A stretch of 64,000 bases of DNA. It comes from a virus (taxonomy: Duplodnaviria > Caudoviricetes). Positions 1 through 64,000 of this stretch are shown here, in pieces. Positions within the stretch are counted from its first letter, which is position 1; every line of letters begins with the position of its first letter. Location of the stretch: positions 29,578-93,577 of IMG/VR virus record IMGVR_UViG_2706795957_000001; one strand, given 5' to 3'. A model generated the notes under the pieces. That model did not search any database and was not told the DNA's origin. It was given only the letters and a program-made list of their open reading frames with translations. A program made the position numbers and the translations under genes.

Positions 1-1
1 G

Positions 2-751
2 GATCAGGTCAGCTATGAAGGCCGTAGAGACCTCGGCAACACTCAACCCGGAGACGGCTACCGATTCCGCGGTCGTGGGCCCCTGATGCTCACCGGGCGC
101 GGCAACTACACGCGAATGTCGAAGTGGGCCTTCGAAAAGGGTCTCGTCGACTCCGCGGACTACTACGTCCGCAATCCGGACGCAGTGGCCACCAACTTCC
201 ATAGCGCGGTCTACTACTGGACCGTCGAGCGGAACATGAACCCCTACGCCGACGCCGGTGACATCAACGGCGCAACTCGGGCAGTCAACGGCGGTCTCAA
301 CAATCTCGCCGACCGCGTCAACAGATGGAAACTCTGTCGCGATCTCGGCAACGCACTACTCCCAACCAAAGGACTCTTCATGAGCATCGACGAAAAGTCA
401 CTGTCCGCCAACGCCGCCCAGAACGGGCCGGCATCCACCTGGGACAAGACCCCGGCACAGCTCGCCGCGGAGTACGACGCAAACAACAAGGGCCAGTGGG
501 CTCGCACGGCCATCGAGAAGGCGGCATACGTCCTCGGCCTCCGTCGCGCCTCGATCAGCCCGTACCGCGAACACAACGGCCCCGTCGGCGACGTCGGTGA
601 CATGGTCGCCTGGACCGACGGTCGCGTTCACGCCCTCTACTACGAGCTCGGCGCCATGTTCGGTGACCCCGAGTCGGTCGACGTCATCCGCGCGCAGGCC
701 GGGAAGGGCTCGACCCGCGCAGCCGCCCTCCTGAAGTACATCGGAGCCTGA
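2..751 (+). CDS. Endolysin (lysin A), GH19 glycoside hydrolase domain, 5'-truncated by window edge
   Basis: Frame is open from base 2: DLGNTQPGDGYRFRGRGPLMLTGRGNY...TRAVNGGLNNLADR are GH19 chitinase/lysozyme motifs; followed by a holin-like gene. Confidence 0.9.
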   Translation, partial: DQVSYEGRRDLGNTQPGDGYRFRGRGPLMLTGRGNYTRMSKWAFEKGLVDSADYYVRNPDAVATNFHSAVYYWTVERNMNPYADAGDINGATRAVNGGLNNLADRVNRWKLCRDLGNALLPTKGLFMSIDEKSLSANAAQNGPASTWDKTPAQLAAEYDANNKGQWARTAIEKAAYVLGLRRASISPYREHNGPVGDVGDMVAWTDGRVHALYYELGAMFGDPESVDVIRAQAGKGSTRAAALLKYIGA

Positions 752-753
752 TC

Positions 754-1179
754 ATGAACGTTCCCTTCGCCAATCTGTTCAAGTCCGTGAACTCCTGGGC
801 CGACGTCCGTGCCTGGCTGTACACGATCCTGCCCGTACTGACCGCCGCGCTGGTCTCCAACGGCGTGTTGACCGACAACCAGGGCACCCTGTGGGCCGGT
901 CTGGTCACCGCAGTCTTGGGCCCCGGCATCGCGTTCGTCATGTCGCGCGACCTGAGTTCGTTCCGGGCGGCGTTCTACGCCCTGCTCACCGCGGCGCAGG
1001 CGCTACTCATCGGCTACGGCATCGCGACCGGCCAGGAGTTGGACTCCTGGATGCCGCTGATCTCTGCGATCCTGGGCGGTGCCGCTGGTGGCGCAGCAAA
1101 CCTCAACACCCCGACCTCCTCGCCCTTCACCCAGGGCCAGCAGGGGCTCGAGGCTGAGAAGGCACCCGTAGTCAGGTGA
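754..1179 (+). CDS. Holin
   Basis: 141 aa with about 4 TM helices, directly after the endolysin. Confidence 0.75.
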   Translation: MNVPFANLFKSVNSWADVRAWLYTILPVLTAALVSNGVLTDNQGTLWAGLVTAVLGPGIAFVMSRDLSSFRAAFYALLTAAQALLIGYGIATGQELDSWMPLISAILGGAAGGAANLNTPTSSPFTQGQQGLEAEKAPVVR

Positions 1180-1478
1180 GCGCATGGGCACCCGAGACAT
1201 GGAACGACGTAGGTGTCGTTGCATTCATGATCATTGTTCTCGGGTTCCATGCACTCAGCTTCATCCGCGGATGGCTGGTGCTGGGCCCGAGCCACAAGGA
1301 GATCGTCTCCGAGAAGGATCGGGCCCTCACCAAGGCCGATGCGCTGATCGAGAAGCTCCTGGAAACCAACGCCGTTCAGGCGCAGACGATTGCCGAGTCG
1401 AACTCGCGAGCGCAGGTAACCGACCATGTGCTGCAGTCCATTCGGGATGTGTACGAAAGACGAATGGGTGACTCATGA
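1176..1478 (+). CDS. Single-TM membrane protein of lysis cassette
   Basis: N-terminal TM plus coiled coil; GTGA overlap with holin. Confidence 0.7.
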   Translation: MSAWAPETWNDVGVVAFMIIVLGFHALSFIRGWLVLGPSHKEIVSEKDRALTKADALIEKLLETNAVQAQTIAESNSRAQVTDHVLQSIRDVYERRMGDS

Positions 1479-1690
1479 GGTCCCCATTCCGTCGCGATCA
1501 TCGCGAACTGGCCGTAGCGAAGCAGCAGGCCGACAAGTACGAACAGGCCGCAGAGTTGGCCAATCGCGCACTCAAAGAGGCCGAGGCGGTCCACATCGAG
1601 ACACGTAAGACCAACGAGCGGATCCGCCGCGCACACCTAGAGAAGAACGGTTTCACCGAAATGCTCCAAGCCGCATGGGGGACAGCATGA
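1475..1690 (+). CDS. Small coiled-coil hypothetical protein
   Basis: ATGA overlaps at both ends. Confidence 0.65.
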   Translation: MRSPFRRDHRELAVAKQQADKYEQAAELANRALKEAEAVHIETRKTNERIRRAHLEKNGFTEMLQAAWGTA

Positions 1691-2106
1691 GACGCATAGA
1701 CCCTGTCGCAGTGGCCGTTTCGGCGTACTTCTGGATCGTCGCCATCACTCTGGCACAGTTCATGCCGACGGATTCGGTGCGCGCCTGGGGCAACATCTCG
1801 CTGGTGGTGATGGCCGTGATGGTTGTCACCTTCACGGTGTTCTACTCGATCCGATCCCCGTTCTGGAAGAACAGGATTGGCTGGATCTTCATGGCCAAGG
1901 GGCTATTCCTGTCCGCAGTACTCATTCAGGTCTCACTGTCGGTGGTGTCATCCACTGGCGCTGGTGTGGACTACTACCCGGGCCGCGACTATGTCCGACT
2001 CTTCATCTACGCCGGCGGTGCCATTGCATACGCAGTGATGCTCGCCGCACTGCTGCACATGCAGCGACGTGACCGCACCATCCATCGCCTCCTCAAGGAT
2101 AGCTAA
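1687..2106 (+). CDS. Multi-TM membrane protein (lysis-associated)
   Basis: Four hydrophobic segments; ATGA-coupled start. Confidence 0.7.
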   Translation: MRRIDPVAVAVSAYFWIVAITLAQFMPTDSVRAWGNISLVVMAVMVVTFTVFYSIRSPFWKNRIGWIFMAKGLFLSAVLIQVSLSVVSSTGAGVDYYPGRDYVRLFIYAGGAIAYAVMLAALLHMQRRDRTIHRLLKDS

Positions 2107-3185
2107 TGCCCTCCTACAACGACCTTTTCGGTGACCCGGTAGACGTTCTGCACCCTGCCATCCGTGTCTACGCTGTCGACGACAACGAAGACCTGCCGCT
2201 GCGCCACATCTCCATCTCGGTCACGCCGGGGGAGGGGATCATGGAGCTTCCCCGTGGCCAGAAGGGCGAACCGGGCCAGAAGGGCGATCCGGCCACGCCG
2301 TTCCTGCACATGGGGGATCGCAGCGCATCGCACATCTCGGCCCTCCAGTTGGGCCCGGATGACGCCGGCAAGGCCTACCGCAACACCGACACCAACGACA
2401 TGCACTACTGGTCGGGTTCGTACTGGGTGGTCTTCCAGGACGCGTTCGGCGCCCAGGGCCCCGTGGGCCCTCCCGGCGCGATCACCGCGGTCTCCATCGA
2501 ACATCTGGACAAAAACGATGATCCGGTAGCGAGCATCACCGGCTCCCCGGGCAACCAGGTGCTACACCTCGGCATCCCCGCAGTCCCGGGCCCCAAGGGC
2601 GACACTGGACCCTCTGCGGCCATCGAATCCGCCGCAGACTACGACGACGCCGCGAACCCCGCGGACGGCGCCGTCCTGACGTATAATGGAACCACCGGCC
2701 TCTGGTATCCCGGGGCTGGCCCGCAGGTTCGGCACTACTCGCTCCCCAGTGGCGCGTTCTCCAATACCGGCGCTCAGCTCACCTCGAGTCACCAGCTTCT
2801 CGCCGAGCTTCCGCTGGACCCGCTGCCGTTCCCGACCGCGGTCTACATCACTGGCCATTTCATGATGAACCAGTTCAATACCTCGCAGATGGCCATCGAG
2901 GCGCGCGTGGGTGGAACTGGTGCAGCATCCGACGGCACCACGGTCGCCAAGGGCATCGCGCTTCCGGGCATCGGCGACCAGTTCATCACCCTGACACCGC
3001 ATTTCAGCACGTCAGCCAGCCCCAACACCTCCACCGCCCCGGGTGGCTACGTCGGCATAATTCCGGCCAACCACACCGGGAACGCCGGCAAGATCTACGT
3101 CGTCGTCTCCCGTGTCGGCGGCATCGGCGCGTGGGAGGTCAAGGCCTCACACGCCCAGCTGTCTGTTCTTCGCCATCCCGCCTGA
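2106..3185 (+). CDS. Minor tail protein
   Basis: Short G-X-Y collagen-like runs; typical of actinophage minor tail proteins. Confidence 0.75.
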   Translation: MPSYNDLFGDPVDVLHPAIRVYAVDDNEDLPLRHISISVTPGEGIMELPRGQKGEPGQKGDPATPFLHMGDRSASHISALQLGPDDAGKAYRNTDTNDMHYWSGSYWVVFQDAFGAQGPVGPPGAITAVSIEHLDKNDDPVASITGSPGNQVLHLGIPAVPGPKGDTGPSAAIESAADYDDAANPADGAVLTYNGTTGLWYPGAGPQVRHYSLPSGAFSNTGAQLTSSHQLLAELPLDPLPFPTAVYITGHFMMNQFNTSQMAIEARVGGTGAASDGTTVAKGIALPGIGDQFITLTPHFSTSASPNTSTAPGGYVGIIPANHTGNAGKIYVVVSRVGGIGAWEVKASHAQLSVLRHPA

Positions 3186-3212
3186 CCTATCTAGCCTCCA
3201 AGGAGACATTAG

Positions 3213-5018
3213 TTGAACGAGGAGAATAAGAACCTCGTCGCCCAGATCTTTGAGTGGCTCAACTTCAGCGACGACATCGTTGACCTCCTCGAGTTCATCG
3301 GCGACCTACAGGAGTGGGTCGAGGCTGTCCTGAAGGCCCTCGGTGGCAACTTCGGGCCACTGTCGGCCCTGGTCAACGAGCTGATGAACAATGCACCGCC
3401 GCGGTGGTCGTGGATCTCGGACCTGGCCAGCTGGAACCCGATCGGCGATCTGATCAGTGGCCTGCAGACGATGCTTAACCAGATCGGCGAGATCGTCCGC
3501 GGCGTCATCGTCACCCCGATCAACAACATGGTGTCCAACTTCAAGGACTGGTTCCTGGGCCTGGTTGGCTGGCAAAACAACACCACGAGCAAGCATCAGC
3601 AGCTCAACAACATGGTATGGCAGGGCGCCACCACCCAGCCGGTCGAGGAGAACCTCACCGAGCAGCAGGTACGCGATGCTGTCGCAGCCCTGAAGGCGCG
3701 CTCAGAGTCCCTCAAGCGTGAGAACGAGCTTCGATACTCGACCGCGGTTCCGCTGTGGCAGGGTCTGATTCCCGGCGGCGATGTCACGTGCGACATCAAT
3801 ATGGTGTCGGTACGCGACAACTGGGTCGTCCCCATCGCTGGCACATCCGGCGGACAGGGCTTCCCGTCTCACGACCACGGCCCGGGCTCCTACAACTCCA
3901 ACCTCAACCTAGGCAACCTCTACTCGGTCACCGCGAACACGGGCACCGCTCACGTGGGGCCGTTTGCCGCCTTCCGCGCACGCTCCGACGTGGGTCGCAA
4001 TGTGGGCACCTTCCTCGCGCGCGCTGTTGGCTCCCTCACTGACGCGCGGCTGAGCCTGTGGACCTACGACTACGAAAAAGACCGCTGGATGTGCGTCTCC
4101 GTGTCAAACAACTGCGCCTCTCAGATTGGCGTGGACTACGGCTGGGTGGATGCCACATTCCCCGAGGAGTACACACCCTCGGTGGGCGAGCTGATGGCAG
4201 TCATGTGGACGGCTTCCGGCTCCGGGAACATGTTGGTGGCAACCTCATTTGGCTCCGGTGACGGTATCGGAAACTGGAGGATCCCCGCCTACCACAGCGT
4301 GCCCTACGGGAACCATTTGAACGTCAGCCTGACCAACGCCCCCACCCGGGGCACGGCAGTCGCGCTCGGCGTTGCAGCCGGCTGGCGAACTGGTCGAGTC
4401 CCGTTCTGTCAGATCGCACCGAACCTCGGCCAGGTCTACACGCTGCCGCCGCAGTACTGGTTCGACGACTTCAACACCGCGAACAACGCCGCCTATACCC
4501 TGGGCGGCGGCGCGAAGATCAAGGACGGCCACTTCGCCTATCAGGGCGGTGTTGTCGCTGGAACGCACTACATCGTCTACAAGGGCCAGATGTCGACCGA
4601 CGAGATGGCCATCGAAGCCAGCCTCGGTGGCCTGAACATCGTTCCCAGTCAGATTCGCATGCACACCAACACAAATGGCGCCTCTGGTGTCGCTGCACTT
4701 ATCAACACCGCCGACTCGGGTTCCGCCATCCTGCACGTCGTCAACCCCACCGACCCGACGGCGATGACCGAGGTGAAGCGGGTGGGGGGACTCACTACCG
4801 GCGCGGCGCGTTGGCGTATCGAATTCGACCCGAGCACCTCCACCTACTACATCAAACGCAACGGCACCGTCGTCCTCGACTGGGCAGACCCGACCAACAC
4901 CGCCTCTCGCGGAAAGGGCAAGCGCACAGGCGGTCTCGGCTGTACGCGCGCCGCCTTCACTAACAGTCCCGCATGGGATGACCTTCTCATCTACGACATC
5001 GACCAGACCGTCGAATAG
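3213..5018 (+). CDS. Minor tail protein with C-terminal beta-sandwich/lectin-like domain
   Basis: 601 aa; strong SD AAGGAG before TTG; WFDDFN...beta-rich C-terminus; tail context. Confidence 0.75.
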   Translation: MNEENKNLVAQIFEWLNFSDDIVDLLEFIGDLQEWVEAVLKALGGNFGPLSALVNELMNNAPPRWSWISDLASWNPIGDLISGLQTMLNQIGEIVRGVIVTPINNMVSNFKDWFLGLVGWQNNTTSKHQQLNNMVWQGATTQPVEENLTEQQVRDAVAALKARSESLKRENELRYSTAVPLWQGLIPGGDVTCDINMVSVRDNWVVPIAGTSGGQGFPSHDHGPGSYNSNLNLGNLYSVTANTGTAHVGPFAAFRARSDVGRNVGTFLARAVGSLTDARLSLWTYDYEKDRWMCVSVSNNCASQIGVDYGWVDATFPEEYTPSVGELMAVMWTASGSGNMLVATSFGSGDGIGNWRIPAYHSVPYGNHLNVSLTNAPTRGTAVALGVAAGWRTGRVPFCQIAPNLGQVYTLPPQYWFDDFNTANNAAYTLGGGAKIKDGHFAYQGGVVAGTHYIVYKGQMSTDEMAIEASLGGLNIVPSQIRMHTNTNGASGVAALINTADSGSAILHVVNPTDPTAMTEVKRVGGLTTGAARWRIEFDPSTSTYYIKRNGTVVLDWADPTNTASRGKGKRTGGLGCTRAAFTNSPAWDDLLIYDIDQTVE

Positions 5019-5026
5019 GAAACACC

Positions 5027-5740
5027 ATGGCAGACATCACCTATCAGCACGTGACTGCTGAGTGGACCCACCTCATCGAAGACGGCATGGTCGACCTCGA
5101 CGGCAACCCGGACGAGGTTGGCGTCACCGGCAACGTGCGCTTCATCCCCACGATCGACAAAGGTGCGCCGGCGTACCCGACGGGCGATCCGACGCGTTCG
5201 GTCACCATGTCGGAGATCCCCGGCATCGTCGCCAACGGTGTCCTCGAGGACTCCCAAGGCCGCGAAGGTGTATGGCTGGCCGCAACCATCGGTGGCCGGC
5301 CGGTCCAGTGGACGGCACAGCTGAACCTGCGTCACAACAACACGGTCATCAAGACTCGCGACATCACCTTCCTGCCACCGGAATCCGGCACCGAACTCCG
5401 ACTCAATGATGTCGCTGACGAACCCGACATCGACTGGGGCGGCAATCGTGCAACCCCAGTCGTCAACATCCACCTGCCCACCATCGGTGATTTCGTCTAC
5501 ACCTACACCCTGTCGACGGGGGAGTTCGACGAAAACGCCGAACTGTTCTACGTGTTCGGCGACACCAACCCTGTCCGTTGGGATTTCGACATCGACGGTG
5601 ACACGGCCAACATCCGCACCGTCGGCACCGAGGTTGCCGAAGTTCCGAGCGGCGCGCGCTACTGGCTGATGTTCAAGGAAAACGCCGCTGCCCCGACGAT
5701 CGAACTCCAGACCGGACGCGTCCAGAAGGTGATTCTCTGA
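5027..5740 (+). CDS. Minor tail/baseplate protein
   Basis: DxDGNPD..V.G.VRF motif seen in actinophage tail proteins; context. Confidence 0.7.
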   Translation: MADITYQHVTAEWTHLIEDGMVDLDGNPDEVGVTGNVRFIPTIDKGAPAYPTGDPTRSVTMSEIPGIVANGVLEDSQGREGVWLAATIGGRPVQWTAQLNLRHNNTVIKTRDITFLPPESGTELRLNDVADEPDIDWGGNRATPVVNIHLPTIGDFVYTYTLSTGEFDENAELFYVFGDTNPVRWDFDIDGDTANIRTVGTEVAEVPSGARYWLMFKENAAAPTIELQTGRVQKVIL

Positions 5741-8700
5741 TGAAGCTCATCGGCTCCGACGGCAAGCATGTCAAGGTCCAGAACCGCCCCTCCGAGGCAC
5801 TCGACTTCGCCGAACATGGCTCGGCACAGTTCATTCCGGTCGAGGGTGCCCGCGGGCCCCAAGGTGAGCGCGGGCCCCAAGGTGAGCGCGGAATCCAGGG
5901 TGAGCGCGGGCCCCAGGGCGTTCAGGGCCCGAAGGGGGACAAGGGCGACAAGGGTGACAAGGGCGATACGGGCGCGACTGGCCCAATGGCGGCAGTGACG
6001 GTCGCTACTCGCTCGGCTACTGCTTTGCCGTCAACGTACCCTACGGGGATCTCGGTGATGGAGGTTGGGGATGATAGCTCTTGGCCTGCCTCGTTCGCGA
6101 CGGTCGAAACGGTCCGGTTCGGCACGAATCGTTCATATCAGACGATTGTTGAGCGCACTACGGCTAAGTCGTGGCGGCGCACCCCCCAGGCGTCGGATGC
6201 GGGCTGGAACGGTTGGGTTGAGTGGGGCGCCAAGGGTGATACGGGCGCGACTGGCGCGACTGGCAATACGGGGCCCAAGGGCGACAAGGGAGACAAGGGA
6301 GACAAGGGCGACAAAGGCGACAAAGGCGACCAAGGGATCCAGGGGGTTCCTGGGCCCGCCATTTCCGAGGCAAAGGAAATTGAGATTGCCTTGCGCCCAG
6401 AGAGCGTGAGTGCATGGCATGACCACCTGGCTTTCGGTAAGTTCGTCCCCTACCCCACGCTGGAGCGCAAGCGGGCGGGGGTGTTCTCGGCGTCCACGTT
6501 CACCGATGCACTTAAGGTGATTTTCGACCAGCGGGACTCTACTGCCGCCTCGTTCATGAACGAGGCGGATGACCAAGAGGCCGTGCGATTTACATGGGCG
6601 AGCTCCAACCTTGCCTACGCGGGCATCAAGTACTTCATGGTCGCATTGGCACACTCCGGGACGGCGCGAACGATCAAGTTCACGGTCGAGGACTCACCGG
6701 ACGGTGCAGCATGGACCCAGCGTGGCACCTTGACGACAAGCGTTTCCGCGAAAACGGTATTCATTCCCTGCGTCCAAGGATCGGCTGGACAAACGTACTT
6801 GCGGCTCACCGCTGAGCGAATTGACGGCGTTGGCAACGTGGTGCTTGCCGCAGTCCAAACAATGTCGGACCGAAAAGGCAATCAAGGCGGCGGTAAGGAG
6901 TATGAGCTGCCGTTTAGCTGGGACGTGAACCGAACTGTCATCATGGATGGCATAAAGGTTGCGCGGCCCGACGCAGCCGCCGGACGGTTCCTTAGGGCAA
7001 CCGGTGCCGACGGCTCGGTTGAGTGGTCGGACACGCCTGTAACCAAGCAGGGTGGCACGAACCGGGTCTACATCAACGACGGGAATGGCAATGTCTCGTC
7101 AACGGGGTTTAGCTCCGGGGCGTCCCCTAGCACGGTCATGTGGAGGGATAGCAACAACCGTGCCCGGATTGGCGACCCATCCGACACATACGACATCGTG
7201 AATCTACGAACCTTGGATGCCGCCGTTTCCGCTCGCGAGTTGGCAGCCAACAAGGGACAGGCTAACGGCTACGCATCCTTGGATGCTGGTGGCAAGGTGC
7301 CGATCACCCAGCTGCCCTCGTCGATCATGGAGTACAAGGGCGTCTGGAACGCTTCGACGAACTCGCCAGCCCTAGCGGACGGCACCGGCGACCAGGGCGA
7401 CGTCTACCGGGTTACCACCGCAGGCACCCGCAACCTCGGATCGGGCAACATCACCTTCGATGTCGGCGACTATGTGATCTACAACGGGTCTGCGTGGGAA
7501 AAGTCTGACACGACTGATGCTGTTGCGTCGGTAGCCGGCAAGACCGGAAACGTCACTCTTGCCAAGGGTGACGTCGGATTGGGCAACGTGGACAACACAA
7601 GCGACGCCAACAAGCCGATCTCGGCGGCGACGCAGACGGCACTAAACGGCAAGGCCAACCTGGCCCACAGCCATACCGCCGACGACCTCGTCAGTGGTGC
7701 CGCTGTCACCTACGCTGCGGCCACCTCGGTCACCTCGATCCCCGGGGCCCGTACCGCGTTCATTCTGCCCGCAGTGGAAGGGCACGCGTCGGTTGTTGGC
7801 GCCAAGATCAGTGACTTGGTCAACGCCCAAGGATCGGGAAGCTATGCCCCGAACTGGAAGTCGGCGAGCAACGGCACCTCCCGAACCGTCGCCGACGCCA
7901 CCAGCAGCTTCGGACTGGATATGTGGGTTTCGGGCTCACGTTACGTCGAGTTCCAGATGGCCACCCTGCCTGGCTGCGCGGTCAAGGTGTGGGTCGACGG
8001 TATGCCGTACACCGATCTGCCGGTGAATCCTCCATGGACCGCTGGTGTAGTCAATACCGTCAAGGTTGACCTGGGGAGCGTTGGCAAGCCGCGGCGAGTC
8101 CGTGTCATGGTCGACCGCTGCGCTATCGGTGAGGTGTGGATCGAGTCCAGTGGCCACACGTGGTCGCCCGCACTCGCAGGTCCGCGCACCCTGGTGCTGG
8201 GTGACAGCTTGGCCCAGGGGACCGGGTACAACGCCGGCGGGGAGCTGGGCACCTACGTCGCCCGATTCGCCGAACACATTGGCGCCGAGGACCACTGGAA
8301 CGGCGGAATCAGCGGCACCGGACCCACGGTGGCCGCTGGCGGGTATCCCAATTACCAGGTCCGCGCAACCCAGGACGTGGTGCCCACTGGTGCTGATCTG
8401 GTCCTGGTTGGTTCGTGGTTCAATGGCCGCGAGAACGGTGGCACCGCAAACGCAGACGCGATCACTGCGATCGTCAACACGCTCAAGGGCATGGCGTCGA
8501 ATCCGGCCATCGTTGTGTTCGGCCCACCGGATCCCGCTGGCGTCAACACTGATTCCACCATGGTCGCGGTCGACACTGCTGTGCGTGGTGCCTGCGCGAC
8601 CCTCAAAGTGATGTATGTCAGCCCGCTGACGGGCGACGTGTATAACGCTCGCGGTACGCGGGTCCTCAACGGCGATCCATGGATCACCACAGCCAACCGT

Positions 8701-8871
8701 GGCCAGCTGATCGCCGCCGACAATATCCACTTCACCGACCTGGGCCACAAGGTGTTCGCGTCGCGGCTCGCCGAGGCCTACGAGTTGGCTGTCCGATCCG
8801 AGGAGACCAAGATCAAGTTCGGCGCTCTTCCTGCAATCGGCCAGCCCGGCGTCCTGTACGTGGTGCCATGA
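5740..8871 (+). CDS. Tail fibre with collagen repeats and C-terminal SGNH/GDSL hydrolase
   Basis: (GDK)n/(GPQGER)n repeats; GLGNVDNTSDANKPIS fibre motif; LVLGDSL, NGGISGTG, DNIHF = SGNH blocks. Confidence 0.85.
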   Translation: MKLIGSDGKHVKVQNRPSEALDFAEHGSAQFIPVEGARGPQGERGPQGERGIQGERGPQGVQGPKGDKGDKGDKGDTGATGPMAAVTVATRSATALPSTYPTGISVMEVGDDSSWPASFATVETVRFGTNRSYQTIVERTTAKSWRRTPQASDAGWNGWVEWGAKGDTGATGATGNTGPKGDKGDKGDKGDKGDKGDQGIQGVPGPAISEAKEIEIALRPESVSAWHDHLAFGKFVPYPTLERKRAGVFSASTFTDALKVIFDQRDSTAASFMNEADDQEAVRFTWASSNLAYAGIKYFMVALAHSGTARTIKFTVEDSPDGAAWTQRGTLTTSVSAKTVFIPCVQGSAGQTYLRLTAERIDGVGNVVLAAVQTMSDRKGNQGGGKEYELPFSWDVNRTVIMDGIKVARPDAAAGRFLRATGADGSVEWSDTPVTKQGGTNRVYINDGNGNVSSTGFSSGASPSTVMWRDSNNRARIGDPSDTYDIVNLRTLDAAVSARELAANKGQANGYASLDAGGKVPITQLPSSIMEYKGVWNASTNSPALADGTGDQGDVYRVTTAGTRNLGSGNITFDVGDYVIYNGSAWEKSDTTDAVASVAGKTGNVTLAKGDVGLGNVDNTSDANKPISAATQTALNGKANLAHSHTADDLVSGAAVTYAAATSVTSIPGARTAFILPAVEGHASVVGAKISDLVNAQGSGSYAPNWKSASNGTSRTVADATSSFGLDMWVSGSRYVEFQMATLPGCAVKVWVDGMPYTDLPVNPPWTAGVVNTVKVDLGSVGKPRRVRVMVDRCAIGEVWIESSGHTWSPALAGPRTLVLGDSLAQGTGYNAGGELGTYVARFAEHIGAEDHWNGGISGTGPTVAAGGYPNYQVRATQDVVPTGADLVLVGSWFNGRENGGTANADAITAIVNTLKGMASNPAIVVFGPPDPAGVNTDSTMVAVDTAVRGACATLKVMYVSPLTGDVYNARGTRVLNGDPWITTANRGQLIAADNIHFTDLGHKVFASRLAEAYELAVRSEETKIKFGALPAIGQPGVLYVVP

Positions 8872-10799
8872 CAATCAAGTATTGGAACGGTAGCGCGTTC
8901 GTTGATCCGTCTCAGGTTCGTTACTGGGATGGGTCGGCGTTTGTTGCGCCGCAAGCGATCTACGAGTGGGTTGCAGATGAGTTCATTAAGCGTTGGCCTG
9001 CGTCGATCACGTATCGAATGAATAAGGTTGGGGAGTCGCACGCTTTCGCCTCGCAGGTTCCGGTTAGGGGTTGGGAGAGTGACGCTACTGAACCGGGGCC
9101 ACTCTTTGACGGTTTGTTGACTGGTAGTGGTGTCACGACGGTTGAGGTTTCTCTGAGCGTGAAGTCGGGGTCAGGCTATAGCGGGTCTGTTTTGGTGAAG
9201 CTGGATGGGGTCACGATCATTACGATTGACGCCTACAACCTGACTTCGTACACGATTAAGACGGGTTCATGGACTGGGGTTGCCACGGAGGGCCAGCAGG
9301 TCACTGTGGAGACTTCTACGGTGCATGGCGTGGGCGTGAATGCTCCGTCGTTTGTGAGGGTCACTTCGGCTGTCCCGCACAAGGTGTCGTGGGCGGACGG
9401 CTTCAATCGCGCCAACACTACATCCAGTGTTGGGTTGGGTGACAATTGGTGGAACTTTAGTAGTTACGGCCTTAGCGAGTATCCCAGCATTAATGGCAAT
9501 CAGGCCACCGGCGCTGGCGGTGCGTCGGTGTCCAACTCGGGCAACGGTGCCGCATGGAAGGAACCCGTACCGGCTGGGGTGGACAACTATTTTGTTGAGG
9601 CTTACATCCCGAGCTTGTCGTCTGGCAGTACAGGGCAGGAGCCGACGGGGTTGCTGGTTCGGGCTAATGAGAGCAGCAACCATTACAACAACACACCCGG
9701 CAGTGAAGCGGTGTTCTTTGCCATGTCAACAGGCAACTGGCGGGTTTACCGGGCGCGCACCGCAGCGAACTCGGGGTCCACGAACCTTCAGACGGGCAGT
9801 ATGTCCAACTCCGCGGGCGGCACGCTTCGGGTAGAGGTTCACGGCGACCTGATGATTGCGAAGTACAAGGATCAGGTCATTACGGCGGCGGATATTACTG
9901 GAATTGGCGAGGGTCGCCAGGTTGGCATCCACACGAACGGCTCCAACGCTAAGCATGATGACTTCGCTTCGGGCCAGTGCGATCCGGTTAGCTTCACGGA
10001 TCGTCAGCGCATTGAGATTACTACCCCGCACACGGTGACGACGGGCACCACTACGGTTCTCGGCTGGACGACTTCGGCGGACGAGGATGCGCTTGTCTCG
10101 GATAATTCCCTGCTGATCGCGAAAAGTAATTCGTCGGCCACGGTGTCATGCTCAATTCAGCTAACTTCGACACAAACGTCGGGAACCACCACGTGGACGC
10201 TCATCATGCTGCGTAACGGAACTGCAGCGATGACCCGAACATTCGCCACTACGGCGGCGGGCCAGTACACGATTGAGGATCTTCGTTACAACGGACCTGT
10301 CGCGGTGGGGGATAGGTTTCATATCACCGCTCTTCGGTCAGGCGGAACCTCGCCTGGTGGGACCGTGACAACGGGAACAACACTCCGCACGTCGGAGATG
10401 CTGCCCCCGTTGCGGCAGAGGATGACCAAGAGCGGTACTGCGAGCACGCTTCAAAACCCGGTTACGGGTTGGACCTCCTCTAATGCCGACGCGCCAAGTT
10501 GGATCGACACCAACAAGCTGCGAGTGCAGGGGCGTGGGGCTGCCGAGATCTACTGGCAAGTAGATATTGGACAACGGTCCAGCGCTCAGGGACGCACCCA
10601 GCAGCTCTGGCACAATGGCACGCTTATTGACGAGTTCATCCCAGACCCGAGCGTGAATATGGTCTACCAGCGTGGCCCATTCCAGGTCGCGGTGGAGAAC
10701 GATGACCTGGTCTACATGGCAACGACTGGAACCAGCGTCTCGGGCGGCGGCGTGGTCAATGCGACCACCACCTTCATTGAGGTGGGCCCCCGATCTTAA
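8868..10799 (+). CDS. Tail-associated / receptor-binding protein
   Basis: ATGA overlap; Ser/Thr/Gly-rich beta domains (WADGFNRAN); T-rich third codon positions. Confidence 0.7.
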   Translation: MTIKYWNGSAFVDPSQVRYWDGSAFVAPQAIYEWVADEFIKRWPASITYRMNKVGESHAFASQVPVRGWESDATEPGPLFDGLLTGSGVTTVEVSLSVKSGSGYSGSVLVKLDGVTIITIDAYNLTSYTIKTGSWTGVATEGQQVTVETSTVHGVGVNAPSFVRVTSAVPHKVSWADGFNRANTTSSVGLGDNWWNFSSYGLSEYPSINGNQATGAGGASVSNSGNGAAWKEPVPAGVDNYFVEAYIPSLSSGSTGQEPTGLLVRANESSNHYNNTPGSEAVFFAMSTGNWRVYRARTAANSGSTNLQTGSMSNSAGGTLRVEVHGDLMIAKYKDQVITAADITGIGEGRQVGIHTNGSNAKHDDFASGQCDPVSFTDRQRIEITTPHTVTTGTTTVLGWTTSADEDALVSDNSLLIAKSNSSATVSCSIQLTSTQTSGTTTWTLIMLRNGTAAMTRTFATTAAGQYTIEDLRYNGPVAVGDRFHITALRSGGTSPGGTVTTGTTLRTSEMLPPLRQRMTKSGTASTLQNPVTGWTSSNADAPSWIDTNKLRVQGRGAAEIYWQVDIGQRSSAQGRTQQLWHNGTLIDEFIPDPSVNMVYQRGPFQVAVENDDLVYMATTGTSVSGGGVVNATTTFIEVGPRS

Positions 10800-11140
10800 G
10801 CGTTGGCCGCTTCGAATGCCTCGATGACATCTTCGGGCACCTTGCCGCGGTCTGACACGTCGTAGCCTTCACCCCTGGCCCATTCACGAATCTGCTTGAG
10901 CTGTTCGCGCCGGCCTAGTGCAGAGGCGGCGATCCTGGTCGACCGCTTTCGCCCTCCGACCCGGTTTGCGTGTTCGATCCACTTCTCGAGCGCCTTCTCG
11001 AACTTCATGACGTTCGATGTGCGTAGGTCGATGACATAGTCGACGCCCCGGAAGGAGAACGGGACCGCGTTTGCGTCCCCGTCGTCGATGGGTCGTCCGT
11101 CGAGGTCGTCAAGTACCGATACGTGTGTTACGCGTGCCAT
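10796..11140 (-). CDS. lsr2: Lsr2-like nucleoid-associated protein
   Basis: VLDDLDG...F.FRGVDYVIDL...IREWARGEGYDVSDRGKVPEDVIEAF. Confidence 0.93.
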   Translation of the reverse strand: MARVTHVSVLDDLDGRPIDDGDANAVPFSFRGVDYVIDLRTSNVMKFEKALEKWIEHANRVGGRKRSTRIAASALGRREQLKQIREWARGEGYDVSDRGKVPEDVIEAFEAANA

Positions 11141-11156
11141 TCTGTTCTTCCTCTCG

Positions 11157-11648
11157 CTAGGTCTTGACTAGCATCTTCAGGTAGTCATTCGTGTTCTCAA
11201 TTGCCGTGGTAGCAACCCAGTTGCAGTTGCCTTGACCAGCGACGTGTTCGATTCTGTAGGGCCCAGTGTTCCACTCTTTGGTGCCGCACTTGTCCCAGAA
11301 CTCAACCCACGCTCCCCAGGCCCGCAGTCCCGCCGGATCCGCTAAAGGGTTGGTAGGAAGTGACTCCAGCCGTTTGTCGAGTCGCTGGAATTTGTCGATC
11401 ATCCATCGTGCTGTCATGTAGCAGTCCTGGATGCCGGCTTCGCAAACTCCCTCGTCGAGTTTGTCTTGAATCGCCTCGCATGTGGTTCCGCAGTCGGCGA
11501 TGTAGGTCGGTGTCTGTGTATCCGACGCCTCGGTCGTGTGTAGCACATAGTCAGCAAGCCGGTACAAGCCACCCCCGAGTGCTGCCACCAGCGCCAGCGA
11601 CGCGAGCACTGTGATGGCCTTCGTAGGCATTCCGACCCGTCTATCCAT
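11157..11648 (-). CDS. Membrane-anchored Cys-rich exported protein (probably leaderless)
   Basis: N-terminal TM and paired cysteines; ATG 7 nt downstream of a -10 box. Confidence 0.65.
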   Translation of the reverse strand: MDRRVGMPTKAITVLASLALVAALGGGLYRLADYVLHTTEASDTQTPTYIADCGTTCEAIQDKLDEGVCEAGIQDCYMTARWMIDKFQRLDKRLESLPTNPLADPAGLRAWGAWVEFWDKCGTKEWNTGPYRIEHVAGQGNCNWVATTAIENTNDYLKMLVKT

Positions 11649-11655
11649 GCAGCGC

Positions 11656-11685
11656 ATGTTATCAGCATCACACATTGTTAGGCAA
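11656..11685 (-). promoter_or_regulatory. SigA-type promoter TTGCCT-N18-TAACAT
   Basis: Spacing and position upstream of ATG 11648. Confidence 0.55.
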
Positions 11686-11692
11686 CATAACA

Positions 11693-11737
11693 ACTGAACC
11701 CCACACTCTTCGCTGAGTGTGGGGTTCAGTCCTTTTC
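11693..11737. terminator. Intrinsic terminator, likely bidirectional
   Basis: 16-bp perfect stem ACTGAACCCCACACTC/GAGTGTGGGGTTCAGT with T-rich flanks. Confidence 0.8.
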
Positions 11738-11812
11738 TGGTGGCGCGGGCGTCAAATCGTGGGCTCCAATCTCTGTCCCCCGCGGGCGATCCATATTCAG
11801 TTGTGTTTCCCA

Positions 11813-11905
11813 TCACCAGGATGGTGGCTCTCGTGCTCTCATCTTCCCCCCTTTGGCCTCGGTGCTTTCATTTCCTTATCATGCTGGTGGCTCTCTGGCC
11901 CTCAT
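11813..11905 (-). CDS. Minigene array: MRAREPPA (11905-11879), MKAPRPKGGR (11871-11839), MRAREPPSW (11842-11813)
   Basis: Purine-rich SD before each; ATGA overlap; only synonymous differences between the two MRAREPP copies. Confidence 0.6.
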
Positions 11906-11948
11906 CTCACACCCCTTCCGACCTGCTGCTTTCTAACTGATGCTCTCG

Positions 11949-11977
11949 ACTATAGACAGATGCTGTGCCCAGGTCAA
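11949..11977 (-). promoter_or_regulatory. SigA-type promoter TTGACC-N17-TATAGT driving the minigene transcript
   Basis: Near-consensus hexamers; a TAGACA motif abuts the -10. Confidence 0.75.
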
Positions 11978-12103
11978 CAGTTGAGTGGGTGTGGGCTAGC
12001 GCACTCTGCGTCGGTAGGTTCTGGTACGGTGCTATCTAGCCGTAGTGCTGGAGACTAGACAGGAGATGAATTCCTTTGAATTCCAAGCCATCTGGGGTGA
12101 CCC

Positions 12104-13276
12104 ATGGCGGGTAAGCCCACCGAGGATGCGCCGTGGCCGGTAGCGGTCTACAACCGCGAAGTCGGCGGATATATCGGTCGCTTGGGGGACGTCTGGGTTG
12201 AAGGACAGCTCACTCGAGTCCACCGTCCGAGTGGTTCTGTCACCTTCATTGAGATGCGCGATACAGAGAAGAACCAGTCCATCTCTGTCACCGCTTCTCC
12301 CGGTGTAGTGCCGGCCGAAATCGCCTCCGGTGACCATGTGAAGGTATTCGGTCACCCGCAGTACTGGACTGCACGAGGAACGCTCTCGCTGCGAATCAGC
12401 CGTATTCTTCCTGTGGGGGAAGGCGCACTCCAGGCCGAAATGGCCGAAACTGAAAATAGGCTCGAGTCTGAAGGCCTTTTCCATCCGCGGCATAAGCAGA
12501 AGCTGCCCACGGCACCGAAGCTCATCGGCCTGATCACCGCGGAGGGCAGCGACGCCGAGAAGGACGTCCTGAACGTCGCCCGGGACCGATGGCCGCACGT
12601 GCAGTTCAAGCCGTACCACATCCCTGTGCAGGGCCAACGCTGCGCAGGACGTGCCACCGCCGCCCTGAAGGCACTGGATGCCGACCCCGAGGTTGACGTC
12701 ATCATCTTCGCCCGCGGCGGCGGGTCCAACCAGGACCTCCTTCCCTGGTCCGACGAGGGCCTCTCCCGGGCCGTGTTCGCCGCTAACACGCCCACGGTCA
12801 GCGCCATCGGACACGAGAACGACAAGCCGATGCTGGACCGGGTTGTGGACCTGCGAGCTGCGACTCCGACAGATGCGGCAAAACGTGTCGTACCCAACCT
12901 GTCTAATGAGACCAAGCGTATCGAACAGATGTTCGAACAGATTGGAGGGTCGATCCGTGGTCAGGTGCAGAACAACCAGCTGCGTGTCGACTCCATGCTC
13001 AAGCAGGTCGCCGGGTCGATCACCGGGGCCGTCAACCGCGAGCAGATCCACCTGCAGAACGCCATCAACAGCCTGTGTGTCCAGTCCGAGGTCTTCATCG
13101 GTAACCGTGAGCGGCGAGTCCACACGCTCGGGGAGACCCTCAACGCCCTAGACCACCAGAAGGTGCTCGACCGCGGTTACGCCGTGGTTCAGGGCATCAC
13201 CGGACCGGCGCCGGCATCCGGCACACAGTTCACCGTCACCACGAAAGACGGCACGTTCGATGCCGTCGTCGCATAG
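12104..13276 (+). CDS. xseA: Exodeoxyribonuclease VII large subunit
   Basis: OB-fold VWVEGQLT; IGLITA..SDA..DV; DVIIFARGGGS..DL; VSAIGHEND; DLRAATPTDAAK; VLDRGYAVV. Confidence 0.95.
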   Translation: MAGKPTEDAPWPVAVYNREVGGYIGRLGDVWVEGQLTRVHRPSGSVTFIEMRDTEKNQSISVTASPGVVPAEIASGDHVKVFGHPQYWTARGTLSLRISRILPVGEGALQAEMAETENRLESEGLFHPRHKQKLPTAPKLIGLITAEGSDAEKDVLNVARDRWPHVQFKPYHIPVQGQRCAGRATAALKALDADPEVDVIIFARGGGSNQDLLPWSDEGLSRAVFAANTPTVSAIGHENDKPMLDRVVDLRAATPTDAAKRVVPNLSNETKRIEQMFEQIGGSIRGQVQNNQLRVDSMLKQVAGSITGAVNREQIHLQNAINSLCVQSEVFIGNRERRVHTLGETLNALDHQKVLDRGYAVVQGITGPAPASGTQFTVTTKDGTFDAVVA

Positions 13277-13288
13277 CAAAGGAGAGAG

Positions 13289-13474
13289 ATGACCTACGAA
13301 GAAGCCCAGGCTGAGCTCGAGCAGATCACCCGCACGATCGCGAGCGGTAAAATGACCATCACCGAACTCCTGCCAGCCTGGCAGCGCGCGCTCGAGCTCA
13401 AGGGCATCTGCGAGGAGCATCTACGCGTGGCCCGTGAGTCCCTGGCCGACGTCATCGAGAAAGCCAACTCGTGA
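13289..13474 (+). CDS. xseB: Exodeoxyribonuclease VII small subunit
   Basis: TYEEAQAELEQI...G.....LL..WQRALEL...CEEHL; immediately follows xseA. Confidence 0.92.
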   Translation: MTYEEAQAELEQITRTIASGKMTITELLPAWQRALELKGICEEHLRVARESLADVIEKANS

Positions 13475-13622
13475 TGCTGCCGGACTCGAAAGCGGTTGTG
13501 CTACAGAAGTTTCCGGGTCAGCCGTATCGGTACTTCGGGCCGTTCGACGACGAGTCCGCAGCACTGAAGTACATCGAAGACAACGACATGAAAATGTCAT
13601 ACAGCATCGAGTTGAGGAAGCC

Positions 13623-13868
13623 GTGATCGAAGATTACAAATCCGGGAAGCTGCGGTACACGCCGCCCGAGCTGGTTGAGGTCCAGTACGCCATCTGCGAG
13701 ATCTTCGTTCGCGACGGCGACCTCGGCGATGGCGAAAACCCCTACACCACACTCGCTTACGACGTCGCCGGCCAGTTCTTCCTGTCCACCGTGGAAGGAC
13801 GCACCGCAAAGGTGTGGAAGCCCGGAGAGGTCGACATCATCACCCGCTTCAAAGCCACTGTGGCATAA
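13623..13868 (+). CDS. Hypothetical protein
   Basis: GTG start overlapping a small upstream ORF (13474-13626); phage-like codon usage. Confidence 0.55.
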   Translation: MIEDYKSGKLRYTPPELVEVQYAICEIFVRDGDLGDGENPYTTLAYDVAGQFFLSTVEGRTAKVWKPGEVDIITRFKATVA

Positions 13869-13876
13869 GGAGAATC

Positions 13877-14578
13877 ATGAGCAATAGTCCCATAGACATC
13901 TACTACTCGGCACGCTGCGATGAGCTCGTCCGATTCATCCGCGAGAAGATCGCGCAGGAGGTAACCAGACTCACCTATGAGGACGTGCCCTCCGTCGCGG
14001 GAACAACCGGCAGTCGGATGCGCAAACGTATCGACAACGACAAGATCAAGGAGCTGCGGTGGATGCGCGACCTGCTGACCGAGCGGATCGCTCCACTGTC
14101 GTCCAGTGCGCGGTTCGTCATCCTCGGCGAGGCTGCGCTGGCGATCAAGAGCTGGAGGGGCGACCCCACGAACCCGGCCAACAATCGACCAGAGCGGCTG
14201 TACTACCGCAAGCTGCTCAACGTCCACGACAACGTCCCGGTTATGTGCGAGGAGATCAACGCCACCTTCATGTGGGTGGAGGGTCGACTGTACTACTACG
14301 ACCCGGAGCGCAAGGACTTCGGCGACGAGATCGCCGACCACTTCTCGTTCGACGAAGTCATGCACAAGGACCTCTGGGTGTCGTGTGACGCCATCGAGGA
14401 ATGGTCGGCTGTCACCCCGAGCTGGTGGCAGGATCGGCACACCGACGTCGAGGGCTACGACTGCTGCGCGGACCCCGAGTGCGGACTCCGTGACAATCCC
14501 ACCGCCTCCTACCAGCCCAAGCTGGACAAGGAAACCCGCCGGCGTCGCAAGGCCTACCTGGTCAAGCACTACAGCTGA
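13877..14578 (+). CDS. Hypothetical protein
   Basis: SD AAGGAG; GC3-rich ORF. Confidence 0.7.
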   Translation: MSNSPIDIYYSARCDELVRFIREKIAQEVTRLTYEDVPSVAGTTGSRMRKRIDNDKIKELRWMRDLLTERIAPLSSSARFVILGEAALAIKSWRGDPTNPANNRPERLYYRKLLNVHDNVPVMCEEINATFMWVEGRLYYYDPERKDFGDEIADHFSFDEVMHKDLWVSCDAIEEWSAVTPSWWQDRHTDVEGYDCCADPECGLRDNPTASYQPKLDKETRRRRKAYLVKHYS

Positions 14579-14674
14579 ACATCGACACTCGAGAGGGTGC
14601 CAACACCATTGTCTTTGACGGTGGTTGTTGGTACCATCTCTAATGGTGGGTTAGACAGTAGAAAGGAGTTGGAC

Positions 14675-14887
14675 ATGGCATACATTTTCGACAAGGCCGA
14701 GTTGGCAGCACTCGCGGAGGTGATTCCGAAGATCGACGACGCCACCGGGTCGAGCCTCGGTAACAGCCAGCTGTACATCGACATGGACCCGCTGCCGGTC
14801 AAGGACGGCAACAACAACACCATCGGACACATCCTGTGGGACGACGGGTTCGTCGGCTTCCGACCAGTGGACGGGGAGATCGAGTGA
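14675..14887 (+). CDS. Hypothetical protein
   Basis: SD AAAGGAG. Confidence 0.65.
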   Translation: MAYIFDKAELAALAEVIPKIDDATGSSLGNSQLYIDMDPLPVKDGNNNTIGHILWDDGFVGFRPVDGEIE

Positions 14888-15630
14888 CCGTCTACTTCAC
14901 CGCTGACTTACACATCGGACACGAGAAGGTGGCAGAGACTCGAGTCCCGAAGCTCACCAAGACACTCGGTCGTGTTTCGTCAACCTCCATACATGACGCT
15001 CTCATCAGGTCCAACCTGCGCAACACCCTCACCAAACGTGACCAGCTGTGGATCCTCGGCGACATCTCTGCCGGCGGATCCGCTGCGCAGCGCAACGCCC
15101 TCGCTTTCCTGAAGGACATCAGGGACGAGACGGGGGCTGAGTTTCACCTGGTCCCCGGCAACCACGATGGATGTCACCCGCAGTTCCGCACCGCCAAGAA
15201 GTGGTGGCCCGAATACCTTGAGGTGTTCGACACCATCATGCCCTTCGCCTCGCGCAAAATCGCAGGTCAGAAGGTGTGCCTTTCGCATTATCCCTACTTC
15301 GGCGACCACACCGAGGAGGACCGGCACATCCAGTGGCGACTGCAGGATGAAGGCCGATGGCTGCTCCACGGCCACACTCACCAGGGCGAGTCGCTGGTCC
15401 AATGGTCCTACCACATCGACACCAACAGGGCTCAGCAAGACTATGTGTCCGCAGAGTGCGCCACGGAGACTGGGCTCACCACAGACTGGTCCGCACCCGC
15501 CAACCCGAGACTCGTCGGCCGGCTCGACCGCACCATCAATGTCGGTCTGGATGCCTGGGACATGAAACCCGTCTCACTCGAAACCGTCGCCGACATCATC
15601 GAATCGCTCGAGAAGAAAGAAGGTCAGTAA
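14884..15630 (+). CDS. Calcineurin-like metallophosphoesterase
   Basis: FTADLH, LGD, GNHD, HYP, HGHTH motifs. Confidence 0.92.
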   Translation: MTVYFTADLHIGHEKVAETRVPKLTKTLGRVSSTSIHDALIRSNLRNTLTKRDQLWILGDISAGGSAAQRNALAFLKDIRDETGAEFHLVPGNHDGCHPQFRTAKKWWPEYLEVFDTIMPFASRKIAGQKVCLSHYPYFGDHTEEDRHIQWRLQDEGRWLLHGHTHQGESLVQWSYHIDTNRAQQDYVSAECATETGLTTDWSAPANPRLVGRLDRTINVGLDAWDMKPVSLETVADIIESLEKKEGQ

Positions 15631-16847
15631 TGCCCAACATGATCGCACCCAAGGTTCTCAACTACGCGTCGCATATCGACGACAACACCATCGAGCAGGC
15701 CGGCGAGATCTCGACGCTGCCGTTCATCCATCCGCACGTGGCGCTGATGCCGGATGCTCACAGCGGCAAGGGGTCCGCGGTCGGCACTGTGATCCCGACC
15801 GTCGATGCGGTGATCCCCGCGGCGGTCGGCGTCGACATCGGCTGCGGCATGATCGGCGTGCAGACAGTGGTGCAGAAGAGGGACATCTACGACCTGGACC
15901 TGGCCGACCTTCGTGCGCGTGTCGAGGAGGCTATCCCGCTGTCTCCGGGCAACTACAACAAGAATGCCCGGTGGGCCGGTCACACCGAGGAGCGCATCGC
16001 ACGGCTCGAGGAGATGGCCGAGCAGAAGGGCGTCGACCTCAAGCACTCGCCGAAGTGGCGTGAACAGCTGGGCTCACTCGGCGGTGGCAACCACTTCATC
16101 GAACTATGTGAGCAGATCGAGGGTGACGGCACCGGATCGCTGTGGCTGTTCCTGCACTCCGGTAGCCGCGGTGTCGGCAACAAGATCGCGCAGAAGCACA
16201 TCAAGATCGCACAGAAGCTGTGCAAGCGCTGGCACATCGAGCTCGCCAACCCCGACCTGGCCTACCTGGCGTCCGGGACCGACGAGTTCGGTGCCTACAT
16301 CCGCGAGCTCCGGTGGGCCCAGGCGTTCGCGCTCGAGAACCGCGCCGAGATGATGGACCGCTTCCTCAAGGTGTTCACCGACTGGCTCGCCACTGATCTC
16401 GACGCCGCCCTCGAGTACGACGGCGTCGAGATCGAGGAACGTCGCATCAACTGCCACCACAACTACACCGAGCGTGTCGAGATCAACGGCAAGTCCGTGT
16501 GGCTCACTCGCAAGGGAGCGATCGACGCTTCGGCGGGCCGCTACGGACTCATCCCCGGATCCATGGGCACCAAGTCCTACGTGGTCTGTGGCAAGGGCAA
16601 CGAGTCCGGCCTGAAGTCAGCACCCCATGGTGCGGGGCGTCGGTTCTCGCGCACGAAGGCCAAGCAGTTGTTCACCCTCGATGACCTCGCCGACCGCATG
16701 CAGGGCATCGAGTACCGACATGGTGCCGAGTGGATCGATGAGATCCCCGACGCCTACAAGCCGATAGACCAGGTCATGGAGGATGCCCGAGACTTGGTGG
16801 AGGTCGAGGCGGTACTCAAGCAGCTGCTCAACGTGAAGGGGATTTGA
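15630..16847 (+). CDS. rtcB: RtcB RNA ligase
   Basis: MPDAHSGKG, VGVDIGCG, GGGNHFIE, HSGSRG, HHNY, PGSMG, SAPHGAGR, DEIPDAYK. Confidence 0.97.
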   Translation: MPNMIAPKVLNYASHIDDNTIEQAGEISTLPFIHPHVALMPDAHSGKGSAVGTVIPTVDAVIPAAVGVDIGCGMIGVQTVVQKRDIYDLDLADLRARVEEAIPLSPGNYNKNARWAGHTEERIARLEEMAEQKGVDLKHSPKWREQLGSLGGGNHFIELCEQIEGDGTGSLWLFLHSGSRGVGNKIAQKHIKIAQKLCKRWHIELANPDLAYLASGTDEFGAYIRELRWAQAFALENRAEMMDRFLKVFTDWLATDLDAALEYDGVEIEERRINCHHNYTERVEINGKSVWLTRKGAIDASAGRYGLIPGSMGTKSYVVCGKGNESGLKSAPHGAGRRFSRTKAKQLFTLDDLADRMQGIEYRHGAEWIDEIPDAYKPIDQVMEDARDLVEVEAVLKQLLNVKGI

Positions 16848-17410
16848 GCATGGGGTTGTCTGTCGGATACATGGCCGGCTTCTTCGATGGAGAAGGGTCG
16901 ATCGGCGTCTACCCAGGAGGCCAGCGAGGACTATCCCTTCGGGTTCAGATAACACAGAACAAGAGCAGGGAGGCCTCCGAGGTCCTCGAGCAACTCAAGG
17001 ATCAGTTCGGCGGCTCAGTGCATCCGCTGAGACGTGGCCAGCGTGGCCGTCGTGACGCGGACATCTGGTCCATTGGCAGCGCCCCGGCCAACGGTTTTCT
17101 GGAATTCGTACTGGATGACCTGATCCTAAAGAAGTCGCAAGCCCAGCTGGCGGTGGCGTGGCAGTCCACCAGACCCGATAGGGCCCGGACACCCCAGGGC
17201 AGAGTGCAGTCGTGGAGCCCCCACGACCAGCTCCTCGACGAACGTGTCGGACTCGCTTTGCGCCACATGAAGAAGTTCGAGTTCACCGACCTGCCGGAGT
17301 TCTCTCGGAGTAGGCAGTATGCATCCAGGGTGTCCGACCTGGTGCTCGCGCAGGTGGATGGTATTCCACCCCCACCCACCAACCCCCACGAAGTAAACGA
17401 AGGAGTTTGA
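16844..17410 (+). CDS. Free-standing LAGLIDADG homing endonuclease
   Basis: YMAGFFDGEGSI motif; LILKKSQA; overlaps rtcB stop. Confidence 0.85.
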   Translation: MSMGLSVGYMAGFFDGEGSIGVYPGGQRGLSLRVQITQNKSREASEVLEQLKDQFGGSVHPLRRGQRGRRDADIWSIGSAPANGFLEFVLDDLILKKSQAQLAVAWQSTRPDRARTPQGRVQSWSPHDQLLDERVGLALRHMKKFEFTDLPEFSRSRQYASRVSDLVLAQVDGIPPPPTNPHEVNEGV

Positions 17411-18680
17411 TCATGACCGACCCAGTCCAGGAAGCAGTCAGCCGCGCCATCGCGACGACCATCGACGAGGACAACACCGACAGCCTATTGGTGCTCGTCG
17501 CGCGCGAGGCACTCAAGCCGGTCCAGGAGGCTGTCGCCGAGGACATCACCGAGGCCTACGACGGCGAGGATGACACGTTCGTCGCTGGATTCAATGCCGC
17601 CCTCCGTTTGGTCCGGGAGTATGTCTAATGACCAGAGCAACAAAAGAGACACGGACCGTCACCCAGCACCGATTCATCTGTCCATGCGACTACGGCACAG
17701 GTGGAGACATCGGCACATTCCAGGACGCCATGAACTGGGCATACGCCAAGGCGGACGAGTTGGGGATCAAGACCACCACCGACGACTGGTGCCGGCTGTT
17801 CCCGGAAGACGACCAGATTGCGATCGTGCTCGAGGAGGTGCGGAAGTGAGCTACAAGGTCACCCTGCGCGACCGCCTGGCGTGGCGACTGGCCAACTGGG
17901 CCCTCGTGGTCGCCACGCCCGAGTACCGCCTCTGGATCTCAACCCTCAACCGTCTGGGCTTCGAAGAGCTCCTCAGGCGGGACCTCGACGTCGAGCTCCA
18001 CGAGTCAGGGAGCTGATATGGCTGAAATTGAAACCCCCTCGAGCCTTCGAGCCCAGGAAATCTCCGACGCACTTCGGGCTGCAGACCTGGCGCTCGCGGA
18101 GGCGGGAATGCACCTGCGGAAAGCCGTCACTCTCGCCGAAGCGGATTATGAGCACAATGACGAGAAGCCTCGCGATCTGCTCGCTGTGGCCAAGCTCCTC
18201 CGCGGCCTGACGTGTGTCGAATACCTGAACTGGGATGGCTATGCCCGGGCAAGGAGGCAACGGTAATGGCTGAGAAATTCACATCGTTCCGTTACCAACT
18301 GTATGAGGTGTACGAGGAGGGGACCGTTCCCGGTGTTGATTACCCGCTCTTCATCACATCCGATTACGAGACTGTCGATAAGCACATGTCGAAGTATCCG
18401 ATGGACGCCTACTCGGTCCGCTGGTGGGTGAAGGCGGATTCGCGTGGATGACGATTTCCAACCCATCGCCGCGGCCACACAGTTCGAGGTTGGCAAGAAA
18501 TACCGAATCCGCCTCGGCGATGACGGGCCGATCTCGACAGCGTTTTGCACGGGCAGAACCGACGACACCATCACGTTCGTACCCGCTCGAGAGGGTGGCG
18601 ACAACTACAGCATCATCCACGCCTATGGATTCGATGCCGCACGATTCCTATTCAATGAAGAGGAGAGCAATGAGCACTGA
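17407..18680 (+). other. Run of small coupled hypothetical genes (17407-17628, 17628-17849, 17846-18016, 18018-18266, 18266-18451, 18444-18680)
   Basis: Abutting or overlapping start/stop codons and phage-like codon usage. Confidence 0.6.
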
Positions 18681-18894
18681 TGTACTCGAGCGCCCGGACG
18701 TCCGGGACTCTGACACCGACGAGCCCGAGAAGGTCGTCCACTACATCAAGCGGAACGAGATCCTCGAGAGTGTGGTCGACGGCAAGTTTGTCCGCACCCT
18801 GTGTGGCGAGATCCTTCAGGTAACCAAGACTGCGAAGGACGGATCGCCCGTATGCGAGAGGTGCAAGGAGATCCACGCGGGGTTGCCGAAGTGA
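18670..18894 (+). CDS. DUF3039-like Zn-binding protein
   Basis: HY.K...I.ESVV.G..V..LCGE......PVC..CKEI pattern of the actinobacterial family. Confidence 0.75.
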   Translation: MSTDVLERPDVRDSDTDEPEKVVHYIKRNEILESVVDGKFVRTLCGEILQVTKTAKDGSPVCERCKEIHAGLPK

Positions 18895-19100
18895 GCGCAT
18901 GCGAGGACTGCTGGAGTGACGCATACGTCAAGTCCAGGATCCGCGGCACCTCTCAGGTCGACGAGTATCAGCGGCTAATCCAAGACCACGCCGGCGGGAA
19001 CATCATCGACCCCGACGACGAGTTCTGGACGGGCTGCAGCGAGGACTGCGCACCGCATTGCATGTCGGATCACCGCGGCGAGCAGTAACCGACCGACACA

Positions 19101-19140
19101 GCGAGACCCCCCTACCAACTCGGTAGGGGGGTCTCGTCGT
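19101..19140. terminator. Terminator hairpin between converging operon and tRNA
   Basis: CGAGACCCCCCTACC/GGTAGGGGGGTCTCG 15-bp stem. Confidence 0.8.
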
Positions 19141-19143
19141 CTG

Positions 19144-19218
19144 TGCCCTGGGTGGGGCTCGAACCCACGCATCTTCCGATTATGAGTCGGAGGCCTTCAC
19201 CAACTTGGCTACCAGGGC
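19144..19218 (-). tRNA. tRNA with CAU anticodon (Ile2 or Met); CCA not encoded
   Basis: GCCCTGG/CCAGGGC acceptor stem; TCCGA-CTCATAA-TCGGA anticodon arm; GTGGG-TTCGAGC-CCCAC T arm; GA-CTCATAA-TC context resembles Ile2. Confidence 0.93.
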
Positions 19219-19269
19219 AGGCCTACTGTACACGATCCCGCGGCCTCCTCCAGATACCCCCGTAGGGTG

Positions 19270-19530
19270 TTTTACAGTGTTTCCCCAGGTGGATTTGACA
19301 TTGCAGCAAATTTACAGGCACCGGTTCTCTAACGAGAGGCTAGACCGGTTCTGAACTGGGGATTCGTCTGTACGAGATTCTGGTTTGCGAAGGATTATGA
19401 GTTCATGGTACTCTGGCTGCATACGCTGCGTATTTCTGTCAAATGCCCTGTTCAGAGTGTGTGCATGCATCTACTTGGACACACATATAATCGCATGAGA
19501 TTGCAGGCATTTTTACAGGCTTTGCAGGCA
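19270..19530. other. Putative attP: core GATTATGAGT (19393-19402) flanked by arm-type repeats TT(T)RCAG(GC)
   Basis: Non-coding and upstream of int; repeats at 19271, 19301, 19311, 19501, 19512, 19521; core identical to the tRNA anticodon loop region. Confidence 0.7.
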
Positions 19531-19571
19531 TCTTCCGGTACGGGTACCCCCCATGGGTAAAAGGAGTCACC

Positions 19572-20930
19572 ATGAGCACAGATGAAGAGAAGAAGGAGCG
19601 CCGGCGGTACGGCCAGGGGTCGACCTACTACCGCGAAGAGCGTGACGTCTGGGTGGCCTCCAAGCGCGTCGGCTACGACAACCGCGGCAAGCCGATCCGG
19701 CTCAGCGCCCAGGGCAAGACTGAGGCGAAGGCCATCGCAAAACTCGACAAGAAGATCCGCGACTTCCGCCTCGGCAAGCAGACCAGCAAGAGCAAGGGCA
19801 CCGTCGGGGAGTACCTCGACCGGTGGCTCTCCGACGTCATCGCCGACGATGTACGACCCACTACATTGCACAGCTACGACAGCTCGGTGCGTAATCAGAT
19901 CAAGCCCACGATCGGCACTAAGAAGCTCGCCAAGCTCACGCCCGAAGATGTTCGCCAGATGCGTCGTGACATTGAGGCGATGTACACCGAGAAGGCCAGG
20001 GCTGACCCCCGATATGCGGAAACGGGCCCGAAGCGCTCGCGCTATGCACAGGTGGTTCTTTCCAAGGCCCTTGCTGATGCGGTTCGTGAAGAGATCATCG
20101 ACCGCAACGTCGCCGACACCATCTACGTGAAGAAGCCGCCGGCCACCGACAAAGAGCAACCCGCGCTCAATGCCGAGCAGGCCAAGCGCCTCCTGCGCGT
20201 AGCACTGGAGAAGAAGGATCGCTGGGCCACCCGGTGGGCGGTTGCGCTCCTGACCGGAGTGCGCCAAGGCGAAACGCTCGGGCTCACGTGGGATCGCGTG
20301 AACTTCGAACGCAAGGAGATCCTGTTCGACAAGCAGCTCCAGGTGCTGCAGAACAGGCACGGGTGCGGCACCGGCAGCGGCAAGAGCTGGCCGTGCGGCA
20401 TGAAGGTGGCGCGCGCATGCCCACACCGCGAGTACGTCATCCAGCCTCAGTACCGCAACCAGGTCAGAATCCTCGAGGAGGGCAAGCGCTCACTGGCGCT
20501 GACGCCGACCAAGACCAAGATGTCCAAGCGCGCGCTGCCGATGTCAGAGCCGCTCGAGAAGATCCTGAGGGCTCACAAGCTGTCCACGATGAACGAGTCG
20601 AACCCACACAACCTGGTCTTTCACTACGAGGATGGCCGTCCGGTCTACCCGCGAGACGACTACGACAACTGGCTCGCCGCCCTGGACGCCGCGGACCTCG
20701 AGCGGATCAAGCTGCACAGCACCCGGCACAGCACCGCGTCGATCATGAGTGACATGGGCATCGACCGCCAGGTGATCATGCAGATCCTCGGACACACCAA
20801 CCTCAACACCACGGCCCGCTACGCCGCGGTGGGCGACACCTTCCGCCGTGAGGCCATGGAGTCGCTGAGCAACCTGCTGGACATGTTCGGCGAGGGTGAC
20901 GCTGGCAACACCCCGGCGCTGGATGTCTGA
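19572..20930 (+). CDS. int: Tyrosine integrase
   Basis: TGVRQGE.LGL.W, KLHSTRH, ILGHTN..TT.RY catalytic motifs; N-terminal arm-binding domain. Confidence 0.96.
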   Translation: MSTDEEKKERRRYGQGSTYYREERDVWVASKRVGYDNRGKPIRLSAQGKTEAKAIAKLDKKIRDFRLGKQTSKSKGTVGEYLDRWLSDVIADDVRPTTLHSYDSSVRNQIKPTIGTKKLAKLTPEDVRQMRRDIEAMYTEKARADPRYAETGPKRSRYAQVVLSKALADAVREEIIDRNVADTIYVKKPPATDKEQPALNAEQAKRLLRVALEKKDRWATRWAVALLTGVRQGETLGLTWDRVNFERKEILFDKQLQVLQNRHGCGTGSGKSWPCGMKVARACPHREYVIQPQYRNQVRILEEGKRSLALTPTKTKMSKRALPMSEPLEKILRAHKLSTMNESNPHNLVFHYEDGRPVYPRDDYDNWLAALDAADLERIKLHSTRHSTASIMSDMGIDRQVIMQILGHTNLNTTARYAAVGDTFRREAMESLSNLLDMFGEGDAGNTPALDV

Positions 20931-20946
20931 TTTTGTGACTCCCGAG

Positions 20947-20990
20947 CCCACCCCCACCTGCGCTTTCTGGTAGGTGGGGGTGGGACTTTA
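20947..20990 (+). terminator. Intrinsic terminator after int
   Basis: CCCACCCCCACCT/AGGTGGGGGTGGG stem plus T-run. Confidence 0.7.
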
Positions 20991-21195
20991 GTCCCGAGGG
21001 TGAACCTCGATTAAAGAAATTCGTTGACTAGATGTTTACTTAGCGCACAGGCGGCTGTAAGGTTCGTGTAGCTAATCGCAAATTCTTTGTGATCGCAGCC
21101 CCCCACCCACCGCCGATAGGCCGCTCGCTTCAGAATGCGTGGCGAGGACGCAGCCCAGGCAAAACCTTTCAAGCTAGAAGAGGTCAATTCCCCCA

Positions 21196-21401
21196 TGTAC
21201 GGATCCCACGTCTCTAGTCTCTCAACCACGACTGGACAGACTGTGACAATGGACGTTGAGATTGTTGACGGCGAGCCATTCTTCTCAATGCAATATGGCG
21301 AAGGCGTCGATCAGCTGATCGAATTCGACATTGATGGGTGCCGGCAGTTGCTTGCCCAGCTGGGCAGCATTCTCGGAATGCGGATTGCCGAGGTCGCGTA
21401 G
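21196..21401 (+). CDS. Hypothetical protein (start uncertain)
   Basis: GAGG SD; ORF ends before a terminator. Confidence 0.45.
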
Positions 21402-21409
21402 GTAGTCAG

Positions 21410-21462
21410 AAAAAGGGGCAACCCCCGCCTAGTACGTCAGGCGGGGGTTGCTTTCTTCATTT
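21410..21462. terminator. Bidirectional terminator
   Basis: GCAACCCCCGCCT/AGGCGGGGGTTGC with A-run and T-run flanks. Confidence 0.8.
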
Positions 21463-21834
21463 CCGGGGCCGTATTTGACATCCGAGATGAATGTCCGGAT
21501 CAGTTCGTCGATGGCTTTTCGCTGCCGGCTGGTCAAGACTTCCGAACCCACCGGAGGCTCATAGGGGGGCTGTGCCGCATCCCAGGTCTCGCCAAGCCAG
21601 TCCAGGACCCTCTTGACGGAGATCCCCAGGGCCTCCGCGACGCGCTCGAGGGTCTGCCTTTCAACGAGCCGCGGGTCGGCCTTGCCGGTGATGAGCCGGA
21701 CGACGGTGGTGGTGTGCAGACCGGCTTCCTTGGCCAGAGCGGTTGAAGCTCGGGTCACCCGTCCGTGGATTGGTGAGACCCTGCTTCAGCATCGCTTTGG
21801 CCCAAGGCTGCGGTACTTCAGTGGTTTGTCTCAT
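21429..21834 (-). pseudogene. XRE-HTH immunity repressor, apparently frameshifted (+1) at about 21741
   Basis: MRQTTEVPQPWAKAM...PSFN in one frame continues as ALAKEAGLHTTTVVRL in another; span 406 nt = 3n+1; divergent from the early operon, next to int. Confidence 0.75.
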
Positions 21835-21940
21835 AGTAACGACTAGTGTCTCACGCACAACTGCACGCGTCAACAACGACTGTCGGTGGCCGGCGCTATA
21901 GTGTATCTAACGCACAAGTAGACAGCCAGGAGGCATAAGC

Positions 21941-22165
21941 GTGTCAGACATCAAGGTGGGCGACATCGTCACCATCGGTTCATGGGGTTACCGCTGGACG
22001 GTGACCGGTTTCAAGCTCTCGCCAGCTTCTGGGGGCCGTAAAGCCCTCCTCGCGCGAGATCAAGAGCACGGCTACCGCCGCGGTGACGTCGGCAAGAGCC
22101 GAGGGACGGCGACCATTCGGACCCGTGTAGCGGTCGATACATTGGTCAAGGAGGAGTCCAAGTGA
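21941..22165 (+). CDS. Hypothetical protein, first gene of rightward operon
   Basis: SD AGGAGG; TATAGT -10 near 21897. Confidence 0.65.
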   Translation: MSDIKVGDIVTIGSWGYRWTVTGFKLSPASGGRKALLARDQEHGYRRGDVGKSRGTATIRTRVAVDTLVKEESK

Positions 22166-23199
22166 CAACCCCCTACGACCTCCTCGAGACCGGCGCCATC
22201 ATCAATGGACGCGCGCAAGTCATCGGCAAGTTCGCGAACGGATCACCCGAGTGGCACGCCGCGCGCCGCGGGCATGTCGGCGGGTCCGAGATCTCCGCGA
22301 TCGTCGGCCTAAGCCCATTCGAGTCACGGTTCTCCCTCTGGCACCGCAAGAAGGGTGAACTCGAGGACGTCGAGGAGACCCCAGCCATGGAGTGGGGCAC
22401 CCGCCTCGAGCCAGTCGTCTACGACAAGTACGCCGAGGGTCTCGAAGAGGGTGAGTTCATCACCACCGGCCACACCTTCCGATGCCTGATCCCGGGGCGC
22501 GGCTGGATCAATGCCAACCCCGACGGCATCGTCTGGGCGCAAACCGAAACCGGCGAGTGGTACATCCGTCGCATCCTCGAGATCAAGACCTCGGCCCGCG
22601 GCGAAGGCTACGGAGAGAACGGCAGCGACGGCATCCCGATCTACTACCGATGCCAAGTGCTGTTCTACATGTACTGCCTCGGCGTCAAGCAGGCCGAGCT
22701 GGCCGCGCTGATCTCCGGTGTCGACTACCGCACCTACAAGGTCAACTACAGCACTGAAGACGTCGAGTTCCTCATGAACGCCGGCGACAAGTTCATGCAC
22801 GACCTGAACAACAACGTCCTGCCCGACATCAGCAAGGATAGTACTACCTACGAGGCTGTCCGGCAGATCAACCCCGAGTTGGACCCGGACCTCGAAGTCG
22901 TCATCCCCACCGCACTGGGGGAGTACTACCGATCGATCGAGGAGGCCTACCGCGAGATCAAGGACCTGCGCTACGGCGTCCACGCAGACATTCTCGACCA
23001 CGTCGGGTCCGCGCGCCTGATCAAGCTCGAGGACGGCGAGGTCCTGGCCCGCCGGCAGATGCCTGGCCGTGGCGACAAGCCATACCTGCGCTACGTGCCG
23101 CCCAAGAAGGCCGAGCAGGTGAGCGTCACGGACGCCTACGAGAAGGAGCAGGACCGGCAGGAACGCCTGGCCGCGATGTACGCGCCCGCATCTGTCTAG
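22162..23199 (+). CDS. YqaJ/RecE-like exonuclease
   Basis: EW...RR..VGGSEI, WGTRLEP, ANPDG, LEIKT, Y..QV..YM. Confidence 0.92.
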   Translation: MTTPYDLLETGAIINGRAQVIGKFANGSPEWHAARRGHVGGSEISAIVGLSPFESRFSLWHRKKGELEDVEETPAMEWGTRLEPVVYDKYAEGLEEGEFITTGHTFRCLIPGRGWINANPDGIVWAQTETGEWYIRRILEIKTSARGEGYGENGSDGIPIYYRCQVLFYMYCLGVKQAELAALISGVDYRTYKVNYSTEDVEFLMNAGDKFMHDLNNNVLPDISKDSTTYEAVRQINPELDPDLEVVIPTALGEYYRSIEEAYREIKDLRYGVHADILDHVGSARLIKLEDGEVLARRQMPGRGDKPYLRYVPPKKAEQVSVTDAYEKEQDRQERLAAMYAPASV

Positions 23200-23206
23200 T
23201 CTCTAG

Positions 23207-23235
23207 TTGACTCCAGCAGACACATGACGTAGGCT
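23207..23235 (+). promoter_or_regulatory. SigA-type promoter TTGACT-N17-TAGGCT
   Basis: Near-consensus hexamers upstream of a 540-nt gene-free leader. Confidence 0.8.
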
Positions 23236-23291
23236 GATGGAGTCAGACAGAGAGCGACAACGAACTGTCTAACCTCTAACTGAACAGAGAC

Positions 23292-23460
23292 TTGTGGTTG
23301 GTGGCGTCAAGCCCACCCCTTCTGGCACAAACCATCCCATTAATCACGGGGCTTACTACGCACGCCAGTTGGGGACGTAAGGACGCCCAGCACCCTTCCC
23401 CGGTGCTTGCGGGACTTCAGAGTTCCTTCAGCTCGACGGCTCCTGCGCCACCAGCCACAA
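23292..23460 (+). ncRNA. Unidentified structured RNA, copy 1
   Basis: 15-bp closing stem; invariant blocks shared with copy 2. Confidence 0.75.
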
Positions 23461-23468
23461 CAACACTT

Positions 23469-23677
23469 GCGACGCCGGCGTCAAGCGCGCCCCTCGGAGT
23501 GCATCCTGTCCCTTTCCAGGATGCAGGGTCTAGCATGCCCACCTCCGCTCCGACCGGGAAGTAAGGACGCCCGACGGTTGAGCCCTGCGGTTCTCCCCAA
23601 CGAGTTGGCGCTCGTTGAACCACCGCTCCCGTCTGCAGACCACAACATCTGCTCGACGGCTCCTGCGCCGGCGTCGC
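23469..23677 (+). ncRNA. Unidentified structured RNA, copy 2
   Basis: 12-bp perfect closing stem of different sequence; same invariant blocks. Confidence 0.75.
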
Positions 23678-23688
23678 CACAACCCCCA

Positions 23689-23717
23689 CATGAGGTCCGA
23701 GTACCGCGAAGCGGATT
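23689..23717 (+). repeat. 29-nt intergenic motif CATGAGGTCCGAGYRCCGCGRAGCGGATT, copy A
   Basis: Also at 26188 and 27452. Confidence 0.85.
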
Positions 23718-23775
23718 GAACTATCCGGAAATACCAGACAGTTCAAAACACAAGAGAGAAGAGGAGATACAACAC

Positions 23776-23964
23776 ATGGCACGAATCAATCAGAAAACGC
23801 TGGACAGCATCAACACGGCGTTCGAGAACATGGGCCGCGAGATCGACGGGCTGTGGAACTCGATCAACCAGGTCAAGGGAAAGTTGGAAGAGCAGCCATC
23901 CGATGTCCGGATCACCGAGACCCCGTCGGTGCAAGCCGCCAAGGGCGAGGGGGCCTCGGAATGA
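23776..23964 (+). CDS. Small coiled-coil protein
   Basis: SD GAGGAG. Confidence 0.65.
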   Translation: MARINQKTLDSINTAFENMGREIDGLWNSINQVKGKLEEQPSDVRITETPSVQAAKGEGASE

Positions 23965-24473
23965 TCAAGCCGCCATTCCAGCTCGCCACGTTCTTCAACA
24001 CTGGCGAGGATGACCCCTACGGCTGCGTCATGAACGTCGTCGCCTGGCTCGCGGGCGAACCGACAACCGCCGAACCGGCCTGCACCAACTGGCATTTGAC
24101 CAGCCTGGCCCAGACGTTCAATGACAAGCTGCTCATGAAGTTCGCTCCCCACACCCGGGAGTTCGGCACCAACATCGACGGCACGGTACGCATGGTCGGC
24201 GTCGCCACCCCGGAGCAGGCAACCCGGATGCTCGAGGTTGCAGAGATGCTCGTCAACACCTCCGTGGTCAAACGGCAGGACAGCATACCGTGGCTCCGAT
24301 CGGTCACCGCGCTGTATGCACCCAACAAGATGGGCAGCCATGGGCTGGCTACGGCCATCGTCGATGACGCCGACACCTTCGACGAAGCGGTGACCAGCAT
24401 GCTGATCATCCTCGAGGACTTCCACAGCACCTTCGCTGACCAACTCACCCCCAAGGAGCAGGCACTTGTCTGA
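23961..24473 (+). CDS. Hypothetical protein
   Basis: ATGA overlap; GCVMNVVAWLAGEP....PAC motif. Confidence 0.65.
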   Translation: MIKPPFQLATFFNTGEDDPYGCVMNVVAWLAGEPTTAEPACTNWHLTSLAQTFNDKLLMKFAPHTREFGTNIDGTVRMVGVATPEQATRMLEVAEMLVNTSVVKRQDSIPWLRSVTALYAPNKMGSHGLATAIVDDADTFDEAVTSMLIILEDFHSTFADQLTPKEQALV

Positions 24474-25191
24474 ACTGCAACAGGCCGCACAGGGCCAGGC
24501 GGACGCCGGCCCAGTCCAGGTCATCTACAGCCACGCCAAGGAGATCCAGAACGTGCTCGCCAAGGGCACCGACATGGACCGCTGGCTGCAGATGGCCCGA
24601 CTCGCCGTCATGCGTGACCCCAACCTCGTCAACGCCGCCAAGCGCGACCCCGGCTCGCTCATGCAGGCCATGCTCGACTGCGCCGAGAAGGGACACATCC
24701 CCGGCACCGAGGACTACTACCTCGTGCCGCGCAAGGGTGGCATCCAGGGCATGGAGTCCTGGAAGGGAATCGCCAAGCGCATCATGCGTTCTGGCCGCTA
24801 CCAGTCCATCGTCGCCGAGGTCGTCTACGAGGGCGAGGACTTCGACTTCAACCCCAACACCATGGACCGACCCGTCCATCAGATCAAGTACATGGCGCGC
24901 ACCTCCGGACAGCCCGTCCTGTCCTACGCCTACGCGGTCGACCACGAAGGTAAGCCGTCCACCATCGCAGTCGCCGACCCTCGCTACATCGCCAAGGTCA
25001 AGGCCAACTCCAAGGGCACCGTCTGGGCCGACTGGGATGAGGCGATGTACAAGAAGACCGCGGTCAAGATGCTCGTGGACTACGTCGACACCTCCTCGAC
25101 CGACCGTCGTGGTGTGTCTACCGTCCAGGTAGACGGACCGGTCGGAACCTTCATCGACGGCGTTCTCGAGATCGAAGGGGGCGACCAGTGA
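24466..25191 (+). CDS. recT: RecT-like single-strand annealing protein
   Basis: SL.QA.LDCA..G..P....YLVP, AEVVYEGEDF, W.DWDEAM.KKTAVK. Confidence 0.9.
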   Translation: MSELQQAAQGQADAGPVQVIYSHAKEIQNVLAKGTDMDRWLQMARLAVMRDPNLVNAAKRDPGSLMQAMLDCAEKGHIPGTEDYYLVPRKGGIQGMESWKGIAKRIMRSGRYQSIVAEVVYEGEDFDFNPNTMDRPVHQIKYMARTSGQPVLSYAYAVDHEGKPSTIAVADPRYIAKVKANSKGTVWADWDEAMYKKTAVKMLVDYVDTSSTDRRGVSTVQVDGPVGTFIDGVLEIEGGDQ

Positions 25192-25406
25192 GCGACCACG
25201 AGATCATCCGCTCCGTCCAGTTCAGCGACGGCACCAACATCCTTCGCGTTGCGGTCGACGGACACTTCGCCGAGTTCGGAATCGGTGAAAAGTATGTCTT
25301 CGTCCCCATTGAGAAGTTGGACGAGTTTGCCGACGAGCTCAAGAAGATCGCGCCGAAAAAGGCGACGCTCGCCACCCGGGACACGATGCAGGTGATGGGT
25401 CGATGA
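25188..25406 (+). CDS. Hypothetical protein
   Basis: Coupled ORF. Confidence 0.6.
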   Translation: MSDHEIIRSVQFSDGTNILRVAVDGHFAEFGIGEKYVFVPIEKLDEFADELKKIAPKKATLATRDTMQVMGR

Positions 25407-26140
25407 CCATCCAGGTTCGCGTAATCTCCTCGCCCACAGTCACCCTCGCCGGGTTCACCATGATCACCCAGACGGTCCGAGAGAAGCTCGGCGCCGGCGA
25501 CTCTGGGTCGATGGCGCAGTTCCTCGCCGAGTTCGGCGGTCGGGTCTGCTACCAGAGCTGGGACAAGCCCAACCCGAAGACGGCCACCAACCAGGGCTAC
25601 ATCGAGAACATCCAGGAGCAGCGCCACTTCAGCGTGCTCGAGCACAGCTCGGCCAGCTTCTACATCGAAGGTGTCTCCCGGTCGCTCACCCACGAGTTGG
25701 TGCGCCACCGCCACTTCTCGTACTCGCAACTGTCGCAGCGCTACGTCGACTCCAGCGATGTCGCGTTCGTGCTGCCGCCGGCCTACGAGGGTGACGACTG
25801 GGCGACGAAGGTGTTCGTCGAAGGCCGCGCCCGGGACCTGCGGGACTACGCCGAGCTCGAGGAGCACCAGAAGTCCAAGGGGCTCAACAAGAAGCAGGCC
25901 CGAGAGTCTGCCCGGTCGGAGCTGCCCAACAGCACCGAGACCAAGATCCTCGTCACCGGCAACCTGCGCGCATGGATGGAATTCCTCATCAAGCGTGACA
26001 ATCCCGCCGCCGACGCCGAGATCCGCCGCCTGGCCAAGGAGCTCCGCGAGCACCTCATCTTCATCGCACCAGATGTCTTCGGTGACACTGCCCGCAAGCT
26101 CTGGGACGACTCGTTCGCCCAACGCGAGGCGCGCGCCTGA
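25403..26140 (+). CDS. thyX: Flavin-dependent thymidylate synthase
   Basis: GRVCYQS, HFSVLEH, SRSLTHELVRHRHFSYSQLSQRY, NLRAW. Confidence 0.97.
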   Translation: MTIQVRVISSPTVTLAGFTMITQTVREKLGAGDSGSMAQFLAEFGGRVCYQSWDKPNPKTATNQGYIENIQEQRHFSVLEHSSASFYIEGVSRSLTHELVRHRHFSYSQLSQRYVDSSDVAFVLPPAYEGDDWATKVFVEGRARDLRDYAELEEHQKSKGLNKKQARESARSELPNSTETKILVTGNLRAWMEFLIKRDNPAADAEIRRLAKELREHLIFIAPDVFGDTARKLWDDSFAQREARA

Positions 26141-26187
26141 GACCCGACGGCCTCGCTGGGAAACCGGCGAGGCCGTTCTCACATCCA

Positions 26188-26216
26188 CATGAGGTCCGAG
26201 TGCCGCGAAGCGGATT
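26188..26216 (+). repeat. 29-nt motif, copy B (preceded by a GAAA-capped hairpin at about 26146-26177)
   Basis: CATGAGGTCCGAGTGCCGCGAAGCGGATT. Confidence 0.85.
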
Positions 26217-26239
26217 CCACACCATAGGCAAGGAGAACC

Positions 26240-26844
26240 ATGGACAGGCGATCAGTAAACTACCCAATCGAATACAGCAAAGAGTTGGACAGGCACATCA
26301 ACAGTGTGCGAGCACTGGCCGCGTTTCTGACGAGCAGCGAGGTCATCCACGCCGCCGACCACTACAGGGACGCGCTGGCCTACGAGGGCACCCTCGATAC
26401 GGTCTGCGATCAGCTCGGTGTGAAGCGGTACGACGCGATCGTCGATAGGGTCGCGGAACTGCAGAGCCGCACCGACGTCGTCGAGGTCGGAAAGAATCTG
26501 CCGACACCCGACCCCAAGGATCCCGAACACATCAAGTTCGCCACCAGCCTACTCACAGAGGTTGCGAAAGGCATGGCGTGACCGGCGATCACGTGGCCGC
26601 GGTCGAGATCGACGCAGCGCGGATCCACAGATCCCTCAGGAACTTCAACGACGCAATCCATGACGAACAGTGGCAAGACCTGCCTGAACTAGTCCGAGAG
26701 AAGATGCGCAGCCTGGCCAGTGAATGCCGGGACGCCATCCTCAGCCCCCACCGCCGCGCATACAGCGGCACCCATGCACGATCCGGGGTCTGCGCAGAGT
26801 GCCAGACCCAATACCCATGCAACGCAAGGAGATTCTTCCAATGA
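26240..26844 (+). other. Two hypothetical genes (26240-26581, 26578-26844)
   Basis: SD AAGGAG; GTGA coupling. Confidence 0.6.
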
Positions 26845-27038
26845 CCGAACCATTCCAGAACAAGCTGGCATTCAACAAGCGTGAGCTCGCCGAAGCCGTC
26901 GGCGTTCACGAGTCCACCATCGACCGCGAGATCAAGGCCGGCAAGCTCGAGGCGCGCTACGTCCGCGGCAAGGTCGTCATCCTCCGCGAAGAGGCCATGG
27001 CATGGCTCGCCGCCACCCCCGACGAGAAGGAGCTGTGA
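26841..27038 (+). CDS. Excisionase-like (MerR/Xis) HTH protein
   Basis: F.KRELAEAVGVHESTI.R.IKAGKL.A...G..V.I..E....WL. Confidence 0.8.
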   Translation: MTEPFQNKLAFNKRELAEAVGVHESTIDREIKAGKLEARYVRGKVVILREEAMAWLAATPDEKEL

Positions 27039-27244
27039 CGTGAGCAACGAAGCAGAAGTCCACTACAAGAAGGCATCTCGGTGGCTCAAGAAGGCCGATA
27101 GGGAACGGGACTACGCTGCAACGGCAGCGCTCCCTGAGGGGCACTGTAAGCGTGCTGTCGAGTACGAGCAGCGAGCTCAGGTGCATGCACTCATGTCCAT
27201 CGCTGCATCGGGTCTACCGATCAGCGTCACGGCCACTTCGACGC

Positions 27245-27277
27245 TTGACTAACGACCCGGGAGACGTCTAATGTCTA
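27245..27277 (+). promoter_or_regulatory. Promoter TTGACT-N18-TAATGT with GTCTA-N-TGTCTA repeat over the -10
   Basis: Seen directly in sequence. Confidence 0.7.
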
Positions 27278-27451
27278 ACCCATCACAAGAGTGTGATTTC
27301 GCCACCCTGTTCGAGGCATGCAACAGCCAAGCCGAGTATGAGGTCACCTACCGATGGTGGGGGCGGAAAACCTTCTGCGCCAGTCACTTCCGTGAGATGA
27401 AGGTCGACGGCGACAAGCATGTACTAAGTGTAACCGCCGCGGCGCCCCAGG

Positions 27452-27480
27452 CATGAGGTCCGAGCGCCGCGGAGCGGATT
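27452..27480 (+). repeat. 29-nt motif, copy C
   Basis: CATGAGGTCCGAGCGCCGCGGAGCGGATT. Confidence 0.85.
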
Positions 27481-27524
27481 GACACACACAACACACCACA
27501 ACACGACAGGGAGGTCGCAAACAC

Positions 27525-28670
27525 ATGACAGATCCGACACAGACAGCAGCGGCAAAGGTTGGAGCTCGCATCAAAGCACTCCGCGAATCACACAACCTGA
27601 CCCAACGCCAGGCAGCAGACCTGATGGACTGGCACCACCTGACATGGCATCGCATCGAAAAGGGGGACACCAAGCAGTACAACGCAACCAGGCGCGCTGC
27701 GGCACAACAGGCAATCGCTGACAAGTTCGGTGTCGACCAGTACTTCCTGCGTGAGCAGCCGAACGTGGCGATGACGTCGACCAAGGTCATGCCGGTCACA
27801 GTCCTGAAGCGACTCAATGCCCTGCGAGTCGCCGGATGGAGCTCCCAGGACATCTCGGACGCGACCGGGATCCCCATGTTCGACCTGGAAGCCCTACAGA
27901 TGCGCGTGACGTCGGACTGCGAGCACGACCCCTACCGACCATCCATCTCCGCAGCGGTGGCCACCACACTGTTCGAAAACACCCCGAACATCTCCAAGCA
28001 CGGCGACGACGAGTTCGTTCCGGCACTTCCGGCTCACCTCCACATGCAAGACCTCGACGCCGCTGGCTATGGCGGTGTGGAGCAGTACACTTCAGCCTCC
28101 ACTGACCGCGACGGCCTCATCGTGATGCTGACGGGGGCAGGCAAGGACGTGCTGCGTCGACTGGGAACACACAAGTTCGCTTCGACGCACCTCGTGAGGC
28201 ATTCTCTGGCCACCGAGATCCTGTCCCTACCGTCCAACGTCAACGCGCGCATTCCGAGCGCTGTGGGGGCCACCAGGCGTCTGCAGGCGCTCGTCGCATG
28301 GGGATACGACCCAGACTGGCTGCAGGAGCTCCTGGGCCTCAGCGACCTACAGATGCACCGGACCCTGTACGGCACCAATGTCGATGCCCCGCTCGAGCGT
28401 GAGGCCGGGATTCGACTCGTCAAGGAGTTCAGCCGGCTCGAGCACATCCGTGGCAAGGACGACGACGCTGCCGAGATCGCCACCGAGATGGGGTGGGCCC
28501 TACCGTTCCAGTGGGACGAATACACTATTGACAAAATGGGCAGCAAGAAATGGCGTCGCCGCAAGGATCGTGGCGAGAAACCGCTTTATGAGGACTCGCC
28601 GGAAAAGCGTCTGGAAAACCTGCGTAAAGAATTCGAAGAATTCGTCATCGACCTCGGAAAGGCAGCATAA
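27525..28670 (+). CDS. Multi-HTH (XRE) DNA-binding protein
   Basis: VGARIKALRE..NLTQ.QAA....W.RIEKG; internal RL.AL...GW and RRLQAL...GY repeats. Confidence 0.8.
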   Translation: MTDPTQTAAAKVGARIKALRESHNLTQRQAADLMDWHHLTWHRIEKGDTKQYNATRRAAAQQAIADKFGVDQYFLREQPNVAMTSTKVMPVTVLKRLNALRVAGWSSQDISDATGIPMFDLEALQMRVTSDCEHDPYRPSISAAVATTLFENTPNISKHGDDEFVPALPAHLHMQDLDAAGYGGVEQYTSASTDRDGLIVMLTGAGKDVLRRLGTHKFASTHLVRHSLATEILSLPSNVNARIPSAVGATRRLQALVAWGYDPDWLQELLGLSDLQMHRTLYGTNVDAPLEREAGIRLVKEFSRLEHIRGKDDDAAEIATEMGWALPFQWDEYTIDKMGSKKWRRRKDRGEKPLYEDSPEKRLENLRKEFEEFVIDLGKAA

Positions 28671-28672
28671 GA

Positions 28673-29665
28673 ATGGCACGCATCCGTGCGATCAAGCCCG
28701 AATTCTGGGCATCGCCAAATCACCCATCTGACCCATGGGCGCGGCTGCTGTTCATCGCAATGTGGAACTGGGCGGACGACGCCGGTACCGGCACCGCGAC
28801 GCCTCGCGAACTACTCGGGTTCGCCTTCCCCAATGACGAAGACATCGAGACTTCGGACATCAAGAACATGTTCGCCACCGTCGCCGAGGCTTATGGAGTC
28901 GTCTTCTACAAGGTGTCTGGACGGGACTACTTCCACATCCCCACGTTCAACGAACACCAGAAGTTCGACCGTCGCCGAGGCGGTCGACACCCGCTCCCGA
29001 GCGAGGCCGAAGAGCTCCTCTACGGCAGTTTGTTGCAAGACGCAACTAAATCTTCGAGTTTGTTGCAAGACGCAACTAACTTTCGGGGCGAGGACCCCGA
29101 AACCGCCTCTGACCTGCGGCATAGCATGGAGTCGGCGCATTGCGCCGAAGAGTCGGCGCAAAAACAGCGCCGGAACAGGGGAACAGGGGAACAGGGGAAC
29201 AGGGGAACAGGGGAACAGGGGAACAGGGAAACCGAAGATCCTGACGGATCTTCATCCTCGGCACTCGCTGTCGCTCCCGCCGAGCCCGAACGCGACGAAC
29301 CGGGGTTCAGGGCTGACGTAGACAACCTCTGCGAGCTCCTCGCAGCCCGGGTCCGCCAGAACGCCGTCACGTCCAAGCCCGTCGTGATCCGCAAGGAGTG
29401 GCGCCGCGCAGCGAGGTGTCTAATCGACAACGATGGGGTAGACTGCAACCGAGCCATCAGGGTCATCGAGTGGTCACAGGCCGATCCGTTCTGGTCCACG
29501 AACATCCGATCAATGACGAAATTCCGCGAGAAATTCGAAACGCTGGAAATGCAGATGAGTAGGAATTCGCGCAAACCATCCGTCGTAATGGAATCGACTC
29601 GACGCGGATTGTCGGACATGCAACGCGTATTCGGAAATACTAACCAGAAGGAGCTGACCTCGTGA
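28673..29665 (+). CDS. RepA/O-like replication initiator
   Basis: MARIRAIKPEFW...RLLFIAMWNWADD.G N-terminus; D.FW..NI.S..KFREKF C-terminus; internal iteron-like repeats. Confidence 0.8.
   Translation: MARIRAIKPEFWASPNHPSDPWARLLFIAMWNWADDAGTGTATPRELLGFAFPNDEDIETSDIKNMFATVAEAYGVVFYKVSGRDYFHIPTFNEHQKFDRRRGGRHPLPSEAEELLYGSLLQDATKSSSLLQDATNFRGEDPETASDLRHSMESAHCAEESAQKQRRNRGTGEQGNRGTGEQGNRETEDPDGSSSSALAVAPAEPERDEPGFRADVDNLCELLAARVRQNAVTSKPVVIRKEWRRAARCLIDNDGVDCNRAIRVIEWSQADPFWSTNIRSMTKFREKFETLEMQMSRNSRKPSVVMESTRRGLSDMQRVFGNTNQKELTS
29027..29228. repeat. Putative replication origin: 2x AGTTTGTTGCAAGACGCAACTAA and about 7x GGAACAGG
   Basis: Repeats at 29027/29057 and 29172-29228 inside the initiator linker. 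Confidence 0.75.
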
Positions 29666-30201
29666 GAAATACAAACGACACCTACAAGATCGCGGTCGCG
29701 GTTTTGACCAAGGCGTCGATGCTCGACACGCGGATCACGCTCCCCGCTGACGACGACGAGCGCGAGTTCAAGTACCAGGCCTGGGCGTCGGTCTTCAACC
29801 ACGCCGGCGAGATCTGGCTGCGGGAGGCGCTCGACGCCGTGGACAACCACTACAAGTCCGGTCGCTTCGCGCTGATGCCGCGCGACGTCGTCGACTACGT
29901 CCACGGACTACCCAAGGACTCGTCCCGGGAGCGGCTGCAGGAGTGGATCCTCGGACAGGGGCGCCACCCCTACGCCCAGAACGTCCAGACCATGGCGGGC
30001 GTCGAGTTCCAGCAGACCGGCGACATCGACGAAGCTCGCGAGCAGTACCAGCGCTGGCTCCACGAGAACCTCGAGCAGCTGACCGACCGGATCATGGGCA
30101 AGTGGTCCGCGGGTGTCGCCAAGATCCAGGGCCAGCCGGTGCGCAACTCGATGATCGACCCCTACGGCCTCGCTGAGGTCCTCCCGGCGGTGGAGTCATG
30201 A
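29662..30201 (+). CDS. Replication accessory protein (helicase loader/inhibitor-like)
   Basis: AW......A.DAV..HY......MP.DV pattern; follows the initiator. Confidence 0.5.
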   Translation: MRNTNDTYKIAVAVLTKASMLDTRITLPADDDEREFKYQAWASVFNHAGEIWLREALDAVDNHYKSGRFALMPRDVVDYVHGLPKDSSRERLQEWILGQGRHPYAQNVQTMAGVEFQQTGDIDEAREQYQRWLHENLEQLTDRIMGKWSAGVAKIQGQPVRNSMIDPYGLAEVLPAVES

Positions 30202-30512
30202 GCTTCCCCTGGGACTCACCGGGCCTACCCGCGGGCGAGCGCTGCCGGTGGCACAAGGGCCTGTGCGCCTACCACGAAGCCGACCCAGCACATTGCACCT
30301 ACTGCCACACCACAGCCGGCAGATGCTCCTGTGCTACCCCGGGTGCCACTTTGACCCTAAAAGTCGCTCTGTCGGCGATTGAGGCGGCAAAAACGGGCAA
30401 GCCAGCGAAGGTCCTGCAAGAAGAATTCGGCCTTTCGCACAGCGTGGCCGTGTCACTCGTCCGGCGAGCAGTCGGCGGCAAGAAGTCGGAGCACAACGAA
30501 GAGGAGAACTGA
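30198..30512 (+). CDS. Cys/His-rich hypothetical protein
   Basis: Coupled ORF. Confidence 0.5.
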   Translation: MSFPWDSPGLPAGERCRWHKGLCAYHEADPAHCTYCHTTAGRCSCATPGATLTLKVALSAIEAAKTGKPAKVLQEEFGLSHSVAVSLVRRAVGGKKSEHNEEEN

Positions 30513-30513
30513 A

Positions 30514-30852
30514 ATGGATTTCAACTACTACCAGAATGCCACTGACGCGACGGCGATCTACCCAGGCGCGGGCGAGGGCACCATGGCCGCGCTCGCCTAC
30601 GTCGGACTCGGCCTCGGGGAGGCCGGCGAGGTCCAAGGCAAGCTCAAGAAGATCATCCGCGACGACGCCGGCAAGGTCACCGAGGAAAAGCGCTCAGCGA
30701 TCATCAAGGAGCTCGGCGACGTGCTCTGGTACGTCGCCCGCACCGCCGCCGAGCTCAAGGTGTCGCTCAACTACGTCGCCGAGCTGAACGTCGACCGTCT
30801 GCTCGACCGCAAGGACCGCGGAGTGCTGCAGGGGAGCGGAGACGACCGGTGA
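30514..30852 (+). CDS. MazG-like nucleotide pyrophosphohydrolase
   Basis: LGLGEAGEV..KLKK..RD, KELGDVLWY, N..RL.DR..RG.L.GSGD.R. Confidence 0.9.
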   Translation: MDFNYYQNATDATAIYPGAGEGTMAALAYVGLGLGEAGEVQGKLKKIIRDDAGKVTEEKRSAIIKELGDVLWYVARTAAELKVSLNYVAELNVDRLLDRKDRGVLQGSGDDR

Positions 30853-31163
30853 CCGACCTCAAGGTTCAGCACCTACTTGACGACGTCGACGACGAGCGGG
30901 AACGGTTGCAGCACTTGAAGACCCTGTTTGTCGCCATCGTCGCGATAATCGGACTGTCGCTGTTCGGGTTCGCCTGGTCAATCTTCTACAAGCTCACCAG
31001 TGCTGCCTGGTGGCCGCTGTGGATACTCCTGCCGTCGCTGATCATCGCCGCTGTCGCCACCGCCGCCGCCTTCTTTGTCGCCGAAGAGCACTTCGAGCAG
31101 CGAGGCAAAGTCAAGACCGCCGAGCGCGCCTACCGCGACCACGTCATGAAGGAGGCAGCGTGA
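30849..31163 (+). CDS. Two-TM membrane protein, paralog 1
   Basis: LDDVDD.R...TM-TM...AERAYRDH. Confidence 0.75.
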   Translation: MTDLKVQHLLDDVDDERERLQHLKTLFVAIVAIIGLSLFGFAWSIFYKLTSAAWWPLWILLPSLIIAAVATAAAFFVAEEHFEQRGKVKTAERAYRDHVMKEAA

Positions 31164-31486
31164 TGGACAAGAAAACCGTTGCAGCCCTAGACAGAATTGA
31201 GGACTGCAGGATTGATCTACGCCGCGCCAAGGCGGGCCTAGGCATCACCGGCACCCTCCTCGTGGCGTTCGTCGCGCTGAACGTGTGGGGCTTCCATCAC
31301 GACCTCACCGCCGACTACTCGACCCGGAACGACTACGACCAGCTGGTCGTGACCGCCCTGATCTTCGGTCTGGTGGCACTGATCGCGACCGGCATATGCA
31401 CGGCCTGGGTGTGCGGCTCCCGTGATGACTTGCGCATGGCTGAGCGTGAATACCGCGACCATCTCGCCGAGGAGACTGCGGCGTGA
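31163..31486 (+). CDS. Two-TM membrane protein, paralog 2
   Basis: ALDRIED.R...TM-TM...DLRMAEREYRDH. Confidence 0.75.
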   Translation: MDKKTVAALDRIEDCRIDLRRAKAGLGITGTLLVAFVALNVWGFHHDLTADYSTRNDYDQLVVTALIFGLVALIATGICTAWVCGSRDDLRMAEREYRDHLAEETAA

Positions 31487-31899
31487 ACCGGAAAGTCATT
31501 GAAGCCCTTGATCTGATCGAAGACGTCGAGGTCTCCGCGGGCCGCATGAAGACGACCGTCAAGGCGTCGGGTGCCGCGGCGGTTGCGAGCGTGCTGCTCC
31601 TCATGGCCGGCGCCGCAGTTTGGTTCGTCGATGCAGGCGCGGGCATTGAGAGCAGCAGGTGGCTGCTGTTCGTGGTCCCTGGTGGCATCGGCGCAGTGAT
31701 CTCGCTGGGAGTCCTTGTCGGGGCCGTGACGCGCCGCGTCCAGCTCTCCGATGATCTGCGCGGTGCCTACCGAAAGCATCGTGACGCCATCGACGAGATC
31801 CCAGACCCGAACGAACGTCAGAAGGCGGGGCGGCACTTCACCTACGGATACGTGTGCAATGTCTGCCGCGTGCAGATGTCAGGAGAACAGGAACTGTGA
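31483..31899 (+). CDS. Two-TM membrane protein, paralog 3
   Basis: ALDLIED...TM-TM...DLRGAYRKHRD. Confidence 0.7.
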   Translation: MNRKVIEALDLIEDVEVSAGRMKTTVKASGAAAVASVLLLMAGAAVWFVDAGAGIESSRWLLFVVPGGIGAVISLGVLVGAVTRRVQLSDDLRGAYRKHRDAIDEIPDPNERQKAGRHFTYGYVCNVCRVQMSGEQEL

Positions 31900-32213
31900 C
31901 CGAATACAAGATGCCCGACCCACCCGACGACGGTGGCACGTGGCGCTGGAAGGTTTCCAAGTCGTGGTCCGCGGGCAGCATAGGGTTTGGCCGACTTAAG
32001 CTGCAGGCCCGATCCTTTGGTATCTGGTGGACGGTCGAGAGCACCGCGGTGGAACTCGACGGCACCCCGGAGGTGAATGCCGCGAACTGCTGCTATGCAG
32101 GCGACTACCTACTCGACCTGTATCGAAATCGCCTTCGCAGACAGGGAAGACTCGACGTCAACGGCCTCGAGGGTGTCGTCCACGGTCACGGAATCACAGG
32201 GAGCAAGTCATGA
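31896..32213 (+). CDS. Hypothetical protein, paralog of N-terminus of next gene
   Basis: YKMP..W..LQ..W..AV..NAA.C..VNGLEG shared. Confidence 0.7.
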   Translation: MTEYKMPDPPDDGGTWRWKVSKSWSAGSIGFGRLKLQARSFGIWWTVESTAVELDGTPEVNAANCCYAGDYLLDLYRNRLRRQGRLDVNGLEGVVHGHGITGSKS

Positions 32214-32833
32214 CTGACGACTACAAGATGCCTGAGGTTCCCGCCAACCGTCGGTGGGAGATCGTCCGCGGCGCCGGGGAGGGTGTCCTCCGTGTTGAGT
32301 TGCAGGAGCAGCGACCTTCAGAGGACTGGGCCACCCTCCAGTGGACCGCCGTATTCACGTCACACAACCGTGAACGTAACGCAGCCAAGTGTGTGCAGGC
32401 CGCGGAGTGGATCCTCAAGCAGATCCGCGAAGCAGAGACCGATCCCGACGGCAAGTACAACGTCAACGGCCTCGAGGGTGCGGCACTAGGGGAGGGGCTC
32501 GCCGGCACTACGCCCGAGCCTGACGACTACCCGAATGAGCCTGCGGTCACCTTCTACGAGCTGCAGTGTCGCGGCGAAGTCGAGGGCGATGACATCAACG
32601 AGTTCATCGCGTTCTGGCACACCGAGTATCCCGGCACCCTCGAGCTCCACGAGTACCTGGGGCTCACCGTGGACCAGTACTCGTACTGGGTGGCCCACGA
32701 TGTCGTCGTTCCTCCCGGAATCGCGGCCTGGTGGGTTGCCTGCCGTGAGGCAACCGAAGAACGAGCCATGCGTGAAGCCCGCGAAAACCGTGCGCGCAAG
32801 CGTAATTGGTGGCGACGCTTGACACACAGCTGA
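32210..32833 (+). CDS. Hypothetical protein
   Basis: ATGA overlap; paralogous N-terminal domain. Confidence 0.7.
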   Translation: MTDDYKMPEVPANRRWEIVRGAGEGVLRVELQEQRPSEDWATLQWTAVFTSHNRERNAAKCVQAAEWILKQIREAETDPDGKYNVNGLEGAALGEGLAGTTPEPDDYPNEPAVTFYELQCRGEVEGDDINEFIAFWHTEYPGTLELHEYLGLTVDQYSYWVAHDVVVPPGIAAWWVACREATEERAMREARENRARKRNWWRRLTHS

Positions 32834-32851
32834 CCTGCTGTCTACTGTCTA
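32819..32851 (+). promoter_or_regulatory. Promoter TTGACA-N18-TACTGT with TGTCTA-C-TGTCTA repeat
   Basis: Consensus -35; upstream of the lipoprotein and NAD genes. Confidence 0.75.
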
Positions 32852-32886
32852 ACGCGACACACCAACAACAGATCGGAGCATCACCC

Positions 32887-33291
32887 ATGACCAAGAACCC
32901 ATTCAAGAAGGCCGGCATCGCAGCACTCGCCGTCATCGCCGGCACCACCCTCGTCACCGCATGTGGCAAGGGGGCGAACGACGCCGACGTCGTCTCCGAG
33001 AACATCGCGACCGCCGCGGACAACTTCGAGATCAACCGGCGCATTGTCGTCATCAACAACGAGAGCGACAAGGTTATCCAGCTCATCGAGGGCTGGTGCA
33101 ACGCCGACATTGAGGCGGACGTCATCCGCACCACCTGCAAGGTCCCCGGTGGCTACCACAAGCACATCAACCTGCGCAATGCCCACACCATGGTGTCCAT
33201 CCAGCAGCTCGACGCCGCGAACGTGTCGAAGGACCACTACCGGGTCACCTTCAACCCCTCGACCATCATCCCGGAGATCAACGTTCGATGA
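32887..33291 (+). CDS. Phage lipoprotein
   Basis: Signal peptide with lipobox VTAC; ADNFEINRRIVVIN motif. Confidence 0.8.
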   Translation: MTKNPFKKAGIAALAVIAGTTLVTACGKGANDADVVSENIATAADNFEINRRIVVINNESDKVIQLIEGWCNADIEADVIRTTCKVPGGYHKHINLRNAHTMVSIQQLDAANVSKDHYRVTFNPSTIIPEINVR

Positions 33292-34127
33292 CCGTCTGGG
33301 TGTGGGCACAACGCCTGGACAACAAGGAACTTCACCCGCTGCGCGCGTTCCAGTTCCCGGGCGGTGAATGGCACATCGACGTCGAGGGCTCAAACCTTGA
33401 CGACGATGTGGCCTACCGCTGGATCGCCGAAGTCAAGGGCGCCGACGCCAATGATCTAGTCGTGGCGAACATGATGGCCGACATCGCGAAGGATCGGATG
33501 GAAGAGCGCTTCCTCCTCATCCCGTACCTGCCGGCTGCGCGTGCAGACCGGGGAACACCGTTCGGGTTGGGTGTCTACGCCAACATCATCAACGCCGGGG
33601 CGTGGACGCGTGTGTTGTCAGTCGACGTTCACGAGCCGCGGGCGGCGGTTCGTGAGGTGTTTCGCCTGACGAACCTCGACGTCTCCAACCTCGTGACTGA
33701 CGTTGCCTGGGATAAGGACTTCACCGCGGTCATTGCTCCCGACAAGGGTGCAACCGACCGGGCCTTCAGTGTCGCCGACAAGCTGGGCATCGGCACGGTT
33801 GTCGCGAGTAAGAAGCGCGAGTTCAGCACCGGCAAGATCCTCGAGATCACCTGCCCCAAGCTCGATCCCAGCGGCAACTACCTCGTGGTCGATGACATCT
33901 GCGATGGTGGCGGAACCTTCAGGGGCCTTGCTGAAGCCATCGGACTCGACCGTAATCGGCTGTCCCTGTGGGTTACCCATGGCATCTTCTCTGGAGGCAG
34001 CGCGAGCCTGTGGGACCACTACAAGGTGATCTACACCACCGACAGCCACCCCGGCTCCGGACAGCTCGGCAAGTACACGACCAAGACACCACTGTGGCCA
34101 TACATGATGAGGAGTATCGACAAGTGA
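33288..34127 (+). CDS. PRPP synthetase-like protein (Adps-like)
   Basis: FPGGE, IPYLPAARADR, D.H, IAPDKGA, VVDDICDGGGTF, VTHGIFS. Confidence 0.92.
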   Translation: MTVWVWAQRLDNKELHPLRAFQFPGGEWHIDVEGSNLDDDVAYRWIAEVKGADANDLVVANMMADIAKDRMEERFLLIPYLPAARADRGTPFGLGVYANIINAGAWTRVLSVDVHEPRAAVREVFRLTNLDVSNLVTDVAWDKDFTAVIAPDKGATDRAFSVADKLGIGTVVASKKREFSTGKILEITCPKLDPSGNYLVVDDICDGGGTFRGLAEAIGLDRNRLSLWVTHGIFSGGSASLWDHYKVIYTTDSHPGSGQLGKYTTKTPLWPYMMRSIDK

Positions 34128-35596
34128 CCGAGTTCGCACCCGTAGCACCCCTGTTTCAGACGGACGCTTATAAGCTTGGGCACCGCGACCAGTATCTGCT
34201 CGCCGGCAACACCACCCGCGTGTACAGCAACTTCACCAACCGCAAGAGCCGGCTCCCCGGTGTCGACCGCGTCGTTCACTTCGGCCTGCAGGCGTTCATC
34301 CAGAAGCACCTCGTCGAAGCCTTCGAACCGTTCTTCGCTGCGGACGAGGATCTCGTATGCGACCTGTATGAGGAGCGGGTCACCCAGATCCTCGGACCGA
34401 ACACCATTGGCTCCGACCACATCCGGGCCCTGCATCGCAAGGGCTACCTACCGCTGCGGTTCTGTGCGGTTCCGGAAGGCACCCTGGTCCCGATCCGCGT
34501 GCCATCGTTCACCGTGGAAAACACGGACCCCGAGTTCTTCTGGCTGACCAACTACATCGAGACTGCCCTGAGTGCCGGTGTGTGGCAGGCGTCCACGTCG
34601 GCAACTATCGCGCACGAGTATCGGCTGATCCTCGACCAGGCCGCAGAGGGCACGGGGGCTCCCATGGAGGCCGTCGACTTCCAGTGCCACGACTTCTCCT
34701 ACCGTGGTATGTCATCGCAGGAGTCCGCGCAGCTGTCGGGCGCCGCGCACTTGCTCTCCTTCTCGGGCACGGATTCGCTGGTCGCGCTGGACTGGATCGA
34801 CCGCTACTACGGTGGCGAGTATGTCGCCGGATCGGTGCCGGCCACCGAGCACTCGGTTATGTGTACCGGCATCGAACAGGTCGGCGAACAGGAGCTGTTC
34901 TCGCGGCTGCTCGACCTGTACCCGACGGGCATCTTCTCGGTCGTCTCCGACACCTTCGACCTGTGGAAGGTGCTCACCGAGTACCTTCCGGCGCTCAAGG
35001 ACAAGATTGTCGCCCGCGACGGCAAGATCGTGATCCGTCCCGACTCGGGAGATCCGGAGAAGATCATCTGCGGCGATCCCACCGCGGAGTGGGGCACGCC
35101 GGCCTGGTATGGCGTGGTGCGCCTACTGGACATGCACTTCGGTTCCAGAATGAACGCCGCCTGCTATCTCGAGTTGAACCCGCACGTAGGCGTCATCTAC
35201 GGCGACAGCATCACCCTCGAACGGGCTGCGGTCATCACCGGTCGCCTCGCCCAGATGGGTTATGCCTCAACCAACGTCGTGTTCGGTGTCGGTTCATACA
35301 CCTACCAGTACAACACCCGAGACACATTCGGTTCGGCCATGAAGGCCACCTGGGCCGAGGTCGACGGCAAGGGTGTCAACCTGCTCAAGGACCCGGTCAC
35401 CGACGACGGGACGAAGAGGTCGGCTACGGGTCGGTTGGCCGTACACCGTGACCACGGCGAACTGGTACTCATTGAGAAGGCGCGACCCGGTGAGGAAGTG
35501 ACCAGTCTCCTCCAGCCCGTCTGGGAGAACGGTGAGTTCATTCGCCGACAGACCTTTGCTGAGGTGCGGGAAACCCTCGCAGCGCAGGAGGTCTGA
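34124..35596 (+). CDS. Nicotinamide phosphoribosyltransferase-like protein (Namat-like)
   Basis: TDAYKLGH, HDFSYRG, SVPATEHSV, VSDTFD, IRPDSGDP, YGDSI, GVGSYTYQYNTRDT. Confidence 0.95.
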   Translation: MTEFAPVAPLFQTDAYKLGHRDQYLLAGNTTRVYSNFTNRKSRLPGVDRVVHFGLQAFIQKHLVEAFEPFFAADEDLVCDLYEERVTQILGPNTIGSDHIRALHRKGYLPLRFCAVPEGTLVPIRVPSFTVENTDPEFFWLTNYIETALSAGVWQASTSATIAHEYRLILDQAAEGTGAPMEAVDFQCHDFSYRGMSSQESAQLSGAAHLLSFSGTDSLVALDWIDRYYGGEYVAGSVPATEHSVMCTGIEQVGEQELFSRLLDLYPTGIFSVVSDTFDLWKVLTEYLPALKDKIVARDGKIVIRPDSGDPEKIICGDPTAEWGTPAWYGVVRLLDMHFGSRMNAACYLELNPHVGVIYGDSITLERAAVITGRLAQMGYASTNVVFGVGSYTYQYNTRDTFGSAMKATWAEVDGKGVNLLKDPVTDDGTKRSATGRLAVHRDHGELVLIEKARPGEEVTSLLQPVWENGEFIRRQTFAEVRETLAAQEV

Positions 35597-35598
35597 CC

Positions 35599-36069
35599 AT
35601 GGCTGAGCCGCAGAAGTATCGCAAGAGCCCTGTCGTGATCGAGGCAATGGAGCTTACCGGGTCCACGTTCTACGACGTCCTGGCCTGGTGTGGGGGTGAC
35701 GTTTGGACCACCGACTCTGAGATCGAAATCCAGACGCTCGAGGGGAATATGGTCGCCAGCCTCGGAGACTTCGTGATCCGCGGTGTCGCCGGCGAGTTCT
35801 ATCCATGCAAGCCCGACATCTTTCGGCAGACCTACGAGCCGGCCTCCGACGACCCCGGGCTCGATGAGGCACACCGCGTCATGAACGCCGCATCCGTGAT
35901 CCTCGATGCCCTGGCCAGCGAGCAAGAGAAGAACATCGAGACGATCACGGACGTCTTCCCGAATATGGACCCACAGCCGCGGCGGCTCGACTATCGCAGC
36001 GAGGCGTGGACCGCGGCGCGAGCACTACTGGCCGCGGGGATGCTTGCCAAACGGGAGCGAAGTGTCTAG
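35599..36069 (+). CDS. Conserved phage protein
   Basis: KYRK.PVVIEA...I.TLEG.M.A..GDFVIRGV.GEFYPCKPDIF..TYE. Confidence 0.8.
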   Translation: MAEPQKYRKSPVVIEAMELTGSTFYDVLAWCGGDVWTTDSEIEIQTLEGNMVASLGDFVIRGVAGEFYPCKPDIFRQTYEPASDDPGLDEAHRVMNAASVILDALASEQEKNIETITDVFPNMDPQPRRLDYRSEAWTAARALLAAGMLAKRERSV

Positions 36070-36098
36070 TGTCTAGTGCAACACCTGCGGAGGGGCGC

Positions 36099-36476
36099 AT
36101 GAAGAAGCTGCTAATCACCGGCACGCGGACCTGGACTGACCGGATCCGCATGGGGCAAGAGCTCATGCGGGCGATCCACGACCTCGAGGGCGACTACGAC
36201 CGACAGTCCATCCTTCTGATCGAGGGGGAGTGCCCAACGGGCGGCGCGGACATCATGGCTCGCGACATCTGGTGGAGCTGGGGTCGGCCAGTTCTCGGCG
36301 TGCCGGCGAACTGGGAAGTCCTGGGCAAGCGTGCTGGACCGGAGCGCAACCAGCGGATGGTCGACATGATGCCCGACCTGTGCGTCGCCTTCCTGCAGAA
36401 CGGATCACGCGGGACCGTTGACTGTGTCACGCGGGCACGGGAGGCGGGCATCCCAGTCACGGAGGTGTGGGGCTGA
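36099..36476 (+). CDS. SLOG/DprA-like (DUF2493-type) protein
   Basis: LLITG.R.W.D, G.C..GAD, A.W...GK.AGP.RN..M, SRGT..C...AR.AGI; promoter TTGCCA-N17-TAGTGT at 36044-36072. Confidence 0.85.
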   Translation: MKKLLITGTRTWTDRIRMGQELMRAIHDLEGDYDRQSILLIEGECPTGGADIMARDIWWSWGRPVLGVPANWEVLGKRAGPERNQRMVDMMPDLCVAFLQNGSRGTVDCVTRAREAGIPVTEVWG

Positions 36477-37370
36477 TGCTGAGCATCTCCAACACGATGG
36501 TGAAGGCCCGCAAGGAACACCGGTGTGGGTTCTGCAGCCGCACCATCCGCAAAGGCGAGCACTACCGACGGCAGTTCAACAAGGAGAGCAGCTTCGGCGG
36601 GAGTGGCGTCTGGACATGGAAGAACTGCGCCCACTGCGACGTCGCTGCCGCGCTGATCGATCTCTACGACTATGACGAAGGCTCCGGGGTTACCAGTTGG
36701 GACTTCGCCGACTACGAGCCCGAGACCGCCAACGAGGAATACCTCCTCGAGTGCTTCCGCGCCCAGTGGACCTACCCGAGTGGACGGCTCATGCCGATCC
36801 CCGCACACCCAAAGGAGTGAACGTGGAACCGCATGTTGAGGCGATGGGTGAAGTCGCCGCCGAGATGCTCGAGAAGGTTGTCGACTACGTGTTCACTGCG
36901 GTCTGCGAGGCCGCAGGAATCACCTACGACAAGAAGAACCCGAAGATGCTCGACGAACTCGTCGAGAAGATCGAAGACCTTCGCGAGAAGGCATGGATGT
37001 ATGAGGAGTTGGGACAATGAGCGAACTGGGACAGAAACTGATCAGCGAGATCCGGGTTCTCGCAACCGAAAACCCGGACAGGGTGGCCGAGTGCAAGTAC
37101 TTCGAAGACGGTGACGCGCGAACCGAGCCGTGCTGCATCGTCGGCCACGCGGCGCACAACCTCGGGGTCTCCCACCTTCTCGTGAAGGAGGCTGAGACCG
37201 ACTCCATGTGGGGCTCTTGGAACCTGCGAGAGATTACCGAGCTCCCCATCGCAGAGGAGCTGAGCGAATCCGAGCGCAAGTGGATCGACCTGGTCCAATC
37301 AAACCAGGACCGCAAGGACCGCTGGGAGTTCGCGGTCGAGGCAGCCGACGAGGAGGTCGGGGAGATGTGA
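36476..37370 (+). other. Three small hypothetical genes (36476-36820 Zn-finger-like, about 36817-37020, 37017-37370)
   Basis: Coupled ORFs. Confidence 0.6.
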
Positions 37371-37463
37371 CCCGGCCCAAGAATGACTGGTGGAACAACC
37401 CGGCACCCGGCTGGGAGGCTGTGGCCGAGGATTTGATCTTCGGAACAGAGGAAGAGGAGGACA

Positions 37464-39098
37464 GTGAACCAGACGGCGTATGACCGTGTTATCGACGCGT
37501 TCCGGCAATACGGCTGCATCGTCGAAGAAAAGTCGCATGGAGTAGCGAGCGTCCAGGCCCCCGGTCACTCGGGGGCCGATCGCTCTGTGTCGGTCACCCA
37601 GATCGAAGGCCAGGCGCTGGTCCATTGCTTCTCCGACGACACCAACGATGTTCTCGACCAGGTCGGTCTCACCGTGGCCGATCTGTTCGACGAGCCGAAG
37701 AAGGGTGTCGACTACAAGTACGAAGACGGTCGCGTCGTCCACCGCAGCCCCGACAAGAAGTTCCACCAGCAGGGAAACACCAAGGGCTCCAAGCTCTACC
37801 GCGCCTCCAAGCTGGTCAAGGCTGACGAGATCTGGTTCTGCGAGGGCGAGAAAGATGTCCACGCACTCGAACGTCTCGGACTGACCGCCACCACCAACGC
37901 GGGTGGCGCCGGCAACATCAAGAACTTCGACCTGACCCCACTGGCAGGTAAGAAGCTCGTCATCATTCGCGACGATGACGAAGCAGGCATGAAGCATGCC
38001 AACGCACTGTGGACTGCGCTGTCGCAGGACGTGAAGTCCATTCGTGTTGTCACCGCGGCGGAAGGCAAGGATGCCGCGGATCATGTCGCCGCCCAGCGTG
38101 GTGTCGACGACTTCGTGGTCGATGAGTCCTTCGCGACCCGGGTCATCCAGCGCGAGCTCTGGAACACCTGGAAGGAAAACAAGGACGCCGACGCCGACCA
38201 GTTCCTGCAAGTCCTCGAGAAGGAGATCCGTCGACTCCGACCAGCCGAGGACACCACCCAGCTCTACAGCTGGGACGAGGCCCTGCAGAAGTGGTTCGAA
38301 TGGTACGAGGCTCCAGAGTCCGAGCGCCGAGTCATCCCCACACCGTGGCCCAAGCTCAATCAGGTCCTCGCCGGCGGATTCCACGCTGGCCGTTCGTATC
38401 TGATCGTTGCCCGACCAGGCGTCGGCAAGTCCCTCGTGCTCGGCAACGGGGCCCTGTTCGCTGCCCTCGAGGCATGGCAGCAGACCGCGCTGTTCTCCCT
38501 CGAGATGGGGCACGTCGAAATCGTGTCACGCGCGCTCGCTGCCGGCGCCGATGCCAACTACGGCCAGATCACCAAACGTGAGATCGACGAATACAACTTC
38601 GGACTCATCTCGCAGTTCTTCAACAAGTCCGCCGGGATGCCGCTCACCATTGGCGACACCCCGAACCTGTCCATCGACAAAGCCTTCAACTACGTCGACC
38701 ACCTCGCCAACCGCGAGGAGGGACTCGACATCGCGTTCTTCGACTACGCACAGCTCATCAAGGGCAAGTCGGGGCAGAAGTCCACCGAAGCCAACGAGGA
38801 AGTTTCGCGCGGACTCAAGGTCATGTCGCGCATGTACAACATCCCCGTGGTATCCGCGGCCCAGGCCAACCGAGAGGGCGTCAAAGACGGTGGGGCACCC
38901 ACCATGGAGAACATCCGCGGTGCCGGTGCCTACGAACAGGACGCCGACGTCATCATCATCCTGGACCTCGAAACCGAGGAACAGCCACCGCACATGCCCA
39001 CCGGGATGATCGATTTCATCGTCACCAAGAACCGAACCGGTGCGCAGCAGACGATCTCGATGCAGTGGCGTCCGAACAGAGCCCGTATCGATGAGTAG
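37464..39098 (+). CDS. DNA primase (TOPRIM)-DnaB helicase fusion
   Basis: CEGEKD, D.DEAG, GKDAAD; Walker A ARPGVGKS; FSLEM; DYAQLI; EQDAD; KNR.G. Confidence 0.93.
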   Translation: MNQTAYDRVIDAFRQYGCIVEEKSHGVASVQAPGHSGADRSVSVTQIEGQALVHCFSDDTNDVLDQVGLTVADLFDEPKKGVDYKYEDGRVVHRSPDKKFHQQGNTKGSKLYRASKLVKADEIWFCEGEKDVHALERLGLTATTNAGGAGNIKNFDLTPLAGKKLVIIRDDDEAGMKHANALWTALSQDVKSIRVVTAAEGKDAADHVAAQRGVDDFVVDESFATRVIQRELWNTWKENKDADADQFLQVLEKEIRRLRPAEDTTQLYSWDEALQKWFEWYEAPESERRVIPTPWPKLNQVLAGGFHAGRSYLIVARPGVGKSLVLGNGALFAALEAWQQTALFSLEMGHVEIVSRALAAGADANYGQITKREIDEYNFGLISQFFNKSAGMPLTIGDTPNLSIDKAFNYVDHLANREEGLDIAFFDYAQLIKGKSGQKSTEANEEVSRGLKVMSRMYNIPVVSAAQANREGVKDGGAPTMENIRGAGAYEQDADVIIILDLETEEQPPHMPTGMIDFIVTKNRTGAQQTISMQWRPNRARIDE

Positions 39099-39735
39099 GG
39101 CGACAGCGGCGGCGATCATCCCCGAGGAGCTCGAGCGTGAATACCTCGCTGGTGCCACGATGTACGCGCTCGCCGACAAGTATGGGGTCACCCAACCCGC
39201 CATCAGGTACCGGCTCAAGAAGATGGGCGTCCCCTTGCGTAGGGGCGGGCGCAGGAGTCAGTTCTCCCAGGTTGATCCGCTGGTGGATAGCATCGAGGCT
39301 GGCGCTAGCGATGGCCAAATACTGTCCATGGTCCGAGACATCTGCGAGGTCGACGACGCCGGGTGCTGGCGTTGGACCGCCGCGAAAGACGCCGACGGAT
39401 ACGGGGTCCTCTCGGGTCGTCGACTGGCCTCCTGCGGCCGGCCCAACCGAGTCCACCGGCTCACGCTTGAGTGTTCCGATGGAGTCAGGATCCCCAGTCG
39501 GATTCCGGTGCATCACACGTGTGCAAACAGGGGATGCGTCAATCCAGCCCACCTGCAGGCGGTTAGTCTGCGCGAGAACAACGCGGAGATGGTGGAGCGA
39601 AACCTCTACCTGGATACCATTTCGGAGCTTCTGGCGCTCACGGAGGGACAGCACTCAGACCACCCGGCGGTTGCTCGGGCTAAATATGTACTCGACCGAG
39701 TGAACGATCGGTCTGTCTACTATCTAATGGTATAG
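39091..39735 (+). CDS. HNH endonuclease with N-terminal HTH
   Basis: CWRWT...GYG...VHR...VHH.C.NRGCVNPAHL..V...EN. Confidence 0.9.
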   Translation: MSRATAAAIIPEELEREYLAGATMYALADKYGVTQPAIRYRLKKMGVPLRRGGRRSQFSQVDPLVDSIEAGASDGQILSMVRDICEVDDAGCWRWTAAKDADGYGVLSGRRLASCGRPNRVHRLTLECSDGVRIPSRIPVHHTCANRGCVNPAHLQAVSLRENNAEMVERNLYLDTISELLALTEGQHSDHPAVARAKYVLDRVNDRSVYYLMV

Positions 39736-39746
39736 TGGACAGCATC

Positions 39747-40037
39747 ATGAGTCAGCCATACAAGATCATCGTCTACTCGAAGCCGGCCTGTGTTCAGTGC
39801 AATGCAGTCAAGAAGTGGCTCGACGAACGCCAGATCGCCTACGAGACATTCGATGTCACCACCGACGACGGTGCTGAAGGCTTCGCCAAGATCACCGGGT
39901 GGGGTTACCAGCAGGTGCCCGTAACCGTCGTCCGCGACACCGAGAGCAACGAGCTCGTCGAGCACTTCGGTGGAAACGCCGTCACCAAACTCCTGGGCTA
40001 CTTCCCCAAGGACCAGTTCCCCCGAATCAAGAAGTGA
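39747..40037 (+). CDS. nrdH: NrdH-like glutaredoxin
   Basis: VYSKPACVQC, GYQQVPV. Confidence 0.9.
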   Translation: MSQPYKIIVYSKPACVQCNAVKKWLDERQIAYETFDVTTDDGAEGFAKITGWGYQQVPVTVVRDTESNELVEHFGGNAVTKLLGYFPKDQFPRIKK

Positions 40038-40046
40038 GGACACACA

Positions 40047-40553
40047 ATGGCAAATGACACCGTCATCACCGTCATCGGTAACCTGACCGCCGACCCCGAA
40101 CTCCGGTTCACGCCCTCCGGTGCCGCGGTCGCGAACTTCACCGTCGCGTCGACCCCGCGGTACTTCGACAAGCAGTCGAACGAGTGGAAGGATGCCGAGG
40201 CACTCTTCCTGCGCTGCAACGTCTGGCGCGAGTACGCCGAGAACGTGACTGAGTCGCTCCAGAAGGGCGCCCGCGTCATCGTCCAGGGCAAGCTCAAGCA
40301 GCGGTCCTACGAGAAGGATGGCCAGCCGCGCACCACCTTCGAGCTCGAGGTTGAGGAGATCGGCCCCGCACTCCGGTACGCCACCGCCCGGGTCACCAAG
40401 TCACAGCGTGGCGGATTCGGTGGCGGCAACAACGACTTCAGTGGCGGACTGCAGAGCCAGGGCATCGACCAGGTCTCGGCGGCGGCGAACAACTTCGCTG
40501 CAGCCGGCGCGACCGGCGGAGGCTCCTGGGGCAACGACGAACCGCCGTTCTGA
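40047..40553 (+). CDS. ssb: Single-stranded DNA-binding protein
   Basis: [21 protein letters not shown]...DEPPF tail. Confidence 0.97.
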
Positions 40554-40557
40554 GCTG

Positions 40558-40848
40558 ATGTCTGACCCATTTCGGCTGGCGCTGCTACAGCTGCCCCCGG
40601 ACCACCTCGAGTCGGTCCGGGAGCAGCTGCTCGAGGACGTACTGACCAGCAGCCCCGAGGAGATCGTGGACGTCATGATGGACCTCCACGAGGCGCTGGC
40701 GAAGATGTCAGTCGCCGGCACCTATCTCCCGGGGCCCGCCAGTCAAGTCGCCTCCGCCGCAGTAGATTCCGTCATGCAGGAGGCGGCACGACTGGCCATC
40801 CAACGTCAAGTCTTCCGTGAGGTGCTGACGATCCCCGGCTGGGGGTAA
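40558..40848 (+). CDS. Hypothetical protein
   Basis: GC3-rich ORF in operon. Confidence 0.55.
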   Translation: MSDPFRLALLQLPPDHLESVREQLLEDVLTSSPEEIVDVMMDLHEALAKMSVAGTYLPGPASQVASAAVDSVMQEAARLAIQRQVFREVLTIPGWG

Positions 40849-40852
40849 CCCG

Positions 40853-41167
40853 ATGGCCAACGATTCGCGCGACTGGATGATCCACGCCTACTGCCGCGGA
40901 AAAGACCCCAAGCATTGGGAATCTGACAACCGCGGCGGTGGCCAGGAAACCAAGGCCCGCAACGCGTGTGCTCCATGCGAGATGCACCAGAAGTGCGCCG
41001 ACTACCACATCCGAGACCTCAAGAACTGCCCGCCACTAGGGGTGGTCGTCGCCGGCATTCCCGTGAAGGAATCCCGGGACACCGACTGGGACAGGCAGAT
41101 AGACCAACTACGACAGATAGCGAGGGGAACCAATGGGTTGGAACCCACAGATCCACTTCAAGGGTGA
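40853..41167 (+). CDS. WhiB-family transcription factor (divergent)
   Basis: W...A.C...D...W...C..C.....C four-Cys pattern and GVVVAG turn. Confidence 0.8.
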   Translation: MANDSRDWMIHAYCRGKDPKHWESDNRGGGQETKARNACAPCEMHQKCADYHIRDLKNCPPLGVVVAGIPVKESRDTDWDRQIDQLRQIARGTNGLEPTDPLQG

Positions 41168-41411
41168 CATCGCCGAAGACGTCCTGGCCGACCCAGACCG
41201 TGTCTACGGGCCATCCGAGCCGCCCATTGAAGAGTCGTTCAAGGCCATCGCCGCCGAGTACGACGCCGACAGTGACGTCACCACAGTGACCCTGGCGCCG
41301 GTCACCCGCACCGAAGCCCTCGAGCAGGCCGTCGCGACCTACGGCGAGGACCTCGACAAGCTCAAGCGACTCGATCGGGCGGGGCTGCTCAGTGGACCAG
41401 CGCACCAGTAG
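41133..41411 (+). CDS. Hypothetical protein
   Basis: GC3-rich ORF. Confidence 0.55.
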   Translation: MGWNPQIHFKGDIAEDVLADPDRVYGPSEPPIEESFKAIAAEYDADSDVTTVTLAPVTRTEALEQAVATYGEDLDKLKRLDRAGLLSGPAHQ

Positions 41412-42096
41412 CCACACCCTGGTCTACATCGTCAGGCCGGGGGAGAACGAAGAGCTCCGCATGTCGCTGCGGTCACTTCGGAACCTCCCCCACGACGAGG
41501 TGTGGATCGTCGGCGACAAACCATCGTGGGTGAGTGATGAAGTCAACTTCATCCAGGGCAACCTCGGCCCAACCTCGCATGACAACGTGTACAACAACAT
41601 TCGCCTGGCATGCGCTCACCCCGACGTCGCCGATGAGTTCGTCATCATGAACGACGACTTCTTCATCACCGAGCAGATGCCAACCATCCCCAACTGGTAC
41701 CGCTCCACCCTTGACGAGCACATCGCCCTGCCTCGGGTCCAGCGCCAGCGGGGGTGGTGGCTCGAGTCGCTCACCCTCACCCGAATTGCCCTGCTGGCAC
41801 ACGGAATCAAGGTGCCGCTGAGTTACGAGCTCCACGTGCCATTCGCAGTCAACAAGGCGGCAATGGGGGAGACGCTCACCCAGTTCTCCTATGTCAACCC
41901 CGGCAACCCTCCGCAGTGGAGATCGCTGTACGGCAACATGCACCAGATCCCCGCAGAACCACACGAAGACTGCAAGCGCTACGTCGGAAACGAACTCGTC
42001 AGGCCGCTCCACTCGTGCGACGACGGATCATTCTTCCTCATCGAACGCGAACTCCAGCAACTCTTCCCTGAACCATCGAAGTATGAGGTGACATGA
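41392..42096 (+). CDS. Stealth-like sugar-phosphate transferase / glycosyltransferase
   Basis: NEELRMSLRSL...VWIVG.KPSW...EFVIMNDDFF...YELHVP. Confidence 0.65.
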   Translation: MDQRTSSHTLVYIVRPGENEELRMSLRSLRNLPHDEVWIVGDKPSWVSDEVNFIQGNLGPTSHDNVYNNIRLACAHPDVADEFVIMNDDFFITEQMPTIPNWYRSTLDEHIALPRVQRQRGWWLESLTLTRIALLAHGIKVPLSYELHVPFAVNKAAMGETLTQFSYVNPGNPPQWRSLYGNMHQIPAEPHEDCKRYVGNELVRPLHSCDDGSFFLIERELQQLFPEPSKYEVT

Positions 42097-42672
42097 TAGC
42101 CGCCGCGATCAACCAAGGTCAGGTGGGCCAGAAGGCAAAGATCGGCTCCCTCGACGGCCTGATCCTGTCTGTCGATCACCGAATCCGCGGCGGTCTCAAC
42201 GACCTTCGCAAACGCCACGCCGTCGACATCCATCTTGTGCTCGACACCCCCAAGGGCATCAAGCACATCGTCGTCAGTCCTCGGACCGACGTTCAGCTGT
42301 TCCCATCCGTCATGCCCAATCATTGGAGAACCCATGAGTGACAGCACCATCAACGAAATGTTCATCAACGGACAGTGGATCACCGCACCGCTCGACGAGC
42401 CCGCCGGATTTGACTACACCGCAGCCGCCTTCGACGACTTCGCCTCCGAGGATGACCAGCACACTCAGGACCTCCTCAGCCACATCTACGCCAACGAGAT
42501 CGCCGGCAAATGGACCCTGATCCCCGAGGGTCACCCCGCCGACATCGTCAGCGAGCCCGACGAGGACAAGGGTGTCCTGAACTGGATCATCCTCGGCGAG
42601 GAACTGCACAGGGTCCGGATCTACGACGACGCCAACGGCAACCGCTGGGCCCGCGAGGATGACGAGGACTGA
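42093..42672 (+). other. Two hypothetical genes (42093-42341, 42334-42672)
   Basis: Coupled ORFs. Confidence 0.55.
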
Positions 42673-43114
42673 TCCGGTGGCCAGCCGCCGCTGCAAGGAC
42701 TGCGCTACCGAGGGTGTGACGTCGCGACGCAAGGCCCCGTACCCGGGGCCTCGGTGTCACACCCACAATCGCAAGAAGCGCAACGACCGCAGATCCAGCG
42801 ACCACGCTCGCCGACTCGAGGCCGTCTACGGCATCAGCGCCGACGACTACGCCAACCTCCTCGAGGCCCAGGAGGGGCGCTGCGCCATATGTCGTCGTGC
42901 CACAGGGAAGTCCAAGCGCCTCAGTGTCGACCACTGGCATGACCCCAACGGCGGGGGCTACGTCCGCGGCCTCCTCTGCGGGCCCTGCAACCGGGACGTC
43001 CTTGGCCACCTCCGCGATGACATCGACGCTCTCAAGCGCGCCATCGCCTACCTCGAGAACCCACCAGCACTAGACGTCATCGGGAAACGCTACGTCCCGT
43101 TCGACGAGGAATAG
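42659..43114 (+). CDS. Endonuclease VII-family nuclease
   Basis: YGIS.DDY..LL.AQ.G.CAIC...LSVDH.H....VRGLLC..CN..LG. Confidence 0.9.
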   Translation: MTRTDPVASRRCKDCATEGVTSRRKAPYPGPRCHTHNRKKRNDRRSSDHARRLEAVYGISADDYANLLEAQEGRCAICRRATGKSKRLSVDHWHDPNGGGYVRGLLCGPCNRDVLGHLRDDIDALKRAIAYLENPPALDVIGKRYVPFDEE

Positions 43115-43121
43115 GAGCACT

Positions 43122-43514
43122 GTGACCACCGAACTACTCATTGCCTACCTGATCGGCATCATCGCCTTCCTGCCCGGTCTGCGCTACATCGCCGGCCACG
43201 TACCCGGTGACGACATCGGTAGCGGTGTCCGATGGTTCACCGCAACCCTCATGGCAGCGGTCTGGCCCCTGATCGTGGTCGTGTTCTTCGTCAAGCACGT
43301 CCTGTCGATCCTCGTGCCGTGGTGGTTGCCGCCCGTCAAGCTCGCCGCGTTCATCAAGCAGCAGCAGACCGCTGGTGACAACTCCACGCAGGTCCAGTCT
43401 GTCGGCGACGCACACATCCGCGTCACCCCGAGCTTCACGGGGTTCGCTGACGACATCAACTGGGAGGCCGAGCAGCGCCGTGCCGCCAGCCAGCAGGGCA
43501 AGAACCTCCGATGA
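43122..43514 (+). CDS. Membrane protein
   Basis: Two N-terminal TM segments. Confidence 0.65.
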   Translation: MTTELLIAYLIGIIAFLPGLRYIAGHVPGDDIGSGVRWFTATLMAAVWPLIVVVFFVKHVLSILVPWWLPPVKLAAFIKQQQTAGDNSTQVQSVGDAHIRVTPSFTGFADDINWEAEQRRAASQQGKNLR

Positions 43515-44125
43515 GCGAGGAGGAGCCGCGGAAGCGCAAGGTCGTCGAGACCCGGCACTTCACCACAGCAGGACGCAAGGATTCCGAGGACGCACGCAAC
43601 CAGCGTGACCGCGAGTTCCTCCGCGACGTCGCGGTCCCTGGCGATGATGACGAGTACTTCAACGCACCGTTCGTCAATCTGCGGCTCCCTCCCACTCGCG
43701 ACCTGCCGTCAGTGGAGATCTTCAACCCCATGGGCCTGCGCATGGCCACCGTGTTCAAGCAGCTCGGCTACGTGCGGCTCCCGGAGCGGGAGAAGGTCCG
43801 CTGGCTACCCAGCGCAGGCATGGCCGGTCGGATCAGTGAGATGGACCAAGGCACCTGGATTGAGCGCAACGACGACGGCAGCTGGCCCTCGCTCGACCCG
43901 CTCGACCACATCGTGCCCGAAGACATCAAGACCGAGCCGACGCCCGAAGACGACTTCCCCGACGGCATCGACGCCAACCATCGCTACAAGGCGGTATACA
44001 CACCCACTGGGCACTTCGCATATGGCCGAAAGCCGTTGAACGCCCACAAGAATCTCCTCGAAAAGCTGGAGCGAATCGAGGAGCAGGGGGAAGCCCAAGA
44101 AGAGGATTCATCTGGTACTGTCTAA
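43511..44125 (+). CDS. Hypothetical protein
   Basis: ATGA-coupled, 204 aa. Confidence 0.65.
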   Translation: MSEEEPRKRKVVETRHFTTAGRKDSEDARNQRDREFLRDVAVPGDDDEYFNAPFVNLRLPPTRDLPSVEIFNPMGLRMATVFKQLGYVRLPEREKVRWLPSAGMAGRISEMDQGTWIERNDDGSWPSLDPLDHIVPEDIKTEPTPEDDFPDGIDANHRYKAVYTPTGHFAYGRKPLNAHKNLLEKLERIEEQGEAQEEDSSGTV

Positions 44126-44129
44126 TGTC

Positions 44130-44867
44130 ATGGTAGACAGTAGAAAGAAGATCCTCACCGCGGTGGTCGGGTCACATCTGCACGGCAATGCCCGACCAGA
44201 TAGTGACCTCGACCTCCGCTCCGTCCATATCGAGCCGACGCTGGCAATGACCGGCCTCGACGCCCCGCCACCGACCACCAAGACCATTGCCGGCGACGCC
44301 GACCATGTGTCCTGGGAGGTCGGTTTTCTGTGCAAGCAGGCACTCAACGGTGAGATGAACTCCCTCGAGGTTCTCTATGCCGAGGAGTACGAGCACAAGG
44401 TCGAGGCCTACGAAGCCAACGAGCTGTTTCGGATCCGCGACGACTTCCTCTCGCAGCGCATCAGGAAGAAGTGGCTGGGCTTCGCCTTTGGCCAAGCTGC
44501 TAGTATCTCCCGCGGCCTTGAGCGCCACCACCTCGAGCCTGAGTTTGATGCCTTCAAGGGTATTCAGAAGCCAGCTTTTCACCTGATCCGTGTGATCGAT
44601 GCACTCGGAACGGCATGGGAGACCGGGGGATTCAGTCCCCGCCACCCGCACCCGGATGCTGTCACCACCTGGATCGCCGAGAACTGGCAGTCCTACACGT
44701 TCACCGCGTCCCTTCAGTCGGCAATCAACGACGTGACCGACATCGTCGACAACAGGCCGACCCCACTCCCCGAAGAACCGCGGCTCGACCGAATCGACCA
44801 GTACATCAGGAACATTCGCGCCATGCACTTCTTCATCCCCCGCACCCACACCGAGGAGAACCAGTAA
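44130..44867 (+). CDS. Pol-beta superfamily nucleotidyltransferase (YcgL/RlaP-like)
   Basis: VGSHLHG.A.PDSDLDLR, K...H..R, P..P. Confidence 0.85.
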   Translation: MVDSRKKILTAVVGSHLHGNARPDSDLDLRSVHIEPTLAMTGLDAPPPTTKTIAGDADHVSWEVGFLCKQALNGEMNSLEVLYAEEYEHKVEAYEANELFRIRDDFLSQRIRKKWLGFAFGQAASISRGLERHHLEPEFDAFKGIQKPAFHLIRVIDALGTAWETGGFSPRHPHPDAVTTWIAENWQSYTFTASLQSAINDVTDIVDNRPTPLPEEPRLDRIDQYIRNIRAMHFFIPRTHTEENQ

Positions 44868-46005
44868 TGACACAAGGCAAGATCATCGACAACATCAAGA
44901 ACGCCGGCGGTGTCATCCCCGCACTGCAGACCGGCGTCGTCCCCATGGGCTCCGGACCCGAGGTCGAGGAGTACGCCCAGATCGCCCAGCTCTGGGAGAT
45001 GTTCAACGTCTACGTCAAGAACTTCGAGGACAAGCACGGCATCGGCGGTCTCCGATGACCACCTACACCATGGACATCGACCGTCGGGCCGACGAGCTAG
45101 GGGAGGAGGCGTGGCTGAAATTCCTCGAGGAGGATGGATTCGAAAGCGCCACCGAGGCATACGATCGGCTGACCTCCTTCTTCAAGAAGGCCAGGCTGGG
45201 CGACGACCCCTACCTCTCCGCCGATGTGCTCTACTGCGGGGTCACCGGTCGGGTCACCGACTTCCGTGCCCAGGTTGTCGGCCACTACAACGACACCCGA
45301 GGCCGGTTCACCCTGATCCTCGCCAACGGGGACAAGGTTATCTTCGTCAAGCCTCGACCAGGAGTGCTGTGATGTATCAACCACAAAGGCTCGAATCTAC
45401 TTGGAAGCTCCCGGGTCAGATCGAGGCCAGCCTGGCGCTCAAGATCAACTACGGCTGGCCCTCGGACGCCAGGCTCCTCGCCGCGCTCGCCAACGAGCTC
45501 GAGGCGACGTCACGCAAGTTCTTCGATGAGCTCGACGAGAAAGAGGAGAAGCTCTGAAATGGCCCATTTCACAGTATGTTTCGTCAACCACACCTCGGCC
45601 TACATGTCCGTCGAGGCGGACACTCCGAACGAGGCTCTCAACTACGCTGACGAGCACTTCGGGTACCCCGGCCTCTGCCACCACTGCGCCGTCGAGCGCG
45701 AAGACGGCGAATGGTTCGCCGAAGCCGTCGAGGACGCTGACGGGAACCTTGTGGTCCAGGGGCTGACACTGTGACCAACAAGGAACGCATCGCCGCACTC
45801 GAAGCCCGGGTCGCTGCACTCGAGGCCGCACTCGCACCCAAGGCAACCGAGCCGATGCTTGGCCCTGAGTTCCTCACCGGCATGGTAGACTCTGTGGCGA
45901 ATCTCATTGGTGCAGTGAAGAAGTCGAACCTATGATCGGCGCACTCGCACTCGTTCTCATCTTCGGATTCGCTCTAGGGCTGGCTGTTGGTATCGCCCTG
46001 TCTTG
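44867..46005 (+). other. Run of small hypothetical genes (44867-45058, 45055-45372, 45372-45557, 45559-45774 and two shorter ORFs)
   Basis: Coupled start/stop codons. Confidence 0.55.
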
Positions 46006-46200
46006 AAGAAGAAGCCCAAGAGGTGTTTGAACAGAACTTTCCATCTGTCGAATGGCTAAGTAGTCGTTGGACATTCATGGAGGACTACGAGTGAGCTACT
46101 GCATCGCATGTGAGCGTGAAGATCCTGGGCCCCGACCAGAGGGCTGCAGTCGGCTGTGGTGTTTGCCATGGCTGGAGAAAGAAGAGGAGGTTGAAACCAA

Positions 46201-46824
46201 ATGACAGAGAAGAAGATTCGAGTGGGCATCGACTTGGACGGAGTGCTGTACGACTTCGCCAAAGCGGTCCGGGAGTACCTGGTCAAAGAGCATTCATGGG
46301 ATGCGCAACTCTGTGGCGAACCGCAGAAGTGGGCGTTCTACAATGACTGGGGTCTGACCAGCGAAGGCTTCAACTTCATCTGCAACACCGCGGCAGATCG
46401 GAAGATGCTGTGGGATGCTGACTTCTGCACCGACTACAACGCGGTCACCCAGATCCGTCGCCTCGAGAACCACCCAGGCCTGTCGCTGCACGTCATCACC
46501 GCTCGCCACCACGGATGGCACCCGGGCGTGACGCAGGAAGCCACCGCGGAATGGCTGAAGGGAAAGTTCAAGTACGACACGCTCACGTTCTCCAACGACA
46601 AGACCATCGTGCGGACCGACTACATGATCGAAGACTCCGCATACAACCACCTCAAGCTGCGTGACGCCGGCACCAGCTCGTTCCTGCTCAACCAGGCATG
46701 GAACTCAGACACCGTGTGCAGGCCAGCATTTGGTGGATACCCCCACCCGCTACATCGCATCGACTCCGTCAAGGAATTCGTCGACATCGTGCTGCTCGCA
46801 GCAGACAAGGAGATTCCGTTTTGA
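46201..46824 (+). CDS. HAD-family 5'(3')-deoxyribonucleotidase
   Basis: IDLDGVL.DF, ITAR, T.EWL, K....D.MIED. Confidence 0.88.
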   Translation: MTEKKIRVGIDLDGVLYDFAKAVREYLVKEHSWDAQLCGEPQKWAFYNDWGLTSEGFNFICNTAADRKMLWDADFCTDYNAVTQIRRLENHPGLSLHVITARHHGWHPGVTQEATAEWLKGKFKYDTLTFSNDKTIVRTDYMIEDSAYNHLKLRDAGTSSFLLNQAWNSDTVCRPAFGGYPHPLHRIDSVKEFVDIVLLAADKEIPF

Positions 46825-47306
46825 CGTGTCGGTGCGACACGGAGACCTACGCACGAGGGGTCTGCCGCCCCTGTTACGAGCGGGACCTCAGGAAGCGAAA
46901 TCCCGAATACGCCGAAAGGCAACGGGTTAACAGTCACCGTTGGCGACTTACACCCGAGAACTTGGAGCGTAAAAGAGCGAAAGACCGCGAACGCTACAAG
47001 GGAAGGCCCAAGACATCCAGGGCTCACTACACCTACGGCCTGACGGCCGAGGAGTACCGCCAGCGCATGGCGCAGCCGTGCGGAATCTGTGGTGCCCCAT
47101 CGAAACACATGGATCACGACCACAGGACCGGACGGGTTCGCGGTGGCCTCTGTCACCGGTGCAACCTCGGCCTGGGCTACCTCGAGGGGTGGTTCGTCGA
47201 GAACGCGCCGGCGGTTCTGACCTGGCTCCAGGGCAGCGAGAGCCCGTCGATTCGGGAGATTCTCGAGATCGTAAACCAAGAGGAGGAAACTAGTGTCCAG
47301 CAATGA
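46821..47306 (+). CDS. Endonuclease VII-like homing endonuclease
   Basis: YGLT.EEY.....CGIC....MDHDH.TG.VRG.LC..CN.GLG. Confidence 0.85.
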   Translation: MTCRCDTETYARGVCRPCYERDLRKRNPEYAERQRVNSHRWRLTPENLERKRAKDRERYKGRPKTSRAHYTYGLTAEEYRQRMAQPCGICGAPSKHMDHDHRTGRVRGGLCHRCNLGLGYLEGWFVENAPAVLTWLQGSESPSIREILEIVNQEEETSVQQ

Positions 47307-48236
47307 AGTTCGTACAACTTCATCTTCGGGGGGCCGCAAGGGGGTGAAGGAGGAGAGGCCGGACCTAATTCCCGTAGTCCAACTCCGCGCACTCGCTGTT
47401 CACTATGGCCGGGGCGCCGAAAAGTACACCGAGCGCGATGCTCGAGGCGCCGTGGTCCATGACGGTGCAAACAACTGGCGCCTCGGTTACGAGTGGAGTA
47501 AGTCTTATGCCGCCCTGCAGCGCCACGCCATGGCCTTCTGGCAGGGCGAGGACGTCGACGAAGAAACCGGCTCCCTGCATCTGATCGCAGCGGCATGGCA
47601 TGCACTCACCCTCGCAGAGTTCCTCTCGAATCCCGAGAAGTACGGACGCTTCGACGACCGGCCATCTACCGAGGCGGTCGTCAATGAGGACGTCGAGGTC
47701 GAAGGCGATGGCCTGGACGCGGGCGACTGGGTCATCCACACCGAGTCCATGGCCAAGTTCGCCGAGTACATCGCGTCGGTGGCTGGCTCTCAGGTCGTCA
47801 TACAGAACTACAACCCGAACGCTGCGGTCTACGAAGGCCTGCCCGAGGTCGACGAGGATGCCGACACCATCGAAGCCGGCGACACGGTTGTCGTCGACAC
47901 GGAGGGGTCCTACGAGCCCGACGGGTGCTTCGATCCGATGGAGACGTACACCGTCACCAAGAAGTGGACCGACGACGGATACACATACGTGTCCATCCAG
48001 GGTCGCGGCCAGGGTGGGTGGGACATCGACCGCTTCCGCAAGGCCGACCCGGACCCCGTGGCCACCAGCCCCGAACCGCGGACCTGGAATGCACTCAAGG
48101 ACATCCCGGCGGACGTCAATGAGGTCGCGGACCGAGACGGCGAGCACCTGCATCGAAACGGTGCAGCAGGTTGGTACTACAAACTCAAGTTGGCATCCAC
48201 CTTCGTCTCAACCTACGGCCCCTACACCGAGATCCG

Positions 48237-48240
<4 letters not shown>
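47293..48240 (+). CDS. DUF5664-type dATP/dGTP diphosphohydrolase domain protein with C-terminal extensions
   Basis: K...DLIP....LA.....GA.KY...NW..G..WS..YAAL.RH..AF..GED.D.ETG..HL..AAW. Confidence 0.82.
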
Positions 48241-49582
<1,342 letters not shown>

Positions 49583-49857
49583 TGAAAACGCTGAGCCTGT
49601 CCCAGAAGGATGTTGGACGCACCCTTCGAATCGAAACCAAGGTCAAGTCCAAGCCGATCCGCGGGAAGATCCTTGAGGTGATCAAGAACAAGGATCACAT
49701 TCGGGTCGAGTTGCAGACCGGTTTCGGCACCAAACACATGATCCTCACTGCGGCCAACGAGATCAGCCTCGACGACTAAACGTCGTGACCCGTCTAGTTA
49801 CTAACGATATACTAGACATTGCTGGGGAGCATCACCGAAAGACCGGAGTCCTCTGCC

Positions 49858-50481
49858 ATGCGAACGCTTGCCATCATCTTCATTGTCATCTTGACATCCT
49901 GTGGCATTAACATCGCGCAGGCAGGGGACTCCGTTGCGGGTGGGTGCCCCACAGTCCAGCGATATGCCATCGGCGGCACTGGGGATCCAACCAGCTCCAA
50001 GTTTCCCAACGCGCCATACCCGCGGGTCAACATTGCGTACCCAGCCGACGTCTACCGCGGCGACCACTCACGCCAGGTCGCCATGTACAGCCTCGAAACT
50101 GAAGCGCGCATATTCCGAAACCACTGCCCGCGCACCAAGATTGAAGTCTACGGCTACTCCCTGGGTGCGTCGGCAGCATCACTCGTCATCGACCGCTGGC
50201 AGCGTGACCCAGTGATGAGCCGCAACGTCCGCGCCTACTACTACGGCAACCCACGGCGCCGACCAGCCGGCGGATATGGTGGCATCGAAACAGTCGGATT
50301 GCCCCATGTCCCCAACACCTACACCTGGCGGGGCGCTCGGCATCTCGGCCCAATCCCCACCACGGACATCTGCCGCTTCGGGCGAGACATCATCTGCTCG
50401 TCACCCATCCCCATCCACCGGGACCTCGCGCACGCATGGAATGCGCTACACGGGTACCTCACCGGTGACCACGGATACTGA
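49858..50481 (+). CDS. Exported cutinase/PE-PPE-like serine hydrolase
   Basis: Signal peptide; GGT; GYSLGA nucleophile elbow; YGNP; C...D.IC; C-terminal His. Confidence 0.8.
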   Translation: MRTLAIIFIVILTSCGINIAQAGDSVAGGCPTVQRYAIGGTGDPTSSKFPNAPYPRVNIAYPADVYRGDHSRQVAMYSLETEARIFRNHCPRTKIEVYGYSLGASAASLVIDRWQRDPVMSRNVRAYYYGNPRRRPAGGYGGIETVGLPHVPNTYTWRGARHLGPIPTTDICRFGRDIICSSPIPIHRDLAHAWNALHGYLTGDHGY

Positions 50482-50489
50482 GGAACACC

Positions 50490-50747
50490 ATGAACAAACG
50501 ACGTTTGGTGATGCGCGGCGCCCAGGCTTGGTTCGTTATCGGGGGGTTCACCGCATACCATGAGCTCACCTGCACGCCGGGTGAACTAATGTCGGAGGCA
50601 ATCGACCGGGCGATCGAGAAGCACCCCATTCTCACCCGGCTTGTATTCGTCATCATCATGCTTCACCTCAACAACTGGATCCCCAAGAGGCTGATGTGGT
50701 TGGACCCGTTTCACCAGCTCGCAGTGGTGACCAAAAAGGTCGCATAG
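50490..50747 (+). CDS. Small membrane protein
   Basis: E.....GELMSEA.DR....HP.......HL......DPF pattern of actinophage small proteins. Confidence 0.7.
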   Translation: MNKRRLVMRGAQAWFVIGGFTAYHELTCTPGELMSEAIDRAIEKHPILTRLVFVIIMLHLNNWIPKRLMWLDPFHQLAVVTKKVA

Positions 50748-50850
50748 CTAATTAGACGCCAATACACTTACCTTAGGTGGGTGGTGCTCTGATTGGCGTC
50801 GCACAATCACACTAACCCGAGGAATCTCCTCGAAAATCCTCTTCAACGCA

Positions 50851-50882
50851 GATACCCCCGGCCTATCGCCGGGGGTATTTTG
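50851..50882 (+). terminator. Intrinsic terminator
   Basis: ATACCCCCGGC/GCCGGGGGTAT plus TTT. Confidence 0.8.
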
Positions 50883-50905
50883 CATATTCACCAGAAAGGT
50901 GAACC

Positions 50906-51097
50906 ATGATCGACTCAGTAATCCTCGAAAACAACACCTACGAGGAAATCACCGACGCACTATGGGGCGACCTGCTCGAGCTCAGCGCCAAGGCCAAGCG
51001 AGCATACGAAGTCGGCGACAAGAACCAATGGGACATACTCCACAAACTCATCAACGAGGACCTAGACCTCCTTGAGGTCACACTCGCTATGATCTAG
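50906..51097 (+). CDS. Small acidic protein
   Basis: SD AAAGGT; converges with the leftward arm. Confidence 0.55.
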   Translation: MIDSVILENNTYEEITDALWGDLLELSAKAKRAYEVGDKNQWDILHKLINEDLDLLEVTLAMI

Positions 51098-51429
51098 AGC
51101 TCGTACTCGTTGAGTCGCCACCGTCGTTCTTGGTGGTCGAGATGAATCGGGTTCCAGTACTCAAAGTCGGCGCGCGCCATGATTGCCTTGCGGTGCCACT
51201 TCACCATCTTCTGGAAGATCTCGCCATCCCAGGGCTTGCCGGCCTCGAGCCACGCCATATGCCACTTGTCTCGCTTCGCCTCAGCCTTGATCATCTTGGC
51301 CTCGATGGGTGCGATACGGGCGGTTGAGAGCTCGACAAGCTCATCGGCCACCTCGACGGCCAGCGCGACGTCGGCATCCTTGACGCGCTCCGACTGAGTC
51401 TTGCCGAACAGTGAGTAGAGGGATGCCAT

Positions 51430-51804
51430 CTAGTCCTCCTTCACCTCGTCTCGCGCCCGCGGCTTGGAGCGGCCACGGTTCTTCGGGTCCGGGCCCATGC
51501 CGGCCTCCCATAGGCGCTGGCGAACGACCGTCAGGCTGCAGCCCAGCTCCTTCGCCGCCTTCCGCATCGAACCGCACCCGTCGATAGCGGAAAGCACATC
51601 CTGGATCGTGATGTCCTGCCGACCTCGCGGCTGCTGCTGGTTCTGGATGACGTCGTGGGCGACCTTCCACACCGTACCCGGCGGGATGTTTGTCGCGTCC
51701 GAGATCTCCTGTGTGGTCTTGCCTTCCATCGCTTGATTGCGGATGTAGATCCTCACGCCCTCCGTAAGTCGCTCGTACTTCCTGCGCTCCTTGATGACAG
51801 TCAT
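51430..51804 (-). CDS. Double-HTH DNA-binding protein
   Basis: TTQEISDATNIPPGTV and SMRKAAKELGCSLTVV. Confidence 0.7.
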   Translation of the reverse strand: MTVIKERRKYERLTEGVRIYIRNQAMEGKTTQEISDATNIPPGTVWKVAHDVIQNQQQPRGRQDITIQDVLSAIDGCGSMRKAAKELGCSLTVVRQRLWEAGMGPDPKNRGRSKPRARDEVKED

Positions 51805-54800
51805 CGTGTCCCCCTTCCTTGTGGAGAGAATGGTCAATACCACCATCATAGCAAATGATGGAAGTCAGTGGTTAGAACGGGGCGGGCGGCTTCAGGACCA
51901 CCTCCACGTTCTCCAGCTCCTCGCCAAGCTCCCAGACGACATCGTCTACGGCTAGCCGGACCAGGCCGATCTCAACCTTGTCGCCAATACGTGGAACCAT
52001 CGTGGCATCCTCGACGACATACTCCTGGACCAACGTGAAGTCCTGGACCAGATCCGGGTCGGGGACCTGATAGACGATCCTCATTCTCTTGCTCCCCTCT
52101 TCCAGAACGGCGTGAACCAGCCGGTGCGGATGTGAAGCTCACACCCGCGGATGCCTAGGTCGCACAGTGCATCCCGCGGGTGGGTGAGCCAGAATCGCCA
52201 CATCAATCTCACTCCGCCTCCTTCCATTCCTCTTCGCCGGCCTCGCGTGTCAGTACGGTGTACCCGAATGACCAGGCTCGGTCTCGTGCTTCTTGCTCAC
52301 TGTCGGCTAGGAAGATACAACCCTTCCAGATGTTGTCCGGGCCGTCCGATCGGTCGACGGTTGCCCACTGGGTCTCGGTCATGCTGTCGCCTTTGCGAAG
52401 TACTCGTAGGGGTCGTTCTCGTAGTCGTAGTTGGAGCTGGCCCAGAACACCTCGCCGGAATCGGCGAAAAGGGTCCAGGTGTGCGATGCACCGAGCAGGG
52501 TCTGCGCGTGGCTCTCAGCCTCGTCGAGCGCATCCTGTAGGTCGCATGCCTCCACGATGACCTTGTTGCCTTGGAAGTCGATCACGGTCCAGATCATGGG
52601 TTCCCCTCCAGCTTCTCGAGCATCTGCAGCACGCCGGTGATGAAGATGCCCGGTTCCGATGCCCACCAGTCCTCGCCGGCGCACATCAGGTAGTAGTTCT
52701 CCGCGGCCTGCATGACTGTGCCGTCGGACTCGCGCGCGGTTCCCCGGTTGGCATGCTCCATCAGATACGTCCACAGCATGGACACCACAGCCTCCCGCGA
52801 CTCCGGTGTCGCCGTGCGGTACGTGAACCCGTCCTCATTCCACTCCAGGCCATTGGTCCGGGATGGACGGTTCGCGTCGTCACTGTTCCACTGCAGTCGG
52901 TGCTCGACTGCGAAGTCTGCGAGCGTGTCAACGATGGTCATTTAGCGGCCTCCTTTGCTGCCATCCTCAGCTCATCCCGCGTCACGTCGAAGCTCACCGC
53001 GGCGTTCAAGACCGCGATCACCTGACGAGCCGCGGAATCATACTCCTTCCAGTTGGCTTGACCGAGAATGTCCCACTTGTCGGTGTCGCTGTAAGGGCCC
53101 CACGACTTGATCTCCGCAGTCGGGCACCCCTCGATGCAGATGAAGTCGCTGTTGCGGTGCTCGTAGAAACAGAACGTCCAGCCATATGCATTCGACACAG
53201 TGATGCCATGTTCGCGGCAGTTGTTGAACACGCCGAAGCTGACAAACTCTCCCATCTCCGCGGCGACCCGGGTGCCAACCTCGCGGGCGATGTCGACCTG
53301 CCCCCCCTCGCCCTGAAACTCGGGGTCGAGCCACTCCTCGACAGTGCGCTTGTGGGTGTCACACTTCGCGGTGTACTCAAGGTACTCGTTGTACTGATCG
53401 GTGATGTGCATGTCGAGTGCGGTCTGAAGGATCACGCCGGCACCTCCTTTCGATCATGGGTGATGATGGCGTTGTTAAATGCTGCGAGCTCGAGCTTGAG
53501 TAGGGCTGACCGTGTATCCTCGACCCGGTAGTCCAGGGTGGTGTCCGGCACCAGCTCGCGGAGCAGCTCGCGGAAGTCTGACGCAGCGTTCGCGATGCGC
53601 TCGTTGTCGGTGTTGCCTTCGAGCTTGATAGTGTTGGTCATCAGTAAACCTCCTTCATGTGGTCGGCGGTGACCTTGTACGAGCGGTTCAGGATCGACAG
53701 CAGCTTGGACTCGGCCAGCTTCGAATCCTGAGAGAACGCGTAGTGCTCGAGCTCCGCGCGCAGCCAGTCGAGCTGGGCACGCGTGTTGTTGTGGTGCCGG
53801 TCGAGTGCGTCCTGGGTTGCCTGCGCGTCGGCGACCTGCTGCTGGACAATGGCCCCGAACAGGTCAGAATTGAAGATGGTCTCGGCGGGGGTGGTCATGC
53901 GAACCATCCGATCACTTCGTCGAGGTCGCTGTCGTGGTAGCAGTCGGCCACTACCTTGCTCAGGTTGAGCTTCTTGCGTGGATTGTCGAGCTGCCAGACG
54001 ACCGCATTAGCCAGCAGGTTGAGTGCGTCGATCACACCATCTTCGCCAAGGTCGGCCCGGTCCGCGATCGCGAGGCATGCTTCGTCGACCATCTTTGTGA
54101 TCTTCTCTTTGGTGTAGGTCGCGTTGCTCACTGACCAACCTCCTGTGAGTAGAGCACGGTGACCGGGGTGTCGTTCGGGATCTCGTCGTACCAGTTGACA
54201 AGCAGCCGCCCGGATTCGGTGAAACGCATCCGACTCGGGTCCGTGCTGGCCTCCACGCCGGCGACCAGAACCGTGTCCTGGATCATCGGAATGACATAGC
54301 GCACCGTGACGTGGATGATGTCTCGGCCCCCGTCGATGCGGGGCACGTCGTACCGGTAAACCATTCCCGGCTTGATCTCGTCGGCAGTCTTGGTGGTGTC
54401 GATGACGGTGGTCATGGTTTGCCCCTTCAGACTGTGTAGTAGGAGTCGTCAGCCGAGATGAATCGGACGACTTCCTCGTGTGCGTCACCGATTCCGGCGT
54501 CGGTGGTGATGTAGTGGTCGATGACGGCGGCGATGCGGGGTCGTTCGCTGCTCACCACCTGGTCGATGGTGAGGTGGATTGCATCCAAGTCCTGCGCGAT
54601 GTCGACTGCGGCACCGGGGTTCGGTGCGGAGACGTCGCGGTATCCGCCGCCCAGGTAGATGACGCGGTAGAGGTTGAGTTCCATGGTTAGTTCTCCTGAT
54701 CTCGAATGTCTGCTTGTCGGTTTGCGTTTCGGCTCATCCGCCGGCGCTGCTTGCGGTTGGGGATCGGTGAGGCAGCACTACTGCGGCGAAGTTCCTGCAT

Positions 54801-55734
54801 CTTGCGCATGTAATGCTTGTTCTCGCTGGGCATTACAGACCCTCGACGCCCGTCACCTCGATGCTCATCTCGTCCATGTCATACGCGCGCCCCTGCGGCA
54901 GGACGCCAACATACTGGCGGGCGGACTTCTTGGCCTCGGCTGCAGCCTCATCCCAACTGTCCGGGTCGGCCATGTCGTAGCGGTCGACCTTGACGTACAC
55001 CTCGACCTCGACCTTGACCTTGAACGGGTAGTAGTGGTCGCTCACTTCTCCTCCTCCAGTTTTCGTACCGCCTCCCGGGCCTCGACCAGGTCTGCGTAGG
55101 TGCCGGCCACGTCGCCCACGTGTGCGTTCGCGATGCCCCATGCGACCGTTCTGGACACGTTCGACGGCAATGCTTGCACCCGACCGTGGTCCTTTGCGCG
55201 TCTGATCTCGACCTCTATGTCGTCGGCGATCTGCCGCAGCCTGTCGGCGACGAACTGCGCCTTCTCGTACACCCGCTCCTCCAGGAGGGAGATGTACTGT
55301 GCGTCAATGTCGCTCACTTCTCGAACCTCACGGTGATGTCAGCCTCGTCGGCGAGTGGGGTAGCGTCGTAGAGCATGTGCTCCACTTCGCCATGGATGCC
55401 GTCGTGGTCTTCGAAGATGACGGTTTGCATTAGGTCGGCGAGTAGACGCCCGTCCAGTTCCTCCATGGTTGCGCCGACGGACTTTCCGAGCGTCACGCCA
55501 TGCTCCGTCAGCATTTCGATGACCTCACTGCGGGTGAGCGCGATGCTCTGGGTGATCTCTCGTTCGATGATGAACATTGATGTCAGCCCTTCGGGTTGTT
55601 GGTGACGAACTGGCGGTTGATGTCTCTCGAGCCGGGGAAGTGGTGGCCGGCGGTGCTCTTGCGGAGGTTCGGGGCCTTGATCAGATTCACGGTCATTGGT
55701 GGTTCCTTTCAGAGTGTCTTGCGTGTTGCATTAG

Positions 55735-55764
55735 ACATTAGACGATGTGGATGGTGGGTGTCAA
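55735..55764 (-). promoter_or_regulatory. Promoter TTGACA-N18-TAATGT with TAGACA repeat
   Basis: Seen directly in sequence. Confidence 0.75.
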
Positions 55765-57478
55765 CCCCGTAGGGTCAGACCCCTTTCGACCAGTAGCGAA
55801 CGCCACCCGCGTAGTACAGCTGGACCACCTTGTCGACATCGGGCAGCGTCTCGTCGAGTGCGTGCATGAAGTACTTGTCCTCGTCGTAGAGCGCAATCGA
55901 CCGGCGCACGTCGAGGTTTGCACGCTGCACCAGGCTGGAGTTGATGAATTGCACCATGAAGTTCTTGTTGATGCTGCGCTGCATCATGTCCAGTTCGGAC
56001 GGATTCAGTTCGATCACCTTGTGGCTCACGGTTTCTCCTTAGTTGAAGTTGGCGGGCAGAACGTTGGGAAGGTTCAGGTTGACGGTATCCACGATCGAAC
56101 GTGCGACGACGTTGTGCCCCTTGGCATCACAGACAGCGATGACCGCAGCGATCTCATTCTGGGTACCGTCGTCGTCCTGCTGGTAGACCTGGGTGATCGC
56201 GTCCTGGATACCGTGGGCATCGACCAGGCAGATCATGCCGTCAGCAAAGATCACGCGGTAGCGCTTGCGAGTCACCACCCGACCCCCTGCCAGAACTCGA
56301 CTGTGCCGTCGACACTGTCCGTGTAGCTGGGCCAGTCGAAGCGTTCACCGGCAACCAGGATCGTGTCCGGGGTGATGTACTGGACGTGACTCATGACCAG
56401 TTCGATGGTCTCGGAGTCCCACTCAGCCTGCTGCCCAGTCACTTTCATGATCCGGGCGATGGCGAGCTGGGCATCACGTGGGTTGATCTGGTCTGCGATG
56501 CGGTTGATGTTTGTGGTCATGTCAGTCCTTAGTTGATGGTTAGTTGGTGGTTGGTGGCCAGGTGGTGTCACCGTTCGGTGTCCACACCAGCTCAGAGTCG
56601 GAGAACTCGAAGGTGTGCGCGACGACTGCCTGATCGGTGAGTCGGGCGATCTGCCGTGCCTCCACGAGGCTGTCGTAGTAGTGGTCACCCTCGTTGTCGT
56701 CGGAGTCGACCAGGACATACTTGACGATCTCAGCCATGTCAGATCCCGTACTTGAAGCGTCGGATCTCACGCCGGCGCAGGGTCTCTCGTCGCTGCTCGA
56801 ACTTGGTTGCACGTGCCATGTCAGTTGTCTCCTTTGTTCAGTTCCAGTCGATTGCCCAGTCGGTGGGCACTTCAAGTCGATTGCCGCAGTTGAGGCACAG
56901 TAGGTACTCACCGTCTCCACTCTCGGAGTAGGTGTCGTCATAGGCAGAGATGGTGTTGGTGTCCGGATCAACCCTGATCGCCCAGGTGCGCTGGTAACCA
57001 CCCTCGGCGAGGACCCAGCTGTGCTTGCACTCCTTGAGCGTGCGAAGTAGGTCGGCCATGTCAGTCGTCCTCCAGCTTGTAGCCGCCGACCCGGTTGCCG
57101 TTCTGGTCGAAGATGGAATGTGTGGTGCGCGGCACGCCGTACTCCTCGATGTAGTCCGCAACCTTGCGCAGGATGCGCGCGATCTCGACACCGGCGGCGT
57201 ACTCGTCGATCTCGCCAGCCCCGCCACCGAACGCGGCGTTGCTGGTGCGGATGGTGAGTTTGAACTGGTCGCTGTTCATTGGATCTCTTCCATGCTCATG
57301 TTGCCCAGGTCGACCAGGTACTTGACACCGCCGGCGTCCACGTCGGTGACCGTGAACACGTTCGCGCCATCGGGGTCACCCACAAAGGTGCCGCGGATAA
57401 CGTTCAGTGCGGCGATTGCGGCATCAATGGGAGAGCCGGTATCTTCGTCGTCGATCTCCCACGTCACGATGTAGTTGC

Positions 57479-58105
57479 TCATGCTGCGGCCTTGCCTTTC
57501 ATGGTGTGTGCGGCAACCCAGGTGATTGCCTGCATCTCGGATGGTTCGATACCGATGGTCTGTGCAGCCTTGCGGTAGGCATTAGACACACCGGCATACA
57601 CGCCCTTGCGGTTGATGTACGCGTAGTCCACGCCAGCGATCCGCATTGCCCAGGAGTCCACGGTCACGTAGTCGGTGTGACCCAGGATGTTGTGCGCGAA
57701 CGAGTGAGTCTTGATGTCCGGCGTCATTTCGCCGAGCGGGTCGTCCTGCAGGTACAGCGCGTTGTATGCCTTGCGCCAGTTCTGATGAGTGAGGCCGGCG
57801 GTACCCGGCACGCGCGGCGCCTGGTCGGCAGGGGCGCCCGGTGTCGCGAGTGCCAGAGCGAACGCCACGTTGTCCTCCCACTTGACCTGCGGAGACAGGT
57901 GGGCGATGGCGACCGCGCATGCCTCTACCTGTCGGTTAGACAGTAGGGCACACTGTTGCGCGACGTCAAGCGCCTCCTTGTACCAGAGCTGGCCGGCAAT
58001 GATGTCAGCGTCGGTAGCGAGGTCGAACACCGAAAGGATGTTCGAGACCATCGCGCGACCACCGACTCCATTCGTCTGCTTGTACAAGGGCTTGCGGGTT
58101 GCCAT
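57479..58105 (-). CDS. Conserved phage protein, possibly DNA-glycosylase-like fold
   Basis: G..WY, A.LSP...W..N, K..SF..NI....VTVD.W, Y..AA...G..P..MQAI.W. Confidence 0.6.
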   Translation of the reverse strand: MATRKPLYKQTNGVGGRAMVSNILSVFDLATDADIIAGQLWYKEALDVAQQCALLSNRQVEACAVAIAHLSPQVKWEDNVAFALALATPGAPADQAPRVPGTAGLTHQNWRKAYNALYLQDDPLGEMTPDIKTHSFAHNILGHTDYVTVDSWAMRIAGVDYAYINRKGVYAGVSNAYRKAAQTIGIEPSEMQAITWVAAHTMKGKAAA

Positions 58106-58160
58106 GGGGGTTGCCTTTCATTGCCTTTGGCTTTCTGTTGGGGGTCTTGCTGTTGATTAG

Positions 58161-58190
58161 ACACTATCAAACGTGTCTAGTGGAAGTCAA
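58161..58190 (-). promoter_or_regulatory. Promoter TTGACT-N18-TAGTGT
   Basis: TTGACTTCCAC family; TAGACA motifs in spacer and at -10. Confidence 0.75.
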
Positions 58191-58194
58191 CCCC

Positions 58195-58647
58195 TCAGGG
58201 GTGGTCGGTCCACTCGGTCGCGTTGGGGAAGTCGTCTTCCAGCGTGGTGAAGTCGCCGCGCTGGGAGTAGGGCTCAGCATCAACCAGGACCCATCGCTCA
58301 CTCGCGCCGTTCTGGAACACGACGCCGACCATGCCCTCAGGCACCGACTCTTGCCAGCTGCCCCATGCCGCACCGACCAGGTGCTTACCCTCGTCCAGCA
58401 ACGCGTTACGTCGATCCTCGCGCACCTGGGACTGTTCGGCACCCTCACGGCACCGATCGCCATGGACGCCGTTCAAGCCACCGCGCAGCTTGTAGCAGGC
58501 CGCGCAGTACGCCGGCGGGGGGCAGTAGTGCAGAGTCCCACCGTTGCGCAATGTCACCTTGTACTTGCACTTGCGACGTCGCACGCCGCCCGACTGTCCG
58601 CAGTTGTCGCAGACCAGTCGACCGCGCATGTCGTAGCAGTAACCCAT
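58195..58647 (-). CDS. Cys-rich hypothetical protein
   Basis: CxxC pairs; coupled to upstream ORF. Confidence 0.65.
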   Translation of the reverse strand: MGYCYDMRGRLVCDNCGQSGGVRRRKCKYKVTLRNGGTLHYCPPPAYCAACYKLRGGLNGVHGDRCREGAEQSQVREDRRNALLDEGKHLVGAAWGSWQESVPEGMVGVVFQNGASERWVLVDAEPYSQRGDFTTLEDDFPNATEWTDHP

Positions 58648-58650
58648 GAC

Positions 58651-59013
58651 TCAGTCCTCCAGCGATTCGGCCAGCGCGATGGTCTCGGTGATGTAGCCGT
58701 TGTCTTCCAGGTCGACCGACCAGTCACACATGACGTCGTAACCGTCGTTGCCGTAGACCAGGACGACGCCGTAGGGATCGTCCGACGTCGCCGGGTAGGC
58801 GAACAGCGTGTCCATGTCGGTATTCATGAGCTGGCTGAACAACGTGCCGGCGTCGGTGGTGCGCGGGTGACGCTCCTCGCCGTCGTGGACCGACAGTTCG
58901 AAGCCGTGTCCGAGCAGTTCGCGAACCAGCGACTTGACGATCCGGCGTTCGATCTTGTACCGGCGCTTGACGTTTGCGCTCATGTAGTCGGGCAGTTCCT
59001 TGTCGGTGTACAT
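58651..59013 (-). CDS. Hypothetical protein
   Basis: SD GGAAGG; LVYGNDGYDVMCD motif. Confidence 0.7.
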   Translation of the reverse strand: MYTDKELPDYMSANVKRRYKIERRIVKSLVRELLGHGFELSVHDGEERHPRTTDAGTLFSQLMNTDMDTLFAYPATSDDPYGVVLVYGNDGYDVMCDWSVDLEDNGYITETIALAESLED

Positions 59014-59423
59014 CAGAATTCCTTCCAGAGATGGGTGATACCGACCACGGCCACCAGGGTGACGACCGTGAACAGTGACGTGATGATGACGAACTGGAGT
59101 GCATGCAACCAGGGATTCATGTCACCACTCCTCATCCCAGGTGCAGTGGCACCGATCCTTGACGTACTCGCAGTACTCGCAGACGTTGTCCATGGGACAT
59201 CCTTTCGATCGAGCTAACCCATGTGTGGTGTGCCCACCTGTGAATTAGACAGATGGGCACACGGACACAGTGGTCAGTCCACGTTGCCGGACTTGGTCCA
59301 GGCGTTGGGCGTGTACTCGGCTTGGCCGCTGCGCGACTCGGCACGCAGGGTGTCGACGTCAACCTGGACCTGCTTGAGCAACAGCGTGTCGTCCATGTTC
59401 ATGGTGTCTCTCCTTTCTCGGGG

Positions 59424-60695
59424 TCAGGCCGCGGCGCGCGCGGCGATGGACTCGCGGGTGGGCACGGTGTTGCGGGCGATCAGGTGCCAGGCCTTGCCGT
59501 TGCCCATCTTTCGGCGGGCGTGGTCGGGATTGCGCCACATATCCCCGGCAATCCAGGGATGGTGGTACATGCTGCCGCGTGCCAGCATGGTGCCGTCGGG
59601 CAGCGTGGCGACCTCGGTTGCCGTGTGGGCCGTGCCGTACAGGGGCGTGCCGTCCGCCTGCTCGACCTCGCGGCGATGCTTGGGCTTGGTGATGCGGGTC
59701 GTGGGCATCATTTGCCACAGCCAGTGCCGACCGTAGTTCTTCCCCTGCCCGCTCAACCAGTAAGACCAGTCGCCGGTAAAGTCCACGGCCTCGACAGCCG
59801 GCACGAAGTCGGTGTCATCCTGCATCTTGAAGTTGTAGTCGTTCTCGACCCAATCGCGAACCGGGCCCGTGCGCTTGGTGATGACACCGCCCATACGCCT
59901 GATTTGGGCCGTCGTGATCTCGGTCGGGATTGCGAACATGTCACCCTGCCGGGTGACCTCACGACCCATGTCCTCAGCGGTGAGGACCGCCTCAGGCTTG
60001 AGCGACTGCATTGCGTCCTCGAACGACGACACCGGACGTGGCAACTCCGACAGGAAGTACAGCGGTCGCGACTCCTGCCGGTCGAACGATGACACGTAGT
60101 ACGCCGTGCGCTCGAACTCGCCCCACGGCTGAGTCTTGGCCGTGAATACGGCATCACCCAGCCAGTGCCGCACCGAATGCCAGCGGTAGGTGCCATCGGC
60201 GTCCAACTTGACCAGCTGGCCACCCGCGACCGATCCGACGAAGTGGTCGGTTGAGTCATTCACCCACACGTAGCGCGATCCGTAGTAGCCGGCGCGGACG
60301 TTGTCCACGATCATGCCGCCGGGTGCGACCGACGACGACTGCGCTGTGTACTCGAAGCCGTCCGCCTTGACGTCGATCGGTTCGATCGTCGCCGCCTTGA
60401 TGTTTGCGTTGCTCAGTGCCTCGAACGGCACGATCACGTAGGTGATCTCGGCGCGGGCCAGTGCGTTTCGCACCTCGGACTGGTGCCGGGTAGTCGACAC
60501 CGAGTAGGTGTCACCGTTGAGCACGGCGTGCCGGATCGTGCCGTCGTCGTTGCGGATGAGGATGCCCAGCGGGAAGTGGCGACCGTAGGAGTAGATGACG
60601 TCACCCTCGGAGAACACGTTGCAGCCGGCCAGGGTGGTGCGTAGACCCTTGGGGTTGCTTATCCACCGTGCGACCATCTTTTCGGTGTTGGACAT
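59424..60695 (-). CDS. Large hypothetical protein (423 aa)
   Basis: IYSY..H...NGD.YS.STT.HQS N-terminal domain; RQGD motif; SD AAAGG. Confidence 0.75.
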   Translation of the reverse strand: MSNTEKMVARWISNPKGLRTTLAGCNVFSEGDVIYSYGRHFPLGILIRNDDGTIRHAVLNGDTYSVSTTRHQSEVRNALARAEITYVIVPFEALSNANIKAATIEPIDVKADGFEYTAQSSSVAPGGMIVDNVRAGYYGSRYVWVNDSTDHFVGSVAGGQLVKLDADGTYRWHSVRHWLGDAVFTAKTQPWGEFERTAYYVSSFDRQESRPLYFLSELPRPVSSFEDAMQSLKPEAVLTAEDMGREVTRQGDMFAIPTEITTAQIRRMGGVITKRTGPVRDWVENDYNFKMQDDTDFVPAVEAVDFTGDWSYWLSGQGKNYGRHWLWQMMPTTRITKPKHRREVEQADGTPLYGTAHTATEVATLPDGTMLARGSMYHHPWIAGDMWRNPDHARRKMGNGKAWHLIARNTVPTRESIAARAAA

Positions 60696-61044
60696 GGGGT
60701 TGCCTTTCAGTGTGTTGAGCTAACCGTTGAGTGATCCGTCCAAGTGTTGGTTAGACACTTGGGCGGACGGACCCACAAGTCAGTTCCGGTATGCCGAGCT
60801 GTCGTTGTAGTAGCGGCCATCCCAGACGCAGGGCAGGCCATTGGTGTTGCCATCCTCGTACTCGCACGCGGGCAGCACTGCCACCATGGATGGTGGCACG
60901 TTGTCCAGGTCAACCGGTGCCGGTGCCTGATGTGCGATGAACAGGGACAGGATGAACGTGGTCACGAGCATGTGAACCTTTCTGATGTCTAGCTGATGAC
61001 TAGACACTAGCAAGCGTGAATAGTGGGTGTCAACCCTAGGTTAC

Positions 61045-61323
61045 TCAGCTGAAGAATGCGACCGACCAGCTGTTGATCGGCTCAGCGAACCAGTCGGACC
61101 CGAGCACCTCACGCGTGATCTGCTGCAGGTCGTCGCGCAGGTTCCAATCGTAGTCCGGGCACTCTTCCCAGCTCACCAGCCACGGGCAGCTGCTTTCCTC
61201 ATGACTGCCCGGGACCACCGTCGGTTGGTGGCCGACAAACCAGCCATCATCGAACTTGGCATCGTACTTGGCCGCGAGGCGTCGTGCGATCTCAGCGACC
61301 TGGTCGCGATTGAGGGTTGCCAT
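61045..61323 (-). CDS. Hypothetical protein
   Basis: Own promoter and SD. Confidence 0.65.
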   Translation of the reverse strand: MATLNRDQVAEIARRLAAKYDAKFDDGWFVGHQPTVVPGSHEESSCPWLVSWEECPDYDWNLRDDLQQITREVLGSDWFAEPINSWSVAFFS

Positions 61324-61371
61324 TCTGTTGCCCTTTCGGTGATTCTAGACTATCGAAGTCTGTAGTGGAAG

Positions 61372-61560
61372 TCAAGCAGCGAGCTTGACCAGCGAGACCC
61401 GCTTGACCAGCGAGACCACGGGACGAGCGTGCCGGCCCGAGCTGACATAGGGCTTTGTTCCGCGGAGTTCACCCCACGTCACGTCATCCCAGAGGTCGTA
61501 GATGTGTGCGAGCGCGTCGGTGGGGACGAGCCGCTTGTTATCGGTGCTGTGACGAGACAT
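61372..61560 (-). CDS. Hypothetical protein
   Basis: Own promoter and SD. Confidence 0.55.
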   Translation of the reverse strand: MSRHSTDNKRLVPTDALAHIYDLWDDVTWGELRGTKPYVSSGRHARPVVSLVKRVSLVKLAA

Positions 61561-61730
61561 GGTTCAGGCCTTTCGGATTCGGGAAGTTTGTTTCTCTCTC
61601 GTTCTGGTTTAAGTCTACCAGAGTAGTGAGTGGAAGTCAAACCGTAGTGGTCTGTGGTTTGCTAGCGTCGCAGTGACCATCTAGAACCTAAGTTTGACTG
61701 TGAGCACTGCCCACAGGTCGCCACCCATAG

Positions 61731-61784
61731 TGCGATGTGAGGAATCGAACCTCATCTACTTAGACAGTAGACACCATGCATCGC
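61731..61784 (-). ncRNA. D-armless tRNA-like element
   Basis: GCGATG/CATCGC stem; TCTAC-TGTCTAA-GTAGA arm; TGAGG-TTCGATT-CCTCA T arm. Confidence 0.6.
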
Positions 61785-61791
61785 TGTTTTG

Positions 61792-62322
61792 TCAAGCGTT
61801 GACAGTTGTGCCCATGGCGATGGTTGCCATGACAACCTCATTCTGTAGAGACTTGGGCACATTGGTACCCATCCAACGCTGCCAGTCGGCAGGGTCACGG
61901 TTGACCAGGCGCCGCGCGTACTCGTCGACCTGCCGCGCACGGTTAGCCGCTGCCCGAGACTTGTCCACAGACTTTCGGTTGACCTGCCGGACCGTGGACT
62001 TCCGAGTTTTGGGCAGACTTGTCCCAGTGCCGGCACGGACCTTTTTCCGACGGACCTCACCGAACTCTTCGACCAGCCCCATGCTGGACAGGTCGCGACG
62101 CCGCACCTCATATCCGCCCGGAGTCTCGACCACCTCACCACGATCGTAAAGGTAACCGCGTTCTTTGTCGGTGAGGTTCGACCACGGTTGCGCACCCTCA
62201 CGGTACTGCTGCCGTGACGTCCGAACCGAGTTGCGCGCCGTGACCCGCGGGTCTGCCGGACCACTCGGACCCCAGAAGTCACCATGGGGAAGTGGTCGGT
62301 TCGCGAACCTATCGTCACTCAT
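61792..62322 (-). CDS. Basic hypothetical protein
   Basis: Own promoter, SD AAAGG. Confidence 0.65.
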   Translation of the reverse strand: MSDDRFANRPLPHGDFWGPSGPADPRVTARNSVRTSRQQYREGAQPWSNLTDKERGYLYDRGEVVETPGGYEVRRRDLSSMGLVEEFGEVRRKKVRAGTGTSLPKTRKSTVRQVNRKSVDKSRAAANRARQVDEYARRLVNRDPADWQRWMGTNVPKSLQNEVVMATIAMGTTVNA

Positions 62323-62482
62323 TGGTCTAAACCTTTCTTTCTGCCGTTGCCCTTAAGTCTACCAGAGTAGTTAGTGGAAGTCAATCCTTGTCGGATTCGA
62401 GTTTGCTAGCGTCGCAGTGACTCTGTAATCCAAGGGTCGACAAACCGAGCCATGCCGGCATGTCACCACAATTCTGGTTGGT

Positions 62483-62527
62483 GGAATTACTCCGATTGAA
62501 CGGTAGGGCCCATGTCCCGGTAATTCC
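62483..62527 (-). ncRNA. Three-way-junction RNA element, copy 1
   Basis: GGAATTAC/GTAATTCC stem enclosing a conserved core. Confidence 0.65.
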
Positions 62528-62562
62528 CGATAACCTATTAAACCATAGGTCGGTGGTGGAAG

Positions 62563-62826
62563 TCAACCGAGTGAGAACAATTTGTCCTCATGAGCTTCAG
62601 CGCACGGTTCACAGTAGTGGAAGTGTTCACCATGCGCCTCGCACACCATGCGACGGCAGTACGCGGCCGCGACCTCGTAGTCGCGAAACGTCGTGATGGT
62701 CTCACCGTCGCGCGACACATGGTGCCGACCGTCGCGCTTGTCGACTGTCAGCGCGCCGTACTCGGACCGGACCCACCGACGACTGTCGTCGCGAACGATG
62801 GTCATATCGTGCTGGTCAACAAACAT
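62563..62826 (-). CDS. Hypothetical protein
   Basis: SD AAAGG within a duplicated leader. Confidence 0.6.
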   Translation of the reverse strand: MFVDQHDMTIVRDDSRRWVRSEYGALTVDKRDGRHHVSRDGETITTFRDYEVAAAYCRRMVCEAHGEHFHYCEPCAEAHEDKLFSLG

Positions 62827-62862
62827 GACAGAACCTTTCACTAGAAACGGATCTAACAGAGT

Positions 62863-62909
62863 GGCAATACTCCGATTGAACGGTAGGGCCCTAATGTCCC
62901 GGTATTGCC
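62863..62909 (-). ncRNA. Three-way-junction RNA element, copy 2
   Basis: GGCAATAC/GTATTGCC stem; part of an ~85-bp leader duplicated near 63147-63236. Confidence 0.65.
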
Positions 62910-62920
62910 TCACGGTTCGA

Positions 62921-63142
62921 CTACGCGGTGTGTTGGGAGTACTTCAGAAAAATGGTGTCGATGCTCGGATCGCTACCGTCGCCGATCTTTACCATGGTCC
63001 CGATCATGGTGTCATTCACGCAACGGATGCATCGGCCATTGGCGATGGTATCGGCATAGGCGATAGCGTCGAGCTCGGTCCGAACCGAGAAACTACGCGC
63101 GGCACCACACTCGGACGTTGTTGTTACCTCATGAATCCACAT
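62921..63142 (-). CDS. Hypothetical protein
   Basis: SD GGAAGG within the duplicated leader. Confidence 0.55.
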   Translation of the reverse strand: MWIHEVTTTSECGAARSFSVRTELDAIAYADTIANGRCIRCVNDTMIGTMVKIGDGSDPSIDTIFLKYSQHTA

Positions 63143-63180
63143 GGCAGAACCTTCCACTAGAAAACGGATCATTACAGAGT

Positions 63181-63227
63181 GGCAATACTCCGATTGAACG
63201 GTAGGGCCCTAATGTCCCGGTATTGCC
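63181..63227 (-). ncRNA. Three-way-junction RNA element, copy 3
   Basis: Identical to copy 2; begins just after the predicted TSS. Confidence 0.65.
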
Positions 63228-63264
63228 TTAACGGTTAAATTGAACCATAGGTGGGGAGTGGAAG

Positions 63265-63513
63265 TCAACCCTTAACCGTACCGGGGACAACGGATGTCAC
63301 GTACTCACCGGAGTGAGTGACAACCGTGACGTATCGACCGTCGTGAGACTCGTCGACGATGATGAGGTCCAGCTCATCATTCAAGTCGACAGACACAATC
63401 GCGTCTCCGTTGTCGTTGGCAGACCACAGAATCCGGTAGGCCATGTTCGCCATGTCATCCGACAGTGCCAGGTCGTCGACTCGGTTGAGCGCTTCGGTGG
63501 TGGTGAGTGTCAT
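63265..63513 (-). CDS. Acidic hypothetical protein, first gene of leftward arm
   Basis: SD AAAGGGA; promoter at 63541-63570. Confidence 0.6.
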   Translation of the reverse strand: MTLTTTEALNRVDDLALSDDMANMAYRILWSANDNGDAIVSVDLNDELDLIIVDESHDGRYVTVVTHSGEYVTSVVPGTVKG

Positions 63514-63737
63514 TTCATCCCTTTCATTGAACCGACTCCCATTAAACCACGTGTCAGGAGTGGAAGTCAATTCCTCCCGCGCGGTGTCGGTGGGGTCGGT
63601 GCGTGTCATGAGAGAGAATCTATCAGGTGGCACCCCTACTTAGGGAAGCCTAATCCGTGACAACATTGGTTGTCACCAGGCCGGCCTAGTGTCACAGTGA
63701 CGTTTCTGCCCGTACCTCGGACCTAGGACGTCGGCGC

Positions 63738-63830
63738 TGCCGGCAGGGTCGCCGCCTGGTCGCCGCCTGGTCGCCGCCGGCAGGGTCGCCGCCTGGTCGC
63801 CGCCTGGTCGCCGCCGGCAGGGTCGCCGCC
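63738..63830. repeat. Tandem GGTCGCCGCC units (7) with T or GGCAG linkers, near the probable genome end
   Basis: Seen directly; non-coding; followed by two AAACCGC(T/A)GGTCA motifs. Confidence 0.8.
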
Positions 63831-64000
63831 GCCCTACCGAGCGCTCGCTCGGTGCCGGTACCCGGGGAGGGTATGCCGCCCGACCGAGCGCTCGTTCGGT
63901 CCACCCAAAACCGCTGGTCAGGGCGCCGGCGAGGGTCCGAAAAATCGGAAAACCGCAGGTCAACCCCCCCGCCGCCCCCCGCCGCCGCCGCGCGACGCTC

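What the first reader, a model, noticed from the sequence alone, without database searches (positions are those of the whole stretch)
11693..11977. Dedicated transcript of coupled minigenes encoding repeated MRAREPP peptides
Seen: between a leftward promoter (TTGACC-N17-TATAGT) and a 16-bp hairpin lie tiny ORFs: MRAREPPA* (11905-11879, double stop TGA TAA), MKAPRPKGGR* (11871-11839), MRAREPPSW* (11842-11813, ATGA overlap) and possibly MDRPRG...PAPPEKD* (11794-11726). The first three each have a purine-rich SD. The two MRAREPP copies differ at three positions, all synonymous (AGG GCC AGA versus AGA GCA CGA), which suggests selection on the peptide. They use AGA/AGG/CGA and CCA-CCA codons, rare in this genome. 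Established: RAPP/RAGP-type motifs arrest ribosomes, XPP motifs depend on EF-P, and lambda bar minigenes sequester tRNA as peptidyl-tRNA. Inference: a micropeptide system that stalls ribosomes, sequesters tRNA-Arg/Pro, senses translation to attenuate the downstream membrane-protein/lsr2 genes, or inhibits a host target.
Basis: partly seen in the sequence, partly recalled or inferred. Interest (0 to 1): 0.85.

Follow-up and report, generated by a model that had tools for sequence, protein, structure and literature searches.

The report
Ribosome-stalling mini-genes before phage lsr2
A temperate Gordonia phage carries, between a strong promoter and a terminator hairpin in front of its membrane-protein and Lsr2 genes, two or three tiny genes that spell a known ribosome-stalling motif (Arg-x-Pro-Pro); related phages keep them, so they probably form an undescribed switch that senses translation.

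Summary

Two mini-ORFs (MRAREPPA, MRAREPPSW) are a 63-nt tandem duplication that includes the leader and the Shine-Dalgarno site. MKAPRPKGGR is incidental: its ATG is missing in BrutonGaster. The real last unit is a 9-codon ORF (MTPAPPEKD). Its Pro-Pro lies 13 nt before the hairpin.

The core M-x-A-R-(E/D)-P-P recurs, unannotated, in BrutonGaster and about 14 Smoothievirus phages. As RGPP, RSPP or RDPP arrays it also recurs in Mollymur and Bantamvirus phages, always upstream of lsr2.

Substitutions in the core are 11 synonymous to 6 non-synonymous in the ORF frame, against 1:14 and 2:13 in the other two forward frames (P about 6e-4). Arg uses five codons and Ala four. Pro-Pro is always CCA-CCA.

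This is the published RxPP arrest motif, but at the extreme N-terminus of 8-9-codon ORFs. Best reading: parked ribosomes control the hairpin and so read-through into the membrane-protein/lsr2 genes. Stalling and regulation are inferred, not shown; no expression data could be obtained.

This scan had already found the same design in other Gordonia phage genomes. I re-tested that here.

Verdict: a new variant of a known kind.

The parts
11949..11977 (-). Sigma-A/sigma-70-type promoter TTGACC-N17-TATAGT. The transcript probably starts near 11942.
   Evidence: 10 of 12 matches. Both hexamers are kept in BrutonGaster. Smoothievirus phages have TTGACG-N18-TAAACT at the same place. The start site is inferred.
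11906..11942 (-). Purine-rich, unstructured 5' leader with SD GGAAGGGG (11919-11912) and the conserved block CAGTTAGAAAG.
   Evidence: The fold shows no stable structure here.
11876..11905 (-). Module 1: mini-ORF MRAREPPA, stops TGA TAA. REPP = RxPP motif; CCA-CCA at 11890-11885.
   Evidence: Kept as MKAREPPA* in BrutonGaster and as MKAREPPS... in CQ1 phages.
11839..11871 (-). Incidental ORF MKAPRPKGGR inside the duplicated leader. Not part of the system.
   Evidence: Its ATG is ACG in BrutonGaster. It lies within repeat D2.
11813..11853 (-). Module 2: SD AAAGGGGGGAAG plus mini-ORF MRAREPPSW* (11842-11813). CCA-CCA at 11827-11822, 63 nt after module 1 and in the same frame.
   Evidence: BrutonGaster has MQARDPPSR* with SD AAGGAGG.
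11817..11933 (-). Tandem duplication with a 63-64-nt period. Each unit holds leader piece, SD, start and R-E-P-P core.
   Evidence: D1 11817-11854 / 11880-11917 (76% identity); D2 11848-11869 / 11912-11933 (73% identity).
11726..11767 (-). Terminal module: SD GGAG (11767-11764), TTG 11755, MTPAPPEKD*, stop TGA 11728-11726 inside the hairpin foot. CCA-CCA at 11743-11738. The first CCA lies 13 nt before the stem.
Evidence: This stretch is nearly identical in BrutonGaster. Counterparts MEEPPG* (Mollymur) and MQEEPP* (Bantamvirus) abut their hairpins.
11683..11730 (-). Terminator-like hairpin: arms 11730-11715 and 11708-11693, 16 bp, -30.5 kcal/mol, followed by a U-rich tail (UGUUAUGUUG).
   Evidence: Each of the four genera has a strong hairpin of different sequence at this place.
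11157..11657 (-). Downstream gene 1: membrane protein of unknown function (phrog_13269), with no SD. It may have its own weak promoter (TTGCCT-N18-TAACAT) and a leaderless start at ATG 11647.
   Evidence: The promoter and leaderless reading are my inference; the scan did not report this site.
10796..11140 (-). Downstream gene 2: Lsr2-like nucleoid-associated protein, the gene common to all loci that carry the array.
   Evidence: Pfam PF11774 and PF23359.

Best explanation
The stretch is a translated leader, or short transcript, in front of the phage's membrane-protein/lsr2 cassette.

How it would work:
- A host-type promoter drives a purine-rich, unstructured RNA.
- The RNA carries two SD-led mini-ORFs whose only selected content is M-x-A-R-(E/D)-P-P. 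This is an RxPP ribosome-arrest motif with invariant CCA-CCA codons.
- A third SD-led mini-ORF, MTPAPPEKD, has its Pro-Pro 13 nt before a -30 kcal/mol terminator hairpin.
- Each module loads one ribosome. After about six codons it stalls, with ...R-x-Pro-tRNA in the P site and Pro-tRNA in the A site.
- The parked ribosomes, above all the one at the foot of the hairpin, decide whether the hairpin forms. That sets whether transcription and translation continue into the membrane-protein and lsr2 genes.
- Expression of the phage's Lsr2 silencer would then follow the host's capacity to resolve Pro-Pro stalls (EF-P, ABCF factors, tRNA-Pro(UGG), proline).

Shown: the anatomy, its conservation, selection at the peptide level, and identity with a published arrest motif.

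Inferred: translation itself, the stall, and any effect on the hairpin or on lsr2.
For: 1. Anatomy confirmed.

2. Conservation where the flanks are barely alignable. The neighbouring membrane protein is 33-36% identical between Oneupvirus and Smoothievirus. Even so, all 9 distinct copies keep an SD, an ATG and the core. The core reads M-(K/R/Q)-A-R-(E/D)-P-P-(S/A) in 8 of them; Miskis has Ser for the second Pro.

3. Coding selection. Parsimony over codons 2-8 gives 11 synonymous to 6 non-synonymous changes in the ORF frame. The other forward frames give 1:14 and 2:13, and the reverse frames 3:14, 7:8 and 2:13. Random placement gives P = 6e-4.

4. Wider family, checked here. Mollymur has RGPP, RSPP, RGPP and RDPP modules plus EEPPG*. 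SpeedDemon, Bantam and DatBoi have RGPP, RDPP, RDPP plus MQEEPP*. Each module has an SD and a start, and each array ends at a hairpin upstream of lsr2. Across the family Arg uses CGA, CGC, CGG, AGA and AGG. Ala uses all four codons.

5. Conservation stops right after the second Pro. ORFs end at codon 9, 10, 15 or 25, and the codons just downstream are hypervariable. That is expected if the A-site Pro is the last residue that matters.

6. Match to published data:
- Arg of RxPP is irreplaceable.
- x = G is fully permissive for arrest; S, D and E are partly permissive.
- Actinomycete (S. lividans) ribosomes arrest on RAPP/RGPP (PMC12992588).
- A minimal RxPP motif suffices (PMC10951233).
- DP(P), GP(P), SP(P) and AP(P) are the strongest XP(P) pauses, measured within 47 nt of the start codon, so on short chains (PMC6238534).

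7. Geometry of the last Pro-Pro. The first nt of CCACCA lies 13 nt (window), 14 nt (BrutonGaster) and 9 nt (Mollymur) before the stem, and about 11 nt in SpeedDemon by hand count.

8. Precedent. Polyproline stalls uncouple translation from transcription and let intrinsic terminators act (PMC5021804).

9. The array is absent from eight other lsr2 loci used as controls.
Against: - There is no expression, ribosome or termination data.
- Only three residues precede the Arg. Published RAPP peptides need an N-terminal adjacent region for full arrest. E and D at x give only partial arrest in ApdA and ApdP.
- Miskis carries E-P-S-S, with the second Pro lost. DatBoi has Thr for Ala in one module.
- Smoothievirus phages have one module and no terminal Pro-Pro. 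Their Pro-Pro is 75-83 nt from the hairpin, so the 'ribosome at the hairpin foot' step cannot be universal.
- No alternative antiterminator fold is predicted. Only the hairpin is stable.
- The membrane-protein gene has no SD and may have its own promoter and a leaderless start. The array RNA might then be a separate transcript.
- In window and BrutonGaster the hairpin could also end rightward late transcription, since a U-tract CCUUUUCU follows it on the + strand.
- The invariance of CCA-CCA (P about 0.008 for no synonymous change) is not explained by peptide selection. It leaves room for an RNA- or tRNA-specific constraint.
Confidence: 0.5

Rival explanations
1. Stand-alone decoy RNA. The promoter-to-terminator unit is an independent, abundant short transcript. 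Its stalled or aborted translation acts in trans, by tying up ribosomes, EF-P or tRNA-Pro(UGG) as peptidyl-tRNA, like lambda bar minigenes. It would not control the genes downstream.
For: - The unit has its own strong promoter and a strong hairpin with a U-rich tail.
- The next gene lacks an SD and may have its own -35/-10 with a leaderless start (my reading).
- CCA-CCA is invariant beyond what the amino acids require, which points to one tRNA isoacceptor.
- The module is duplicated 2-5 times, consistent with a dosage effect.
Against: - The array is always co-oriented with lsr2 and directly upstream of it, in four genera. In Mollymur and Bantamvirus lsr2 follows with its own SD, and I saw no obvious promoter in between.
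- The phage itself uses CCA for about 19% of its Pro codons, so starving that tRNA would hurt the phage.
- There is no conserved last sense codon as in bar minigenes.
- Rare Arg codons are not conserved.
Confidence: 0.17
2. Free micropeptide. The 8-9-residue products (core MKAREPPS/A) are released and act on a host or phage target. The ribosome is only the factory.
For: - Selection at the peptide level.
- Position 8 is only Ser or Ala.
- Position 9 is Arg through the unrelated codons AGA and CGG in several copies.
- Gene dosage is raised by duplication.
Against: - Product length is unconstrained (8, 9, 14 or 24 residues, or fused into a 95-residue frame in Mollymur).
- Position x varies among E, D, S and G, and position 2 among K, R, Q, N and G. 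That fits arrest rules better than a binding epitope.
- It does not explain the fixed CCA codons or the hairpin geometry.
Confidence: 0.1
3. Non-coding element. The repeated GA(G/C)CCACCA boxes, 57-89 bp apart, are protein-binding sites on DNA (operators or iterons) or RNA motifs of an sRNA, and the ORFs are incidental.
For: - GAGCCACCA is constant at the nucleotide level in nearly all copies.
- Spacings of 63 and 84 bp are whole numbers of helical turns.
- The region also holds conserved palindromes TGTCTA-N17-TAGA(C/A)A.
Against: - The excess of synonymous changes is specific to one frame.
- Every box has an SD and a start codon at a fixed distance, in four genera.
- Arg is kept through CGN-to-AGR switches.
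- There is no Rfam or tRNA-like hit and no conserved fold besides the hairpin.
Confidence: 0.06
4. Ordinary coding sequence. Either the plus-strand gene annotated in BrutonGaster (gp51, 76 aa) and Bantam (gp43), or the N-terminal extension of the membrane protein (ORF 11816-11157).
For: - GenBank annotations exist on the opposite strand.
- In the window the GTG at 11816 is open in frame into the membrane-protein gene.
Against: - The plus-strand frame of BrutonGaster gp51 is split over two frames in the window. It shows 3 synonymous to 14 non-synonymous changes and carries a stop in the CQ1 state.
- The 11816 extension is closed by a stop at the hairpin in BrutonGaster.
- Both readings would run through a 16-bp terminator hairpin.
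Confidence: 0.03

Closest known systems
RAPP-like (RxPP) ribosome arrest peptides: ApdA, ApdP, ApcA, SecM (RAGP), CruR and the Streptomyces lividans RAPP/RGPP upstream ORFs (PMC7897499, PMC10951233, PMC12992588)
   Same: - Core Arg-x-Pro-Pro with an invariant Arg.
- x drawn from the residues that allow arrest (G, S, D, E).
- Conservation ends at the A-site Pro.
- The motif lies a few codons before the stop.
- It is encoded upstream of, and co-oriented with, the presumably regulated genes.
- The host phylum (Actinomycetota) is known to use such peptides.
   Different: - Known members are proteins of about 100-200 residues. They carry a signal or membrane segment whose pulling force releases the arrest, and a tunnel-filling region next to the motif.
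- Here the whole ORF is 8-9 codons, with three residues before the Arg. No force sensor is possible.
- The unit is repeated 1-5 times, each with its own SD.
- It sits in a phage.
- It ends at a terminator-like hairpin rather than at a structure that masks an SD.
Proline-codon leader peptides and EF-P-dependent coupling (MgtL/MgtP of Salmonella; polyproline leaders before terminators, PMC5021804, PMC6460261)
   Same: A short leader ORF in which Pro codons slow the ribosome, placed upstream of a transcription stop signal. The output depends on how fast Pro-Pro bonds are made.
   Different: - No alternative stem-loops were found here.
- The motif includes a required Arg, which is the EF-P-refractory class.
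- There are several independently initiated modules.
- The system is phage-borne and tied to lsr2.
Lambda bar minigenes and other toxic minigenes (PMC2490762)
   Same: Phage-borne, SD-led ORFs of a few codons on a non-coding stretch. Short peptidyl-tRNAs are prone to drop off.
   Different: - bar acts through the last sense codon and a poor termination context, and its peptide sequence is not conserved.
- Here the peptide core is under purifying selection and the last codons vary.
- Rare AGA/AGG codons are not conserved in relatives.
Ribosome-blocked terminators and drug-sensing leaders (pyrBI leader; ermC/ermD leaders). Compared from my own knowledge, not checked with a tool here.
   Same: A ribosome standing on a leader ORF next to a hairpin determines whether that hairpin forms. 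The M-(K/R)-A-R start also resembles the +x+ macrolide-stall motif.
   Different: No resistance or pyrimidine gene lies downstream. The +x+ pattern is broken in BrutonGaster (MQAR) and in the MNAR modules. None of this was tested.

Membership tests
RxPP / RAPP-like arrest peptides | Core Arg-x-Pro-Pro with irreplaceable Arg, small or acidic x, and Pro in the P and A sites | tested here: met
   REPP twice in the window. RDPP, RSPP and RGPP in relatives. Arg is kept through five codons. The rule comes from PMC12992588; E and D are only partly permissive there.
RxPP / RAPP-like arrest peptides | N-terminally adjacent region (about 5-12 residues in the tunnel) that supports arrest | tested here: not met
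   Only fMet-(K/R)-Ala precede the Arg. The requirement is described, although a minimal RxPP was reported as sufficient.
RxPP / RAPP-like arrest peptides | Signal peptide or membrane segment that gives force-dependent release (monitoring substrate) | tested here: not met
   The ORFs are 8-9 codons long.
RxPP / RAPP-like arrest peptides | Demonstrated elongation arrest (peptidyl-tRNA accumulation, toeprint with Pro codons in the P and A sites) | not testable with these tools
   Needs toeprinting or Ribo-seq.
RxPP / RAPP-like arrest peptides | Encoded upstream of, and in the same direction as, the regulated gene | tested here: met
   The order is array, hairpin, then membrane protein and lsr2 in the window. 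It is array, hairpin, lsr2 in Mollymur and Bantamvirus.
Classical leader-peptide attenuators (trpL, hisL, MgtL type) | Mutually exclusive terminator and antiterminator structures that overlap the leader ORF | tested here: not met
   Folds of the window, BrutonGaster and Smoothie transcripts show only the terminator as a stable element.
Lambda bar-type toxic minigenes | A very short SD-led ORF whose effect depends on the last sense codon and stop context rather than on the peptide sequence | tested here: not met
   The peptide core is under purifying selection. The last sense codons differ (GCA, TGG, CGG, or later ones). Toxicity itself cannot be tested here.
Known RNA families (Rfam 15), tRNA or tmRNA | A match to a covariance model or a tRNA-like fold | tested here: not met
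   There is no hit over the modules. The only one, frnS at E = 5.3, lies over the hairpin. ARAGORN finds only the tRNA at 19143-19218.

The most novel reading that the evidence does not exclude
A modular line of ribosome-arrest units. It consists of serial, independently loaded RxPP mini-ORFs (refractory to EF-P), followed by a plain xPP unit at the foot of a terminator. Through it, temperate Gordonia phages would read the host's translation capacity (EF-P or ABCF activity, tRNA-Pro(UGG) charging, proline) and set the level of their Lsr2 silencer. That level would in turn bias lytic growth against lysogeny. This would be the first arrest-peptide switch described in a phage, and the smallest RxPP arrest unit known.
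Probability: 0.25. Interest if true: 0.85.

Novelty: new variant of a known kind. Interest (0 to 1): 0.72.

Why it matters
Known arrest peptides of the RAPP class are long bacterial proteins that sense secretion, membrane insertion or metals.

A 7-residue N-terminal version would show how little nascent chain is needed for RxPP arrest. It would also show that the motif can serve as a repeatable part of a larger element.

It would be a cis-regulatory element of a new design in phages. It would tie the expression of a phage-encoded xenogeneic silencer (Lsr2) to the translational state of the host.

It also bears on annotation. The element is unannotated in every relative, and in BrutonGaster and Bantam it is covered by what looks like a spurious gene call on the opposite strand.

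All of this can be tested with ordinary tools in Gordonia terrae or Mycobacterium smegmatis.

Tried and rejected
Searches that found nothing useful:
- Rfam at E up to 10, and ARAGORN: nothing over the modules.
- RNA folds: no conserved structure except the hairpin. A 3-bp GGC/GCC stem inside the ORF is not kept in copy 2.
- Pattern ATGARRGCNMGNGAGCCACCA in 596 Gb of prokaryote genomes: 19 hits, about as many as my rough chance estimate. None is in Mycobacteriales, only one lies in an unclassified Actinomycetota MAG, none has a good SD, and many are embedded in longer frames. So no host counterpart was found.
- The same kind of pattern in IMG/VR: only Cucurbita and BrutonGaster.
- Relatives of the membrane protein in metagenome contigs: none.
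- BLAST with a 50-nt module: CQ1 phages only.

Ideas considered and dropped:
- Sequestration through rare AGA/AGG codons: those codons are not conserved.
- A tRNA 3'-end mimic (GCCACCA): no acceptor-like helix, and ARAGORN is negative.
- A Chi-like site: the reverse complement of CCACCAGC is GCTGGTGG, but in copy 1 only, so a coincidence.
- All modules must share one frame: this holds in the window, Mollymur and Bantamvirus, but the third unit of BrutonGaster is out of frame (spacing 89).
- A second coding ORF in CQ1 phages (33 codons through the hairpin): about 3 synonymous to 8 non-synonymous changes by my hand count, so not coding.

My first reading was a purely stand-alone RNA. I downgraded it after I found the array directly upstream of lsr2 in two more genera.
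Full report
**Where the window comes from.** The window is bases 29578-93577 of a 93,577-bp phage genome. Its only close relative in the phage collection is Gordonia phage BrutonGaster (Oneupvirus), 84% identical over this region. The single tRNA has a CAU anticodon. That matches what a paper on tRNA-dependent lysogeny reports for the subcluster CQ2 phage OneUp (PMC10865867). The phage is therefore temperate and probably OneUp or very near it.

The local gene order, in window coordinates, is:
- minor tail gene (+, to 10799);
- lsr2 (-, 11140-10796; Pfam Lsr2 domains);
- a membrane protein of unknown function (-, 11657-11157; phrog_13269);
- the stretch in question;
- exonuclease VII large subunit (+, from 12104).

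The minus-strand promoter-like site TTGACC-N17-TATAGT (11977-11949) is one of only two in 6 kb. The hairpin 11730-11693 has 16 perfect pairs, -30.5 kcal/mol and a U-rich tail. The two MRAREPP ORFs belong to a 63-nt tandem duplication that also copies the leader and the Shine-Dalgarno site. They are the only such ORFs in the whole genome.

**What is conserved.**
- In BrutonGaster, ORF1 is MKAREPPA* and ORF3 is MQARDPPSR*, each with a strong SD.
- ORF2 loses its start there (ACG), so ORF2 is an accident of the duplicated leader.
An SD (GGAG) and a TTG eight bases further on give a 9-codon ORF, MTPAPPEKD/T*. That stretch is almost identical in the two phages.
- The plus-strand gene annotated in BrutonGaster (gp51) falls into two different frames in the window. 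It shows 3 synonymous to 14 non-synonymous changes. I regard it as a mis-call.
- The GTG at 11816 is open into the membrane-protein gene only in this phage. In BrutonGaster that frame stops at the hairpin.

**A more distant genus keeps the unit.** The Smoothievirus (CQ1) phages share only 33-36% identity in the membrane protein. They have the same layout: promoter TTGACG-N18-TAAACT, SD GAAGGGGGGAGA, one ORF beginning MKAREPPSR, a strong hairpin, then the membrane protein and lsr2. Their ORF runs for 24 codons in most members but 14 in WilliamBoone. Miskis has E-P-S-S. No CQ1 record annotates the ORF.

**Test for coding selection.** I used the nine distinct copies on a simple tree and counted changes in codons 2-8 by parsimony.
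- ORF frame: 11 synonymous, 6 non-synonymous.
- Other forward frames: 1:14 and 2:13.
- Reverse frames: 3:14, 7:8 and 2:13.
- Random placement of 17 changes reaches 11 synonymous with P = 6e-4.

Ala is GCA, GCG or GCC. Arg is CGG, CGA, AGG or AGA. Non-synonymous changes are mostly K/R/Q at position 2 and E/D at position 5. The two Pro codons never change from CCA. The chance of that is about 0.008 given 12 synonymous changes counted by hand. Selection therefore acts on the peptide, and on something more at CCA-CCA.

**A lead from earlier notes of this scan, checked here.** Notes on other genomes described rows of Arg-x-Pro-Pro mini-ORFs before lsr2 in Gordonia phages. I took Lsr2 homologues across the phage collection and read their upstream regions.
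- Mollymur has five SD-led units in one open 95-codon frame: RGPP, RSPP, RGPP, RDPP, then EEPPG*.
- SpeedDemon, Bantam and DatBoi have four: MFNPRGPPA..., MNARDPP... twice, then MQEEPP*.
- In each case the array ends at a strong hairpin, with lsr2 and its own SD 50-110 nt further on.
- In DatBoi the stop between the first two units is lost and they fuse in frame. The codons just after each Pro-Pro are hypervariable.
- Every conserved Pro-Pro is CCA-CCA. A non-conserved H-P-P in SpeedDemon uses CCG-CCC.
- Eight other lsr2 loci have no such unit: Neville, Octobien14, Sephiroth, LeBron, Omega, Faith1, Porcelain and Yappy.

The element thus belongs to a group of about 90-kb Gordonia terrae phages in four genera, and lsr2 is the gene they have in common.

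**Comparison with what is known.** The conserved core is the RxPP arrest motif.
- In ApdA and ApdP the Arg cannot be replaced. Gly at x is fully active.
- In ApdA, Ser, Asp and Pro keep partial arrest. In ApdP, Pro, Asp, Ser and Glu do, so REPP and RDPP were made and measured (PMC12992588).
- RDPP and RSPP are depleted from bacterial proteomes.
- Streptomyces ribosomes arrest on RAPP/RGPP.
- A minimal RxPP was reported as sufficient for arrest, although sequences upstream modulate it (PMC10951233).
- Inverse toeprinting, which reads pauses within 47 nt of the start codon, ranks DP(P), GP(P), SP(P) and AP(P) as the strongest XP(P) pauses (PMC6238534).

The residues seen at x in the phage units (E, D, S, G, and A in the terminal unit) are therefore almost exactly the stall-prone set. 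Conservation that ends at the second Pro is what a stall with Pro-tRNA in the A site predicts.

The differences are large. Only three residues precede the Arg. There is no signal or membrane segment, so no pulling force can release the stall. The unit is repeated, each copy with its own ribosome-binding site. It is in a phage. I found no paper that describes it, but the library held is incomplete.

**How it probably works.** The last unit lacks Arg (APP in the window, EPP elsewhere), so it is a plain pause of the kind EF-P relieves. Its first CCA lies 13 nt (window), 14 nt (BrutonGaster), 9 nt (Mollymur) and about 11 nt (SpeedDemon) before the base of the hairpin. In the window the stop codon lies inside the stem. 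From general knowledge, a ribosome paused there, or terminating slowly after Pro, should cover or open the foot of the stem. That is the part an intrinsic terminator needs. Polyproline stalls are known to uncouple translation from transcription and so to let intrinsic terminators act (PMC5021804).

I therefore read the array as a translation-sensing leader for the membrane-protein/lsr2 genes. The upstream RxPP units would park ribosomes. That could protect the leader or time ribosome traffic. This part is inference only.

**Weak points.**
- CQ1 phages have no terminal unit, and their Pro-Pro is 75-83 nt from the hairpin.
- No antiterminator fold is predicted.
- The membrane-protein gene has no SD. 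It may have its own promoter (TTGCCT-N18-TAACAT in the window, TTGTGG-N17-TAGTAT in CQ1) with a leaderless start seven bases after the -10. That would make the array RNA a separate transcript.
- In the window the hairpin also has a U-tract on the other strand.
- There are no expression data.

**Rivals.**
- A stand-alone decoy or minigene RNA (0.17) would explain the fixed CCA codon. It would not explain the constant link to lsr2.
- A released micropeptide (0.10) fits the selection. It does not fit the free product length or the variation at x.
- A DNA or RNA motif with incidental ORFs (0.06) is contradicted by the frame-specific excess of synonymous changes, and by an SD and a start at every unit.
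- Ordinary coding sequence on either strand (0.03) is contradicted by the comparison with BrutonGaster and CQ1.

**Verdict.** The feature is real, conserved and unannotated. It is best called a new, minimal and repeated variant of the RxPP arrest-peptide principle, used by a group of temperate Gordonia phages in front of lsr2.
- That the units are translated and selected for the stall motif: about 0.7.
- The full model, including control of the hairpin and of lsr2: about 0.5.
- This scan had already noted the same design on other phage genomes. I reproduced that here independently.

Noticed in passing
window 11930-11958 and 12033-12061; L005 about 2050-2080 and 2143-2175: Two inverted repeats, TGTCTA-N17-TAGA(C/A)A. 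One spans the -10 to about +20 of the mini-ORF promoter. The other lies about 100 bp upstream, next to the start of the rightward genes. Both are kept in CQ1 phages although the spacers differ. They look like paired operators for a dimeric DNA-binding protein. Similar one-mismatch sites occur elsewhere (for example 14637, 23193, 39714, 44119, 49791).
   Followed up: partly
window 12051-12062 (-) and 23192-23203 (+): The exact 12-mer CTGTCTAGTCTC occurs twice in the window. The second copy lies directly upstream of the -35 of another strong promoter (TTGACT-N17-TAGGCT). This may be a shared regulatory site.
   Followed up: partly
L001 4138-4368 (BrutonGaster gene 51); L056 483-632 (Bantam gene 43): Both are annotated as hypothetical proteins on the strand opposite the mini-ORF array. 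The BrutonGaster frame is not colinear with the window, shows 3 synonymous to 14 non-synonymous changes, and is probably a spurious call. The Bantam call overlaps the array in the same way but was not tested.
   Followed up: yes
window 11640-11692: The membrane-protein gene has no Shine-Dalgarno site. A weak -35/-10 (TTGCCT-N18-TAACAT) ends seven bases before ATG 11647 (ATGGATAGAC). CQ1 phages have TTGTGG-N17-TAGTAT seven bases before GTGGATAGAC. This suggests a leaderless mRNA with its own promoter just after the hairpin. Annotated starts of this gene disagree among CQ1 records.
   Followed up: partly
window 11816-11157: GTG 11816 and ATG 11813 overlap the stop of MRAREPPSW (GGTGATGG). They are open through the hairpin, in frame, into the membrane-protein gene (219 codons). 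This is specific to this phage, because BrutonGaster has a 5-nt indel and a stop.
   Followed up: yes
L020 (Miskis), L055 (DatBoi), L046 (Mollymur): Natural variants that could serve as ready-made tests. Miskis has E-P-S-S, with the second Pro lost. DatBoi has Thr for Ala in one unit and has lost the stop between units 1 and 2. Mollymur has all five units in one open 95-codon frame.
   Followed up: partly
window 19143-19218: A single tRNA with a CAU anticodon. It matches the published tRNA-dependent lysogeny of CQ2 phages OneUp and BrutonGaster (PMC10865867), so that feature of the genome is already described.
   Followed up: partly
L045, L048, L049 (Neville, Octobien14, Sephiroth): In these Deeyouvirinae phages lsr2 lies downstream of, and co-oriented with, the immunity repressor and a membrane protein. 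This suggests that phage lsr2 can be expressed from the prophage. No RxPP array is present there.
   Followed up: no

What the first reader, a model, noticed from the sequence alone, without database searches (positions are those of the whole stretch)
19144..19530. attP core equals the anticodon loop of the phage's own tRNA: candidate tRNA-complemented lysogeny
Seen: GATTATGAGT occurs in the tRNA(CAU) anticodon arm (19178-19187) and again at 19393-19402, between two clusters of arm-type repeats TT(T)RCAG(GC). No tRNA half-gene is attached to the second copy. Established: tyrosine integrases often cross over in tRNA anticodon loops and normally rebuild the gene from attP; dependence on a phage-encoded replacement tRNA has been reported for some actinobacteriophages. 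Inference: integration destroys the host tRNA-Ile2/Met(CAU) gene and the adjacent intact phage tRNA rescues it.
Basis: partly seen in the sequence, partly recalled or inferred. Interest (0 to 1): 0.72.

Follow-up and report, generated by a model that had tools for sequence, protein, structure and literature searches.

The report
Known tRNA-dependent lysogeny module, phage OneUp
This is the integration site of Gordonia phage OneUp, which is predicted to insert into and destroy the host's only tRNA-Ile2 gene and carries its own replacement copy next door; this arrangement was published for this very phage in 2024, so it is real but not new.

Summary
GATTATGAGT occurs exactly twice in the window. 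One copy is in the anticodon arm of a tRNA(CAU) gene (19143-19218, minus strand). The other (19393-19402) is at the centre of a lambda-type attP, flanked by same-strand arm-type repeats just upstream of a tyrosine integrase (19572-20930).

The interpretation also holds, but it is already published. Length (93,577 bp), GC (61.5%) and the terminal CGCGACGCTC identify the genome as Gordonia phage OneUp (subcluster CQ2). Guerrero-Bustamante & Hatfull (mBio 2024, PMC10865867, Table 2) list OneUp as using "tRNA-dependent lysogeny": attB in tRNA-Ile2-CAT, 10-bp core, tRNA not rebuilt, cognate phage tRNA present.

My own checks:
- The single-copy, dnaG-linked tRNA-Ile2 of a genome coordinate-matched to G. 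terrae 3612 shares 11 bp (GGATTATGAGT) with attP and nothing more.
- Simulated attL/attR contain no rebuilt host tRNA.
- The phage tRNA is Ile2-type (81% identical to a Gordonia tRNA-Ile2, 65% to elongator Met).
- In the sister phage BrutonGaster, the core (TG to AA) and the neighbouring tRNA (Lys-UUU) change together.

Caveats: integration by OneUp has not been shown experimentally, no natural lysogen was found, and OneUp's repressor gene carries a 1-base frameshift.

The parts
19107..19137 (.). G+C-rich hairpin between the upstream + strand gene (18801-19088) and the 3' end of the minus-strand tRNA. It is a likely two-way terminator.
   Evidence: Read from the sequence. A hairpin sits at the same place in SpeedDemon and next to the native tRNA-Ile2 of Gordonia G002. 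The consensus terminator scan did not call it because it has no T run, so its function is inferred.
19143..19218 (-). Phage tRNA(CAU), Ile2-type: the proposed replacement for the host tRNA-Ile2 destroyed by integration.
   Evidence: ARAGORN and Rfam RF00005 at 65.4 bits. It is the only CAU tRNA in the 93.6 kb genome. It is 81% identical to the dnaG-linked tRNA-Ile2 of Gordonia G002 and 65-66% to the elongator tRNA-Met. All 6 differences from SpeedDemon's copy fall into 3 compensatory stem pairs.
19225..19230 (-). Candidate -10 element (TACAGT) 6 nt upstream of the mature tRNA 5' end.
   Evidence: Inference from the sequence only. TANNNT hexamers lie 6-8 nt upstream of the tRNA in SpeedDemon and DatBoi (read from alignment A1). 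The sigma-70 consensus scan found nothing here.
19270..19320 (+). P arm of attP: three arm-type integrase sites (19270-19279, 19300-19309, 19311-19320) built on TT[AG]CAG.
   Evidence: Relatives carry repeats at the same positions but with phage-specific sequences: ATTGCGGGCA in the Bantam group and AGGCGGACT in BrutonGaster.
19392..19402 (+). attP common core GGATTATGAGT, the antisense of the host tRNA-Ile2 anticodon loop plus adjacent stem bases. This is the predicted crossover site.
   Evidence: It is 11 bp identical to the tRNA-Ile2 of G088, the genome coordinate-matched to G. terrae 3612. The surrounding block is conserved in four related phages, and BrutonGaster changes exactly the two anticodon bases.
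19500..19530 (+). P' arm of attP: three arm-type sites (19500-19509, 19512-19521, 19521-19530), in the same orientation as the P arm.
19572..20930 (+). Tyrosine integrase, 452 aa (P0001).
   Evidence: Pfam PF00589 (1.2e-24) and PF14659. R231, H382, R385, H408 (nearly invariant) and Y417 are conserved in the alignment. It is 57-61% identical to the integrases of BrutonGaster, Mollymur and Bantam.
21429..21876 (-). Immunity repressor homologue split by one extra C at 21741/21742. It belongs to the lysogeny module but may be defective.
   Evidence: tblastn against BrutonGaster gp69 matches residues 1-39 in one frame (97% identical) and residues 39-142 in another (94%). The DNA alignment shows a single-base insertion. 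The HTH lies in the downstream piece.

Best explanation
The stretch 19143-20930 is the integration cassette of Gordonia phage OneUp and works by tRNA-dependent lysogeny. The lambda-type tyrosine integrase binds the arm-type repeats on both sides of attP. It pairs the 11-bp core GGATTATGAGT with the same 11 bp in the anticodon arm of the host's single tRNA-Ile2(CAU) gene. There the anticodon stem supplies the inverted core-type sites and the 7-nt loop probably supplies the overlap region. attP carries no 3' tRNA half, so the crossover cuts the host gene in two and neither junction encodes a tRNA. The complete Ile2-type tRNA gene 175 bp to the left of the core stays linked to the prophage at attR, with its own upstream region and downstream hairpin. 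It is proposed to restore AUA decoding, so that only cells keeping it survive as lysogens. Shown here: the sequence anatomy, the host target sequence and its copy number, the in-silico junctions, the tRNA class, and covariation across relatives. Inferred: actual recombination at this site, expression and lysidine modification of the phage tRNA, and its necessity.
For: (1) Identity of the phage. G000 is 93,577 bp, 61.5% GC and ends in CGCGACGCTC, as listed for OneUp (KU998245, CQ2) in PMC5255912 Table 1. PMC10865867 Table 2 lists OneUp with attB tRNA-Ile2-CAT, core 10 bp, tRNA not reconstructed, phage tRNA present, and tRNA-dependent lysogeny 'yes'.
(2) attP anatomy. The core lies between two clusters of same-strand arm-type repeats, strongly enriched over the rest of the genome, directly upstream of a PF00589 integrase.
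(3) Host target. All 92 Gordonia genomes carry GATTATGAGTC in CAU tRNAs. In G088, whose tRNA coordinates match three published G. terrae 3612 attB sites, the tRNA-Ile2 shares GGATTATGAGT with attP and little else. tRNA-Ile2 is single-copy in five complete Gordonia chromosomes.
(4) No long attB-type match to attP exists in any of the 92 genomes.
(5) Simulated integration gives no tRNA at attL, and at attR only the phage tRNA plus the neighbouring host tRNA-Asn.
(6) tRNA class. The Gordonia dnaG-linked CAU tRNA is 72-82% identical to E. coli ileX and 66-69% to metT. The phage tRNA is 81% identical to one such Gordonia tRNA and 65-66% to the Tyr-Thr-Met cluster tRNA.
(7) Covariation. SpeedDemon, Bantam and DatBoi keep the order tRNA(CAU)-attP-int with the same core. 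BrutonGaster has GGATTAAAAGT in the core and a tRNA-Lys(UUU) at the same position, and that core is 11 bp identical to the host tRNA-Lys(UUU).
(8) The phage tRNA is under selection to fold: there are three compensatory pair changes against SpeedDemon's copy.
(9) AUA is as rare in the phage as in the host (1.45 versus 1.20 per 1000 codons, a rough ORF-based estimate). A codon-supply role therefore gives no reason for this one tRNA to sit beside attP, apart from the tRNA cluster at genome positions 4110-5426.
Against: No experiment on OneUp is reported in the paper; the Gordonia cases are described there as candidates. I found no natural lysogen: no attL-type junction occurs in the 92 Gordonia genomes, and no close prophage integrase turned up. 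The elongator tRNA-Met shares 10 of the 11 core bases, so core identity alone barely separates the two possible targets. The phage tRNA is only about 70% identical to the tRNA-Ile2 of the G. terrae 3612-like genome, and whether the host TilS and IleRS accept it is untested. The repressor gene is frameshifted in this genome, so this isolate may not form lysogens at all. My core count (11 bp) differs by one from the paper's (10 bp).
Confidence: 0.85

Rival explanations
1. The cassette is built as described, but it is a relic in this isolate. The one-base frameshift in the repressor makes OneUp, as sequenced, unable to establish immunity. The int-attP-tRNA module is then intact DNA that no longer leads to lysogeny. 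This rival overlaps with the main explanation: it disputes present function, not design.
For: A single extra C at 21741/21742 splits the homologue of BrutonGaster gp69 into two frames.
Against: A 109-aa ORF starting at GTG 21758 still contains the HTH and might act as a shorter repressor. The extra base could be a sequencing error; the alignment shows CC in OneUp where BrutonGaster has a single C. Integrase, attP and tRNA show no defects.
Confidence: 0.3
2. The integrase targets the elongator tRNA-Met gene of the Tyr-Thr-Met cluster, which carries the same 10-bp GATTATGAGT, either instead of tRNA-Ile2 or as well as it.
For: Every Gordonia genome examined has this second CAU tRNA containing GATTATGAGTC.
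Against: tRNA-Ile2 matches attP over 11 contiguous bases plus about 5 flanking positions. tRNA-Met matches over 10 bases plus about 3 flanking positions (my reading). The phage tRNA is Ile2-type, not Met-type, so a hit in tRNA-Met would go uncomplemented. The sister phage's switch to tRNA-Lys(UUU) fits the Ile2 stem CGGA/UCCG, which tRNA-Lys shares and tRNA-Met (ACGA/UCGU) does not.
Confidence: 0.04
3. The 10-bp repeat is a coincidence. The tRNA serves translation during lytic growth or counters tRNA-cleaving defences, and the real attP core lies elsewhere.
For: Any CAU tRNA contains TTATGAG, and phages often carry tRNAs for other reasons. This phage has 7 more, though one of ARAGORN's seven calls there has no assigned isotype.
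Against: The chance expectation is 0.04 copies. The core sits exactly between the two arm-site clusters. The block is conserved in relatives, and the core and adjacent tRNA change anticodon together in BrutonGaster. No other stretch near int matches any Gordonia genome. AUA use in the phage is not raised.
Confidence: 0.03

Closest known systems
tRNA-dependent lysogeny in actinobacteriophages (Guerrero-Bustamante & Hatfull, mBio 2024, PMC10865867). The experimental prototype is Mycobacterium phage Fionnbharth (K4, tRNA-Lys-UUU). Table 2 lists OneUp (CQ2), BrutonGaster (CQ2) and Mollymur (DL).
   Same: All the sequence features agree: a tyrosine integrase of the same phamily, a lambda-like attP with paired arm-type sites, a core of about 10 bp confined to the anticodon loop region of an essential host tRNA, no rebuilt tRNA, and a cognate tRNA gene beside attP. 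The phage here is itself an entry in that table.
   Different: Nothing differs in kind. For OneUp the published assignment is bioinformatic, whereas Fionnbharth has deletion mutants, complementation and junction sequencing. I count 11 shared bases rather than 10. OneUp's repressor is frameshifted, which the parts of the paper I read do not mention.
Classical anticodon-loop tRNA integration with reconstruction (for example Mycobacterium phage Yoshi, F2, at tRNA-Ile2 with a 43/45-bp core, or Ximenita, K6, as listed in Table 2 of PMC10865867).
   Same: The integrase family is the same, the sublocation in the tRNA is the same, and for Yoshi the target isotype (Ile2) is the same.
   Different: Those attP sites carry the whole 3' half of the tRNA (core 33-52 bp), so attL rebuilds the gene and no phage tRNA is needed. 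Here only 11 bp are shared.
Gordonia phage BrutonGaster (CQ2), the nearest relative with this cassette.
   Same: The gene order tRNA-attP-int is the same. The core context GCGAxGGATTAnnAGTTCATGG is the same. The repressor is 94-97% identical, and the last third of int together with the repressor region is about 81% identical at the DNA level.
   Different: The core has AA instead of TG. The adjacent tRNA is Lys(UUU), and the predicted target is the host tRNA-Lys(UUU). The arm-type repeats have a different sequence, and the integrase is only 57% identical.

Membership tests
tRNA-dependent lysogeny (Guerrero-Bustamante & Hatfull 2024) | A phage tyrosine integrase with an adjacent attP | tested here: met
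   PF00589 and PF14659 with conserved R-H-R-H-Y residues. attP with arm-type repeats lies 42 bp upstream.
tRNA-dependent lysogeny (Guerrero-Bustamante & Hatfull 2024) | The attP/attB common core is short (about 8-17 bp) and overlaps a host tRNA gene | tested here: met
   11 bp, GGATTATGAGT, are shared with the tRNA-Ile2 of the G. terrae 3612-coordinate genome G088. No longer match to attP exists in 92 Gordonia genomes.
tRNA-dependent lysogeny (Guerrero-Bustamante & Hatfull 2024) | No functional host tRNA is rebuilt at attL or attR | tested here: met
   In-silico recombinants: ARAGORN finds no tRNA at attL, and at attR only the phage tRNA plus the neighbouring host tRNA-Asn. This is a simulation, not sequenced junctions.
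tRNA-dependent lysogeny (Guerrero-Bustamante & Hatfull 2024) | [quoted passage not shown] | tested here: met
   It is the only CAU tRNA in the genome. It is closest to Gordonia dnaG-linked tRNA-Ile2 genes (81%), which are themselves closest to E. coli ileX. Isotype is inferred from similarity; lysidine modification and charging were not tested.
tRNA-dependent lysogeny (Guerrero-Bustamante & Hatfull 2024) | The interrupted host tRNA is single-copy and essential | tested here: inconclusive
   It is single-copy in five complete Gordonia chromosomes. AUA codons are present in host genes at about 1.2 per 1000 (rough estimate). Essentiality itself rests on general knowledge of tRNA-Ile2/TilS and was not tested.
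tRNA-dependent lysogeny (Guerrero-Bustamante & Hatfull 2024) | The phage tRNA is required for lysogeny (its deletion gives clear plaques, or integration vectors need it) | not testable with these tools
   This needs phage engineering or integration-vector assays in G. terrae. It is not reported for OneUp in the sections of the paper I read.
tRNA-dependent lysogeny (Guerrero-Bustamante & Hatfull 2024) | Integration really occurs at this attB (attL/attR observed) | tested here: inconclusive
   No attL-type junction was found in 92 Gordonia species genomes. The three one-mismatch hits are chance: the one I read is the start of a coding region, and the other two I did not open; each is a single substitution from the pattern. 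Absence among one genome per species says little.
Temperate phage with working immunity | An intact repressor gene | tested here: not met
   A one-base insertion splits the homologue of BrutonGaster gp69. A 109-aa piece containing the HTH remains open.

The most novel reading that the evidence does not exclude
In G. terrae, tRNA-Ile2(CAU) and tRNA-Lys(UUU) have the same four stem pairs next to the anticodon loop (CGGA/UCCG), and their anticodon loops differ only at the two anticodon bases that separate CAU from UUU. A two-base change in the attP overlap region, together with a swap of the neighbouring tRNA cassette, may therefore be enough to move this integrase lineage between two essential tRNA targets. 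Target choice and the rescue tRNA would then evolve as one exchangeable module. The 2024 paper notes that close relatives differ in target, but in the parts I read it does not give this explanation.
Probability: 0.45. Interest if true: 0.35.

Novelty: already known. Interest (0 to 1): 0.15.

Why it matters
tRNA-dependent lysogeny gives a concrete job to at least some phage-encoded tRNAs. It also explains why attB sites of some tyrosine-integrase phages could not be predicted by homology, and it matters for building integration vectors, which must carry the tRNA. For this window the value is confirmatory. An independent in-silico reconstruction agrees with the published assignment for OneUp: host target, copy number, simulated junctions, tRNA class and covariation with BrutonGaster. 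The work also flags two points worth knowing before anyone uses OneUp experimentally. The repressor is frameshifted, and the elongator tRNA-Met carries a near-identical core.

Tried and rejected
- **Single-protein integrase scan of genome contigs:** it found no relative. The profile scan gave 80 distant integrases (39% identity or less), none a OneUp-like prophage. I used it only to obtain a Gordonia genome handle (L025, which became G001).
- **Homologue search with the integrase:** the closest non-phage relatives are 51% identical or less, so no natural lysogen context could be fetched.
- **attL-type pattern GATTATGAGTTCRTGG in 92 Gordonia genomes:** there were no exact hits. I read one of the three one-mismatch hits and it is the start of a coding sequence. 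The other two I did not open; each is a single substitution from the pattern.
- **Third copies of GATTATGAGTC in some genomes** (for example G010 and G023): they have no tRNA around them and look like chance.
- **Prophage-borne tRNA in G002/G023:** I first suspected that the GCCCAGG-type tRNA in these genomes came from a prophage. It sits at the native dnaG / tRNA-Asn locus among ordinary host genes (dnaG, a TetR-family regulator, DUF418), so it is the native tRNA-Ile2 of those species.
- **BLAST of a Gordonia tRNA-Ile2 against E. coli genomes:** the ranking put tRNA-Lys first and was uninformative. I fetched the annotated ileX and metT genes instead.
- **Consensus promoter and terminator scans:** they found nothing in 18900-19700. 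The -10 element and the terminator I name are therefore inference.
- **Rfam hit to 'Plastid-ycf2':** the hit on the + strand over the tRNA is below threshold and is just the antisense of the tRNA.

Full report
**What is in the sequence.** ARAGORN finds one tRNA gene in the window, a tRNA(CAU) at 19143-19218 on the minus strand. Rfam confirms it as tRNA at 65.4 bits. A 452-aa ORF at 19572-20930 on the + strand is a tyrosine integrase. It matches PF00589 and PF14659, and the catalytic R, H-x-x-R, H and Y residues are conserved across 14 relatives.

The 10-mer GATTATGAGT occurs at 19178-19187 and 19393-19402 and nowhere else. Shuffles expect 0.04 copies. The first copy is the antisense of the tRNA's anticodon loop CUCAUAA plus A31 and U39-C40.

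The second copy sits between two groups of same-strand repeats built on TT[AG]CAG. One group lies at 19270-19320 and the other at 19500-19530, three copies each. Of the five forward copies of T[TG][AG]CAGGC in the whole 93.6 kb genome, four lie in this 357-bp stretch. This is the layout of a lambda-type attP: P arm, core, P' arm, then int.

**Which phage this is.** The window is bases 29578-93577 of a 93,577-bp virus record. That record has 61.5% GC and ends in CGCGACGCTC. Table 1 of PMC5255912 lists exactly these three values for Gordonia phage OneUp (KU998245), and PMC5559632 places OneUp in subcluster CQ2. The nearest records left in the phage database are BrutonGaster (same genus, Oneupvirus) and then the Bantamvirus group.

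**What is already published.** Guerrero-Bustamante and Hatfull (mBio 2024, PMC10865867) describe "tRNA-dependent lysogeny". A tyrosine integrase recombines attP with an attB in a host tRNA gene through a core of only about 10 bp, so the tRNA is not rebuilt. A phage-encoded tRNA of the same isotype complements the loss and is needed for lysogens to survive.

[quoted passage not shown] The experiments in that paper are on mycobacteriophages (Fionnbharth, Cluster L, Gaia) and on plaque types of Mollymur and Daredevil. The Gordonia CQ2 cases are called candidates.

**Independent test 1: the host target.** Through a distant integrase hit in a Gordonia MAG (L025) I obtained handles for 92 Gordonia species genomes. 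All 92 contain GATTATGAGTC, usually twice, while the reversed control pattern is almost absent. The two copies lie in two different CAU tRNA genes:
- One is the last gene of a Tyr-Thr-Met cluster.
- The other is a stand-alone gene downstream of dnaG and near tRNA-Asn.

The stand-alone class is 72-82% identical to annotated E. coli ileX, which also lies downstream of dnaG-rpoD, and 66-69% to E. coli metT. It is therefore tRNA-Ile2, and the cluster gene is the elongator tRNA-Met.

Genome G088 has one contig of 5,701,501 bp. It carries tRNA-Ala, tRNA-Lys(UUU) and tRNA-Lys(CUU) exactly at the coordinates that PMC5559632 gives for attB-1, attB-5 and attB-8 of G. terrae 3612. I treat it as that strain or a coordinate-identical one. 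Its tRNA-Ile2 reads, in window orientation...acgGATTATGAGTccgcgg..., against attP ...aagGATTATGAGTtcatgg.... That gives 11 contiguous shared bases, GGATTATGAGT (19392-19402), and only scattered matches beyond. The paper counts 10. I cannot see its figure, and the difference of one base does not change the argument.

tRNA-Ile2 is single-copy in five complete Gordonia chromosomes. A BLAST of 19090-19575 against all 92 genomes gave repeated, clearly significant matches only to the tRNA gene; the attP part gave only isolated short matches of E about 0.007 or weaker. There is therefore no hidden long core.

**Independent test 2: the junctions.** I recombined attP and attB in silico at the core, once with G018 and once with G088. 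ARAGORN finds the host tRNA in attB, nothing in attL, and in attR only the phage's own tRNA plus the neighbouring host tRNA-Asn. After the core, the phage side reads CTTCGCAAACC... in tRNA sense. That cannot close the anticodon stem and has no T arm.

**Independent test 3: the class of the phage tRNA.** It is the only CAU tRNA in the genome. The other seven tRNA genes form a cluster 43 kb away, at genome positions 4110-5426. It is 81% identical to the native tRNA-Ile2 of Gordonia G002/G023, about 70% to that of the G. terrae-like genomes, and 65-66% to the elongator tRNA-Met.

Its six differences from SpeedDemon's copy form three compensatory pairs, one each in the acceptor, anticodon and T stems. 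It is therefore kept as a folding tRNA. Isoleucine identity is inferred from similarity only.

**Independent test 4: covariation among relatives.** SpeedDemon, Bantam and DatBoi all have tRNA(CAU), then attP, then int. In some an excise-like ORF lies between attP and int. All three share the block GCGAAGGATTATGAGTTCRTGG.

BrutonGaster has the same block except that TG becomes AA (GGATTAAAAGT). In the same position it carries a tRNA-Lys(UUU) instead of tRNA(CAU). That core is 11 bp identical to the host tRNA-Lys(UUU).

The arm-type repeats keep their positions but differ in sequence between phages, as expected if each integrase's N-terminal domain reads its own sites. The core and the neighbouring tRNA change anticodon together. 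This is the strongest sequence-only evidence that the two are functionally coupled.

**How it most likely works.** The anticodon stem of the host gene is a natural inverted repeat for two integrase core-binding domains, and the 7-nt loop is a natural overlap region. This logic for anticodon-loop integration is established knowledge (Williams 2002, cited from memory). Strand exchange inside the loop leaves the host 5' half at attR and the 3' half at attL.

The phage tRNA gene lies left of the core. It therefore stays on the attR side together with about 175 bp of upstream DNA. That DNA includes a TACAGT hexamer 6 nt before the mature 5' end, and a hairpin follows the tRNA at 19107-19137. Both are read from the sequence and neither was called by the consensus scans, so expression from the prophage is plausible but inferred.

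AUA is rare in both phage and host, at about 1.45 and 1.20 per 1000 codons in a rough ORF-based count. The phage has no special need for this tRNA in lytic growth. The host still has on the order of thousands of AUA codons to read, by my extrapolation.

**Caveats and rivals.**
- *Elongator tRNA-Met as target.* It carries the same 10-mer. tRNA-Ile2 is the better match (11 bases plus about 5 flanking positions, against 10 plus about 3), and only Ile2 would be complemented. Off-target hits in tRNA-Met cannot be excluded from sequence alone.
- *No natural lysogen.* I found no attL-type junction in one genome per Gordonia species.
- *Frameshifted repressor.* The homologue of BrutonGaster gp69 is split by one extra C at 21741/21742 (first noted in an earlier scan entry). 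OneUp as sequenced may be an immunity mutant, unless the 109-aa HTH-containing remainder works or the base is a sequencing error. In that case the cassette would be intact but unused.

**Verdict.** This is a known system in a known phage. Interest is low (0.15) and novelty is "already known". One small point may be new. The host's tRNA-Ile2 and tRNA-Lys(UUU) share the stem pairs next to the loop and differ only at two anticodon bases. This would explain how sister phages switch targets with a two-base change in the core plus a swapped tRNA cassette.

Noticed in passing
window 21429-21876 (minus strand); extra C at 21741/21742: The immunity repressor homologue is split by a one-base insertion relative to BrutonGaster gp69. 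Residues 1-39 and 39-142 match in different frames at 94-97% identity. OneUp as sequenced may be a clear-plaque immunity mutant, or the base may be a sequencing error.
   Followed up: yes
L155 and L157 (G088, the G. terrae 3612-coordinate genome); L003 (BrutonGaster attP): Host tRNA-Ile2(CAU) and tRNA-Lys(UUU) have the same four stem pairs next to the anticodon loop (CGGA/UCCG) and are 82-84% identical over positions 8-63. The two attP cores differ only at the two anticodon bases. This may explain easy target switching between sister phages.
   Followed up: partly
L123, L125, L127 and other Gordonia Tyr-Thr-Met clusters: The elongator tRNA-Met of every Gordonia genome examined carries the same 10-bp GATTATGAGT(C). 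It is a possible uncomplemented off-target for this integrase.
   Followed up: partly
L134 9967-10041 (G002) and L135 9971-10045 (G023): Two Gordonia species have a native, dnaG-linked tRNA-Ile2 whose acceptor stem (GCCCAGG) and anticodon stem match the phage tRNA (81% identity overall). A similarly placed hairpin lies downstream. The phage tRNA may have been captured from such a lineage rather than from G. terrae.
   Followed up: partly
L005 (Bantam) and L004 (DatBoi), tRNA to int region: Bantam and DatBoi have the same attP core as OneUp, but their adjacent CAU tRNA has a different anticodon stem (GGUCA/UGACU) and shares only 9 bp with the core. PMC5559632 Table 2 predicted tRNA-Arg (attB-9) as Bantam's attB. 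That conflicts with the tRNA-Ile2-type core seen here.
   Followed up: no
genome positions 4110-5426 (outside the window, 5' of it): A cluster of seven further tRNA genes (Ser, Trp, Tyr, Ser, Phe, Asn and one unassigned) lies far from the integration cassette. The CAU tRNA is the only one placed beside attP.
   Followed up: no
window 19411-19423 and 19437-19455: To the right of the core, the blocks GCATACGCTGC and GTCAAATGCCC..GGTCA are conserved across all five phages (alignment A1). In OneUp the first is part of a palindrome, ATACGC-T-GCGTAT. They may be binding sites for a host bending protein or an excise protein, or int promoter elements.
   Followed up: no
window 18424-18894 (+): An ORF with a DUF3039 domain (7.5e-18) lies two genes upstream of the tRNA. 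Its function is unknown.
   Followed up: no

What the first reader, a model, noticed from the sequence alone, without database searches (positions are those of the whole stretch)
23207..23677. Tandem pair of an unidentified, covarying, probably pseudoknotted RNA motif behind a consensus promoter
Seen: a gene-free ~540-nt leader after TTGACT-N17-TAGGCT holds two units (23292-23460 and 23469-23677). They share three invariant blocks in the same order: GGCGTCAAGC, GGGA-N-GTAAGGACGCCC and GCTCGACGGCTCCTGCGCC. Everything else differs in sequence but keeps its pairing. Closing stems: TTGTGGTTGGTGGCG/CGCCACCAGCCACAA versus GCGACGCCGGCG/CGCCGGCGTCGC. Inner stems: CCCC..CTGGC/GCCAG..GGGG versus CCC.TCGGAG/CTCCGA..GGG. 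Variable hairpins are inserted at the same places. The invariant blocks can pair in crossed X-Y-X'-Y' order (UCAAGC/GCUCGA with one mismatch; AGGA-c-GCC/GGCUCCU with a bulged C), a pseudoknot core loosely like group I intron P3/P7. I do not recognise it as any known RNA family. Inference: a ribozyme, a processive antitermination RNA for the ~27 kb operon downstream, or a decoy RNA against host defence. It sits between the normally adjacent recE and recT.
Basis: partly seen in the sequence, partly recalled or inferred. Interest (0 to 1): 0.92.

Follow-up and report, generated by a model that had tools for sequence, protein, structure and literature searches.

The report
New structured leader RNA in Gordonia phages
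Two tandem copies of a previously undescribed, elaborately folded RNA domain sit in the untranslated leader behind a strong promoter in a Gordonia phage; the fold is real and conserved in related phages, but what it does is still unknown.

Summary
Units at 23291-23460 and 23469-23677 (+) share three invariant blocks and the same fold. They lie behind a conserved TTGACT-N17-TAGGCT promoter, between recE and a recT-thyX gene block. No Rfam family matches. The window's genome has the same length (93,577 bp) as Gordonia phage OneUp (subcluster CQ2).

The motif occurs as one copy in Smoothievirus phages. It is tandem in BrutonGaster and in one metagenomic phage. I did not find it outside this group.

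Thirteen units support a nested fold:
- P1 is a 12-15 bp closing stem.
- P2 is a hairpin.
- P3 is AGGNGCC/GGCNCCU and covaries A-U, G-C and U-A. It encloses hairpins P3a and P4.
- The invariant bases lie in the strands that join the two three-way junctions.

In the fitted alignment 93.8% of cells pair, against 39-54% when partners are slid. G-U pairs outnumber A-C 37 to 9, which points to a + strand RNA.

Nor is the likeness to a group I intron.

Function is inferred only. My best guess is a cis-acting leader domain that modifies transcription elongation. A processed, stable trans-acting RNA is nearly as likely. First-stage readers of this scan also noted the same tandem pair in another genome.

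The parts
23207..23235 (+). SigA-type promoter: -35 TTGACT (23207-23212), 17-nt spacer, -10 TAGGCT (23230-23235). The transcription start is inferred near 23241-23243.
   Evidence: the TTGAC of the -35 hexamer and the TAnnnT -10 pattern are invariant in all 9 aligned phage leaders (one phage reads TTGACG). TTGAC-N17-19-TANNNT occurs 11 times in the window against 1.4 expected.
23242..23270 (+). 5'-terminal leader hairpin (AGACAG 23245-23250 pairs with CUGUCU 23265-23270), followed by a conserved UCUAAC tract.
   Evidence: Fold. In the alignment the stem changes sequence but still pairs (AGAGGG/CUCUCU in Bachita, AGGGAGU/ACUCUCU in WilliamBoone). This was judged by eye and not tested statistically.
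23291..23460 (+). RNA unit 1, a complete domain closed by P1 (23292-23306 with 23446-23460).
   Evidence: (83 bits).
23307..23315 (+). Unit 1 J1/2, conserved joining strand UCAAGCCCA (family consensus UCAARCNCR).
23316..23374 (+). Unit 1 P2 hairpin: conserved CCC/GGG base, covarying stem, variable tip.
23375..23444 (+). Unit 1 inner domain: J2/3 ACGUA (23375-23379); P3 AGGAcGCC (23380-23387) with GGCUCCU (23438-23444); P3a hairpin 23389-23407; P4 23409-23432; J4/3 UCGAC 23433-23437.
   Evidence: Forcing P3 costs only 1.9 kcal/mol.
23461..23468 (+). A/C-rich linker between the units (CAACACUU).
   Evidence: the whole junction between the two P1 stems, CACAnCAACACUUG, is conserved in all three tandem loci.
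23469..23677 (+). RNA unit 2, a complete domain closed by P1 (23469-23480 with 23666-23677). It is the counterpart of the single copy in Smoothievirus phages.
   Evidence: the minimum-energy fold already contains P1, P2, P3, P3a and P4; 74 bits.
23481..23563 (+). Unit 2 J1/2 UCAAGCGCG (23481-23489), P2 hairpin (23490-23558), J2/3 AAGUA (23559-23563).
23564..23664 (+). Unit 2 inner domain: P3 AGGAcGCC (23564-23571) with GGCUCCU (23658-23664); long P3a 23573-23633; P4 23635-23652; J4/3 UCGAC 23653-23657.
23689..23717 (+). Generic 29-nt intergenic motif CAUGAGGUCCGAGUACCGCGAAGCGGAUU. Further copies lie at 26188 and 27452. It is not specific to the RNA units.
23761..23964 (+). Shine-Dalgarno GAGGAG (23761-23766) and the first downstream ORF (23776-23964, 62 aa). 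Then follow a 170-aa ORF, recT (24466-25191) and thyX (25403-26140).

Best explanation
Shown: this is a new family of independently folding RNA domains of about 170-215 nt. Each domain has a long closing stem and two stacked three-way junctions, and the joining strands of those junctions are invariant.

Inferred from the conserved SigA-type promoter directly upstream: the domain is made on the + strand as part of the 5' leader of the recT-thymidylate synthase gene block. This holds for Gordonia phages of cluster CQ. The domain occurs singly or as a tandem pair.

Inferred, about one chance in three: the folded domain acts in cis on the transcribing RNA polymerase or an elongation or termination factor. 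It would work in the manner of HK022 put, Bacillus EAR or plasmid conAn2 RNAs. Transcription from this promoter would then continue through the long untranslated leader and downstream stop signals into the early genes. The second copy would raise the efficiency.
For: Real RNA fold:
- In the model-fitted alignment of 13 units, 93.8% of cells pair, against 39-54% when partners are slid. 25 of 49 pairs change on both sides, and 0 of 500 shuffles reach the observed values.
- On a sequence-only MAFFT alignment P1 and P3 still hold: 96.6% paired, and the fourth P3 pair is seen as A-U, G-C, G-U and U-A.
- The Bachita unit's minimum-energy fold reproduces the consensus exactly.

Strand: 37 G-U pairs against 9 A-C, and the promoter faces into the units.

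Not coding: OneUp and BrutonGaster units differ by 11 and 13 gap columns, while recE aligns with none.

For action on elongation rather than a gene-specific switch:
- P1 is 12-15 GC-rich pairs, too stable to be a switching helix.
- Unit 1 is followed after 8 nt by unit 2, with no expression platform of its own.
- The sequence after unit 2 is a generic motif that also occurs at two other intergenic sites.
- The first ORFs downstream differ between phages.
- A 14-bp GC hairpin right after thyX looks like a terminator. Three ORFs lie between it and the next promoter.

RNA-only or RNA-led antiterminators are known in phages and mobile elements (PMC9378689; PMC8191782).
Against: - There are no transcript data.
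- The consensus scan found no more terminator-like sites on the + strand than in shuffled sequence.
- The hairpin after thyX cannot be conserved in Bachita, where the next gene overlaps the end of thyX and leaves no gap.
- Further promoters at 27245 and 32819 reduce the need for long-range read-through.
- The domain is larger than put (about 70 nt) and multi-branched, unlike it. It shares no sequence with put, EAR or conAn2.
- A long closing stem and conserved flanks (ACUUG ... CCACA) fit a processed stable RNA equally well.
Confidence: 0.33

Rival explanations
1. A stable trans-acting RNA. The units are cut out of the leader at the conserved flanks. They accumulate as free RNAs or RNPs that bind a host or phage partner, for example as a decoy or sponge against a host defence or a host RNA-binding protein.
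For: - Each unit is a self-contained domain whose 12-15 bp P1 brings its ends together.
- The flanks ACUUG and CCACA and the inter-unit junction are conserved.
- A tandem arrangement doubles the dose.
- The core is invariant between copies that otherwise differ widely. That suits a highly conserved partner.
Against: - No terminator or promoter is private to the units, and transcription must run on into the next genes.
- No partner gene is conserved next to the RNA: the 170-aa ORF is absent from BrutonGaster.
- There are no expression data.
Confidence: 0.25
2. A riboswitch-like sensor. The junction core binds a small molecule, perhaps a nucleotide or folate-related metabolite given the downstream thymidylate synthase. 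It would control the recT-thy genes, with tandem and single forms as in glycine riboswitches.
For: - It lies in a 5' leader, with multi-stem junctions, invariant joining strands and variable peripheral hairpins.
- Single and tandem forms both exist.
- Thymidylate synthase always lies downstream. It is ThyX in OneUp, BrutonGaster and Bachita but ThyA in metagenomic phage L387.
Against: - P1 is far too stable to switch.
- There is no terminator, anti-terminator or Shine-Dalgarno-sequestering partner tied to P1. The downstream 100 nt are a generic motif.
- The first downstream genes vary.
- Distribution is limited to one phage cluster.
Confidence: 0.14
3. A 5' mRNA stabiliser or nuclease barrier. 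The compact folds would block 5'-to-3' RNase J or 5'-end-dependent RNase E, like tandem flavivirus xrRNAs, and so protect the early mRNA.
For: Compact GC-rich domains lie near the 5' end, in tandem in some phages, preceded by a covarying 5'-terminal hairpin.
Against: A simple barrier would not need about 45 invariant junction nucleotides. There is no evidence for the ring-like pseudoknot that defines xrRNAs.
Confidence: 0.1
4. A new self-cleaving or otherwise catalytic RNA that processes the leader.
For: It has a complex conserved core with invariant unpaired bases. Flanks are conserved at the unit borders.
Against: It matches no known ribozyme family even at E up to 10. The junction sequences are unlike hammerhead, twister, pistol, hatchet or HDV cores. 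No gene is interrupted, so splicing is not needed.
Confidence: 0.07
5. An RNA primer or origin element. The promoter-driven structured transcript would start DNA replication, as proposed for non-RepA cluster A mycobacteriophage prophages or ColE1 RNA II.
For: RNA-based replication origins have a precedent in actinobacteriophages (PMC7157519). Here too there is a strong promoter followed by non-coding structured RNA.
Against: These phages carry an integrase. GC skew shows no inflection at the site. Tandem independent closed domains are unlike RNA II.
Confidence: 0.05
6. Not an RNA at all: a protein-coding stretch, or an array of DNA-binding sites.
For: ORFs of 90-121 aa can be drawn across the region. 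BrutonGaster and Bachita annotations place hypothetical genes there.
Against: Indels are not multiples of three. Compensatory changes occur in six helices. G-U exceeds A-C. The annotated ORFs differ in strand and frame between phages.
Confidence: 0.02

Closest known systems
HK022 put RNAs (putL, putR)
   Same: Phage-encoded structured RNA placed just downstream of an early promoter at the head of early genes. It acts without a dedicated expression platform (PMC9378689).
   Different: put is about 70 nt with two stem-loops. This domain is 170-215 nt with two three-way junctions. There is no sequence likeness, the host is an actinobacterium, and antitermination activity is untested here.
conAn2 RNA of Gram-positive conjugative plasmids, and the Bacillus EAR element
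   Same: Large structured non-coding leader or intergenic RNA at the start of, or within, a long operon of a mobile element. These are functional analogues for elongation control (PMC8191782).
   Different: conAn2 (260-600 bp) needs the protein ConAn1 to act at long range. No such conserved protein partner is found here. There is no sequence or structural homology.
Tandem and single glycine riboswitch aptamers
   Same: Three-way-junction domains that occur singly or as adjacent pairs in a 5' leader, with conserved junction nucleotides and variable hairpins.
   Different: There is no Rfam match. P1 is much longer and more stable, there is no expression platform, and no ligand is known.
Orphan structured phage-associated RNAs (for example ROOL, GOLLD, raiA)
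   Same: Complex, covarying RNAs of unknown function linked to phages or prophages.
   Different: None of them matches. This motif is smaller, sits in an mRNA leader and is confined to one phage cluster.
Non-coding RNA at RNA-based prophage origins of cluster A mycobacteriophages
   Same: A promoter-driven non-coding RNA in an actinobacteriophage with a proposed non-regulatory role (PMC7157519).
   Different: Those phages lack an integrase and carry parABS. No conserved multi-junction fold was described for them. The phages here integrate.

Membership tests
Any Rfam 15 family | Covariance-model score at or above the gathering threshold | tested here: not met
   the only hit in the window is a tRNA at 19144-19218; at E up to 10 there are only four weak, unrelated hits (mir-929, a CRISPR repeat, serC, H19), all far below threshold.
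Group I intron (P3/P7 core) | P3-P7 pseudoknot, a G-binding site, and an interrupted host gene with splice sites | tested here: not met
   No Intron_gpI hit. The crossed pairing is unsupported. The element lies between complete genes.
HK022 put-type antiterminator RNA | About 70 nt, two stem-loops forming a V shape | tested here: not met
   The units are 170-215 nt with five helices and two three-way junctions.
HK022 put-type antiterminator RNA | Promoter-proximal position at the head of early phage genes | tested here: met
   The units start about 50 nt after the inferred transcription start of a conserved promoter.
HK022 put-type antiterminator RNA | Suppresses pausing and termination by binding RNA polymerase | not testable with these tools
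   This needs in vitro transcription or reporter assays.
Riboswitch | Conserved aptamer with covarying helices in a 5' leader | tested here: met
Riboswitch | Expression platform that competes with an aptamer helix | tested here: not met
   P1 has 12-15 GC-rich pairs. Unit 1 abuts unit 2. The downstream sequence is a generic motif with no terminator.
Riboswitch | Specific ligand binding | not testable with these tools
   This needs in-line probing or ITC.
Type III toxin-antitoxin RNA array (ToxI-like) | Several short (about 35-45 nt) tandem repeats followed by a conserved endoribonuclease toxin gene | tested here: not met
   The units are 170-215 nt and single in most phages. The 170-aa ORF downstream is absent from BrutonGaster. 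Its fold could not be predicted.
tRNA / tmRNA | Cloverleaf or tmRNA architecture | tested here: not met
   ARAGORN finds nothing in 22800-24200.
xrRNA-type exonuclease-resistant RNA | Three-way junction locked by a pseudoknot into a ring around the 5' end | tested here: inconclusive
   Three-way junctions are present, but no pseudoknot is supported by covariation. The 3D fold cannot be tested here.

The most novel reading that the evidence does not exclude
The domain is a new functional class of phage RNA. Its invariant double-junction core could bind a host defence or signalling molecule, acting as an RNA 'sponge' or decoy. Or it could be a new ribozyme. It would be made in quantity from a strong early promoter, and copy number (one or two) would set the dose.
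Probability: 0.12. Interest if true: 0.9.

Novelty: new variant of a known kind. Interest (0 to 1): 0.62.

Why it matters
Large RNAs with multi-junction folds and invariant junction bases are usually riboswitches, ribozymes or RNP scaffolds. New ones are rare and tend to reveal new biochemistry.

This one is phage-specific and sits at the head of the early recombination and nucleotide-metabolism genes. It occurs in single and tandem forms, which invites a simple genetic test.

If it controls elongation, it would be the first RNA-based antitermination element in actinobacteriophages. That would also make it a compact tool for gene expression in Gordonia and Mycobacterium.

Its known range is narrow (one phage cluster), which limits its general reach.

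Tried and rejected
- **Rfam.** Gathering and E up to 10 thresholds gave nothing relevant. ARAGORN found nothing.
- **IMG/VR pattern scans.** Five scans using the invariant blocks, followed by filtering with the covariance model, found only BrutonGaster, Cucurbita and one metagenomic phage.
- **Metagenome and genome collection scans.** My pattern was too loose.
- **Sampled genomes.** All were drawn from the taxonomic order of an Amycolatopsis genome. A pattern search of 401 of them and a covariance-model search of 151 of them found nothing. This is a sample and a weak test.
- **Phages with more distant RecE (40-60% identity).** Daredevil, Mollymur, JonJames and four metagenomic contigs have no copy.
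- **Type III toxin-antitoxin idea.** Dropped because that ORF is missing in BrutonGaster.
- **Shared repressor operator** between the early promoter region (21750-21945) and this promoter. No shared word of 8 nt or more.
- **GC skew as a sign of an origin.** No inflection.
- **Pairing of the Shine-Dalgarno-like GGAGGU in J2/3 with the ACCUCC after P1.** It does not covary: WilliamBoone and L136 keep ACCUCC but have GGGAUGC.
- **The P4 loop UCCUUUC (anti-Shine-Dalgarno-like).** It is present in only one lineage of units.
- **Literature searches.** No description of this motif was found.

Full report
**Where the element lies**

The window is the right-hand 64 kb of a 93,577-bp virus record. That length equals the one listed for Gordonia phage OneUp, subcluster CQ2 (PMC5559632). 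The closest record in the phage collection is BrutonGaster, at 86% identity over the region.

The gene order around the finding is as follows:
- an HTH repressor on the minus strand;
- a 74-aa ORF;
- a YqaJ/RecE exonuclease (22162-23199);
- a 576-nt gap with no gene;
- a 62-aa ORF (23776-23964);
- a 170-aa ORF of unknown function;
- RecT (24466-25191);
- a 72-aa ORF;
- ThyX (25403-26140).

**Checking the observation**

The promoter, the two units, the three shared blocks and the quoted stems are all present as described. Each unit folds much better than shuffled sequence, with z = -4.9 and -4.4. Rfam gives no match at the gathering threshold, nor anything meaningful at E up to 10. ARAGORN finds nothing.

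**Relatives**

BLAST against 50,697 phage records finds similarity in only 20. All are Gordonia terrae phages of the genera Smoothievirus and Oneupvirus.

Reading those loci shows the same motif in the same place, after the same promoter and after recE:
- It is a single copy in Bachita, Smoothie, ClubL, Culver, WilliamBoone, Miskis and Abscondus.
- It is a tandem pair in BrutonGaster.
- It is a tandem pair in a metagenomic phage seen in three assemblies (L136, L387, L388).

In that metagenomic phage the promoter and first unit resemble OneUp, while the second unit resembles WilliamBoone. The upstream and downstream units therefore look like two paralogous lineages. The downstream one corresponds to the single copy elsewhere.

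Phages whose RecE is only 40-60% identical have no copy. These are Daredevil, Mollymur, JonJames and four metagenomic contigs. In Daredevil and Mollymur recE and recT are adjacent.

Five IMG/VR pattern scans with covariance-model filtering found nothing new. Searches of sampled genomes, all drawn from the taxonomic order of an Amycolatopsis genome, found nothing.

**The fold**

I built a covariance model from nine units, leaving out the long second units. It recovered every unit, including those left out, at 68-192 bits.

The consensus, 5' to 3', is:
- CUUG flank;
- P1, 12-15 pairs;
- J1/2, UCAARCNCR;
- P2, a hairpin with a CCC/GGG base and a variable tip;
- J2/3, ANGYA;
- P3, AGGNGCC pairing with GGCNCCU;
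- inside P3: one or two bases, hairpin P3a, a U, hairpin P4 (GC...GC base) and J4/3 UCGAM;
- a single G;
- the 3' strand of P1;
- CCACA flank.

The fold is therefore two stacked three-way junctions, and it is fully nested.

On the model-fitted alignment 93.8% of cells pair, against 39-54% when partners are slid by 1-3 columns. 25 of 49 pairs change on both sides. No shuffle out of 500 reaches the observed values.

An alignment fitted to a model leans towards that model's structure. So I repeated the count for P1, the P2 base and P3 on a plain MAFFT alignment. There 96.6% of cells pair, five P1 pairs show double changes, and the fourth P3 pair appears as A-U, G-C (WilliamBoone), G-U and U-A (L136 unit 1).

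The minimum-energy fold of the Bachita unit alone reproduces the whole consensus. So does that of OneUp unit 2. In OneUp unit 1, forcing P3 costs 1.9 kcal/mol.

**Strand and coding**

G-U pairs outnumber A-C 37 to 9, and the promoter points into the units. The minus strand also folds well in energy terms, as any reverse complement would, so the strand call rests on those two points.

OneUp and BrutonGaster differ by 11 and 13 gap columns in the two units, but by none in recE. The hypothetical genes annotated across the region in some records differ in strand and frame. The region is not coding.

**The proposed pseudoknot**

It is real but nested.

The X/X' pairing (UCAAGC with GCUCGA) would create the pseudoknot, and the evidence is against it:
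- Both sides are invariant apart from one change.
- That change gives UCAAAC in the second unit of the metagenomic phage, seen in three assemblies. It turns a G-C pair into A.C.
- There is a constant internal A.C mismatch.
- The GC of GCUCGA forms the base of P4, a helix that covaries further in.

I treat the pseudoknot as unsupported rather than disproved. The group I comparison has nothing behind it.

**Clues to function**

The promoter is one of a clear set. TTGAC-N17-19-TANNNT occurs 11 times in the window against 1.4 expected, with + strand copies at 23207, 27245 and 32819. So the downstream block is not a single 27-kb operon. Only the 23207 promoter has a long structured leader.

The transcript probably begins with a small covarying hairpin.

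After unit 2 comes a 29-nt motif that recurs at 26188 and 27452, then a variable hairpin and a strong Shine-Dalgarno sequence. I find no terminator or alternative pairing tied to P1. P1 is also too long and GC-rich to act as a switch. In the tandem form unit 1 runs straight into unit 2.

The ORFs directly downstream differ between phages. RecT and a thymidylate synthase always follow. The synthase is ThyX in three phages and ThyA in the metagenomic one.

A 14-bp GC hairpin without a U-tract follows thyX. Three ORFs lie between it and the next promoter. There is no room for this hairpin in Bachita, where the next gene overlaps the end of thyX.

**Reading**

These features argue against a classical riboswitch. 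They fit an autonomous folded domain that acts either on the elongating polymerase in cis or as a free RNA after processing.

RNA-based processive antitermination is known for HK022 put, Bacillus EAR and plasmid conAn2 (PMC9378689, PMC8191782). All of these sit at the head of long operons of phages, mobile elements or polysaccharide loci.

I therefore rank cis elongation control first at about 0.33. A processed trans-acting RNA follows at about 0.25. After that come a riboswitch-like sensor, a nuclease barrier, a ribozyme and an RNA-primed origin (precedent in PMC7157519). None of these is shown. There are no transcript data.

**Novelty**

No Rfam family, no paper in the searched library and no annotation describes this motif. 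First-stage readers of this scan noted the same tandem pair in another genome, without follow-up.

It is a new RNA family. By position and architecture it belongs to the known broad kind of structured leader RNAs. Its narrow range tempers its importance. Its complexity, strict core conservation and single/tandem forms make it a good experimental target.

Noticed in passing
window 23689-23717, 26188-26216, 27452-27480: A 29-nt intergenic motif, CATGAGGTCCGAGTNCCGCGRAGCGGATT, occurs three times on the + strand, each 30-65 nt before a start codon. It can form a CCGC-GRA-GCGG mini-hairpin. It also reads as a mini-ORF, MRSE[Y/C/R]R[E/G]AD, with no Shine-Dalgarno sequence.
   Followed up: partly
window 11949, 23207, 27245, 32819, 55735, 57940, 58161, 61004, 61347, 61612, 62356: There are eleven TTGAC-N17-19-TANNNT promoter-like sites against 1.4 expected by chance. 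Several of the minus-strand ones share TTGACTTCCACT.
   Followed up: partly
window 26146-26176: A perfect 14-bp GC-rich hairpin lies directly after the thyX stop codon, with no U-tract. It may be an actinobacterial-type terminator inside the co-oriented gene block.
   Followed up: partly
window 25403-26140; L387:5446-6252: The thymidylate synthase downstream of the RNA is ThyX (PF02511) in OneUp, BrutonGaster and Bachita, but ThyA (PF00303) at the same position in a metagenomic relative. This is a non-orthologous replacement.
   Followed up: partly
window 27281-27524: The leader after the 27245 promoter contains a Cys/His-rich open frame (CDFATLFEACNSQAEYEVTYRWWGRKTFCASHF...) with no obvious start codon. 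It ends at the third copy of the 29-nt motif.
   Followed up: no
window 23961-24473: The 170-aa ORF (phrog_13065) has only phage and metagenome homologues and no Pfam domain. Its homologue in phage Abscondus is annotated as a tyrosine integrase, which looks wrong.
   Followed up: partly
window 23192-23198, 23265-23271, 21919-21925: CTGTCTA, or its complement TAGACAG, recurs just upstream of the -35 hexamer, in the leader, and near the early promoter beside the repressor gene. It may be an operator half-site.
   Followed up: no

Follow-up and report, generated by a model that had tools for sequence, protein, structure and literature searches.

Both RNA units of the window (the whole stretch of 64,000 nucleotides that was analysed, which forms the right part of a virus record of 93,577 bases) are members of an uncatalogued RNA family, of which about 80 distinct copies were traced in the Actinomycetota. 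The family is common in phages, and in parasites of phages, of soil actinobacteria: it is carried by Gordonia phages of the clusters CQ and DL and by many small satellite-like elements. That the window holds a new structured RNA is strongly supported by covariation, by a strand-specific kink-turn and by the absence of both a reading frame and an Rfam match. It is a new RNA family, of a functional kind that is probably known. Our best guess, to which we give a probability of roughly 45%, is that the RNA acts in trans by blocking ribosome-binding sites and translation initiation.

The closest public record is that of BrutonGaster, a Gordonia phage of the genus Oneupvirus, with 86% identity across the locus. 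The genes are ordered as integrase, repressor, recE, a gap, two small ORFs, recT and thymidylate synthase. The features around the RNA are:

22162-23199, + strand: RecE-like exonuclease gene recE (phrog_434, E 2e-80), whose stop codon ends 8 nt before the -35 box
23207-23235, + strand: putative SigA-type promoter, with -35 TTGACT (23207-23212), a 17-nt spacer and -10 TAGGCT (23230-23235)
23686-23717, + strand: repeated 32-nt leader element of two hairpins, outside the RNA unit, found by blastn of the phage's own genome
23778-23966, + strand: first downstream ORF, about 62 amino acids, no family, with a GAGGAG ribosome-binding site and an orthologue annotated in BrutonGaster and Smoothie
ending at 24473: second intervening ORF (phrog_13065), between recE and recT

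The initial annotation had put the RNA between the normally adjacent recE and recT; the RNA does lie between them, but so do the two ORFs. The promoter was found exactly where it had been read, and its -35 box and a TANNNT -10 are retained in all CQ homologues. It is overlapped by an 8-bp inverted repeat (23208-23215 / 23238-23245) with a compensatory change in the CQ homologues, seen in the CQ1 phages; candidate readings of this repeat are an operator or a terminator hairpin for the recE transcript. The promoter is flanked by TGTCTA(A/G) boxes at 23193 and 23266. Boxes of this type lie beside many phage promoter -10 regions (23193, 23266, 27272, 32846, 36063, 44119, 55737, 57942, 58163, 59251, 60757, 61006, 61766 and elsewhere) and are probably repressor or regulator sites. 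The 32-nt element is conserved in the CQ1 phages and has further copies at about 26185-26216 and 27445-27482 in the early/replication region (three in total), and may be a leader or antitermination site that is separate from the RNA unit. Further upstream, a tRNA-Met gene (19143-19218, - strand) lies just ahead of the integrase gene, and the 3' end of the repressor gene carries a bidirectional terminator-like hairpin (21415-21454).

The two units and their parts, all on the + strand, are:

23292-23460: RNA unit 1 (53.8 bits, E 5e-9 with a covariance model built without unit 1)
23292-23306 / 23446-23460: P1 of unit 1
23307-23310: junction UCAA of unit 1
23311-23378: P2 of unit 1 (2-bp P2a, NCR/AN internal loop, CC/GG, branched arm)
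23379: single A of unit 1
23380-23387 / 23438-23444: P3 of unit 1
23389-23407: P4 of unit 1
from 23409: P5 of unit 1, with a pyrimidine-rich loop; UCCUU is present in P5
23433-23437: UCGAC strand of unit 1
23445: single G of unit 1
23461-23468: A/C-rich linker between the units, unpaired in the folds and near-identical in BrutonGaster and the homologous locus L006; a likely processing site
23469-23677: RNA unit 2, placed by block parsing as it has long insertions
23469-23480 / 23666-23677: P1 of unit 2
23481-23484: junction UCAA of unit 2
23485-23562: P2 of unit 2
23500-23525: hairpin of 9 bp within the unit 2 P2 arm; its loop, UCCCUUUC at 23509-23516, contains the 16S-tail word CCUUUC
23563: single A of unit 2
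23564-23571 / 23658-23664: P3 of unit 2, followed by the P4/P5 branch
23665: single G of unit 2

The units share three sequence blocks, each with exactly two occurrences and in the same order (23303/23477, 23377/23561 and 23431/23651), as had been described; the long blocks are absent from the rest of the window. They had been called invariant, which is true of the two window units, where they are exact, but not of the wider family, in which they vary. The closing and inner stems pair as claimed, and the folds are more stable than any of 200 shuffles (z -4.9 for unit 1 and -4.4 for unit 2). In unit 2, the hairpin loop next to the 23500-23525 hairpin holds a CAU (23534-23536), and CACCUCC is unpaired at 23540-23546. 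In L006 (about 330-360, - strand) a short direct duplication within the P4 arm of unit 2 shows how arms grow.

Against Rfam 15 the window gave no family at the gathering threshold or at E<10, in agreement with the initial annotation, which had recognised no known RNA family. Neither did 17 homologous loci and a non-coding gap of phage Daredevil yield a family matching the RNA; the only matches were tRNAs adjoining some of the copies. No description of the family was found in the literature searched, with most subscription journals and large motif supplements outside reach. Homologues were sought in viral contigs, genomes and metagenomes with relaxed two-block patterns. Since these patterns held only the 5' and middle blocks, the 3' block, P1, kink-turn and loop of the matches are independent evidence. 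In all examined CQ phages the element follows the recE stop codon behind the same promoter, with two units in BrutonGaster and an IMG/VR contig and one unit in Smoothie-type phages. Among 47 genome matches, every one that completes the fold is from the Actinomycetota (Actinoplanes, Actinacidiphila, Geodermatophilus, a Pseudonocardiaceae, and Aeromicrobium with four copies). A covariance model derived from 16 copies outside CQ found the RNA in at least 19 of 151 Geodermatophilus-family genomes, at least 5 of 151 of the Mycobacterium family, at least 3 of 151 of the Actinacidiphila family and at least 3 of 151 of the phylum; these are lower bounds, as 23 candidates were scored per genome, and include the centre genome where it has a copy. 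The model also found a divergent form in the cluster DL phages Daredevil, Mollymur and Bantam. Tandem copies are not confined to CQ. A loose pattern run across 401 Mycobacterium genomes gave mostly coding noise, blastn with the satellite copies found no phage or plasmid records, and a 33-bp match in Mollymur (H23) is not a unit. The statistics below refer to 59 non-redundant units, three of which come from unpublished genomes (L125 and L254 from G009, L271 from G292); no conclusion rests solely on these.

The core is a nested three-way junction, P1-UCAA-P2-A-P3-G, fixed by covariation. P1 ends in GCG and is followed by UCAA and by P2, which consists of two pairs, an NCR/AN internal loop and CC/GG and leads into a variable arm; then come one A, P3 (WGG ... 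CCW) and one G, and the 3' strand of P1 closes the unit. P3 opens with A-U in 46 units and with U-A in 13, and the P2a pairs vary as GC/GU, AC/GC, CG/CG and CC/GG. Six tested core pairs have a mutual information of 0.76-1.06 in the 59 units, a value reached in none of 2000 permutations; the permutations ignore relatedness, but compensatory changes nonetheless occur in several lineages. In an independent MAFFT alignment 81% of the cells pair, versus 35-42% for slid partners.

This nested core replaces the crossed X-Y-X'-Y' pairing that had been proposed. One of its two helices, AGGA-c-GCC/GGCUCCU, is real but nested, being P3. The other, UCAAGC/GCUCGA, is unsupported: its columns have a mutual information of 0.05-0.10, not above permutations, and the complement is present in 9 of 10 CQ units but in only 5 of 48 others. 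The GC of UCAAGC pairs in P2a and that of GCUCGA in P5. The pseudoknot was thus rejected, and with it the suggested likeness to the P3/P7 core of group I introns, as no crossed pairing of this type is kept by covariation; all that is shared is a helix with an occasional bulged C, and the family has no pseudoknot, intron match or exon context. A self-cleaving or other ribozyme that processes its transcript would suit a compact and highly conserved junction, tandem copies and a location just after stop codons. We consider it very improbable, as no Rfam ribozyme matched at E<10 or E<1, the pseudoknot is absent and the conserved variable-arm loops point outward. Likenesses at the level of single words (5S rRNA, the L11 site, RNase P, twister-sister, the SAH riboswitch) were dropped, since the pairing differs and Rfam lends no support.

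A DNA structure or a small protein gene has been largely refuted as an explanation. Arm lengths are evenly spread over the three frames, so that no protein is conserved; the conserved translated ORF which the initial annotation had named as a refutation was thereby rejected. ORFs have been annotated over the element (BrutonGaster gp72 on the minus strand, Bachita gp90, ClubL gp88), but these disagree in strand. The count of G-U versus A-C in P1, used as a strand test, is only 13 to 9 and uninformative, but the kink-turn is found on one strand only.

In most non-CQ copies P3 continues via GA, a stem-loop, a 3-nt bulge and GA. Such a k-turn is present in 28 of 49 non-CQ units, versus 2.8 with shuffled ends and none on the reverse strand; the bulge is 3 nt long in 24 of the 28. 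The sequences display what defines a k-turn: the 3-nt bulge, tandem G.A/A.G, C and NC stems and a non-Watson-Crick 3b.3n pair, here mostly C.C or U.G. The rule for metal-ion, protein-free folding of k-turns, "3n=G or 3b=C, not both" (PMC4382518), is obeyed by 25 of the 28. Among 18 further copies, nine have the k-turn, and eight of these nine obey the rule. The window units keep half of the k-turn: UCGAC of block 3 is the bulged strand, and the extra helix P4 replaces the other strand. They do not conform to the definition of a k-junction (PMC10573300), as GA is found only in unit-2 types, where it is able to pair normally. With the k-turn and k-junction RNAs (the SAM-I and TPP riboswitches and the DUF3268 motif; PMC4382518, PMC10573300) the family has the module alone in common, that is the standard 3-nt bulge with tandem G.A, of the ion-folding class described in PMC4382518, and the CQ branch has the bulged strand and lacks the second GA. 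The family thereby adds a natural k-turn family with clear 3b.3n covariation.

The arms end in loops that carry two recurrent words. The 3' tail of 16S rRNA, read from five actinobacterial genomes, is GAUCACCUCCUUUCU, and the end loop of the P3 arm matches this tail (CCUUUC) beyond composition; against the reversed tail there was no such excess. After composition control CCUUU was counted 22 times versus 4.6 expected, UCCUU 19 versus 4.6 and CUUUC 17 versus 4.6, whereas the core anti-Shine-Dalgarno word CCUCC is not enriched (7 versus 6.9). At the tip of P2, CAU was found 21 times versus 6.0. Both results recurred in 18 copies found later, two of which were imperfectly parsed (tail match 7 versus 2.1, p 0.0015; CAU 6 versus 1.9, p 0.008), and held with one unit per 70%-identity cluster (13.7 versus 5.2 and 15.3 versus 4.4); they weaken at 62%, and at 58% the clusters chain. 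Grouping by shared 9-mers, as another control for relatedness, put 35 units into a single chained cluster and was set aside. CAU and the tail match do not co-occur beyond chance (10 versus 9.6). In unit 2 of the OneUp type the tail word has been relocated to another arm. An internal switch between the loop and the AAGG of the junction was rejected, since the loop does not track the change between AAGG and AUGG.

Read 5' to 3', CAU followed by CCUUUC is complementary, in antiparallel order, to a start codon and to a Shine-Dalgarno sequence of the GAAAGG type. As in the RNAs with anti-Shine-Dalgarno loops, an unpaired loop complementary to the Shine-Dalgarno sequence is present, although the word is CCUUUC rather than CCUCC. 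Each unit would then be a stand-alone non-coding RNA, closed by P1 and trimmed from a longer transcript, which would start at its own promoter here and come from the 3' ends of capsid operons or from tRNA clusters elsewhere. Its conserved three-way junction would hold two arms: the P3 arm, bent by the k-turn (elaborated into a second junction in the CQ and DL phages) and ending in the loop that copies the 16S tail, and the P2 arm, often ending in CAU. The loops may pair in trans with GAAAGG-type Shine-Dalgarno sequences and AUG, competing with the 30S subunit. In the satellites the targets might be mRNAs of the helper phage or the host. In this phage they would be leftward genes of the right arm, presumably early genes to be switched off:

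57479-63513, - strand: candidate targets, leftward right-arm genes whose GAAAGG ribosome-binding sites are the complement of the loop word

These genes belong to a run of short leftward genes (57000-63600, - strand), most of which have a consensus promoter of their own and a GAAAGG ribosome-binding site; the ones that were scanned fall in PHROGs of unknown function or have no family. With start sites called within this analysis, GAAAGG sites precede 9 of 24 right-arm genes of this phage versus 3 of 99 others (p 1.5e-5). In four annotated CQ phages the counts are 4/22, 6/21, 8/21 and 9/17, versus 0/33 in Yvonnetastic, where no copy of the RNA was found, a contrast that rests on one genome. The loop of unit 2 can pair over 8-9 bp with the GAAAGG-type site of the gene starting at 63513. 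The right-arm sites may, however, merely reflect strong translation, and it is odd for a general blocker of Shine-Dalgarno sequences that CCUCC is not enriched. For loop pairing without a chaperone there is a precedent in the actinobacteria, the 6C RNA (PMC6486639).

The main rival to a blocker of ribosome-binding sites is a counter-defence decoy, in which the loop mimics the free 3' end of 16S rRNA and draws off the host's endoribonuclease toxins for that site, in the way that phage tRNAs may offset anticodon nucleases. In this form, specific to the 16S tail, the decoy idea of the initial annotation survives, though we regard it as rather unlikely. What is enriched is the very end of the tail, with UCCUU among the words, and not the core that pairs with the Shine-Dalgarno sequence. 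MazF-mt1 of M. tuberculosis cuts the tail at U^CCUU, and MazF-mt11, RelE1 and RelS cut nearby (10.64898/2026.10.23.761202; PMC12274833). The DL copies in tRNA clusters, one of them with a 9-nt tail match, and the lack of a match between loops and their own downstream genes would also suit a decoy. On the other hand, UCCUU is present in only 22 of the 59 units, the base 5' of CCUUUC varies, and the contexts of CAU are unlike an initiator anticodon loop. Moreover, although 796 transcripts carry UCCUU, MazF-mt1 cuts at the 30S-bound site alone, so that a free loop may be a poor decoy, and the same study does not show these toxins to be anti-phage (10.64898/2026.10.23.761202). A possible, if doubtful, variant draws on both ideas and takes the RNA as a mimic of the translation initiation complex. 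Here the k-turn-bent arm would show the 16S 3' tail and the second arm the initiator-anticodon triplet; the scaffold would clamp Shine-Dalgarno sequence and start codon, or bait toxins directed at the 16S tail, and phages and satellites would retune it by swapping arms.

The contexts of the copies bear on the choice between action in trans and in cis. Wherever the flanking genes could be called, the unit is co-oriented with them, and a non-CQ unit often starts no more than about 20 nt from the stop codon of a gene in the same orientation. Some lie after a major capsid or head-tail connector gene and before a strong hairpin at the end of the element; others have primase or small genes on one side and terminase or tape-measure genes on the other. 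Three elements, read from end to end, span 8-14 kb, with an integrase or primase and a partial head or tail set, and are satellite-like (compare the EPIPs; PMC12822802). In the DL phages only a few bases separate the unit from tRNA genes, the processing of which might free its ends. Processing from a precursor by RNase P is suggested by the closed P1 and the tRNA neighbours, the only features that point to it. The contexts have no downstream gene in common, which argues for action in trans, and the positions after stop codons, before hairpins and between tRNAs make excision of the RNA and its action in trans probable.

Control in cis of the gene or operon that follows, at the level of translation or termination, by an attenuator or a put-like antiterminator, would account for this co-orientation and for the position of the window units in a promoter leader. 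In addition, 14 units have a Shine-Dalgarno sequence and start codon 20-55 nt downstream, with a tail match in 10 of the 14, versus 8 of the 22 units that are followed by a strong hairpin and no gene. The latter 22 (of 59) argue against such control, as do the DL copies between tRNAs and the interchangeability of one or two copies among CQ phages. Nor did loops pair better with their own downstream Shine-Dalgarno and start regions than with permuted ones (p 0.46 and 0.42), so that specific targeting of the next gene was not found, and we consider control in cis improbable. The processive antitermination that had been suggested for the operon downstream is a poor fit for the same family: put-type elements lie upstream of terminators and long operons, whereas many of the present copies end an operon, at a terminator-like hairpin (the 22 of 59) or the end of the element, or sit between tRNAs.

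The blocker of translation initiation leaves one feature aside. A 6-nt tail match is missing from over half of the units, and in the minimal copy L194 the P3 arm is absent, so that pairing alone does not explain the strongly conserved junction. An alternative is a protein-binding or structural scaffold. Its junction and internal loop would be the site for a protein of host or phage (a ribosomal, packaging or RNA-processing one), the pyrimidine loop would be brought back by the k-turn to make a tertiary contact, and its match to the tail would be secondary. The junction is far more conserved than any loop, the minimal copies L194 and L052 do without the arm, and most satellite copies adjoin capsid, connector, terminase or tape-measure genes. 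Still, a scaffold seems unlikely to us, since the CQ phages carry the RNA in the early/replication region, far from the head genes, no neighbouring protein family is common to the copies, and the loop shows no covariation with the internal AAGG/AUGG, yet agrees with a sequence outside the RNA and can move from one arm to another.

Several loci that carry the RNA have further features of interest. Long non-coding gaps between HNH and terminase genes in Daredevil (L328:3350-4540), Mollymur (L448:770-1580) and Bantam (L449:800-1350) contain unannotated tRNA-like RNAs with odd anticodon arms and further conserved structured blocks. Daredevil also has a HigBA toxin-antitoxin pair (L030:3586-4189) and, further along, a cluster of RNA ligase, polynucleotide kinase and nucleotidyltransferase. 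An Aeromicrobium MAG holds four RNA copies (L095, L101, L115 and L133), three of them without clear phage genes nearby; these resemble what is left of satellite ends. At L450, L451, L452, L100, L113 and L137 lie small integrated elements whose gene sets are capsid-only or terminase plus tape-measure, in genomes of the Geodermatophilus family, the Mycobacterium family and other actinobacteria. They are apparently undescribed satellites, with the RNA as a marker.

In the sources searched, no RNA family is catalogued for actinobacterial phage satellites. The present one is a marker of many small integrated elements and of two clusters of Gordonia phages in culture, which allows immediate deletion and assay. 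Should it silence ribosome-binding sites, it would be a phage and satellite RNA switch for early genes or for the control of the helper, in hosts that are not known to have Hfq. If it baits nucleases of the 16S tail, it would be an RNA counter-defence against rRNA-targeting toxins and a hint at the role of the mycobacterial tail-cutting toxins.

Among known systems, the C4 antisense RNA of the phages P1 and P7, with which the CI RNA of satellite P4 is reportedly grouped, offers one parallel. It is a three-helix phage RNA cut from an operon transcript, and it uses two separate loops, one of them partly covering a ribosome-binding site (PMC5320573), as proposed here. The present family gave no match to the C4 sequence-structure model of Rfam, has another core and a k-turn arm, showed no loop-complementary target sites next to the RNA in its downstream Shine-Dalgarno and start regions, and belongs to the Actinomycetota, whereas C4 is found in Proteobacteria. 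A second parallel concerns pyrimidine-rich loops, for which we take the Cuckoo anti-Shine-Dalgarno RNAs to be comparable. The 6C sRNA has such loops, able to pair with mRNA without a chaperone, and shares the actinobacterial host group (PMC6486639). Both 6C and Cuckoo are simple hairpin arrays with loops of C-runs or CCUCC; the present RNA, on phages and satellites, instead has a conserved three-way junction with a k-turn arm, no Rfam match, and a loop that copies the last letters of 16S rRNA. For the satellite copies, SviR of the Vibrio satellite PLE, a trans-acting RNA that lowers translation of helper-phage mRNA (10.1101/2022.04.08.487710), may serve as a model; host and element are unrelated and the two are likened by function alone. 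In function, then, the family would appear most like the C4/CI antisense RNAs, the 6C-type loop RNAs or SviR.
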